Shown here piece after piece: positions 1 to 64,000 of a stretch of 64,000 nt of DNA. A program made the translations under genes and the position numbers. The notes beneath the pieces were generated by a model. That model was not told the origin of the DNA. It worked only from the letters and a program-made list of their open reading frames with translations, and ran no database searches. Every line of letters begins with the position of its first letter. Positions within the stretch are counted from its first letter, which is position 1. The stretch is from Squalus acanthias (taxonomy: Eukaryota). The stretch covers positions 4,898,001-4,962,000 of the forward strand of contig JASTWF010000034.1 in assembly GCA_030390025.1 (NCBI GenBank), read 5' to 3'.

Positions 1-546
1 AAGAACGCACTCCTTGTTAATTGAGAAAGACACAGAAAATACGTTGATTAAACTGATAACGTACAATTTAATTTGTTTTGAATGTTTGAAATAGGAGATT
101 AAAAATTGAGTGAACAATGAAGTTTGTTTGTTTGTCTCCCACTTTTCGTGGGGAAGAACCTAAAATAATTCAACTCTTTTCATGATAAGAGCAGGGATTA
201 ATATTTTGTAGAATGTCTGAGAGAAAAACATTTGAAGCGAAATAGGTAAATTATAAATCTTTAATTCAACATATGAATAAACATCTCCAAGTCAGTCTGA
301 CTGGTTCTGCTGTCCAGGAAGAAAGACAGATGATTATTTCTGTTCAGTCGTAGCTTTTCCTGCTTTGTGTTTATAATTAAGTGACGCAAATATTTTGTAT
401 ATTTGTCAATAATAAATTAACAGCAAATAATGACATTTCTGTGACAATTTTTATGTCTTAAAAGATTGCATTTGTGGCTCGGAATCTGGCTGGTAAATCT
501 AGTTTAATTACCTGAAAGACACTAGAATTCTTACACTGTGACCTGA

Positions 547-2044
547 ACATTACGCCTCAACGAACCACGCTGTGACCACTTATGCTCGCCTATGAGGGAA
601 GCCCACACCAGTGTCCATTACCAGTGCTAGATATGGAACCAAATCCAGTAAAGGCTAACGCCATACCCGGAGCTCCAAATGTGTACCTTGACAGGTCATC
701 ATACTGTGTAGATGGCCATCCTAGAACTGGATGCGCCCTTATTGATATCGACGCTCCCGATTGGTCAGCGGGATTTCACGTTCCCGTCCACTCCTCACAA
801 CAGGCAGAACTGATTGCAGTAATTCTAGCCGTACATTACACGGCTTTGGATGAAACAAATATCTGGTCCGACAGCAGTTACGTTTATAATACAGTTATGG
901 CTCTTCCCCTCTCGAATACCAATGAGTTTTGCTCATCAGAACATAAATCTTTATTACATTCTGGTCTCCTCCGTAAGCTATGGAAAGTGCTCCAGGAACG
1001 AGTCGCCCCTTGTCACGTGTGTAAGGTAGCAGCCCATCAGAAAGATTCATCCCCCCATTCTCGAGGTAACCAAATGGCCGATCGCTTTGCTAAGCAGGCG
1101 GCCGAGAACGGAAAGTTACTATCTTGGTGGGTATGAATAATACTCAGACACCCGTAGTGGGGGCGGTGACTAAGATTAAAACCATTGATCTTTTGGCCCT
1201 ACAGGATTCATATGCTCCTTATGCACAGCTAATAGCCTGGCATCAACAGGGATGCCCGGTACCAGCACCCACCCTATGGGCAGACTCCACTGTAATGCGA
1301 CAAGATGTAGATAAAAACCCTCCCCTAATAATGATCAGGAATAAAGAGGGTGACCTAGTAGTTTGTATTCCTCCTCAGTTAAAGGAAGACATTCTAGCTC
1401 TCTTTCATTCATTTCCCGGGGGCAGTTTTCACAACTCTGCAAGAAATGTTACAGATAAAACATAAATTGCACCTTGCGCCCCATCCACAATCATCAGGGA
1501 TTGTGGAGAGGGGAAATCGAACTTGAAAGACAATGTTGCAGAAGTTGTGTACAGATCACTCCACTCAGTGGACTGACATATTGCCTTTATGTCTAATGGC
1601 AATACGATCTACCCCACACGGGACTACGAGGGTAAGTCCATATGAGGCTATGACTGGGAGGCAAATGAGGATACCAGGACAAGCAATATATGAAAATAAC
1701 ACACCATTAAAACTACAACCATGTAGCCAAAAATGGTTACAAACCTTGGTAGATCATATGGATGAGGTGAGCAAGCTGGTGGCCATTAACATAGGCAAAT
1801 CGCGTGAACAAATCAAGCGATATTATAAGAGAGTAAAACCATTTGAGTATGATGTTGGAGACCGAGTAATGTCACACAATTTATCTCCAAAAAATCACTC
1901 ATTCGAGATAAAATCGATGGGCCCTCATACCACAGTAGATACATTAAATCCAGCTGTGTATCTACTGAATGTCCCAAATGGTCCGAAGGGAGACCTAAAC
2001 TGAAATGGCTCCATATCAATCAGATGAAAACTGTTAAGAATTAA
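547..2044 (+). pseudogene. pol: pol 3' fragment: linker (EGSPHQC), RNase H, and integrase with an internal deletion
   Basis: RNase H motifs VYLDRSS, SSQQAELIAV, IWSDSSYV, KVAAHQ...GNQMADRFAK (ORF 582-1136). Integrase N-terminal FHSFPGGSFH (ORF 1124-1465). Core end HLAPHPQSSGIVERGNRT*KTML, then W...LPLCLMAIRSTPHGTTRVSPYEAMTGR. C-terminal VGDRV...MGPH...KWLHINQMK, ending at TAA 2042-2044. Several frameshifts and stops. Confidence 0.9.
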
Positions 2045-2053
2045 GATGTTACA

Positions 2054-2070
2054 TTTAGATTTACCCACAG
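2054..2070 (+). promoter_or_regulatory. putative env splice acceptor
   Basis: tttagatttacccacAG|g lies between the pol stop (2044) and the env ATG (2078), where a retroviral env acceptor is expected. Confidence 0.5.
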
Positions 2071-2077
2071 GTTAAAG

Positions 2078-4594
2078 ATGTGGCTCTGTATGCTGATACT
2101 GATAATTGGATGTGCAGTGAGCTCTCCGGAGGTAACAAAATCTTTTGACATTACCATTAACATCTGTACACTGGACGAAGGAGGCGAATGCGTCCTACTC
2201 CACATCTATGGAACGGAAACTCGAATTGTTGGCGGACATAAATAATCAAAGAACTATCATGGACCATCCGAGACGTATGAGGAGGATGTTCCAGTTTGGA
2301 TCAGAAATAGTACAAAAGATAATATTACAACACCATACGTAACGGGTTTTGGTAAATTACAAGAAAAGGTGTATAATTAGGAAATAAAAGAAGGATATGG
2401 TGTGTGTATCAGGTGCGGGATAAGGTACTGGAAAGGCCCAAATGTGTGGAAATTCCCGAAGAAAAATAATGGAATCTGGGAACAGGTACAAGAATCCGAT
2501 CAGGGAGCAGTAGCTTCGGAAAGTAAGGGATATATACAATTATGCTGGACTCGGTGGTGGAAGAAAAATACCGGCCAGTATTCTTGTATTGGGTCGAATA
2601 TTATCATGGGCTTTAAAAATCAGGATGATGATTGGCCTCCTATTCCCGAATATGATGTAAAGATTACCTCAGCAGAATATGAGATTCCCAGAGACGATAT
2701 AGAGATCACCGCGGCAGAAAATAAACCCTTTTTGATAACCTTTATACGTTGGGGAAATTATAGGGATTTTGGGAATAAAGATAACAGCATAATATAATTC
2801 AAAAATGCGATAACTGGTTGTGTAAGGGAAGATGGGTATGTCTATAGTGTTAAGCTCACACCCTATGCGAAAGTAATATTAAGAACCACGAGAGGGTGTA
2901 CCCGAGGAACAATGTCCCCAACTAACAGCGGGACCTGGGAACGGTCTTGTAATTATACCCACCTATAAAGCAGTGTATCATCAAGTAATACCGGAAGTGG
3001 CCCCTGTTATTCTAAATTTTACAGAACTAATACTACCAAAGTGGTGCCCTGACAAAACAGCACAACTAACTCAGAGAATGCTGCAGCAGATTTTGAATCA
3101 GTACTGGGAAAAGGCGACCTTATCTATAAGTATAGAGAAAACAGAAGGCACCTTCCGTCACGAGTTTAGTACCACTAAAGACAGCAGCCAGGGAAAGAGT
3201 AGAGAGAAAGAGGATTGATAAACGATGGACTCACAGGTTTCAAGACAGTAACATCGGTAATTAACTCAATGGACTCCGCAGATTTACAAATACAATTACA
3301 AACGGTGAGGGAAAAGTTGAAGGAGATACTTAGTAGGGAAAACAACATAGTAAGCGAGGAGCTAAGGGATGATCAGGTAATGACCATACACCTGCGGGAC
3401 ATCATACATGAAATAGAGGATCATGGCAAAAGAATTAATGATCTGATTAGAGAAAACAAATGCCTCTGATCAAGCAGCCCATAATGACGTATGCGTTATG
3501 AACGGGAATTGGCTGATTGAACAAACTAGGGAAAAACTTCAGACCATCAATCAGGGACGTCTCCCCACTTGGGTCACTAATAAACACTTATCAGGGCTAT
3601 CCAATTATTACGATGGTGCAGAACTATGTAAGATCAGGAGTTTGATTAGAATCCACCCTGTTAAACGCGAATGCCACGAGTTAGGGAGTCAAAAGTTGAT
3701 GGGACTATTACTACAAATTCCTAGTCTAATGAATCGATCTGGACACAACCCCTGATTTAGGATAGAAAATATAGGAGTAGTACAAGGGAATACTATTACC
3801 CGATTTCTCACGGCACCACAATGGTTAGTACAATTAGGAAAACTAACATGGATTGAACCAAACCTCCAGGGATGCAATACAAATGAGGATGCCTTTGTCG
3901 GTCCATACCGTTTATATGAGCATTCAAAGGATACCTGTGGATATGGTTGGAATGAAGAAAGGTTAAACTGTACCATGGAAGTGACAGGCCCCTCAGATTT
4001 AAGAACTAGAACAGCCTACGTACGAGAAGGGAGGTATTGTTTTACCACTTTAGAAAACTCCTATAGTCATGGAAAAATTGAATGGTCAATAACCCCAGGG
4101 ACCTACTGTATTACTACTAGAAAGACTACAGTAATAGGAGGAAGAATTCTCCTTGTAATAGCCTCACATGGCCAACAAGTACTACAAACAAATTTAAAAA
4201 TAAATCTAGAAGATTATGTCACAAGATTCGGATATGACATCCCTGAGTTACCTGAAGCATTAGCCGAGCTAATAAGTCAAGTGAGCACCTCTCAACGTGA
4301 TTATTATACGTTGGTGCAAGGAAATAAAGACATTGCTGAGGAAATTCCAGACATCGAGACTCAGACCCACTGGTGGGATATATAGGAACAAATATGGACA
4401 TTTCCCCTTGGATTATAATAATTTCCCATGTACTGTTCATAGCCCAACTCATAGTACTAATATGCTTACTGCTGTACAACTGCTACCTGAAACACCTGAT
4501 GTCTAATACCCAATCATGTTTAAATATGATCACAACCCAAAATACCTTAGAGTTACACAAACGAAAGAGAACTAATCCATATGTAAGAGTTTAG
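2078..4594 (+). pseudogene. env: env pseudogene, F-protein-like class I fusion glycoprotein
   Basis: Signal peptide MWLCMLILIIGCAVSS at 2078. Furin site restorable as REKR|GLINDGLTGFKTVTSVINSMD by one base at ~3210. Heptad-like helix LQIQLQTVREKLKEIL...IIHEIEDHGKRINDLI. Long Cys-containing ectodomain, second helical region ...THWWD, transmembrane segment ISPWIIIISHVLFIAQLIVLICLLLYNC, and a short basic tail ending at 4594. Broken by stops and frameshifts. Confidence 0.82.
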
Positions 4595-4814
4595 TTTTGA
4601 GGGGTCGGCAAATGCATCGCCCTCAATGTAGGGATTTGTAGGGTAGGGTATATTTGTATGATTTAGTAAACATTCTTGTGCAACTATAATATGTGTAATT
4701 TTATGTTAAAAGCCTAAAAGCCTGTATAAAATGGCGAATGGCTGAGAGAGATGCAGGATGGGAAATTATGCCAAACCTGACTGAAACTCGCTCTATTTTC
4801 AATGACTGAAGTAA

Positions 4815-5987
4815 TGGAATGGAATGCTAAGTTTATGGAGACTGTCAGTAACGTGGAATGGAATGCTAAGTTTATGGAGACTGTCAGTAACGTGGAATGG
4901 AATGCTAAGTTTATGGAGACTGTCAGTAACGTGGAATGGAATGCTAAGTTTATGGAGACTGTCAGTAACGTGGAATGGAATGCTACGTTTATGGAGACTG
5001 TCAGTAACGTGGAATGGAATGCTAAGTTTATGGAGACTGTCAGTAACGTGGAATGGAATGCTAAGTTTATGGAGACTGTCAGTAACGTGGAATGGAATGC
5101 TAAGTTTATGGAGACTGTCAGTAACGTGGAATGGAATGCTAAGTTTATGGAGACTGTCAGTAACGTGGAATGGAATGCTAAGTTTATGGAGACTGTCAGT
5201 AACGTGGAATGGAATGCTAAGTTTATGGAGACTGTCAGTAACGTGGAATGGAATGCTAAGTTTATGGAGACTGTCAGTAACGTGGAATGGAATGCTACGT
5301 TTATGGAGACTGTCAGTAACGTGGAATGGAATGCTAAGTTTATGGAGACTGTCAGTAACGTGGAATGGAATGCTAAGTTTATGGAGACTGTCAGTAACGT
5401 GGAATGGAATGCTAAGTTTATGGAGACTGTCAGTAACGTGGAATGGAATGCTAAGTTTATGGAGACTGTCAGTAACGTGGAATGGAATGCTAAGTTTATG
5501 GAGACTGTCAGTAAGGTGGAATGGAATGCTAAGTTTATGGAGACTGTCAGTAAGGTGGAATGGAATGCTAAGTTTATGGAGACTGTCAGTAACGTGGAAT
5601 GGAATGCTAAGTTTATGGAGACTGTCAGTAACGTGGAATGGAATGCTAAGTTTATGGAGACTGTCAGTAACGTGGAATGGAATGCTAAGTTTATGGAGAC
5701 TGTCAGTAACGTGGAATGGAATGCTAAGTTTATGGAGACTGTCAGTAACGTGGAATGGAATGCTAAGTTTATGGAGACTGTCAGTAACGTGGAATGGAAT
5801 GCTAAGTTTATGGAGACTGTCAGTAACGTGGAATGGAATGCTAAGTTTATGGAGACTGTCAGTAACGTGGAATGGAATGCTAAGTTTATGGAGACTGTCA
5901 GTAACGTCGAATGGAATGCTAAGTTTATGGAGACTGTCAGTAACGTGGAACGGAATGCTAAGTTTATGGAGACTGTCAGTAACGTGG
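4815..5987. repeat. 39-bp minisatellite, 30 near-identical copies, inside the LTR U3
   Basis: Unit gtggaatggaatgctaagtttatggagactgtcagtaac. The translated repeat EWNAKFMETVSNV occurs 30 times in ORF 4802-6016, with only a handful of single-base variants. Confidence 0.98.
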
Positions 5988-6445
5988 TATTCAGTAATAT
6001 GATGGAAAAGAGATAAGAGAAGTGAAGAGAGAGAGAAATTGAAGGCACCCCTCAGTGATACCACTATAAAATGGACAGACTCTTTCGACAAAATCTTGGG
6101 AAATGCTATTTGGAAAGAGAACATCTAAAGATAAAGGGCACTTTGATATGCACAAAGCGAGACCTAGTGGGATCAACAAGGTCATAAAACATGTACCAGG
6201 TGTCGGATAGCTGATTGCAGTCACGTAGGCAAAGGAAGGGAAAGTGTATAAAGATACAGATATTGAACACTGAAGGCAGCGCGAAACAAGAATCAGAGTT
6301 GAAGGAGCTTCAGTCAAGAGAAAACAGCAAGCGAATAAAGAGACCGCACCACAGTCACTCAGAAGGAACGCCGAGGCTCAAACGAACAAGACTGTGACTA
6401 TCTCCTTGCTAAGTATGACTTATTTGTACTGGGTGTTCAATGCTT

Positions 6446-6451
6446 AATAAA
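6446..6451 (+). promoter_or_regulatory. LTR polyadenylation signal
   Basis: AATAAA about 90 bp before the LTR 3' end. Confidence 0.6.
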
Positions 6452-6538
6452 GCTGTTTTACATATACACAATATACCTGCACCCAGAGTGGTTTGAGTAG
6501 TCAAGGACAAATTATTATAAGAGCTTTTGGAAGCTACA

Positions 6539-7876
6539 CACCACAGGCCGGGAATGGAGTGTGAGTTCCCCCTTCTTTATGTATGGTTCAGTACCACACT
6601 GAATGAGAACTGACACACCACAGGTCAGGAATGGAGCCTGGGCTCTCCCTTCTCTGTGTGTGTGGCTCAGTCATTCACCGACTTTGAACAACAGACATAC
6701 CACAGGCCAGGAATGTAGCCTGAACCCTTGCTTCTCTGTGTGTGGTCCTCAGTACCTCTTTGACTGTGAACAACTGACATACCACAGGCCGGGAATGGAG
6801 CCTGAGCACCCCCTTCTCAGTGTGTGGGGCTCAGTAACTCACTAACTGTGGACAACTGACATACCACAGGCTGGGAATGGAGCCTGGGGACACCCTTCCG
6901 TGAGTGTGACTCAGTACCTTACCGACTGTGAACAACTGACATTCCACGGGAACTGGAATAGTGCCTGAGCCCTTCCTTCTCTGTGTGTGGGCCTCATTAC
7001 CATATCGAATGAGAACAACTGACACACTACAGGCCTGGTATGGAGCTCGGCCCTTCCTTCTCTGTGTTTGTGCCTCATTACCATACCGAATGAGAACAAC
7101 TGACACACCACAGGCCGGGAATGGAGCCTGACCCCTTCCTTCTCTGTGTGAGGGCCTCAGTACATCACCGACTGTGAACAACTGACATACCACAGACCGG
7201 GAATGGAGCCTGTCCCCTTCCTTCTCTGTGTGTGGGCCTCAGTACTTCACTGAGTGTGAACAAATGACACACAACGGACCGGCAATGTAGCCTGTCCCCT
7301 TCCTTCTCTGTGTGTTGGCCTCAGTACATCACCGACTGTGAACAACTAACATACCACAGGTCGGGAATTTAGCCTGGGCCCTTCCTTCTCTGTGTGTGGG
7401 TGTCAATACCTCAGCGACTGTAAACAATTAACACACCACAGGCCGGGAATGGAGCCTGAGTCCGTTCTTCTCTTTGTGTGGGCCTCAGTACCTCAACGAC
7501 AGTGAACAACTGACACACCACAGGCCGGGTATGGAGCCTGGGCCATTCAATCTCTGTGTGTGGGGCTCAGTACCTCACCAAATGAGAACAACTGACATAA
7601 CATGGGCCGGGAATGGAGCCTGAGCCCTTCCTTCTCTGTGAGTGGTCCTCAGTACCTCACCGAATGAGAACAACTGACATACCATGGGCCGGGAATGGAG
7701 CCTGAGCCCTTCCTTCTCTTTGTGTGGTCCTCAGTACCTCACCGAATGTGGACAATTAACAAAGCACTGGCCGGGAATGGAGCCTGTGCTCTCCATTCTC
7801 TGTGTGTGGGCCTCAGTTCCTCAGCAACTGTGAAGAAATAACATACCACAGCCCGGGAATGGAGATTGTGCCCTCC
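6539..7876. repeat. 82-bp satellite, block 1 (~16 diverged units)
   Basis: Unit approximately actgacataccacaggccgggaatggagcctgagcccttccttctctgtgtgtgggcctcagtacctcaccgactgtgaaca. Period 82 (e.g. 7181 to 7263). Confidence 0.95.
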
Positions 7877-10813
7877 CTACTTTTAGTCTGGAAGGCAGAG
7901 CAAATATGTAACGGCACAAGTGAGTATGGCAAGGCTAAATGGCATTTATTTTAGTGCAAGGAGTCTTACGTGTAAGGCAGATGAATTGAAGGTGTTGATG
8001 AATACACGGGAGGATGATATTGTTGCTATCACAGAGATATGGTTGAGGGAGGGGCAGGACTGGCAGCTCAATATACCAGGGTATAGAATCTTCAGGGAGA
8101 GGGAGGTGTAAAAGAGGAAGGGTGTCGCAATATTAATCAAGGAGTCAATTACTGCAGTAAGAAGGGATCTTCGCAGGTTCCTCTAATGAGACCATAAGGG
8201 TAGAACTTAAAAACAAAAAGGGGGCAAACACTTTGCTGGGAGTGTACTATAGGCCCCCAAACAGTCAGAGGGAGATAGAAGAACAGATATGTAGGCAAAT
8301 CTCAGAGAAATGTAGAAATAATAGTGTAATAATAGTCGGGGATTTTATCTTCCCCAATATTAACTGGGATTGTCAGAGTGTGAAAGGCTTAGACGGTGCG
8401 GAATTCTTAAAGTGCATCCAGGAGAGCTTTTTAAGAAAGCATGTAGAAAGTCCTACAATAGAGGGGGCGGTACTGGACCTAATTCTAGGGACTGTAGCCG
8501 GGCAAGTGGTAGAAATGTCATTAGGAGAGCATTTTGGTGACAGTGACCATAATTCGGTAAGATTTAAGGTCGTCATGGAAAAGGACAAAGATGGACTGGA
8601 AATACTGGTTCTAAATTGGGGGAAGGCCGATTTTAATATGACAGGCAGGATCTGGCCAATGTGGACTGAGTAAAGCTACTTGTAGGAAAATCCACATCGG
8701 AGCAGTAGGAGTCATTCAGAAAGGAAATAGAGAGAATACAGCGCCAACATGTTCCCGTAAAGGTCAAGGGTGGGACCAGCAAGTCCAGGAAACCCTGGAT
8801 GTCAAGGGATAAAGAAGAATGGATTAGGAAAGAAAGGGAGGCTTTTGACAGATACAAAGTACTAAAAACAGTGGAAGCCCTAGAGGAGTAAAGAAAGTCC
8901 ATGGGGGTACTTAAAGAACAAATTAGGAGAGCGTAGAGGGGGCATGAAAAAACACTGGCGGGAAAAAATAAAGAAAAATCCCAAGGTTTTATTTTAAGTA
9001 TATTAAGGGCAAGAGGATAACCAGGGAAAGAGTAGGGCCCATTAGGGACCAAAGTGGCAATCTGTGTGTATAACCGAAAGATGTAGGTGAGGTTTAAAAT
9101 TAATATTTTGCATCTCTGTTCACTATGGAGAAGGACGATGTAGGCATAGAAATCAGGCAGCGGGATTGTGGTATACTTGAACAAATTAGCACTGAGAGGG
9201 AGGCGGTGCTGGTGGTTTTAGCGGGCTATAAATGTGGATAAATTCGCAGGCCCAGACGAGATGTATCCCAGGCTGCAGTGTGAGGCAAGGGAGGAGATTG
9301 CAGGGGCTCTGACATAAATTTTCAGAACCTCTCTGGCCACAGGGGAGGTGCCAGATGACTGGAGAACAGCTAACGTAGTACCATTATTCAAGAAGGATAG
9401 TAATGATAAACCAGGGAATGACAGGCCAATGAGCCAAACATCAGTGGTAGGGAAATTATTGGAAAACATTCTGAGGGACAGAATTAGTCTCCACTTGGAG
9501 AGGCAAGAATTAATCAAGGATAGTCAGCATGGCTTTGTCAGGGGGAGATCATGTCTAAACAATTTGATTGAATTTTTCGAGGGGGTGACTAGGTGTATGG
9601 ATGAGGGCAGTGCAGTTGAAATGTCTACATGGATTTCCGTAAGGCTTTTGCCAAAGTCCTGCATGGGAGACTGAACAAGAATGTAACTGCCCATGGGATC
9701 CAGGGCAATTTGGCACATTGGATCCAAAATTGGCTTAGTGGCAGGAGGCACAGTGTGATGGTCGAAGATAGTTTTTGTGACTAGAAGCCTGTCTCCAGTG
9801 GTGTACCGCAGGGATCGGTGCTGGGTCCCTTGCTGTTTGTAGTGTAAATTACTGATTTAGATATGAATGTAGGAGGTATGATCAGTAAGTTCGCAGATGA
9901 CACGAAAATTGGTGAAGTAGTAAATAGCGAGGAGGGAAGCCTCAGGCTACAGGACGATATAGACGGGTTGGTCAGATGGGCAGAACAGTGGCAAATTGAA
10001 TTTCACCCTGAAAAATGTGAGGTGATGCATTTTTGGAGGACTAACATGCCAAGGGAATAAACAATGAATGGTATGACCCTAGGAAGGGCAGATAATCAGA
10101 GGGACCTTGGTGTGCATGCATATAGATACATGAAGGCAGCAGGAGAGGTAGATAATGTGTTTAAAAAGGCATATGGGATGCTTGCCTTCATTAGCCGAGG
10201 CATAGAAGATAAGAGCAGAGAGGTTATGATGGAGCTGTACAAAACGCTAGTTAGGCCACAGCTGGAATATTGTGTTCAGTTCTGGTCACCACACTATAGG
10301 AAGGATGTGATTGCATTGGAGAGGGTGCAGAGGAGATTCACCAGGATGTTACCTGGGCTGGAGCGTTTCAGCTATGAAGAGAGACTGGACAGGCTGGGGT
10401 TGTTTTTCTTAGACCATAGAAGGCTGAGGGGGGACCTGATTGAGGTGTACAAAATTATGAGGGGCATAGATAGGGTAGATAGAAAGGACATTTTCCCCTT
10501 AGTAAAGGGGTCACTAACCAGGGGGCATAGTTTCAAGGTAAGTGGCAGGAGGTTTAGAGGGGATTTGAGGAAACCCTTTTTCACCCAGAGGGTGGATGGA
10601 ATCTGGAACTCACTGCCTGAAAGGGTGGTAGAGGCAGCAACACTCACAAAATTCAAGAAGCATTTAGATGAGCACTTGAAACGCCATAGCAGACAAGGCT
10701 ACGGACCAAGTGCTGGAAAATGAGATTATAATAGATAGGGCTTGATGGCCGGCGCAGACATGATGGGCCGAAGGGCCTCTTTCTGTGCTGTATATCTCTA
10801 TGACTCTATGACT
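7877..10813 (+). mobile_element. CR1-clade LINE, 5'-truncated, decayed ORF2 (APE endonuclease + RT), copy 1
   Basis: APE motifs DIVAITEIWL, GVYYRPPNS, IVGDF.FPNINW, LDLILG, GDSDHN. RT motifs WRTANVVPLFKK, QHGFVRGRSCL, GVPQGSVLGP, SKFADDTKI. C-terminal LYKTLVRPQLEYCVQFWSP. 3' tail ctctatgactctatgact. Confidence 0.95.
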
Positions 10814-22469: not shown

Positions 22470-23618
22470 TTAAGAACATAATAACTTACGAAATCAGAGC
22501 AGGAGGAGTACATTCTGCCCCTCGTGCCTGCTCCGCCATTTATTGAGATCATGGCTAATCCGATTTTGGCCTCAACTCCACTTTCCTGCCTGTTCCCCAT
22601 AACCTTTCACTCTCCTGATGCTCAATTTTTTTTTTCGATCTCAGCTTTGAACATATTCAATGACTCAGCTTCCACAGCTCTCTGGAATAAAGAATTACAA
22701 ATTTTCACCACCCTCTGAGAGAGGAAATTCTTTCTTATCTCCATCTTAAATGAGTGACCACTTATTCTGAGACTTCATCCCTTTGTTCTAGATTCCCCAC
22801 GAGGGGAAACATCCTCTCAGCATCTACCCTGTCCAAACCCCTCAGAATCTTATATGTTTCAATCACATCACCGCTCATTCTTCTGAACTCCAATGACAAT
22901 AGGCCCAACCTGCTTAACCTTGCCTCATAAGACAACCTTTCCATCTCAAGAATCAACCTAGTGAATAATCTTTGAACTGCCTCCAATGCAAGTATATCCC
23001 TCCTTAAATAAGAAGACCAAAACTGCACGCAATACTCGAGGTGTGGGCTCACCCGCGCCCTGTACAGTTGTAGCACGACGTCCCTAATGTTATACTCTAT
23101 CCCCCTTGAAATAAAGGCCAACATGCCATTTTCCTTCCTAATTACTTGCTGCACCTGCATGTTAACTTTTTGTGTTTCCTGTACGAGGATACCCAAATCC
23201 CTCTGTACCGCCACATTCTGAGGTCTTTCTCCATTAAAATAATATTTTTCTTTTCTATTCTTCCTACCAAAGTGGATAACTTCACATTTTTCCACATTAT
23301 ACTCCATCTGCCAAATTCTTGCCCGCTCACTTAAACTATCTAAATCCTGTTGCAGACTCTTTATGTTTACCTCACAACTTGCTTTCCCAAATATCTTTGT
23401 ATTGATTGCAAATTTGGCTACAATACACTCGCTTCCTTCATCCAAATCATTAATATAGATTGAAAATAGTTGATGCGCCAGCACTGATACTGTGGCACCC
23501 CACTAGTTGCAGATTGCCATCCTGAAAATGACCCATTTATCCTGATTCTCTTTTTTCTGTTAGTTAGCCAATTCCCTATTCAATATCATATATTAGCCAC
23601 AACACCATGAGCTCTTAT
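22470..23618 (-). mobile_element. antisense CR1 3' fragment (unit 2)
   Basis: ORF 22762-23484 is CR1 RT C-terminal (IYINDLDEG, HLEYCVQFWS). Confidence 0.92.
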
Positions 23619-23714
23619 TAGATTTGTTGGCTTAACTGATGGTCACTTGTTCATTTTTTGGTTCTGTGTCAGATTAAATGTGTTGGGTTTGATCTGTCTC
23701 CGCCACTGGTTCAG

Positions 23715-23788
23715 GCCTGCCTCGCTAAATCGCAAGAGCATGAATCACTTAATTTCAGAGTCGTGAGTTTTAAACCCCCTGTTGGTCT
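23715..23788 (+). pseudogene. tRNA-Lys(CTT) relic (unit 3)
   Basis: Homologue of 16225-16298. Confidence 0.6.
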
Positions 23789-26377
23789 GTTTGAGCTTTG
23801 AGTGTTTCGGCTGATTTCACAGACGATCCCCAGATCCAAATTCCTGGGCAAAGAATTCAAGGTGTGTTTGATATAAATGAGATTCAACAACAGTATGAGG
23901 AAATCTCTCCCTGATCCGGGCCTTTCGCTCGAAACTCGCTGCTAATGATTGAACTTTATTTTAATTCACCCGCAGCTTGGAATTATTGCGGCTCATGGGA
24001 CTTCTGGCTGTCTCTCCCATCACAACCTATCGGTGCCGAGAAAACAACTGAGAATTTGTACCGTGTACAGTTTTGTTCTCCTTACCTAAGGTAGGATATA
24101 CTTTCTTTAGAGAGGATGCAAAGAAGTTTCACTAGAGTGATTCCTGGGACGAGAGGGCTGTCCCATGAGGAGGGATTGAGTACAATGGGACTATATTCTC
24201 AGGGGTTTGGGAGAATGAGATGCAAACTCATTGAAACGTATGAAATTGTAGAGTGCTTGAACATTCTAATTCAGAGGCAAGTGAGCTCCCAGCTGAGGCA
24301 CGGCAGACAGATGGTGCTTCAGACTAACTTTAAGTCAGTGGTACAACTCGAAAATCAGAATGGCCAATTATTCTGCTTTGGGAGACGAAGAGGTTCATTA
24401 CATTTTGATGTCCTCCTTGATGTTTTCCTTATCCCTCTTGATGCTCTCCGAACCTGCACTGCTTGTTAAATCTCTGAAATGAATAATGGACTCCGTTCCT
24501 GATGTACAATTTGCTGAAAATTCAACAAATCGAAAAGAATTCCAGGAATCATTAAAATAATCTAAACCCCTCCGATATTTAACGGTTATATAACATGTTT
24601 AGAAAAGTTGTAAACCCACGTTGCATTTTATTCATCGTCTGCCGATCTGCTTGACTGTCTCGTGGGCTGTGGTCTCTTTGTCACCTCAGAATGGCTGCTC
24701 TGATACCATTCCTGCTGTCAAAAACAAGCTTTCCAGTCACTTTCAATTATCTCTCCCCCACGGTCACACAGACTGATGCGACCAGACAGCGCCTGCTGTT
24801 GACAACGGTTCCCCACAGTCTCTCGAGGCCTCGTTACCTCTAGCTTTCCAGATAGCCTGAATCACACAATTGGAAATCTGTTCAGGCTTCCCAGCATGAC
24901 GTCTTGCACAGCCAGTTTAACATTTCTTTGTTGGAAATAATACCTTTAACCAAACTCAGCTCGGTTAGCAGTTCAGTAATCCAGGTAATTCTTTAGTATC
25001 CTTAAAGCGGTATTGAAATGTCCAAAATCCTTCTAGTGGACGCGGATTGAAGAATATAAAAAATTACAAGCATCGAGTCCAACACTGACCAGATCCACCT
25101 CGAACAAATTTCAAACCTGCACGGGTGAAACACAAACATCGCCCAACAGTTTAAATTCTCAAATCGCCGAACCTGCACTGCTTATTAAATCTCTGAAATG
25201 AATAATGGGCTCCGTTCCTGATGTTCAATTTGCTGAAAATTCAACAAATCGAAAAGAATTCCAGGAATCATTAAAATAATCTAAACCCCTCCGATATTTA
25301 ACGATTATATAACATGTTTAGAAAAGTTGTAAAACCACGTTGCATTTTATTCATCGTCTTTGCGATGTGATTTCCATTACTGCGATTGGTGGCACCTCAT
25401 TAAGCCACAGGTACACAGTGGAGAAACTATTTCCCTGTTCTGTATTACCTGACACTGAGCTGGCACTGTTCCAGCAGAAACGGCACTCCCTGCAGTTCAC
25501 TTAGTCATGGGTTTAAATCTTTGTTAATTTTTCTCCTTAATGAAGACTGAAGTTGGGATAAGTTCTCAGTCCCCGTGAAATTACTTTTAAACAGCAGATT
25601 TATGAGAAGCAGGAACTTTTTGCCCACTGTTGGGAATCGAATCTTCATGACTGAGCCTGACTCCCGCAGTTAAACAGGTCAGTTGTCCTGTCTTCGTGTG
25701 GTCAACATCTCTTAGAGTTGTCCAATCAGGGAGTTTGATGATTGAAGTGATGTTGATTGGATTATTAGATTGCTCTGCGTGTTGATCTTCAATATCTCTA
25801 TTTAAATATATTCTGCTCTATTGTAACCATGAGGGGAAATAAAGTCTCGCTCTGCTGTGCTCACCTGATCGGTACTAATAGGATAATGTAACCCGATATC
25901 TCAGTGCAGGTTTCCTTTGTGTGTAAATCAGGCTTCCAGTCAAGCGAGCAACAGCTGCTCCAACAACAACAGAATTCACCGTTTCTCACAGAAAATGCGA
26001 GCAGATTTGGTCGTTATTCGGATTGAAGATGATTTCTACCTTACGCCGTCAACCTATGTGGTCAGTGAGTATTTCTGGACAGTTCCTAACTGTGTAAATA
26101 TGTATCCCACGGTATGACCGTTTCTCTCCTGCCTTTTGAGGTTTCAGCCCCATTGTTCTGAGCTGCTTCTTACAGAGGCGGCTGTTTACTGAGCTCAGTG
26201 CTGAAACAGTTGTGCTTTTACCTTTTACTATTTATTCCTTGTGATCGCTTTATTAAGACAAGAATATTCTTTGAAACTCCAACATCAGTAATGTAACCGG
26301 GTTAATAATTGCATCCCACATTTATTGTTTTCTGAATCAGGCCGAGCGCTTGCATTCTTTTTGGGAGATGGGTAACT

Positions 26378-27510
26378 TTAAGAATATCAGAAAATAAGAA
26401 AAAGGAGAAGGAGCAGACCATTCTGCCCCTCGAGCCTGCTCCGCCATTTAATGAGATCATGGCTAATCCGATTTTGGCCTCAACTCCACTTTCCTGCCTG
26501 CTCCCCATAACCTTTGACACCCCTGATGCTCAAAAATGTTTCTATCTCAGCCTTGAATATATTCCACAGCTCTCTGGGGTAAAGAATTACAAAGTTTCAC
26601 GAGCCTCTGAGAGAAGACATTATTCCTTATCTCCATCTTAAATGAGTGACCCCTTATTCTGAGACTATGTCCCTTTGCTCCAGATTCCCCCACGAGGGGA
26701 AACATCCTCTCAGCATCTACCCTGTCCATCCCCTCGGAATCTTATATATTTCAATAACATCACCGCTGATTCTTCTAAACTCCAATGACAATAAACCCAA
26801 CCTTCTTAACCTTGCCTCATAAGACAACCTTTCCATCCCAAGAATCAACCTCGTGAATGATCTATGAACTGCCTCCAGTGCAAGTATATCCCTCCTTAAA
26901 TAAGAAGACCAAAACTGTACGCAATACTCTAGGTGTGTCTCACCCGCGCCCTGTACAGTTGTAGCAAGACGTCCCTAATTTTATACTCCATCCCCCTTGA
27001 AATAAAGGTCAACATGCCATTTTCCTTCCTAATTACTTGCTGTTCCTGCATGTTAACTTTTTGTGTTTCATGTACGAGGACACCCAAATCCCTCTGTACC
27101 GCCGCATTCTGAAGTCTTTATCCATTTAAATAATATTTTTATTTTCTATTCTTCCTACCAAAGTGGATCACTTCACATTTTCCCACATTATAATCCTTCT
27201 CCCAAATTCTTGCCCGCTCACTTAAACTATCTAAATCCCTTTGCAGACTCTTTATGTTTACCTCACAAATTGCTTTCCCACCGATCTTTGTATTGTCTGC
27301 AAATTTGGCTACAATACACTCGTTTCCTTCATCCAAATCATTAATATAGATTGGAAATAGTTGAGGCACCAGCACTGATACTGTGGCACCCCACTAGTTG
27401 CAGATTGCCATCCTGAAAATGACCCATTTATCCTGATTCTCTTTTTTCTGTTAGTTAGCCAATTCCCTATTCAATATCATATATTAGCCACAACACCATG
27501 AGCTCTTATT
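26378..27510 (-). mobile_element. antisense CR1 3' fragment (unit 3)
   Basis: IYINDLDEG...AKFADNTKIGG on the minus strand. Confidence 0.92.
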
Positions 27511-27605
27511 AGATTTGTTGGCTTAACTGATGGTCACTTGTTCATTTTTTGGTTCTGTGTCAGATTAAATGTGTTGGGTTTGATCTGTCTCCGCCACTGG
27601 TTGAG

Positions 27606-27679
27606 GCCTGCCTCGCTAAATCGCAAGAGCATGAATCACTTAATTTCAGAGTCGTGAGTTTTAAACCCCCTGTTGGTCT
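27606..27679 (+). pseudogene. tRNA-Lys(CTT) relic (unit 4)
   Basis: Near-identical to the unit 3 copy. Confidence 0.6.
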
Positions 27680-30246
27680 GTTTGAGCTTTGAGTGTTTCG
27701 GCTGATTTCACAGACGATCCCCAGATCCAAATTCCTGGGCAAAGAATTCAAGGTGTGTTTGATATAAATGAGATTCAACAACAGTATCAGGAAATCTCTC
27801 CCTGATCCGGGCCTTTCGCTCGAAACTCGCTGCTAATGATTGAACTTTATTTAATTCACCCGCAGCTTGGAATTATTGCGGCTCACTGGGACTTCTGGCT
27901 GTCTCTCCCATCACAACCTATCGGTGCCGAGAAAACAACTGAGAATTTGTACCGTGTACAGTTTTGTTCTCCTTACCTAAGGTAGGATATACTTTCTTTA
28001 GAGAGGATGCAAAGAAGTTTCACTAGAGTGATTCCTGGGACGAGAGGGCTGTCCCATGAGGAGGGATTGAGTACAATGGGACTATATTCTCAGGGGTTTT
28101 GGAGAATGAGATGCAAACTCATTGAAACGTATGAAATTGTAGAGTGCTTGAACATTCTAATTCAGAGGCAAGTGAGCTCCCAGCTGAGGCACGGCAGACA
28201 GATGGTGCTTCAGACTACCTTTAAGTCAGTGGTGCAACTCGAAAATCAGAATGGCCAATTATTCTGCTTTGGGAGACGAAGAGGTTCATTACATTTTGAT
28301 GTCCTCCTTGATGTTTTCCTTATCCCTCTTGATGCTCTCCGAACCTGCACTGCTTGTTAAATCTCTGAAATGAATAATGGACTCCGTTCCTGATGTTCAA
28401 TTTGCTGAAAATTCATCAAATCGAAAAGAATTCCAGGAATCATTAAAATAATCTAAACCCCTCCGATATTTAACGGTTATATAACATGTTTAGAAAAGTT
28501 GTAAACCCACGTTGCATTTTATTCATCGTCTGCCGATCTGCTTGACTGTCTCGTGGGCTGTGGTCTCTTTGTCACCTCAGAATGGCTGCTCTGATACCAT
28601 TCCTGCTGACAAAAACAAGCTTTCCAGTCACTTTCAATTATCTCTCCCCCACGGTCACACAGACTGATGCGACCAGACAGCGCCTGCTGTTGACAACGGT
28701 TCCCCACAGTCTCTCGAGGCCTCGTTACCTCTAGCTTTCCAGATAGCCTGAATCACACAATTGGAAATCTGTTCAGGCTTCCCAGCATGACGTCTTGCAC
28801 AGCCAGTTTAACATTTCTTTGTTGGAAATAATACCTTTAACCAAACTCAGCTCGGTTAGCAGTTCAGTAATCCAGGTAATTCTTTAGTATCCTTAAAGCG
28901 GTATTGAAATGTCCAAAATCCTTCTAGTGGACGCGGATTGAAGAATATAAAAAATTACAAGCATCGAGTCCAACACTGACCAGATCCACCTCGAACAAAT
29001 TTCAAACCTGCACGGGTGAAACACAAACATCGCCCAACAGTTTAAATTCTCAAATCGCCGAACCTGCACTGCTTATTAAATCTCTGAAATGAATAATGGG
29101 CTCCGTTCCTGATGTTCAATTTGCTGAAAATTCAACAAATCGAAAAGAATTCCAGGAATCATTAAAATAATCTAAACCCCTCCGATATTTAACGATTATA
29201 TAACATGTTTAGAAAAGTTGTAAAACCACGTTGCATTTTATTCATCGTCTTTGCGATGTGATTTCCATTACTGCGATTGGTGGCACCTCATTAAGCCACA
29301 GGTACACAGTGGAGAAACTATTTCCCTGTTCTGTATTACCTGACACTGAGCTGGCACTGTTCCAGCAGAAACGGCACTCCCTGCAGTTCACTTAGTCATG
29401 GGTTTAAATCTTTGTTCATTTTTCTCCTTAATGAAGACTGAAGTTGGGATAAGTTCTCAGTCCCCGTGACATTACTTTTAAACAGCAGATTTATGAGAAG
29501 CAGGAACTTTTTGCCCACTGTTGGGAATCGAATCTTCATGACTGAGCCTGACTCCCGCAGTTAAACAGGTCAGTTGTCCTGTCTTCGTGTGGTCAACATC
29601 TCTTAGAGTTGTCCAATCAGGGAGTTTGATGATTGAAGTGATGTTGATTGGATTATTAGATTGCTCTGCGTGTTGATCTTCAATATCTCTATTTAAATAT
29701 ATTCTGCTCTATTGTAACCATGAGGGTGCTCACCTGATCGGTACTAATAGGATAATGTAACCCGATATCTCAGTGCAGGTTTCCTTTGTGTGTAAATCAG
29801 GCTTCCAGTCAAGCGAGCAACAGCTGCTCCAACAACAACAGAACTCACCGTTTCTCACAGAAAATGCGAGCAGATTTGGTCGTTATTCGGATTGAAGATG
29901 ATTTCTACCTTACGCCGTCAACCTATGTGGTCAGTGAGTATTTCTGGACAGTTCCTAACTGTGTAAATATGTATCCCACGGTATGACCGTTTCTCTCCTG
30001 CCTTTTGAGGTTTCAGCCCCATTGTTCTGAGCTGCTTCTTACAGAGGCGGCTGTTTACTGAGCTCAGTGCTGAAACAGTTGTGCTTTTACCTTTTACTAT
30101 TTATTCCTTGTGATCGCTTTATTAAGACAAGAATATTCTTTGAAACTCCAACATCAGTAATGTAACCGGGTTAATAATTGCATCCCACATTTATTGTTTT
30201 CTGAATCAGGCCGAGCGCTTGCATTCTTTTTGGGAGATGGGTAACT

Positions 30247-31379
30247 TTAAGAATATCAGAAAATAAGAAAAAGGAGAAGGAGCAGACCATTCTGCCCCTC
30301 GAGCCTGCTCCGCCATTTAATGAGATCATGGCTAATCCGATTTTGGCCTCAACTCCACTTTCCTGCCTGCTCCCCATAACCTTTGACACCCCTGATGCTC
30401 AAAAATGTTTCTATCTCAGCCTTGAATATATTCCACAGCTCTCTGGGGTAAAGAATTACAAAGTTTCACGAGCCTCTGAGAGAAGACATTATTCCTTATC
30501 TCCATCTTAAATGAGTGACCCCTTATTCTGAGACTATGTCCCTTTGCTCCAGATTCCCCCACGAGGGGAAACATCCTCTCAGCATCTACCCTGTCCATCC
30601 CCTCAGAATCTTATATATTTCAATAACATCACCGCTGATTCTTCTAAACTCCAATGACAATAGACCCAACCTTCTTAACCTTGCCTCATAAGACAACCTT
30701 TCCATCCCAAGAATCAACCTCGTGAATGATCTATGAACTGCCTCCAGTGCAAGTATATCCCTCCTTAAATAAGAAGACCAAAACTGTACGCAATACTCGA
30801 GGTGTGTCTCACCCGCGCCCTGTACAGTTGTAGCAAGACGTCCCTAATTTTATACTCCATCCCCCTTGAAATAAAGGTCAACATGCCATTTTCCTTCCTA
30901 ATTACTTGCTGTTCCTGCATGTTAACTTTTTGTGTTTCATGTACGAGGACACCCAAATCCCTCTGTACCGCCGCATTCTGAAGTCTTTATCCATTTAAAT
31001 AATATTTTTATTTTCTATTCTTCCTACCAAAGTGGATAACTTCACATTTTCCCACATTATAATCCTTCTCCCAAATTCTTGCCCGCTCACTTAAACTATC
31101 TAAATCCCTTTGCAGACTCTTTATGTTTACCTCACAAATTGCTTTCCCACCGATCTTTGTATTGTCTGCAAATTTGGCTACAATACACTCGTTTCCTTCA
31201 TCCAAATCATTAATATAGATTGGAAATAGTTGAGGCACCAGCACTGATACTGTGGCACCCCACTAGTTGCAGATTGCCATCCTGAAAATGAGCCATTTAT
31301 CCTGACTCTCTGTTTTCTGTTAGTTAGCCAATTCTCTATTCAATCTCATATATTAGCGCCAACACCATGAGCTCTTATT
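30247..31379 (-). mobile_element. antisense CR1 3' fragment (unit 4)
   Basis: Near-identical to the unit 3 fragment. Confidence 0.92.
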
Positions 31380-31474
31380 AGATTTGTTGGCTTAGCTGCT
31401 GGTCACTTGTTCATTTTTTGGTCCTGTGTCAGATTAAATGTGTTGGGTTTGGTCAGTCTCCGCCACTGGTTGAG

Positions 31475-31548
31475 GCCTGCCTCGCTAAATCGCAGGAACA
31501 TGAATCACTTAATTTCAGAGTCCTGAATTTTAAGCCCCCTGTTGGGCG
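31475..31548 (+). pseudogene. tRNA-Lys(CTT) relic (unit 5)
   Basis: Homologue retaining the terminal gttgggcg. Confidence 0.6.
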
Positions 31549-33947
31549 GTTTGAGTTTTGAGTGTTTCGGCTGATTTCACAGGCGAGCCCCAGATCCAAA
31601 TTCCTGGGCAAAGAATTCAAGGTGTGTTTGATAAAAATGAGATTCAACAACAGTATCAGGAAATCTCTCCCTGAGTCGGGACTATCGCTCGAAACTCGCT
31701 GCTAACGATTGAACTTTCTTTCAATTCACCCGCAGCTCGGAATTAGTGCGGCTCACTGGGACTTCTGGCTGTCTCTCCCATCACAACCTATCGGTGCCGA
31801 GAAAACAACTGAGAATTTGTACCGTGTACAGTTTTGTTCTCCTTACCTAAGGTAGGATATACTTTCTTTAGAGAGGATGCAACGAAGTTTCACTAGAGTG
31901 ATTCCTGGGACGAGAGGGCTGTCCCATGAGCAGGGATTGAGTAAAATGGGGCTATATTCTCAGGTGTTTTGGAGAATGAGATGCACACTCATTGAAACGT
32001 ATGAAATTGTAGATTGCTTGAACATTCTAATTCAGAGGCAAGTGAGCTCCCAGCTGAGGCACGGCATACAGATGGTGCTTCAGACTACCTTTAAGTCAGT
32101 GGTGCAACTCGAAACTCAGAATGGCCAATTATTCTGCTTTGGGAGACGGAGAGGTTCATTACATGTTTATGTCCTCCTTGATGTTTTCCTTATCCCTCTT
32201 GATGCTCTCCTCCCCGTCTGCCGATTTGCTTGACTGTCTCGTGGGCTGGGGTCTCTTTGTCACCTCAGAATGGCTGCTCTGATACCATTCCTGCTGACAA
32301 AAACAAGCTTTCCAGTCACTTTCAATTATCTCTCCCCCACGGTCACACAGACTGATGCGACCAGACAGCGCCTGCTGTTGACAACGGTTCCTCACAGTCT
32401 CTCGAGGCCTCGTTACCTCTAGCTTTCCAGACAGCCTGAATCACACTTTGGGAACTTGGTCAGGCTTCCCAGCATGCCGTCTTGAACAGTCAGTTTAACA
32501 TTTCTTTGTTGGAATTAATACTTTTAACCAAACTTAGCTCCTTTAGCAGTTCAGTAATCCAGGTAATTTTTTGGTATCCTTAAAAGCGGTATTGAAATGT
32601 CCAAAATCCTTCTAGTGGACGCGGATTGAAGAATATAAAAAATTACAAGCATCGAGTCCAACACTGAGCAGATCCACTGCGAACAAGTTTCAAACCTGCG
32701 TGGGTGAAACACAGACATCGCCCAACAGGTTCATAATCAAATCACCGAACCTGCGCTGCTTGTTAAATTTCTGCAATGAATATTGGTCTCCGTTCCTGAT
32801 GTTCAATTTGCTGAAAATTCATCAAATCGAAAAGAATTACAGGAATCATTAAAATAATCTAAACCCCAACGATATTTAACGGTTGTATAACATGTTTAGA
32901 AAAGTTGTAAACCCACGTTGCATTTTATTCATAGTCTTTGCGATGTGATTACTGCGATTTGTGGTACCTCTTTAAGCCACAGGTACACAGTTGAGAAACT
33001 ATTTCCCTGTTCTGTATTACCTGACACTGACCTGGCATTGTTCCAGCAGAAAGGGCACTCCCTGCAGTTCACTTATTCGTGGGTTTAAATGTTTCTCCAT
33101 TTTTCGACTTAATGAAGACTGAGGATTGGACAAGTTCATAGTCACCGAGACATTACTAATAAAAAGCAATATTTTGAGAAGAGGAACTTTTTGCCCACTG
33201 CTGGGAATCGAATCTTCATGACTGAGCCTGACTCCCGCCGTTAAACAGGTCAGTTGTCCTGTCTTCGTGTGGTCAACATCTCTTAGAGTTGTCCAATCAG
33301 GGAGTTTGATGATTGAAGTGATATTGATTGGATTATTAGATTGCTCTGCGTGTTCATCTTCAATATCGCTATTTAAATATATTCTGCTCTATTATAACCA
33401 TGAGTGGAAATAAAGTCTCACGCTGCTGTGCCCACCTGACCGGCACTAATAGGATAATGTAACCCGATATCTCAGTGCAGGTTTCCCTGTGTGCATATCA
33501 GGCTTCCAGTCAAGCGAGCAACAGCTGTTCCAACAACAACAGAACTCACGGTTTCTCACAGTAAATGCACGCAGATTTGTTCGTTATTAGGATTCACGAT
33601 GATTTCTACCTTACACCGTCAACCTATGTGGTCAGTGAGAGTTTCTGGACAGTTCCTAACTGTTTAAATATGTATCCCAGGATATGACCGCTTCTCTCCT
33701 GCCTTTTGAGGTTTCAGCCCCATTGTTCTGAGCTGTCTCTTACACAGGCGGCTGTTTACTGAGCTCAGTGCTGAAACAGTTGTGCTTTTACCTTTTATTA
33801 TTTATTCCACGTGATCGCTTTATTCAGTCAAGAATATTCTTTGAAACTCCAACATCAGTAATGTAACCGGGTTAATGATTGCATCCCACATTTAATGATT
33901 TCTGAATCAGCCCGAGCGCTGGCATCATTTTTGGGTGATGGGTAACT

Positions 33948-34065
33948 TTAAGAACATAAGAACATAAGAAATAGGTGCAGGAGCAGGCCATTCGGCTCCT
34001 CGAGCCTGCTCCGCCATTTAATCAGATCATGGCTAATCCGATTTGGCCTCAACTCCACATTCCTG
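33948..34065 (-). mobile_element. CR1 3' tail fragment (unit 5), cut off by the satellite
   Basis: aagaacataagaacataagaaatagg... matches the other units, then switches abruptly to cgatcacaga at 34067. Confidence 0.85.
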
Positions 34066-34066
34066 A

Positions 34067-37000
34067 CGATCACAGAATGGGGGTTTTACTGGTCCCGGAG
34101 GGTATGTCCAATCACAGACCCAGGGGTTTGACTGGTCCCGGGGGCTGTGTTTGATCACAGAGCCGTGGGTTTGACTGGTCCCGGGGGGGTGTCTGATCAC
34201 AGAGCCGGGGGTTTGACTGGTCCCGGGGCTGTGTCTGATCACAGAGCCGGGGGTTTGACTGGTCCCGGGGGTGTGTCCGATCACAGACCCGGGGGTTTGA
34301 CTGGTCCCGGGGGTGTGTCTGATCACAGAGCCGGGGGTTTCACTGGTCCCGGGGGTGTGTCTGATCACAGAGCCGGGGGTTTGACTGGTCCCGGGGGTGT
34401 GTCTGATCACAGACCCGGGGGTTTGACTGGTCCCGGGTGGGTGTCTGATCACAGAGCCGGGGGTTTGACTGATCCTGGGGCTGTGTTTGATCACAGAGCC
34501 GTTGGTTTGACTGGTCCCGGGGGGTGTGTCCGATCACAGAGCCGGGGGTTTGACTGGCCCTGGGGGTGATTTTGATCACACAGCCGGGGGTTTGACTGGT
34601 CCCGGGGGTGTGTCCGATCACAGAGCCGGGGGATTGACTGGTCCCGGGGGTGTGTCCGATCACAGAGCCGGGGGTTTGACTGGTCCCAGGGGTGTGCTTG
34701 ATCAAAGAGCCGGGGGTTTGACTGTTCCCGAGGGTGTGTCCGATCACAGAGCCGGGGGTTTGACTGTTCCCGAGGGTGTGTCCGATCACAGAGCCGGGGG
34801 TTTGACTGGTCCTGGGGGTGTGTCTGATCACCGAGCCGGGGGTTTGACTGGTCCCAGGGGTGTGTCCGATCACAGACCCGGGGGTTTGACTGGTCCCGGG
34901 GGTGTGTCCAATCAGAGAGCCAGAGTTTGACTGGTCCCGGGGTATGTGTCCGATCACAGATCCAGGGGTTTGACTGGTCCTGGGGCTGTGTCTGATCACT
35001 GAGCCGTGGGTTTGACTGGTCCCGGGGGTGTGTCTGATCACAGAGCCGGGGGTTTGACGGGTCCCGGGGCTGTGTTTGATCACAGAGCCGGGGGATTGAC
35101 TGGTCCCGGGGGTGTGTCCGATCACACAGCCGGGGGTTTGACTGGTCCCGGGGGTGTGTCCGATCACAGAGCCGGGGGATTGACTGGTCCCGGGGGTGTG
35201 TTTGATCACAGAGCCGGGGGTTTGACTGGCCCCGGGGGGTGAGTCCAATCACAGAGCCGGGGGTTTGACTGGTCCCGGGGGTGTGTCCGATCACAGAGCC
35301 GGGGGATTGACTGGTCCCGGCGGTGTGTCCGATTACAGAGCCGGGGTTTTGACTGGTCCTGGGGGTGTGTCCGATCACAGAGCCGGGTGTTTGACTGGTC
35401 CCGGGGGGGGTGTCCAATCACAGAGCCGGGGGTTTGCCTGGTCCTGGGGGTGTGTTTGATCACAGAGCCGGGGGTTTGACTGGTCCCGGGGGTGTGCCCG
35501 ATCACAGAGCCAGGGGATTGACTTGTCCCGGGGCTGTGTTTGATCACAGAGCCGGGGATTTGACTGGTCCCGGGGGGTGTGTCCAATCACAGAGCCGGGA
35601 GTTTGACTGGTCCCGGGTGTGTGCTTGATCACAGAGCCTTGGGTTTGACTGGTCCCGGGGTTGTGTCTGATCACAGAGCCGGGATTTTGACTGGTCCTGG
35701 GGGTGTGTCTGATCACAGAGCCGGTGGTTTGACTGGTCCCGGGGGTGTGTCCGATCACAGACCCGGGGGTTTTACAGGTCCTGGGGGTGTGTCCAATCAC
35801 AGAGCCAGGGTTTGACTGGTCCCGGGGTGTGTATCCGATCGCAGACCCATGAGTTTGACTGGTCCTGGGGCTGTGTCTGATCACTGAGCCGGGGGATTGA
35901 CTGGTCCCGGGGGTGTATCTGATCACAAAGCCGGGGGATTGACTGGTCCTGGGGGTGTGTCCGATCACACAGACCGGGGTTTGACTGGTCCCGGGGGTGT
36001 GTCCGATCACAGAGCCGGGGGATTGACTGGTCCCGGGGGTGTGTTTGATCACAGAGCCGGGGTTTGACTGGTCCCGGGGGGTGTGTTTGATCACAGAGCC
36101 GGGGGTTTGACTGGTCCCGGGGGTGTGTCCGATCACAGAGCCGGGGGTTTGACTGGTCCTGGGGGTGTGTCCAATCACAGAGCCAGGGTTTGACTGGTCC
36201 CGGGGTATGTTTCCGATCACAGATCCAGGGGTTTGACTGGTCCCGGGGGTGTGTTTGATCACAGAGCCGGGTGTTTGACTGGTCCCGGGGGGGTGTCCAA
36301 TCACAGAGCCGGGGGTTTGACTGGTCCCGGGGTTGTGCTTGATCACAGAGACGGGGGTTTGACTGGTACCGGGGGTGTGTCTGATCACACAGCTGGGGGT
36401 TTGACTGGTCCTGGGGGTGTTCCTGATCACAGAGCCGGGGGTTTGACTGGTCCCGGGTGTGTGTCCGATTACAGACCCGGTGGTTTTACAGGTCCTGGGG
36501 GTGTGCCCAATCACAGAGCCAGGGTTTGACTGGTCCCGGTTGGTGTGTCTGATCACAGAGCCGGGGGTTTGACTTGTCCCGGGGTTTGTGTCCGATCACT
36601 GACCCGGGGGTTTTACAGGTCCTGGGGGTGTGTCCAATCACAGTGCCGGGGGTTTGACTGGTCACGGGGGGTGTGTTTGATCACTGAGCCGGGGGTTTGA
36701 CTGGTCCTGGGGGTGTGTTTGATCACAGAGCCGTTGGTTTGACTGGTCCCGGGGGGTGTGTCCGATCACAGAGCCGGGGGTTTGACTGGCCCTGGGGGTG
36801 ATTTTGATCACACAGCCGTGGGTTTGACTGGTCCCGGGGTTGTGTCCGATCACAGAGCCGGGGGATTGACTGGTCCCGGGGGTGTGTCCGATCACAGAGC
36901 CGGGTGTTTGACTGGTCCCAGGGGTGTGCTTGATCAAGGAGCCGGGGGTTTGACTGGTCCCGGGGTTGTGTCTGATCACAGAGCCGGGAGTTTGACTGTT

Positions 37001-40000
37001 CCCGAGGGTGTGTCCGATCACAGAGCCGGGGGTTTGACTGTTCCCGAGGGTGTGTCCGATCACAGAGCCGGTGGTTTGACTGGTCCTGGGGGTGTGTCTG
37101 ATCACCGAGCCGGGGGTTTGACTGGTCCCAGGGGTGTGTCCGATCACAGACCCGGGGGTTTGACTGGTCCCGGGGGTGTGTCCAATCAGAGAGCCAGAGT
37201 TTGACTGGTCCCGGGGTATGTGTCCGATCACAGATCCAGGGGTTTGACTGGTCCTGGGGCTGTGTCTGATCACTGAGCCGTGGGTTTGACTGGTCCCGGG
37301 GGTGTGTCTGATCACAGAGCCGGGGGTTTGACGGGTCCGGGGCTGTGTTTGATCACAGAGCCGGGGGATTGACTGGTCCCGGGGGTGTGTTTGATCACAG
37401 AGCCGGGGGTTTGACTGGCCCCGGGGGGTGAGTCCAATCACAGAGCCGGGGGTTTGACTGGTCCCGGGGGTGTGTCCGATCACAGAGCCGGGGGATTGAC
37501 TGGTCCCGGGTGTGTGTTTGATCACAGATCCGGGGGATTGACTGGTCCCGGGGGTGTGTCCGATTACAGAGCCGGGGTTTTGACTGGTCCTGGGGGTGTG
37601 TCCGATCACAGAGCCGGGTGTTTGACTGGTCCCGGGGGGGTGTCCAATCACAGAGCCGGGGGTTTGACTGGTCCTGGGGGTGTGTTTGATCACAGAGCCG
37701 GGGGTTTGACTGGTCCCGGGGGTGTGCCCGATCACAGAGCCAGGGGATTGACTTGTCCCGGGGCTGTGTTTGATCACAGAGCCGGGGATTTGACTGGTCC
37801 CGGGGGGTGTGTCCAATCACAGAGCCGGGAGTTTGACTGGTCCCGGGTGTGTGCTTGATCACAGAGCCTTGGGTTTGACTGGTCCCGGGGTTGTGTCTGA
37901 TCACAGAGCCGGGAGTTGGACTGGTCCTGGGGGTGTGTCTGATCACAGAGCCGGGGGTTTTACTGGTCCCGGGGGTGTGTCCGATCACAGACCCGGGGGT
38001 TTTACAGGTCCTGGGGGTGTGTCCAATCACAGAGCCAGGGTTTGACTGGTCCCGGGGTGTGTATCCGATCGCAGACCCATGAGTTTGACTGGTCCTGGGG
38101 CTGTGTCTGATCACTGAGCCGGGGGATTGACTGGTCCCGGGGGTGTGTCTGGTCACAAAGCCGGGGGATTGACTGGTCCTGGGGGTGTGTCCGATCACAG
38201 AGCCGGGGGATTGACTGGTCCCGGGGGTGTGTCCGATCACAGAGCCGGGGGTTTGACTGGTCCCAGGGGTGTGCTTGATCACAGAGCCGGGGGTTTGACT
38301 GGTCCCGGGGTTGTGTCTGATCACAGACCCAGGGGATGTACAGGTCCTGGGGGTGTGTCCAATCACAGAGCCAGGGTTTGACTGGTCCCGGGGTATGTTT
38401 CCGATCACAGATCCAGGGGTTTGACTGGTACTGGGACTGTGTCTGATCACTGAGCCGGGGGTTTGACTGGTCCCGGGGGTGTGTCTGATCACAGAGCCGG
38501 GGGTTTGACTGGTCCCGGGGCTGTGTTTGATCACAGAGCCGGGGGATTGACTGGTCTCGGGGGTGTATCCGATCACACAGCCTAGGGTTTGACTGGTCCC
38601 GGGGGGGTGTCCGATCACAGATCCGTGGGATTGACTGGTCCCGGGGGTGTGTTTGATCACAGAGCCGGGGTTTGACTGGTCCCGGGGGGTGTGTCCAATC
38701 ACAGAGCCGGGGGTTTGACTGGTCCCGGGGGTGTGTCCGATCACAGAGCCGGGGGTTTGACTGGTCCCGGGTGTGTGTTTGATCACAGAGCCGGGGGATT
38801 GACTGGTCCCGGGGGTATGTCCGATCACAGAGCCGGGGGTTTGACTGGTACCGGGGGTGTGTCTGATCACACAGCTGGGGGTTTGACTGGTCCTGGGGGT
38901 GTGTCTGATCACAGAGCCGGGGGTTTGACTGGTCCCGGGTGTGTGTCCGATTACAGACCCGGTGGTTTTACAGGTCCTGGGGGTGTGCCCAATCACAGAG
39001 CCAGGGTTTGACTGGTCCCGGTTGGTGTGTCTGATCACAGAGCCGGGGGTTTGACTTGTCCCGGGGTTTGTGTCCGATCACAGACCCGGGGGTTTTACAG
39101 GTCCTGGGGGTGTGTCCAATCACAGTGCCGGGGGTTTGACTGGTCACGGGGGGTGTGTTTGATCACTGAACCGGGGGTTTGACTGGTCCTGGGGGTGTGT
39201 CTGATCACTGAGCCGGGGGTTTGACTGGTCCTGGGGTTGTGTCTGATCACAGAGCCGGGAGTTTGACTGGTCCTGGGGGTGTGTCTGATCACAGAGCTGG
39301 GGGTTTTACAGGTCCTGGGTTGTGTCCAATCACAGAGCCAGGGTTTGACTGGTCCCGGGGTGGGGTGTCCAATCAAAGAGCCGGGGGTTTGAATGGTCCC
39401 GCGGGTGTCTTTGATCACAGAGCAGGGGGTTTGACAGGTCCCGGGGGGTGTGTCCAATCACAGAGCCGGGGATTTGACTGGTCCCGGGGGGGTGTCCGAT
39501 CACAGAGCTGGGGGTTTGACTGGTCCCGGGTGTGTGTTTGATCACAGAGCCGGGGGATTAACTGGTCCCGGGGGTGTGTTTGATCACAGAGCCGGGGTTT
39601 TGACTTTTCCCGTGGGGTGTGTCCAATCACAGAGCCGGGGGTTTGACTGTTCCCGGGGGTGTGTCCGATCACAGAGCTGGGGGTTTCACTGGTCCCGGGG
39701 GTGTGTTTGATCACAGAGCCGGGGGTTTGACAGGTCCCGCGGGTGTGTTTGATCACAGAGCCGGGTGTTTGACTGGTCCCTGGGGTGTGTCCAATCGCAG
39801 AGCCGGTGGTTTGACTAGTCCCGGGGGTGTGCTTGATCACAGAGCCGGGGGTTTGACTGGTCCCGGGGGTGTGTCTGATCACAGAGCCGTGGATTTGACT
39901 GGTCCCGGGGGTGTGTCTGATCACAGAGCCGTGGTTTTGACTGGTCCCGGGGGTGTGTCTGATCACAGATCCAGGGGTTTGACAGGTCCTGGGGCTGTGT

Positions 40001-40070
40001 CTGATCACAGAGCCGGGGGTTTGACTGGTCCTGCGAGTGTGTTTAATTACAGTGCTGGGGATTTGACGTC
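34067..40070. repeat. 42-bp GC-rich satellite, subfamily A
   Basis: Consensus gatcacagagccgggggtttgactggtcccgggggtgtgtcc. About 140 monomers, with a ~2.2-2.5 kb higher-order duplication. Confidence 0.97.
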
Positions 40071-40400
40071 ATAGGTGTTTGACTGGTCCCAGGGGTGTGC
40101 TTGGTCATGGCCCTGGGTGTTTGACTGGTCCCAGTGGTTAGACTGGTCACGGGAGTTTGACCAGTCCCAGGAGTTTGACCTGTCTCGGAGTTCTGTCCGA
40201 TCACGGACCCAGGGGTTTGACCAGTCTCGGTGGTGTGTCCAATCAAAGATCCGGGTGTTTGACCGGTCCCAGGAGTGTTTCACATCATGGACTCAGGATT
40301 TTGCACAGACCAAGTGGTTTGATTTGTGCCGGGGATGTGTCTGATCACGGACCCGGAGGTATGACCGGTCCCGCGGGTGTGTCCAATCATTGAATCGGAC
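40071..40400. repeat. diverged transition zone between satellite subfamilies A and B
   Basis: Irregular monomers, including the CpG-intact forms gatcacggaccc and gaccggtc. Confidence 0.85.
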
Positions 40401-43400
40401 GTTTGACCAGTCCCCGGGGCTGTGTCCGATCATGGACTCTGGCGTTTGACCAGTCCCCGGGCTGTGTCCGATCATGGACTCGGGCGTATGACTGGTCTCG
40501 CCGGTGTCCGATCATGGACTCGGGCGTTTGACCGGTGTCGCGGGTGTGTCCGATCATGGACTCGGGCGTTTGAACAATCCCTGGGGCTGTGTCCGATCAT
40601 GGACTCGGGCGTTTGACCAGTCCCCGGGGCTGTGTCCGATCATGGACTCGGGCGTTTGACCAGTCCTTGGGGTGTGTCCGATCATGGACTCGGGCGTTTA
40701 ACCACTCCCCTGGGCTGTGTCCGATCATGGACTCGGGCATTTAACCAGTCCCTGGGGCTGTGTACGATCATGCACTCGAGCGTTTGACCAGTCCCCGGGG
40801 TGTGTCTGATCATGGACTCGGGCGTTTAACCAGTCTCTGAGGCTGTGTAAGATCATGGACTCGGGCGTTTGACCAGTCCCCGGGGTTTGTCTGATCATGG
40901 ACTCGGGCGTTTCACCAGTCCCCGGGGTTTGTCCGATCATGGATTCGAGCGTTTGACCATTCCCCGGGGCTGTGTCCGATCATGGACTCGGGCATTTAAC
41001 CACTACCCAGGGCTGTGTCCGATCATGGACTCGGGCGTTTAACCAGTCCCTGGGGCTGTGTACGATCATGCACTCGAGCGTTTGACCATCCCCGGGGTGT
41101 GTTCGATCATGGACTCGGGCGTTTAACCAGTCCCTGGGGCTGTGTACGATCATGGACTCGGGCGTTTGACCAGTCCCCGGGGTGTGTCCGATCATGGACT
41201 CGGGCGTTTAACCAGTCCCTGAGGCTGTGTACGATCATGGACTCGGGCGTTTGACCAGTCCCCGGGGTTTGTCCGATCATGGATTCGAGCGTTTGACCAT
41301 TCCCCGGGGCTGTGTCCGATCATGGACTCAGGCTTTTGACCAGTCCCCGGGGCTGTGTATGATCATGGACTCGGGCGTTTGACCAGTCCCCGGTGTGTGT
41401 CCAATGATGGACTCGGGCGTTTGACCAGTCCCCGGGGTTTGTCCGATCATGGACTCGAGCGTTTGACCAGTCCCCGGGGCTGTGTCCGATAATGGACTCG
41501 GCGATTGACCAGTCCCAGGGGCTGTGTACGATCATGGACTCGGGCGTTTGACCAGTCCCCGCGGGTGTGTCCGATCATGGACTCGGGCGTTTGTCCAGTC
41601 CCCGGTGTGTGTCCGATCAAGGACTCGGGCGTTTGACTACTCCCCGTGGGTGTGTCCGATCATGGTCTCGGGCATTTGACCTGTCCCCGGGGTGTGACCG
41701 ATCATGGACTCGGGCGTTTGACCAGTCCCCGGGGTGTGACCGATCATGGACTCGGGCGTTTGACCAGTCCCCGGGGCTGTGTCCGATCATGCACTCCGGT
41801 GTTTCACCAGTCCCCGCTACTTGTCCGATCATGGACTCATGCGTTTGATCAGTCCCCGGGGTGTGTCCGATCATGGAGTCAGGCATTTGACCAGTCCCCG
41901 GGGCTGTGTTCGATCATGGACTCGGGCGTTTAACCAGATCCCGGGGTTTGTCCGATCATGGACTCGAGCGTTTGACCAGTCCCCGGGGCTGTGTCCGATA
42001 ATGGACTCGGCATTTCACCAGTCCCAGGGGCTGTGTACGATCATGTACTCGGGCGTTTGACCAGTCCCCGGGGTTTGTCTGATCATGGACTCGGGCGTTT
42101 CACCAGTCCCCGGGGTTTGTCCAATCATGGACTCGGGCGTTTGACCAGTCCCCGGGGTGTGTCCGATCATGGACTCGGGTGTTTGACCAGTCCCCGGGGT
42201 GTGTCCGATCATGGACTCATGCGTTTGACCAGACCCCGGGGTTTGTCCAATCATGGACTCGAGCGTTTGACCAGTCCCCGGGGCTGTGTCCGATAATGGA
42301 CTCGGCGTTTCACCAGTCCCAGGGGCTGTGTACGATCATGGACTCGGGCGTTTGACCAGTCACCGCGTGTGTGTCCGATCATGGACTCGGGCGTTTGTCC
42401 AGTCCCTGGGGTGTGTCCGATCATGGACTCAGGCGTTTGTCCAGTCCCTGGTGTGTGTCCGATCAAGGACTTGGGCGTTTGACCAGTCCCCGTGGGTGTG
42501 TGCGATAATGGTCTCGGGCATTTGACCTGTCCCCGGGGTGTGACCGATCATGGACTCGGGCGTTTGACCAGTCCCCGGGGTGTGACCGATCATGGACTTG
42601 GGCATTTGACCAGTCCCCGGGGTGTGTCCGTTCATGGACTTGTGCGTATGACCAGTCCCCGGGCTGTGTCCGATCATGGACTCGGGCGTTTGACCAGTCC
42701 CCGGGGTGTGTCCGTTCATGGACTTGGGCGTTTGACCAGTCCCCGGGGTGTGTTCGATCATGGTCTCTGGCGTTTGACCAGTCCCCGGGGCTGTGTCCGA
42801 TCATGCACTCCGGTGTTTCACCAGTCCCCGCTTCTTGTCCGATCATGGACTCATGCGTTTGATCAGTCCCCGGGGCTGTGTCCGATAATGGACTCGGCGT
42901 TACACCAGTCCCAGGGGCTGTGTACGATCATGGACTCGGGCGTTTGACCAGTCCCCGCCGGTGTGTCCGTTCATGGACTCGGGCGTTTGTCCAGTCCCCG
43001 GTGTGTGTCCGATCAAGGACTCGGGCGTTTGACCAGTCTCCGTGGGTGTGTCCGATCATGGTCTCGGGCGTTTGACCAGTCCCCGGGATGTGACCGATCA
43101 TGGACTCGGGTGTATGTCCAGTCCGCGGGCTGTGTCCGATCATGAACTCGGCCGTTTGACCAGTCCCCGGGGTGTGTCCGATAATGGACTCGGGCGTTTG
43201 ACCATTCCCCATGGTGTGTCCGATCATGGACTCAGGCGTCTGACCAGTCCCCGGGGCTATGTCCGATCATGGACTCGGCTGTTTGACCAGTTCCCGGGGT
43301 GTGTCCGATCGTGGACTCGGGTGTTTGACCAGTCCCCGGGGCTGTGTCCGATCATGGACTCGAGCATTTGACCAGTCCCCGGGGCTGTGTCCGATAATGG

Positions 43401-46400
43401 ACTCGGGCATTTGACCAGTCCCGGGGGTGTGTCCGATCATGGACTCGGGCGTTTAACCAGTCCCTGAGGCTGTGTACGATCATGGACTCGGGCGTTTGAC
43501 CAGTCCCCGGGATTTGTCCGATCATGGATTCGAGCGTTTGACCATTCCCCGGGGCTGTGTCCGATCATGGACTCACGCTTTTGACCAGTCCCCGGGGCTG
43601 TGTATGATCATGGACTCGGGCATTTGAACTGTCCCCGGTGTGTGTCCAATCATGGACTCGGGCTTTTGACCAGTCCCCGGGTTGTGTCCGATCATGGACT
43701 CGGGTGTTTGACCAGTCCCCGGGGCTGAGTCCGATCATGGACTCGGGCGTTTGACCAGTCCCCGGGGCTGTGTCCGATCATGGACTCAGGCGTTTAACCA
43801 GACCCCGGGGTTTGTCCGATCATGGACTCGAGCGTTTGACCAGTCCCCGGGGCTGTGTCCGGTAATGGACTCGGCGTTTCACCAGTCCCAGGGGCTGTGT
43901 ACGATCATGGACTCGGGCGTTTGACCAGTCCCCGCCGGTGTGTCCGTTCATGGACTTGGGCGTTTGTCCAGTCCCCGGTGTGTGTCCGATCAAGGACTCG
44001 GGCGTTGACCAGTCCCCGAGGGTGTGTCCGATCATGGTCTCGGGCGTTTGACCTGTCCCCGGGGTGTGACCGTTCATGGACTCGGGTGTCTGAGCAGTCC
44101 TTGGGGTGTGCCCGTTCATGGACTTGGGCGTATGTCCAGTCCGCGGGCTGTGTCCGATCATGAACTCGGCCGTTTGACCAGTCCCCGGGGTGTGTCCGAT
44201 CATGGACTCGGGCGTTTGACCATTCCCCATGGTGTGTCCGATCATGGACTCAGGCATCTGACGAGTCCCCGAGGTGAGTCCGATCATGTACTCGGGCGTT
44301 TGACCAGTCCCCGGGGCTGTGTCCGATCATGGACTTGAGCATTTGACCAGTCCCCGGGGCTGTGTCCGATAATAGACTCGGGCGTTTGACCAGTCCCCGG
44401 GGTGTGTCCGATCATTGACTCGGGCATTTGTCCAGTCCCCGGTGTGTGTCCGATCAAGGACTCGGGCGTTTGACCAGTCCCCGTGGGTGTGTCCGATCAT
44501 GGTCTCGGGCGTTTGACCAGTCCCCGGGGTGTGTCCGTTCATGGACTTGGGCGTATGACCAGTCCGCGTGCTGTGTCCGATCATGGACTCGGCCGTTTGA
44601 CCAGTCCCCGGTGTGTGTCCGATCATGGACTCGGGCATTTGTCCAGTCCCCGGCGTGTGTCCGATCATGGTCTCGGGCGTTTGACAGTCCCCGGGGTGTG
44701 TCCGATCATGGACTCGGGCATTTGACCAGTCCCCGGGGTGTGTCCGATCATGGACTCGGGCGTTTGACCATTCCCCAGGGTGTGTCCGATCATTGACTCG
44801 GGCGTCTGACCACTCCCCAGTGTGTGTCCGATCATGGACTCGGGGGTTTTACAAGTCCAAGCGGGTTGTCCGATCATGGACTTGGGCATTTGTCCAGTCC
44901 CCAGGGTGTTTCCGATCATGGACTCGGGCGTTTGACCAGTCCCCGGGGTGTGTCCGATCATGGACTCGGGCGTTTGACCAGTCGCTGGGGTGTGTCCGAT
45001 CATGGACTCGTGTGTTTGACCAGTCCCCGGGGTGTATCCGATCATGGACTCGGGCGTTTGGCCAGTCCCCGGGGCTGTGTCCGAACATGGACTCGGGCGT
45101 TTGGCCAGTCCCCGGGGCTGTGTCCGATCATGGACTCGGGCGTTTGACTTGTCCCAGTGATGTGTCTGATCATGGACTCGGGCGTTTGACCAGTCCCCGG
45201 TGTGTGTCCGATCATGGACTTGGCTGTTTGACTTGTCCCAGTGATGTGTCTGATCACGGAGCCGGGGGTTTGACCGGTCGTGTGGATGTCCAATCACAGA
45301 CCCGGGGTTTTGACCGGTCCCTGCAGTGTGTCTGATCACGGACCCAGGGAATTGACCTGTCCCGGGGGTGCAGCCGATCAGAGAAGCGGGTTTTGACTGG
45401 TCCTAGGGTTTTTACCGGTCCCTGGGTTGTGTCCGATCACAGTCCCGGGGTTTTTTACCGGTCCCTGGGTTGTGTCCAATCACAGTGCCGGGGTTTTTTT
45501 ACCGGTCCCTGGGTTGTGTCCGATCACAGTCCCGGGGATTTTTACCGGTCCCTGGGTTGTGTCCGATCACAGTCCCGGGGTTTTTTTACCGGTCCCTGGG
45601 TTGTGTCCGATCACAGTCCCGGGGTTTTTTTACCCGTCCCTGGGTTGTGTCCGATCACAGTCCCGGGGGTTTTTACCGGTCCCTGGGTTGTGTCAGATCA
45701 CAGTCCCGGGGATTTTTACCGGTCCCTGGGTTGTGTCCGATCACAGTCCCGGGGTTTTGTCCAGTCCCGTTAATTATACCATTCCCCGGGGTGTGTCCGA
45801 TCATGGACTCGGGCGTTTGACCGGTCCCGCGTGTGTGACCGATCATGGACTCGGCGTTTGACCTGCCCCGGGGCTGTGTCCGATCATGGACTCGGGCGTT
45901 TGAACAGTCCCCGGGGTGTGTCCGATTATGGACTTGGGCATTTGTCCAGTCCCCAGCGTGAGTGCGATCATGGACATGGGCGTTTGACCAGTCCCCGGGG
46001 TGTGTGCGATCATGGACATGGGCGTTTGACAAGTCCCCGGGGTGTGTCCGATCATGGACTCGGGCGTTTTACCAGTCGCAGGGGTGTGTGCGATCATGGA
46101 CATGGGCGTTTGACAAGTCCCCGGGGTGTGTCCGATCATGGACTCAGGCGTTTTACCAGTCCCAGGGGTGTGTCCGATCATGGACTCGGGCGTTTGGCCA
46201 GTCCCCGGGGCTGTGTCCGATCATGTCCTCGGGCGTTTGACTTGTCGCAGTGATGTGTCTGATCATGGACTCGGGCGTTTGACCTGTCCCGCGAGTGTGA
46301 CCGATCATGGACTCGGGCGTTTGACCAGTCCCCGGGGTGTGACCGATCATGGACTCGGCATTTGACCCGTCCCCGGGGCTGTGTCAGATCATGCCCTCCG

Positions 46401-49400
46401 GCGTTTGACCAGTCCGCGGGGTGTGTCCGATCATGGACTCGGGCGTTTGACCAGTCCCCATGGTGTGTCCGATCATGGACTTGGGCGTTTGACCAGTCCC
46501 CGGGGTGTGTCCGATCATGAACTCGGGCGTTTTACCAGTCCCCAGGGTGTGTCCGATCATAGACTTGGGCGTTTGACCAGTCCCCGGGGTGTGTCCGATC
46601 ATGGACTCGGTCGTTTCACCAGTCCCCGGGGTGTGTCCGATCATGGACTCGGGCGTTTGACCAGTCCCCGGGGTGTGTACGATAATGGACTCGGGCAGTT
46701 GACCAGTCCCCGGAGTGTGTCTGATCATGGACTCGGGCGTTTGACCAGTCCCCGGTGTGTCCGAATATATACTCGGGTATTTGACCAGTCCCCGGTGTGT
46801 TTACGCTGATTGACTCGGGCATTTGACCAGTCCCCGGCGTGTGTCCGATCATGGAATCGGGCGTTTCACCAGTCCCCGGGCTGGGTCCGATCATGGACTC
46901 GGGCGTTTTAACCAGTCCCCGGTGTGTGTCCGATCAAGGACTATGGCGTTTGCGCTGTCCCCGGGGTGTGTCCGATCTTGGACTCGGGCGTTTGTGCACT
47001 CCCCGGGGTGTGTCCGATCATGGACTCGGGCGTTTGACCAGTCCCCAGGGTGAGTCCGATCATGAACTCGGGCGTTTAACCAGTCCCCGGGTTGTGTCTG
47101 AGCATGGACTCGGGCGGTTGACCAGTCCCCGGGGTGTGTACGATCATGGATGCGGGGATTTGACAAGTCCCCGCGGGTTTGTCTGATCATGGACTCGGGC
47201 GTTTGTCCAGTCCCCGGGGCTGTGTCCGATCATGGACTCGGGCGTTTGAACAGTCCCCGGGGTGTGACTGATCATGGACTCGGGCATTTGAATAGTCCCC
47301 GGGTCTGTGTCCGATCATGGCCTCCGGCGTTTGACCAGTCCCCGGGGTGTATCCGCTCATGGACTCGGGCGTTTGACCAGTCCCCGGGTGGTGTGTCTGA
47401 TCATGGACTCGGGCGTTTGACCAGTCCCCAGGGTATGTCCGATCATGGACTCGGGCGTTTGACCAGTCCCCGGGGTGTGCCCGATCATGGACTCGGGCGT
47501 TTGACCCGTCCCCAGTGTGAGACCTATCATGGACTCGGGCGTTTGAACAGTCCCCGAGGTGAGTCCGATCAAGGACTCGGGCATTTGACCTGTCCACGGG
47601 GTGTGTACGATCATGGACGCGGGGGTTTGACCAGTCCCCGCGGGTGTGTCGGATCATGGACTCGGTCGTTTTTCCAGTCCCCGGGGCTGTGTGTGATCAT
47701 GGACTCGGGCGTTTGAACAGTCCCCGCGGGTGTGTCCGATCATGGACTCGGGCGTTTGACCAGGCCCCATGGTGTGACCGATCATGGACTCGAGCGTTTG
47801 ACCAGTCCCCAGGGTGTGTTCGATCATGGCTTCCAGCGTTTGACCAGTCCCCGGGGTGTGTTCGATGATGAACTCGGGCGTTTTACCAGTCCCCGGGGTG
47901 TGTACGATCATGGATGCGGGGATTTGACAAGTCCCCGCGGATTTGTCTGATCATGGACACGGTCGTTTGTCCAGTCCCCATGCGTGCGTCCGATCATGGA
48001 CTCGGGCATTTGAACAGTACCCGGGGTGTGACTGATCATGGACTTGGGCATTTGACCAGTCCCCGGGGTGTGACCGATCATGGACTCGGGCGTTTGACAA
48101 GTCCCCGGGGTGTGTCCGATCATGGACTCGGGCGTTTTACCAGTCCCAGGGGTATGTGCGATCATGGACATGGGCGTTTGACAAGTCCCCGGGGTGTGTC
48201 CGATCATGGACTCAGGCGTTTTACCAGTCCCAGGGGTGTGTCCGATCATGGACTCGGGCGTTTGGCCAGTCCCCGGGGCTGTGTCCGATCATGGCCTCGG
48301 GCGTTTGACTTGTCCCAGTGATGTGTCTGATCATGGACTCGGGCGTTTGACCTGTCCCGCGAGTGTGACCGATCATGGACTCGGGCGTTTGACCAGTCCC
48401 CGGGGTGTGACCGATCATGGACTCGGCATTTGACCTGTCCCCGGGGCTGTGTCCGATCATGGCCTCCGGCGTTTGACCAGTCCGCGGTTTGTGTCCGATC
48501 ATGGACTCGGGCGTTTGACCAGTCCCCAGGGTGTGTCCGATCATGGACTTGGGCGTTTGACCAGTCCCCGGGGTGTGTCCGATCATGGACTCGGGCGTTT
48601 TACCAGTCCCCAGGGTGTGTCCGATCATGACTTGGGCGTTTGACCAGTCCCCGGGGTGTGTACGATAATGGACTCGGGCAGTTGACCAGTCCCCGGAGTG
48701 TGTCTGATCATGGACTCGGGCAGTTGACCAGTCCCCGGAGTGTGTCTGATCATGGACTCGGGCGTTTGACCAGTCCCCGGTGTGTCCGAATATATACTCG
48801 GGTATTTGACCAGTCCCCGGTGTGTTTACGCTGATTGACTCGGGCATTTGACCAGTCCCCGGCGTGTGTCCGATCATGGAATCGGGCGTTTCACCAGTCC
48901 CCGGGCTGGGTCCGATCATGGACTCGGGCGTTTTAACCAGTCCCCGGTGTGTGTCCGATCAAGGACTCTGGCGTTTGCGCTGTCCCCGGGGTGTGTCCGA
49001 TCTTGGAGTCGGGCGTTTGTGCACTCCCCGGGGTGTGTCCGATCATGGACTCGGGCGTTTGACCAGTCCCCAGGGTGAGTCCGATCATGAACTCGGGCGT
49101 TTAACCAGTCCCCGGGTTGTGTCTGAGCATGGACTCGGGCGGTTGACCAGTCCCCGGGGTGTGTACGATCATGGATGCGGGGATTTGACAAGTCCCCGCG
49201 GGTTTGTCTGATCATGGACTCGGGCGTTTGTCCAGTCCCAAGGGTGTGTCCGATCATGGACTCGGGCGTTTGACCAGTCCCCGGGGCTGTGTCCGATCAT
49301 GGACTCGGGCGTTTGAACAGTCCCCGGGGTGTGACTGATCATGGACTCGGGCATTTGAATAGTCCCCGGGTCTGTGTCCGATCATGGCCTCCGGCGTTTG

Positions 49401-52400
49401 ACCAGTCCCCGGGGTGTATCCGCTCATGGACTCGGGCGTTTGACCAGTCCCCGGGGTGGTGTGTCTGATCATGGACTCGGGCGTTTGACCAGTCCCCAGG
49501 GTATGTCCGATCATGGACTCGGGCGTTTGACCAGTCCCCGGGGTGTGTCCGATCATGGACTCGGGCGTTTGACCCGTCCCCAGTGTGAGACCTATCATGG
49601 ACTCGGGCGTTTGACCAGTCCCCGGGGTGGTGTGTCTGATCATGGACTCGGGCGTTTGACCAGTCCCCAGGGTATGTCCGATCAAGGACTCGGGCGTTTG
49701 ACCTGTCCACGGGGTGTGTACGATCATGGACGCGGGGGTTTGACCAGTCCCCGCGGGTGTGTCGGATCATGCACTCGGTCGTTTTTCCAGTCCCCGGGGC
49801 TGTGTGTGATCATGGACTCGGGCGTTTGAACAGTCCCCGCGGGTGTGTCCGATCATGGACTCGGGCGTTTGACCAGGCCCCATGGTGTGACCGATCATGG
49901 ACTCGAGCGTTTGACCAGTCCCCAGGGTGTGTTCGATCATGGCCTCCGGCGTTTGACCAGACCCCGGGGTGTGTTCGATGATGGACTCGGGCGTTTTACC
50001 AATCCCCGGGGTGTGTACGATCATGGATGCGGGGATTTGACAAGTCCCCGCGGGTTTGTCTGATCATGGACACGGTCGTTTGTCCAGTCCCCATGCGTGT
50101 GTCCGATCATGGACTCGGGCATTTGAACAGTACCCGGGTTGTGACTGATCATGGACTTGGGCATTTGACCAGTCCCCGGGGTGTGACCGATCATGGACTC
50201 GGGCGTTTGACAAGTCCCCGGGGTGTGTCCGATCATGGACTCAGGCGTTTTACCAGTCCCAGGGGTGTGTCCGATCATGGACTCGGGCGTTTGGCCAGTC
50301 CCCGGGGCTGTGTCCGATCATGGCCTCGGGCGTTTGACTTATCCCAGTGATGTGTCTGATCATGGACTCGGGCGTTTGACCTGTCCCGCGAGTGTGACCG
50401 ATCATGGACTCGGGCGTTTGACCAGTCCCCGGGGTGTGACCGATCATTGACTCGGCATTTGACCTGTCCCCGGGGCTGTGTCCGATCATGGCCTCCGGCG
50501 TTTGACCAGTCCGCGGGGTGTGTCCGATCATGGACTCGGGCGTTTGACCAGTCCCCAGGGTGTGTCCGATCATGGACTTGGGCGTTTGACCAGTCCGCGG
50601 GGTGTGTCCGATCATGGACTCGGGCGTTTTACCAGTCCCCAGGGTGTGTCCGATCATGGACTTGGGCGTTTGACCAGTCCCCGGGGTGTGTACGATAATG
50701 GACTCGGGCAGTTGACCAGTCCCCGGAGTGTGTCTGATCATGGACTCGGGCGTTTGACCAGTCCCCGGTGTGTCCGAATATATACTCGGGTATTTGACCA
50801 GTCCCCGGTGTGTTTACGCTGATTGACTCGGGCATTTGACCAGTCCCCGGCGTGTGTCCGATCATGGAATCGGGCGTTTCACCAGTCCCCGGGCTGGGTC
50901 CGATCATGGACTCGGACGTTTTAACCAGTCCCCGGTGTGTGTCCGATCAAGGACACTGGCGTTTGCGCTGTCCCTGGGGTGTGTCCGATCTTGGACTCGG
51001 GCGTTTGTGCACTCCCCGGGGTGTGTCTGATCATGGACTCGGACGTTTGTCCAGTCCCAAGGGTGTGTCCGATCATGGACTCGGGCGTCTGACCAGTCCC
51101 CGGGGCTGTGTCCGATCATGGACTCGGGCGTTTGAACAGTCCCCGGGGTGTGACTGATCATGGACTCGGGCATTTGACCAGTCCCCGGGTCTGTGTCCGA
51201 TCATGGCCTCCGGCGTTTGACCAGTCCCCGGGGTGTATCCGCTCATGGACTCGGGCGTTTGACCAGTCCCCGGGGTGGTGTGTCTGATCATGGACTCGGG
51301 CGTTTGACCAGTCCCCAGGGTATGTCCGATCATGGACTCGGGCGTTTGACCACTCCCCGGGGTGTGTCCGATCATGGACTCGGGCATTTGATCAGTCCCC
51401 GGGGTTGTGTCCGATCATGGACTCGGGCGTTTGACCCGTCCCCAGGGTGAGACCTATCATGGACTCGGGCGTTTGAACAGTCCCCGAGGTGAGTCCGATC
51501 AAGGACTCGGGCGTTTGACCTGTCCACGGGGTGTGTACGATCATGGACGCGGGGGTTTGACCAGTCCCCGCGGGTGTGTCGGATCATGGACTCGGTCGTT
51601 TTTCCAGTCCCCGGGGCTGTGTGTGATCATGGACTCGGGCGTTTGAACAGTCCCCGCGGGTGTGTCCGATCATGGACTCGGGCGTTTGACCAGGCCCCAT
51701 GGTGTGACCGATCATGGACTCGAGCGTTTGACCAGTCCCCAGGGTGTGTTCGATCATGGCCTCTGGCGTTTGACCAGTCCCCGGGGTGTGTTCGATGATG
51801 GACTCGGGCGTTTTACCAGTCCCCGGGGTGTGTACGATCATGGATGCGGGGATTTGACAAGTCCCCGCGGGTTCGTCTGATCATGGACACAGTCGTTTGT
51901 GCAGTCCCCATGCATGTGTCCGATCATGGACTCGGGCATTTGAACAGTACCCGGGGTGTGACTGATCATGGACTTGGGCATTTGACCAGTCCCCGGGGTG
52001 TGACCGATCATGGACTCGGGCGTTTGGCCAGTCCCCGTGTCTGTGTCCGATCATGGCCTCCGACGTTTGACCAGTCCCCGGGGTGTGTCCGCTCATGGAC
52101 TCGGGCGTTTGACCAGTCCCCAGGGCGGTGTGTCTGATCATGGACTCGGGCGTTTGACCAGTCCCTGGGGTGGTGTGTCTGATCATGGACTCGGGCGTTT
52201 GACCAGTCCCCGGGGCGGTGTGTCTGATCATGGACTCGGGCGTTTGACCAGTCCCCGGGGTGGTGTGTCTGATCATGGACTCGGGCGTTTGACCAGTCCC
52301 CGGGGTATGTCCGATCATGGACTCGGGCGTTTGACCAGTTTCAGGGGTGTGTCTGATCATGGACTCGGGCGTTTTACCAGTCCACGGGGTGTGTACGATC

Positions 52401-55400
52401 ATGGACGCGGGGGTTGGAGCATTCCCCACGTGTGTGCCGGCTCATGGTCCCGATCGTTTGTCCAGTCCCCACGAGCGTTTCCGATCATGGAGTCGGGCGT
52501 TTGTCCAGTACCCGCGGGTGTGTGTCCGATCATGGACTCGGGCGTTGGACCAGTCCCCGCGGTGTGTCTGATCATGGACTCGGGCGTTTGAACAGTCCCC
52601 GGGGCTGTGTCTGATCATGGACTCGGGCGTTTGTCCAGTACCCGCGGGTGTGTGTCCGATCATGGACTCGCGCGTTGGAACAGTCCTCGTGGGTGTGTCC
52701 GATCATGGACTCGGGCGTTTGAACAGTCCCCGGGGCTGTGTCTGATCATGGACTCGGGAGTTTGACCTGTCGCCGGATTGTGTCTGATCATGGACTCGGG
52801 CGTTTGACCTGTCCCCGGATTATGTCTGATCATGGACTCGGGCGTTTGGCCAGTCCCCGGGTCTGTGTCCGATCATGGCCTCCAGCGTTTGACCAGTCAC
52901 CGCGGTGTGTCCGATCATGTACTCGGGCGTTTGACCAGTCCCCGGGGCGGTGTGTCTGATCATGGACCCGGGCGTTTGACCAGTCCCCGGGTTGTGTCCG
53001 ATCATGGACTCGGGCGTTTGACCAGTCCCCGGGGCTATGTCTGATCATGGATTCGTGCGTTTGACCAGTCTCCGTGGCTGTGCCCGATCATGGACTTGGG
53101 CGTTTGACCAGTTCCCGGTGTGTCCGGGCATGGACTCGGGCGTTTGATCAGTCCCCGGGGTTGTGCCCGATCATGGACTCGGGCGTTTGACCCGTCCCCA
53201 GGGTGAGCCCTATCATTGACTCGGGCGTTTGAACAGTCCCCGAGGTGAGTCCGATCAAGGATTCGGGCGTTTGACCTGTCCACAGGGTGTGTACGATCAT
53301 GGACACGGGGGTTTGACCAGTCCCCGCGAGTGTGTCTGATCATGGACTCGGGCGTTTGAACAGTCCCCGCGGGTATGTCCGATCATGGAATTGGGCGTTT
53401 GACCAGTCCCAGGGGTGTGTCTGATCATGGACTCGGGCGTTTTACCAGTCCCAGGGGTGTGTCTGATCATGGACTCGGGCGTTTTACCAGTCCCAGGGGT
53501 GTGACCAATCATGGACTCGGGCGTTTGACCAGGCCCCGGGGCTGTGCCTGATCATGGACTCGGGCGTTTGACCAGTCCACGGGGTGTGTACGATCATGGA
53601 CGCGGGGGTTTGACCAGTTCCCACGGGTGTGTCGGCTCATGGACCCGGTCGTTTGTCCAGTCCCCACGAGCGATTCCTATCATGGAGTCGGGCGTTTGTC
53701 CAGTACCCGCGGGTGTGTGTCCGATCATGGACTCGGGCGTTGGAACAGTCCTCGCGGGTGTGTCCGATCATGAAATCGGCGTTTGACCAGTCCCCGGGGC
53801 TGTGTCTGATCATGGACTCGGGCATTTGAACAGTCCCCGGGGTTTGTCCGATTATGAAATCCGCGTTTGACCAGTCCCCGGGGCTGTGTCTAATCATGGA
53901 CTCGGGCGTTTGACCTGTCCCCGGATTGTGTCTGATCATGGACTCGGGCGTTTGGCCAGTCCCCGGGTCTGTGTCCGATCATGGCCTCTGGCGTTTGACC
54001 TGTCCCCGGGGGTGTGTCCGATCATGGACTCGGGCGTTTGACCAGTCCCCGGGGCGGTGTGTCTGATCATGGACCCGGGCGTTTGACCAGTCCTTGGGTT
54101 GTGTCCGATCATGGATTCGGGCGTTTGACCAGTCCCCGGGGCTATGTCTGATCATGGATTCGTGCATTTGACCAGTCTCCGTGGCTGTGTCCGATCATGG
54201 ACTTGGGCGTTTGACCAGTTCCCGATGTGTCCGATCATGGACGCGGGCATTTGATCAGTCCCCGGGGTTGTGTCCGATCATGGACTCGGGCGTTTGACCC
54301 CTCCCCGGGTTGTGACCAATCATGGACTCGGGCGTTTGGCCAGTCACCGGGACTGTGTCCGATCATTGATTCGGGCTTTTGATCATTCCCCAGGGTGTGT
54401 CCGATCATGGAATCGGGCGTTTGACCGGTCCCCGGGGTGTGTCCGATCATAGACTCCGGCGTTTGACCAGTACCCGGGAGAGTCTGATCATGGAATCGGG
54501 AGTTTGACCAGTCCCCGGGGTGTGTCCGATGATGGACTCGGGCGTTATACCAGTCCCCGGGGTGTGTACGATCATGGATGCGGGGATTTGACAAGTCCCC
54601 GTGGGTTTGTCTGATCATGGACCCGGGCGTTTGACCAGTCCTCGGGGTGTGTCCGATCATGGACTCGGGCGTTTGGGCCAGTCCCGGGGTGTGTCCGATC
54701 ATGGACTCGGGCGTTTGACGGTCCCTGGGGTGTGTCCGATCATGACTCGGGCGTTTGACCAGTCCCCGGGTGTGTCCGATCATGGACTCGGGCGTTTGAC
54801 CAGTCCCCGGGGTGTGACCGATCATGGACTCGGGCGTTTGACAGTCCCGGGGCTGTGTCCGATCATGGATTCGGCGTTTGACCAGTCCCCGGGGTGTGTC
54901 CGTTCATGGACTTCGGGCGTTTGTCCAGTCCCCGGGGTGTGTCCGATCATGGACTTCGGGCGTTTGACAGTCCGCGGGTGTGTCCGATCATGGACTCGGG
55001 CGTTTGACCAGTCCCCCGGGTGTGTCCGATCATGGACTCGGGCTTTTGACCAGTCCCCGGGGTGTGTCGATCATGGACTCGGCATTTGACCTGTCCCCGG
55101 GGTGTGTCGATCATGGACTCGGGCGTTGACCAGTCCCCGGGGCTTTGTCCGATAATGGACTCGGGCGTTTGACCAGACCCCGGGGTTTGTCCGATCATGG
55201 ACTCGGCCGTTTGACCAGTCCCCGGGGTGTGTCCGATCATGGACTCGGGCGTTTGACCAGTCCCAGGGGCTGTGTACGATCATGGACTCGGGCGTTTTAC
55301 CAGTACCAGCGGGTGTGTCCGATCATGGACTCGGGCGTTTGAACAGTCCCCGGGGTGTTACCGATCATGAACTCGGCCGTTTGACCAGTCCCCGGGGTGT

Positions 55401-58400
55401 GTCCGATCATGGACTCGGGCGTTTGACCAGTCCCCGGGGCTCTGTCCGATAATGGACTCGGACGTTTGACCAGTCCCAGGGGCTGTGTACGATCATGGAC
55501 TCGGGCGTTTTACCAGTACCAGCGGGTGTGTCCGATCATGGACTCGGGCGTTTGAACAGTCCCCGGGGTGTTACCGATCATGAACTCGGCCGTTTTACCA
55601 GTCCCCGGGGTGTGCCCGATCATGGACTCGGGATTTGACCAGTCCCCGGGGCTGTGTCCGATCATGGACTCGGGCATTTGACCAGTTCCCGGGGCTGTGT
55701 CCGATCATGGACTCGGGCGTTTGACCAGTCTCTGGGGTGTCTCCGATCATAGACTCGGGTGTTTGAACAGTCCCCGGGGCTGTGTCCGATCATGGACTCC
55801 AGTGTTTGACCAGTCCCCCGGGTGTGTTCTATCATGGACTTGGGCATTTGACCAGTCTCCGGGGCTGTGTCCGATCATGGACTCCAGTGTTTGACCAGTC
55901 CCCGGGGTGTGTCCTATCATGGACTCAGGCGTTTGACCAGTCCCCGCTTCTTGTCCGATCATGGACTCGGGCGTTTAACCAATCCCCTGGGTGTGTCTGA
56001 CCATGGACTCGGGCATTTGACCAGTCACCGGGGCTTTGTCTGAACATGGACTCGGGCGTTTGACCATTCCCCAGGGAGTGTCTGATCATGGACTCGGGGG
56101 TTTTACAAGTCCAAGCGGGTTGTCTGATCATGGACTTGGGCGTTTGTCCAGTCCCCAGGGTGTGTCCGTTCATGGACTCGGGCGTTTGAACAGTCCCCGG
56201 GGTGTGTCCGATCATGGACTCGGGCGTTTGAGCAGTCGCAGGGGTGTGTCCGATCATGGACTCGGGCGTTTGACCAGTCCCCGAGGTGAGTCCGATCATG
56301 GACTCGGGCATTTGACTTGTCCCAGTGATGTGTCTGATCACGAATCTGGGGGTTTGACCGGTCGTGGTGGGTGTCCAATCACAGACCCGTGGTTTTGACT
56401 GGTCCCTGCAGTGTGTCTGATCACGGACCCAGGGAATTGACCTGTCCCGGGGTAGCAGCCAATCAGAGAAGCGGTTTTTGACTGGTACTAGGGTTTTTGC
56501 AGATCCCTGGGTTGTGTCCGATCACAGTCCCGGGGTTTTTTTATCGGTCCCTGGGTTGTGTCAGATCAGTCTCGGGGATTTTTACTGGTCCCAGGGTTAT
56601 ATCCGATCACAGTCCCGGGGGTTTGACCAGTCCCGTTAATTACACCATTCCCCGGGGTGTGTCCGATCATGGACTCGGGCGTTTGACCAGTCCCCGGGGT
56701 GTGTACGATCATGGAATCGGCGTTTGACCAGTCTCCGGGGTGTGTACGATCATGGACTCCGGCGTTTGCCCAGTCCCTGGGGTGTGTACGATCATGGACT
56801 CGGGCGTTTGGCCAGTCCCCAGGGTGTGTCCATTCATGGACTCGGGCGTTTGAACAGTCCCCGGGGTGGTGTGTCTGATCATGGACTCGGGCGTTTGACC
56901 AGTCCGCAGGGTGTGTCCGATCATGGTCTCGGGCGCTTGACCAGTCCCCAGGGTGTGTCGGATCATGGACTCGGGCGTTTGACAAGTCCCCGGGGCTGTG
57001 TCTGATCATGGACTCGGACGTTTGACCAGTCCCCAGGGTGTGTCCGATCATGGCCTCGGGCGTTTGACAAGTCCCCAGGGTGTGTCGGATCATGGACTCG
57101 GGCGTTTGCCCTGTCCCCGGGGTGTGTCCGATCATGGATTCGGGCGTTTGACCAGACCCCGGATTGTGTCTGATTATGGACTCGGGCGTTTGACCAGTCC
57201 CTGGGGTGTGTCCGATCATATACTCGGGCGTTTGACCAGTCCCCGGCGTGTGTCCTATCATGGACTCGGGTGTTTGGACATTCCCCGGCGTGTGTCCGAT
57301 CATGGACTCGGGTGTTGGACCAGTCCCCGGGGTGTGTCCGATCATGGACTCGGGCATTTGACCAGACCCCGGGGTGTGTCTGATCATGGACTCGGGTGTT
57401 TGACCAGTCTCCGGGGCTGTGTCCGATCATGGATTCGGGCGGTTCACCAGTCCCCGGGGCTGTCCCTGATCATGGACTCCGGCGTTTGACCAGTCCCCGG
57501 GTTGTGTCTGATCATGGACTCGGGCGTTTGACCAGTCCCCGGGGTGTGTGCGATCATGGCCTCGGGCGTTTGACCAGTCCCCGGATTGTGTCTGATTGTG
57601 GACTCGGCGGATGACCAGTCCCCGGGGTGTGTGTGATCATGGACTCGGGCGCTTGACCAGTTCCCGGGGTATCCGAACATATACTCGGGTGTTTGACCAG
57701 TCCCCGGGGTGTGTCCGATCATGGACTCGGGCGTTTGACCAGTCCAAGGAGTGTGTCCGATCATGGACTTGGGCGTTTGACCAGTCCCCGTGGTGTGTCC
57801 GATCATAGACTCGGGCGTTTGACCAGTCCCCGGGGCGGCGTGTCTGATCATGGAACCGGGCATTTGACCAGTCCTCGGGTTGTGTCCGATCATGGATTCG
57901 GGCATTTGACCAGTCCCCGGGGCTATGTCTGATCATGGATTCGTGCGTTTGACCAGTCTCCGTGGCTGTGTCCAATCATGGACTTGTGCGTTTGACCAGT
58001 TCCCGGTGTGTCCGATCATGGACTCGGACATTTGACCAGTCCCCGGGGTTGTGTACGATCATGGACTTGGGCGTTTGACCCGTCCTCGGGGTGTGTCCGA
58101 TGATGGACTCGGGCGTTTTACCAGTCACCGGGACTGTGTCCGATCATTGATTCGGGCGTTTGACCATTCCCCAGGGTGTGTCCGATCATGGACTAGGGCG
58201 TTTGACCGGTCACCGGGGTGTGTCCGATCATAGACTCGGGCGTTTGACCAGTCCCCGGGGTGTGTCTGATCATAGACTCGGGAGTTTGACCAGTCCCCAG
58301 GGTGTGTACGATCATGGACTCGGGCGTTTGACCAGTCCCCGGGGTGTGTCCGATCATGGACTCAGCGTTTGACCGGTCCCGGAGTGTGTCTGATCATGGA

Positions 58401-61400
58401 CTCGTGCGTTTGACCAGTCCCCGGGGTGAGTCCGATCATGGACTCAGGCGCTTGACCAGTCCCGGGATTGTGTCTGATCATGTACTCGGGCGTTTGACCA
58501 GTCTCCGGGGTGTCTCCGATCATAGACTCGGGCATTTGACCAGTCCCCGGGGCTGTGTCCGATCATGGACTCCAGTGTTTGACCAGTCCCCGGGGTGTGT
58601 CCTATCATGGTCTTGGGCATTTGACCAGTCCCCGGGGCTGTGTCCGATCATGGACTCGGGCGTTTGACCAGTCCCCGGGGCTGTGTCCGATCATGGACTC
58701 CAGTGTTTGACCAGTCCCCGGGGTGTGTCCTATCATGGACTCGGGCGTTTGACCAGTCCCTGCTTCTTGTCCGATCATGGACTCGGGCGTTTAACCAATC
58801 CCCTGGGTGTGTCTGACCAGGGACTCGGGCATTTGACCAGTCACCGGGGCTTTGTCTGAACATGGACTCGGGCATTTGACCATTCCCCAGGTTGTGTCTG
58901 ATCATGGACACGGGCGTCTGACCACTCCCCAGGGTGTGTCCGATCATGGACTCGGGGGTTTTACAAGTCCAAGCGGGTTGTCTGATCATGGACTTGGGCG
59001 TTTGTCCAGTCCCCAGGGTGTGTCCGTTCATGGACTCGGGCGTTTGACCAGTCCCCGGGATGTGTCCTTTCATGGACTCGGGCGTTTGACTTGTCCCAGT
59101 GATGTGTCTGATCACGGAGCTGGGGGTTTGACCGGTCGTGGTAGGTGTCCAATCACAGACCCGGGGTTTTGACTGGTCCCTGCAGTGTGTCTGATCATGG
59201 ACCCAGGGAATTGACCTGTCCCGGGGTAGCAGCCGATCAGAGAAGCGAGTTTTGACTGGTTCTAGGGTTTTTGCCGATCCCTGGGTTGTGTCCGATCACA
59301 GTCCCGGGGTTTTTTTACCGGTCCCTGGGTTGTGTCAGATCAAAGTCCCGGGGATTTTTACTGGTCCCTGGGTTATATCCGATCACAGTCCCGGGGGTTT
59401 GACCAGTCCCGTTAATTACACCATTCCCCGGGGTGTGTCCGATCATGGACACGGGCGTTTGACCGGTCCCGCAAGTGTGTCCGATCATGGACTCCGGCGT
59501 TTGACCAGTCCCCGGGGTGTGTCCGTTCATGGACTCGGCGTTTGACCAGTCTCCGGGGTGTGTACGATCATGGACTCCGGCGTTTGCCCAGTCCCTGGGG
59601 TGTGTACGATCATGGACTCGGGCGTTTGGCCACTCCCCAGGGTGTGTACGATCATGGACTCGGGCGTTTGACAAGTCCCCGGGGCTGTGTCTGATCATGG
59701 ACTTGGGCGTTTGACCAACCCCAGGGTGTGTACGATCATGGCCTCGGGCGTTTGACCAGTCCCCAGGGTTTGTCGGATCATGGACTCGGGCGTTTGCCCA
59801 GTCCCCGGGGTGTGACCGATCATGGACTCGGGCGTTTGGCCAGTCCCCGGGTCTGTGTCCATACATGGACTCCGGTGTTTGACCAGTGCGCGGGGTGTGT
59901 CCGATCATGGACTCGGGTGTTTGACCAGTCCCAGGGGCGGTGTGTCTGATCATGGACTCGGGCGTTTGACCAGTCCCTGGGGTGTGTCCGATCATGGACT
60001 CGGGCGTTTGACCAGTCCCTGGGGTGTGACCGATCATGGACTCGGGCGTTTGACCAGTCGCCGGGGTGTGACCGATCTTGGACTCGGGCGTTTGGCCAGT
60101 CCCCGGGTCTGTGTCCGATCATGGCCTCCGGTGTTTGACCGGTCCGCGGGGTGTGTCCGATCATGGACTAGAGCGTTTGACCAGTCCCAGGGGTGTGTCT
60201 GATCATGGACTCGGGCATTATACCTGTCTCAGGGGTGCGTATGATCATGGACTCGGGCGTTTGACCAGTCACCGGGGCAGTCTCCGATCATGGACTCGGG
60301 ATTTGACCAGTCCCAGGTGTGTGTCTGATCATGGAATCGGGCGTTTCACCAGTCACCGGGGCTGTGTCCGAACATGGACTCGGGCGTTTGACCAGTCCCC
60401 GGGGTGTGTCCGATCATGGACTCGGGCGTTTGACCAGTCACCGGGGCAGTCTCCGATCATGGACTCAGGATTTGACCAGTCCCAGGTGTGTGTCTGATCA
60501 TGGACTCGGGCGTTTGATCAGTCCCCGGAGTGTGTCCGAACATGGACTCGGGCGTTTGACCAGTCGCCGGGGCTGTCCCTGATCATGGACTCGGGCGTTT
60601 GACCAGTCCTCGGGGATGTGTCCGATCATGGACTCGGGCATTTGACCAGTCCCCGGGTTGTGTCTGATCATGGACTCGGGCGTTTCACCAGTCCCCGGGG
60701 TGTGTCCTATCATGGACTCGGGCGATTGACCAGTCCCCAGGGTGTGTGCGATCATGGCCTCGGGCGTTTGACCAGTCCCCAGGATGTGTCGGATCATGGA
60801 TTCGGGCGTTTGCCCAGTCCCCGGATTGTGTCTGATTATGGACTCGGGCGTTTGACCAGTCCCCGGGTTGTGTGCGATCATTCACTCGGGCGTTTGACCA
60901 GTTCCCGGGGTATCCGAACATATACTCGGGCGTTTGACCAGTCCCCGGGGTGTGTCCGATCATGGACTCGGGCGTTTGACCAGTCCCCGGGGTTTGTCCG
61001 ATCATGGACTCGGGTGTTTCACCAGTCCCCGGGGTGTGTCTGATCATGGACTCGGGCGTTTGACCAGTCCCCGGGGTGTGTCCGATCATGGACTCGGCTG
61101 TTTGACCAGTCCCTGGGGTGTGTACTATCATGGACTCGGGCGTTTGACCTGTCCACGGCGTGTGTCCGATCATGGACTCAGGCGTTTCACCAGTCCCAGG
61201 GGTGTGTCTGATCATGGACTCGGGCGTTTGACCAGTCCCTGGGGTGTGTCTGATCATGGACTGGGCTGTTTGACCAATCCCTGGGGTGTGTACTATCATG
61301 GACTCGGGCGTTTGACCTGTCCACGGCGTGTGTCCGATCATGGACTCAGGCGTTTCACCAGTCCCCGGGGTGTGTCCGATCATGAACTCGGGCGTTTGAC

Positions 61401-64000
61401 CAGTACCCTGGGTGAGTCCGATCATGGACTCGGGTGTTCGACCAGTCCCCGGGTTGTGTCTGATCATTGCCTGGGGCGGTTGACCAGTCCACGGGGTGTG
61501 TACGAACATGGATGCGGGGATTTGACCAGTCCCCGTGGGTGTGTCGGATCATGGACACGATCGTTTGTCCAGTCCCCACGGGTGTGTCCGATCATGGACT
61601 CGGGCGTTTGACCAGTCCCCGGGGTGTGACCGATCATGGACTCGGGCGTTTGGCCAGTCCCCGGGTCTGTGTCCAAACATGGCCTCCGGCGTTTGACCAG
61701 TGCGCGGGGTGTGTCCGATCATGGACTCGGGCGTTTGACCAGTCCCTGGGGCGGTGTGTCTGATCATGGACTCGGGCGTTTGACCAGTCCCTAGGGTGAG
61801 TCCGATCATGGACTCGGGCGTTTGACCAGTCCCTGCGGGTGTGACCGATCATGGACTCGGGCGTTTGACCAGTCCCCGGGGTGTGTCCGATCATGGACTC
61901 GGGCGTTTGAACAGTCTTCGGGGTGTGACCGATCATGGACTCGGGCGTTTGACCAGTCCCCAGGGTGTGACCGATCATGGACTCGGGCGTTTGGCCAGCC
62001 CCGGTTCTGTGTCCGATCATGGCCTTCGGCGTTTGAACGGTCCGCGGGGTGCGTCCGATCATCGACTTGGGCGTTTGACCAGTCCCCAGGGTGTGTCCGA
62101 TCATGGACTAGAGCGTTTGACCTGTCCCAGGGCTGTGTCTGATCATGGACTCGGGTGTTTTACCAGTCCCAGGGATGTGTCTGATCATGGACTCGGGCGT
62201 TTGAACAGTCCCCTGGGTGTGTCCGATCATGGACTCGGGTGTTTGACCAGTCACCGGGGTGTGTCCGATCATGGACTCGGGCGTTTGAACAGTCTTCGGG
62301 GTGTGACCGATCATGGACTCGGGCGTTTGACCAGTACCCAGGGTGTGACCGATCATGGACTCGGGCGTTTGGCCAGCCCCGGTTCTGTGTCCGATCATGG
62401 CCTTCGGCGTTTGAACGGTCCGCGGGGTGCGTCCGATCATCGACTTGGGCGTTTGACCAGTCCCCAGGGTGTGTCCGATCATGGACTAGAGCGTTTGACC
62501 TGTCCCAGGGCTGTGTCTGATCATGGACTCGGGTGTTTTACCAGTCCCAGGGATGTGTCTGATCATGGACTCGGGCGTTTGAACAGTCCCCTGGGTGTGT
62601 CCGATCATGGACTCGGGTGTTTGACCAGTCACCGGGGCTGTCTCCGATCATGGACTCGGGCATTTGACCAGTCCCAGGTGTGTGGTTCTGATCATGGACT
62701 CTGGCGTTTGACCAGTCCCAGGTGAGTGTTTTTGATCATGGACTCGGGCGTTTGATCAGTCCCAGGTGTGTGTTTCTGATCATGGACTCGGGCGTTTGAC
62801 CAGTCCCAGGTGACTGTTTCTGATCATGGACTCGGGCGTTTGACCAGTCCCAGGTGTGTGTTTCTGATCATGGACTCGGGCGTTTGACCAGTCCCAGGTG
62901 AGTGTTTCTGATCATGGACTCGAGCGTTTGACCAGTCCCCGGGGTGTGTCCGATCATGGACTCGGGTGTTTGACCTGTCCCCGGAGTGTGTCCGATCATG
63001 GACTCGGGCGTTTGACCAGTCCCCGGGGCTTTGCCTGATCATGGACTCGGGCGTTTGACCAGTCCCCGGGTCTGTGTCCGCACATGGCCTCCGGCGGTTG
63101 ACCAGTCACCGGGGCTGTGTCTGATCATGGACTCGGGAGTTTGAACAGTCCCTGCGTGTGTGTCCGATCATGGACTCGGGCGTTTGACCAGTCCCTGCGG
63201 GTGTGTCCGATCATGGACTCGGTCGTTTGAACAGTCCCCGGGGTGTGACCGATCATGGACTCGGGCGTTTGACCAGTCCCCAGGGTGTGACCGATCATGG
63301 ACTCGGGCGTTTGGCCAGTCCCCGGGTCTGTGTCCGATCATGGCCTCCAGCGTTTGACCGGTCTGCGGGGTGTGTCCGATCATGGACTCGGGTGTTTGAC
63401 CAGTCCCCGGGGCGGTGTGACTGATCATGGACTTGGGCTTTTGACCAGTCCCCAGGGTGTGTCCGATCATGGACTAGAGCGTTTGTCCAGTCCCAGGGCT
63501 GTGTCTGATCATGGACTCGGGCGTTTTACCAGTCCCAGGGATGTGTCTGATCATGGACTCGGGCGTTTGAACAGTCCCCTGGGTGTGTCCGATCATGGAC
63601 TCGGGCGTTTGACCAGTCCCAGGTGTGTGTTTCTGATCATGGACTCGGGCGTTTGTCCAGTCCCCGGGTAGTGTCTGATCATGGACTCGGGCGTTTGACC
63701 AGGCCCCGGTGTGTCCGAACAAATACTCGGGTGGTTGACCAGTCCCCGAGGTGTGTACGATCATGGACTTGGGGGTTTGACCAGTCCCCGAGGTGAGTCC
63801 GATCATGGACTCGGGCGTTTGACTTGTCCCAGTGATGTGTCTGATCACGGAGCTGGGGGTTTGACCGGTCGTGATGGGTGTCCAATCACAGACCCGGGGT
63901 TTTGACTGGTCTCTGCAGTGTGTCTGATCATGGACCCAGGGAATTGACCTGTCCCGGGGTAGCAGCCGATCAGAGAAGCGAGTTTTGACTGGTTCTAGGG
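40401..64000. repeat. 42-bp GC-rich satellite, subfamily B, with interspersed boundary cassettes; runs off the window end
   Basis: Consensus gatcatggactcgggcgtttgaccagtccccggggtgtgtcc, more than 500 monomers by length. Confidence 0.97.
45410..45765. repeat. 42-44 bp satellite variant C island (shorter copies at ~56495-56630 and ~59270-59400)
   Basis: Monomer gatcacagtcccgggg(t)naccggtccctgggttgtgtcc, about 8 copies, closed by cccgttaatta(t/c)accattcccc. Confidence 0.9.

Follow-up and report, generated by a model that had tools for sequence, protein, structure and literature searches.

The window, that is, the whole stretch of 64,000 nucleotides analysed here, probably carries at positions 520-6538 a dead provirus lacking its 5' part, one of the many copies of an endogenous retrovirus in a host that is probably a shark; its env gene encodes a predicted class I fusion protein with the fold of paramyxovirus F and foamy-virus Env. 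Retroviral Env proteins with the F fold have been described in lokiretroviruses on the basis of sequence (2020; PMC7947760) and in foamy viruses on the basis of structure (2024; Fernandez et al., PMC11468914). No description of an F-fold env in a cartilaginous-fish or epsilon-type retrovirus was found in the literature searched, outside of which lay a J Virol 2023 paper on cartilaginous-fish foamy viruses.

A truncated and decayed provirus

Judged by homology to other copies of the family, the decayed provirus spans positions 520-6538 on the forward strand. Homology to the fuller copy L013 begins at window position 520 (L013 6726), where the 5' truncation point is followed by the final segment of the RT "tether" (connection) at 520-575 (+). 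Upstream of 520 the sequence had no match to L013, L014 or L015, and the 5' LTR, gag, protease and RT are all absent. The original prediction had delimited an endogenous retrovirus-like element at 547-4594; its retroviral nature was confirmed by the RNase H, integrase remnant, env and 3' LTR found in the window and by gag-protease-RT in fuller copies, but its true extent is 520-6538, the 3' LTR having been omitted. The window copy, which has been duplicated at least three further times by segmental duplication, has no function.

The retroviral-type RNase H already recognised in the original prediction lies in an open frame of 186 codons at 576-1136 (+), whose start reads ...LMLAYEGSPHQCPLPV; residues 35-176 match Pfam PF00075 RNase_H (E 1.6e-15, 58 bits), and the region shows 93% DNA identity to L013. 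It is followed by an integrase remnant at 1094-2044 (+), delimited by DNA alignment to L013, interrupted by a stop at 1524-1526 and spread over several frames, in the order N-terminal linker, deletion, core end and C-terminal part. Approximately 404 bp (L013 7693-8096) were deleted between window positions 1410 and 1417 (flanks: window 1360-1410 equals L013 7642-7692, and window 1417-1532 equals L013 8097-8212), which took out the greater part of both the HHCC zinc finger and the catalytic core. Thus, the integrase that had been proposed is present, its pieces at 1094-1465 and 1527-2003 being 93-98% identical in DNA to the L013 integrase, but it is internally deleted and neither piece gave a Pfam match. 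The corresponding frame of the fuller copy (L013:7586-8566) matches Integrase_H2C2 (E 2.3e-18) and rve (E 3.5e-13).

The 3' LTR, 1.9 kb in length, occupies positions 4636-6538 (+), of which two parts, 4636-4859 and 5939-6538, align with each LTR of the C6 reference copy (L015 5643-6449 and L014 2020-2826); these are 807 bp long and 96.9% identical to each other. Tandem Repeats Finder detected a 39-bp minisatellite of 30 copies, 99% alike, at 4815-5987 (no strand assigned), and all its units match one site, L014 2199-2243. The alignments indicate that the minisatellite grew from a single LTR unit, swelling the 3' LTR from 807 bp to 1.9 kb. The primer-binding site located 3' of the 5' LTR in the C6 copy may be of the Lys1,2 type.

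A high-copy family of true retroviruses

Fuller copies with gag-protease-RT and paired LTRs, the search for which had been suggested together with the original prediction, were indeed found (L013, the LTR pair of the C6 copy and the gag of the C26 copy). The env family comprises at least 150 scored matches out of 8340 candidates, all with E <= 4e-40 and with open frames of up to 767 aa, and the RT family at least 150 scored matches out of 14770 candidates. A zf-CCHC match (E 8e-8) was obtained in the C26 gag, and the CCHC pattern is visible in the L013 gag too. The gag stop codon, TGA at L013 519-521, is followed in frame by the protease, and an 828-aa pol frame carries RVT_1, RT_RNaseH_2 and RNase_H domains and a weak RVP match. 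The family is therefore a true retrovirus: its Gag carries a CCHC knuckle, the gag stop precedes an in-frame protease-RT, both a tether and an RNase H are present, and the integrase is of the H2C2+rve kind.

Pairwise comparison of env sequences yielded dN/dS values of 0.22-0.25 in six between-subfamily pairs (dS 0.33-0.56), 0.37 in two pairs and 0.57-0.60 in the two closest pairs, five pairs being saturated. The between-subfamily values indicate that purifying selection acted on env during the divergence of the lineages. Among the 10 env relatives whose hosts were looked up, five came from sharks or skate and three from frogs. An IRG GTPase host gene adjoins another copy of the family and has 64% and 58% identity to shark proteins, and at most 50% to the bony vertebrates listed. 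The shark-type genome proposed for the window is probably correct, in agreement with these shark and skate relatives and with the shark-like neighbouring gene.

The env gene

An env pseudogene of about 838 codons extends over positions 2078-4594 (+), from an ATG at 2078 to a stop codon at 4592-4594, close to the roughly 830 codons estimated in the original prediction after bridging, and is 87-93% identical in protein to the natural frames P0001 and P0004. It is interrupted by four premature stops (at 2243, 2378, 2795 and 3753) and four frameshifts (near 2880, 3210, 3455 and 4382); more intact env copies were located in the same 3.7-Gb genome. The gene layout comprises a signal peptide, an N-terminal subunit of about 390 aa, a cleavage site, a fusion subunit of about 450 aa and a C-terminal membrane anchor. 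In the window sequence, the furin-type cleavage site persists as a frameshift-broken remnant at 3196-3218 (+; frames 2883-3218 and 3203-3469). The reading REKR/GL proposed at about 3200-3215 (slashes mark the cut) arises from bridging the frameshift near 3210, but the cleavage site itself is real, since three other copies (L007, L011 and L029) retain it intact as SRQKR/GLINDG. In P0001, a natural 715-aa env frame from a copy other than that of the window, this site is followed by 453 residues, where about 460 had been expected. The C end of P0001 contains a hydrophobic stretch, and residues 664-714 were modelled as a helix. The peptide directly after the cut, GLINDGLAGFNTVTSV, has only mild hydrophobicity for a fusion peptide.

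No CX6CC motif was seen in P0001, and Pfam at E <= 1 returned no match for this frame, including none to PF00523, TLV_coat or Foamy_virus_ENV. Together with an hhalign probability of 0.9% against a gamma-type env, this agrees with the earlier view that a gamma-type TM is lacking. Likewise, no Pfam family was assigned to env in the 12 window pieces, 0 families matched the N-terminal 400 env residues at E <= 10, and PF00523 was found in 0 of 25 env relatives at E <= 0.01. A word-indexed protein search gave nothing for env within the 393-1252 aa range, and a profile search of PDB sequences with env gave coiled-coil noise only (best E 0.06). Hence, neither Pfam nor the PDB-sequence profile search linked env to F. 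An Ig-like domain in the N-terminal subunit, as the UniRef name of the relative P0006 would have it, was not seen, this region having no Pfam match and model residues 1-159 a pLDDT of about 30. Another relative, P0037, showed a sub-threshold match to Baculo_F (E 0.0011).

Predicted fold of the envelope protein

An AlphaFold model of P0001 was built from a shallow alignment of 51 rows, many of them from one genome. Its mean pLDDT was 63, reaching 80-97 over residues ~160-230 and 350-585 and falling below 50 in 300 of the 715 residues, including 1-159 and the post-cut segment 238-325. When the model was compared by VIA-align with 48,161 chains (the whole PDB), the top ten rows were all paramyxovirus or pneumovirus F or foamy-virus Env (Z 11.0-7.8), covering model residues ~170-585. 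They comprised F of PIV5 (2b9b, Z 11.0), Ghanaian virus (Z 10.9, rmsd 7.9, 305 aligned), NDV (Z 10.6), HPIV3 (8tqk, Z 10.2, rmsd 6.2, 322 aligned) and measles virus (9coh, Z 10.1), foamy Env (8rm0, Z 9.6, rmsd 5.6, 294 aligned, the lowest rmsd among the top rows), hMPV F (Z 9.0), RSV F (Z 8.3 and 8.1, entries including 8wsq) and a second hMPV F entry (Z 7.8). Unrelated helical rows ranked beneath them at Z ~6. The rmsd was very large for several F rows (26.7, 29.0), owing to the difference between the pre- and post-fusion conformations.

The env of the family is thus predicted to have an F-type ("subclass Ib") class I fusion fold, with a beta-rich core of domains I-III and heptad helices, and the F-protein-type envelope put forward in the original prediction agrees with this model at the level of structure prediction. 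The profile check proposed with it indicated that env is neither a gamma-type TM nor, by sequence, a foamy Env (hhalign 2%), and the fold search returned F and foamy Env. Besides the predicted fold of residues ~170-585 (Z 8-11), the shark env resembles paramyxovirus and pneumovirus F in its basic cleavage site, which precedes the fusion subunit, in its two helical regions and in being anchored at the C-terminus. However, identity in the fold alignments is only 8-11%, with no sequence-profile link, and the shark env is retrovirus-encoded and has a long additional stretch on the N-terminal side of the F2-like part, its N-terminal subunit of about 390 aa being about four times as long as that of F.

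A sequence relative of env in an exogenous retrovirus

A pol scan of the viral collection led to L062 (IMGVR_UViG_638277100_000001), an exogenous epsilon-type retrovirus record of 12,708 nt, whose env of 1229 aa has no Pfam family and was the sole sequence-level relative of the shark env found among virus records. A second pol scan, directed at records resembling snakehead retrovirus, added one new record, L078, with a gamma-type env. In hhalign, the env profile A1 aligned with the L062 env with a probability of 96% (E 4.4e-9) over 349 columns at 19% identity, with the cleavage sites in register; the controls gave 0.2% for the L054 env, 0.9% for the gamma-type env of L078 and 2% for foamy env. 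By this profile alignment, the env of the family is homologous to that of L062. A model of the L062 env fragment, whose alignment consisted mostly of shark-family sequences, had a mean pLDDT of 58.8 and a pTM of 0.36, and its sole match with Z >= 8 was foamy Env (Z 8.2; NDV F reached Z 6.4 at rmsd 20). Since it is not independent of the shark family, this match may be taken only as a hint.

Position of pol

The best match of the family pol was a Xenopus tropicalis protein (55% identity), and the nearest relatives were frog and coelacanth elements to which NCBI gives the name "NYNRIN-like", NYNRIN being presumably the same gene as CGIN1. Among PDB entries, the best match was foamy PR-RT (213 bits, vs. 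200 for XMRV/MLV). In a quick pol tree of 53 rows, built without Loki, snakehead-retrovirus, shark FLERV/CmiERV, fish/frog FLERV or class II references, the shark family grouped with the X. tropicalis protein P0062 (support 99) and then with coelacanth and frog proteins (support 96), within a clade of eight (support 88). A branch with support 99 united the gamma and L062-like references, leaving the shark family outside. The shark family also fell outside the foamy references, which formed a clade of support 100 on a very long branch, and the deep nodes setting the shark-frog clade outside foamy, gamma and epsilon references had support of only 84-88. An AU test of a grouping chosen after the tree had been viewed rejected the shark clade and the L062-like references as one clade (p 2.6e-6). 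Within the limits of the references used, the pol tree shows the family pol as part of a deep lineage shared with frog and coelacanth elements, which none of the gamma, epsilon-type or mammalian foamy references joins.

Affinities of the family

The question of which named lineage the family belongs to finds its strongest candidate in the shark/frog "foamy-like" endogenous retroviruses (CmiFLERV/XtrFLERV) or the snakehead-retrovirus-related class III "clade Huo", in which case the lineage would have been published already from pol and only env would be new, a reading whose chances we put slightly below even. The frog match of pol fits it, as do the foamy PR-RT score and the snakehead-retrovirus-like lineage reported in elephant shark (PMC4422223). 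In the available part of PMC5512871, the X. tropicalis FLERV is nested in shark FLERVs, and no gene besides pol is given for either; these elements, like the CmiERVs (PMC4422223), are cartilaginous-fish ERVs with frog relatives, and the nearest pol relative of the shark family is likewise from X. tropicalis. However, CmiFLERV and XtrFLERV were defined there from pol, with no env reported, and the comparison with the shark family was by description. On the other side, the shark clade does not join the foamy references in the pol tree, although deep support is 84-88 and the foamy branch is long. The shark family has a Gag zinc knuckle and gag-pol in one frame, and according to PMC5210030, foamy viruses and fish foamy-like ERVs have no such knuckle. 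By sequence, moreover, env is not of foamy type, with no match to Foamy_virus_ENV, a profile to which each of nine foamy env frames scored about 1500-1660 bits, and an hhalign probability of 2%. Foamy Env (8rm0/8rm1) is a retroviral Env in which the F core ("subclass Ib") has been demonstrated, but the receptor-binding module inserted between its subunits and its leader peptide are foamy features (PMC11468914). The foamy-like or clade Huo assignment is compatible with the explanation preferred here, a shark retrovirus with a predicted F-fold env; only the naming of the pol lineage sets the two apart.

The original prediction called the element Loki-like, and a lokiretrovirus (lokiortervirus) of cartilaginous fishes would be one from a host class where the discoverers found none. 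In layout, the shark env does resemble the Loki Env (Wang and Han 2020, PMC7947760), which has a signal peptide, an RXKR cut, a coiled-coil helix, a Cys-bearing ectodomain, a second helix and a membrane anchor, and is likened to Mononegavirales F. By eye, both env and the Loki-Xtr Env of the PMC7947760 supplement present the order PGP..G, RxKR, GR(I/L)P and a C..F.C...CG...C block, and the RTs have the words WRLTIDYR, ANGFW, DQYK.AF and LRSFLG..NY.R.FI in common. The integrase domains are those drawn for Loki in the same report (Integrase_H2C2 and rve), which sets the Loki integrase beside CGIN1; the name "NYNRIN-like" of the nearest pol relatives may be a hint in the same direction. The place of the shark clade in the pol tree, outside foamy, gamma and epsilon references, is the published Loki position. 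The tether (degraded RNase H), the added RNase H and the H2C2+rve integrase are shared with Loki but are non-discriminating, other retroviruses having them. Against this, the RT motifs compared by eye differ (CPFGY..NSP and IYVDDIL in the Loki rows of the supplement vs. LQQGFHNSP and LQYVDDLLL in the family), and four 15-residue words spanning YVDD, one set drawn from the family and from the three relatives closest to it, were all absent from the available part of the supplement. The Loki Env matches PF00523 (E 2.2e-7, PMC7947760), a match absent from P0001 (E <= 1) and from its 25 relatives (E <= 0.01), and the N-terminal Env subunit has about 390 aa here vs. about 110 in Loki-Xtr. In the same report, Loki was present in 0 of 6 cartilaginous-fish genomes, consistent with the earlier remark that these fishes are not prominent among its hosts. 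Lokiretrovirus membership, judged from motifs and descriptions alongside a tree built without Loki sequences, is therefore not supported and appears improbable, the likeness being one of Env layout more than of RT motifs; given the RT words in common, the family may nevertheless be a sister of Loki.

Even less probable is a placement of the family among the usual epsilon-like ERVs (class I, "clade Mu"), its env then being simply epsilonretroviral. The profile match to the L062 env (96%), the gag stop followed by in-frame pol, the Gag with a CCHC knuckle and the epsilon-like ERVs known from elephant shark (PMC4422223) would fit such an assignment, but the branch of support 99 shuts the shark pol out of the gamma and L062-like clade (AU p 2.6e-6). 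In L062, moreover, env has 1229 aa and pol adjoins the gamma references, which the pol of the shark family does not. MLVIN_C is absent from the integrase pieces and present in the L062-like pol records L056 and L063, a weak point given that the tested copies are broken there. An env-bearing, errantivirus-like Ty3/gypsy element in place of a retrovirus is hardly credible. In its favour are the F-type env common in metazoan errantiviruses (PMC13524379) and the sub-threshold Baculo_F match of P0037. Against it, seven Ty3/gypsy proteins form a group of support 100 apart from every retroviral row of the pol tree, the shark family included; the placement within Ty3/gypsy named beforehand as refuting did not occur in that tree. 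The family also has a tether and an added RNase H, and PMC13524379 reports none of the vertebrate ERVs as a homologue of the invertebrate elements.

Implications for retroviral envelopes

By analogy with F, the Env of the once-active virus would have carried a signal peptide, undergone furin-type cleavage at RQKR and been held in the membrane through its C-terminal anchor, and fusion would have proceeded by refolding of the post-cut helix and the pre-anchor helix around the beta-rich core. The N-terminal subunit of about 390 residues likely carried receptor binding.

The kinship of env to that of L062, together with a pol outside the L062-like clade, implies that the histories of env and pol disagree; the F-type env would be either old in retroviruses or moved by recombination. 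A preprint (10.1101/2021.11.05.467493) places the Env of epsilonretroviruses outside the beta/gamma classification and reports that modelling of its surface subunit failed. The shark family presents a predicted F-fold env on a pol whose motifs do not look like those of Loki and whose place in the tree is not with the epsilon-type references, and yet this env is homologous to an epsilon-type one. Since the predicted F-fold env sits on a pol that looks unlike that of Loki, env of this type likely occurs in more retroviruses than those described so far, which bears on the origin of retroviral envelopes and on the frequency of their exchange, and a large natural set of copies is available for comparing F-type retroviral env. 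A bolder proposal, which we offer as doubtful, is that the F-fold env is the ancestral envelope of vertebrate retroviruses, retained in lokiretroviruses, foamy viruses, epsilon-type fish retroviruses and the shark/frog lineage, whose pols span the base of the retroviral tree. If true, gamma- and beta-type Env would be a later replacement, and receptor-binding modules would have been added lineage by lineage to a common F core.

A dead provirus copy with RNase H, integrase and env sequences

The retroviral RNase H, integrase and env reported for this region in the original prediction are real, because an RNase H frame, integrase-like frames and a long env reading are all present on the + strand. 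The RNase H frame (576-1136, 186 codons) is open, its beginning reads ...LMLAYEGSPHQCPLPV, and it matches Pfam RNase_H with an E value of 1.6e-15. Integrase-like frames extend from 1094 to 2044 in the frame listing. The env-like reading, followed in the frame listing and the window sequence, opens with the signal-peptide-like MWLCMLILIIGCAVSS at an ATG at 2078 and runs to a stop at 4592, with premature in-frame stops at 2243, 2378, 2795 and 3753, and frameshifts near 2880, 3210, 3455 and 4382.

Aligned at the DNA level with a fuller copy from a different contig (the C6 copy, given by the contiguous stretches L015, L013 and L014 together), the window copy is homologous over positions 520 to 6538. 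The C6 copy carries a pair of 807-bp LTRs, 96.9% identical; the window copy retains only the 3' LTR (4636-6538, + strand) and lacks the 5' LTR, gag, protease and RT. Compared with the fuller copy, a deletion of approximately 404 bp between 1410 and 1417 has also removed most of the integrase zinc finger and catalytic core. The 3' LTR contains a 39-bp minisatellite (4815-5987; 30 copies, 99% alike), whose unit is present once in the LTR of other copies and has thus grown here from a single unit; its copy number differs among sister duplicates of the locus. The window element is a dead ERV copy, ordinary in its state.

Three loci (L002, L003 and L004), two of them on other contigs, were 98.2-98.7% identical to window positions 2256-7015, and a 278-aa frame of the window copy is common to all three. 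Because the matches in L002 and L004 continue beyond the LTR and take in part of the satellite next to it, the dead copy was multiplied by segmental duplication, and not by new insertions. An 82-bp satellite begins exactly where the 3' LTR ends, with arrays at 6536-7878, 10815-12041 and 14791-15002 (76-83% matches), and a 42-bp G+C-rich satellite (34068-63959; about 30 kb, 60% GC, approximately 700 units, 81-85% matches) occupies the second half of the window.

The ERV family in the shark genome

Searches of the 3.7-Gb genome returned 8340 env and 14770 RT candidates, of which 150 were scored in each case. The scored env matches all had E <= 4e-40; their identities ranged between 36% and 100%, and their open frames were up to 767 aa long. 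The parts missing from the window copy were taken from natural frames of other copies. These include a Gag with a CCHC knuckle; a TGA, then protease in the same frame; an 828-aa frame with RVP (weak), RVT_1, RT_RNaseH_2 (tether) and RNase_H; and an integrase with Integrase_H2C2 and rve. The natural 715-aa env frame of another copy, P0001, carries the cleavage sequence of intact copies, SRQKR/GLINDGLAGF, followed by 453 residues. The REKR/GL cleavage site proposed for the window copy is obtained only by bridging the frameshift near 3210. Upstream of the cut, two longer N-terminal frames gave a subunit of approximately 390 residues after the signal peptide.

Env dN/dS lay at 0.22-0.25 in the six between-subfamily pairs, at 0.37 in two others and at 0.57-0.60 in the two most closely related pairs; the five pairs involving the most distant copy were saturated. 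Purifying selection therefore acted on env during lineage divergence, as would be anticipated for an infectious virus. The two LTRs of the C6 copy have diverged by 3.1%, which corresponds to approximately 7 My at the mammalian rate and approximately 70 My if the tenfold lower rate that PMC4422223 assumes for sharks is applied, both being rough figures.

Several other features were observed in these loci. The RT of the C6 copy is split by another retroelement on the minus strand (L013 2750-5838), whose 818-aa pol-like frame is preceded by a distinct frame of 341 aa. In a related ERV (L025 2065-5715, minus strand), whose RT is about 64% identical, the RT of a 1217-aa frame continues, as printed, into an apparent second reverse transcriptase that looks like an insertion left open. 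The gag of the C6 copy opens with a frame (L015 6508-7281) whose initial 250 residues or so look, as printed, rich in coiled-coil heptads; they recall the SMC-like gene described for some lokiretroviruses, with only a weak DUF3944 match (E 0.002). Two host-like frames (L022 1438-2859 and L023 6696-7613) lie next to another copy of the family, C26. An IRG-type (interferon-inducible) GTPase gene adjoining this copy shares 64% identity with a Heterodontus protein and 54-58% with proteins of other sharks, with bony vertebrates among the matches listed at no more than 50%, in keeping with a probable shark host; the other frame (306 aa) looks, as printed, like a seven-helix receptor.

An envelope of predicted F-type fold

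Pfam gave no match for the env pieces or the whole env frame, a word-indexed protein search with env found nothing, and the env profile returned only coiled-coil noise against PDB sequences. An exhaustive phmmer search recovered 42 relatives, 29 of them at E <= 1e-10; among ten looked up, five came from sharks or a skate and three from frogs. No PF00523 match was found in any of the 25 relatives scanned. In three database proteins the env-like stretch is fused to cadherin domains (P0021), fused to an F-box (P0037, which also has a sub-threshold Baculo_F match) or lies inside a protein named 'Niban 1-like' by its source (P0013); all three probably represent chimeric gene models drawn across ERV fragments.

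An AlphaFold model, built from a 51-row alignment of relatives and natural frames of the same genome, had a mean pLDDT of 63, with values of 80-97 over residues ~160-230 and 350-585 and below 50 at residues 1-159 and 238-325. When it was compared with 48,161 PDB representatives using VIA-align, all top ten rows were F proteins or foamy Env: PIV5 F (Z 11.0), Ghanaian virus F (Z 10.9), NDV F (Z 10.6), HPIV3 F (Z 10.2; rmsd 6.2, 322 aligned), measles F (Z 10.1), foamy Env 8rm0 (Z 9.6; rmsd 5.6, 294 aligned), hMPV F (Z 9.0, and 7.8 for a second entry) and RSV F (Z 8.3 and 8.1). The rows beneath were unrelated single helices at Z ~6. An F-type fold, as originally claimed for this env, is thus well supported by prediction. 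Foamy Env is reported to share the F core (PMC11468914).

Affinities of pol

Against PDB sequences, pol scored 213 bits with foamy PR-RT, about 200 with XMRV/MLV RT, 183 with PFV and 148 with Ty3. The best protein-database match was from X. tropicalis (55%), followed by four proteins, frogs among them, at 42-45% (three of them named 'NYNRIN-like' by NCBI), then by coelacanth (39%), Amia and Pimephales, and by gamma-like ERVs near 30%.

Viral reference genomes were labelled by Pfam scans of env (19 env frames, together with 2 of gag and 2 pol-only records); records with a TLV_coat env were taken as gamma-type and those with Foamy_virus_ENV as foamy. The exogenous epsilon-type record L062 (IMGVR_UViG_638277100_000001, 12,708 nt) has a 1229-aa env (5962-9648) without any Pfam family, and the two pol-only records resemble it. 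A quick IQ-TREE analysis of the RT-RNase H region comprised 53 rows: 23 viral pol frames, 29 of the 120 listed database proteins and the query. For tree size, L048, L052, L059, L061, L067, L070, L072, L075 and L077 were left out uncompared; L078 was found later, and P0076 was dropped for its long insert. The shark sequence grouped with X. tropicalis (support 99), then with coelacanth and frogs (96), in a clade of eight (88). Rooted on Ty3/gypsy, this clade fell outside foamy, epsilon-type and gamma viruses at a support of 84, and is drawn open. The gamma and L062-like records formed a clade without the shark family (99), and the foamy references grouped together (100). By inference, this pol lineage would most likely correspond to the published frog/shark 'foamy-like' ERVs (PMC5512871) or to the snakehead-retrovirus-related lineage (PMC4422223, PMC6001957); in the portions consulted, neither PMC5512871 nor PMC10699275 describes an env for shark elements.

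Comparison with lokiretroviruses

In the lokiretrovirus (Loki) literature (PMC7947760), the group is defined by an RT clade placed as sister group of the canonical retroviruses, an RNase H that groups with foamy viruses, an integrase that groups with CGIN1 and an Env that matches PF00523 (E 2.2e-7); Loki elements were found in none of six cartilaginous-fish genomes screened (supplement Fig. S1). The Loki-like assignment of the original prediction holds for env but probably not for pol. In our reading, env is of the same kind as Loki Env, and the printed Env of one such element, Loki-Xtr, shows by eye short motifs in the same order, although its N-terminal subunit has only about 110 residues, in contrast to about 390 in the shark family. 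As for RT, WRLTIDYR and ANGFW are common to both, whereas the Loki rows available all read, by eye, CPFGY..NSP and I/LYVDDIL in place of the LQQGFHNSP and LQYVDDLLL of the shark family. A search of part of the Loki supplement for four 15-residue words surrounding YVDD, taken from the family and its three nearest relatives, found none of them. On these RT motifs and words, pol is probably not Loki; a sister relation to Loki is possible.

Different histories of env and pol

The env profile matched the env of L062 with 96% probability (E 4.4e-9, 349 columns), with cleavage sites and several short motifs in register, versus 0.2%, 0.9% and 2% in three control comparisons. A pol clade uniting the shark lineage and the L062-like records was rejected by the AU test (p 2.6e-6, for a group chosen after seeing the tree). 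On these sequence comparisons, the histories of env and pol disagree. A model of an L062 env fragment was weak (pLDDT 58.8), its alignment leaning on the shark family, and had foamy Env as its sole match at Z >= 8 (Z 8.2), which hints that epsilon-type Env may also be F-fold. At least four retroviral pol kinds, namely Loki, foamy, epsilon-type and the shark lineage, thus seem to be accompanied by an env of this fold, whether through inheritance or through exchange.

No description of this env-pol combination was found in the literature searched, and the J Virol 2023 work on cartilaginous-fish foamy viruses may bear on this point. What makes the element interesting is its kind, an env of predicted F fold combined with a pol that does not look like that of Loki. 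F-type retroviral env is an already known kind, of which the shark family form is a new variation.
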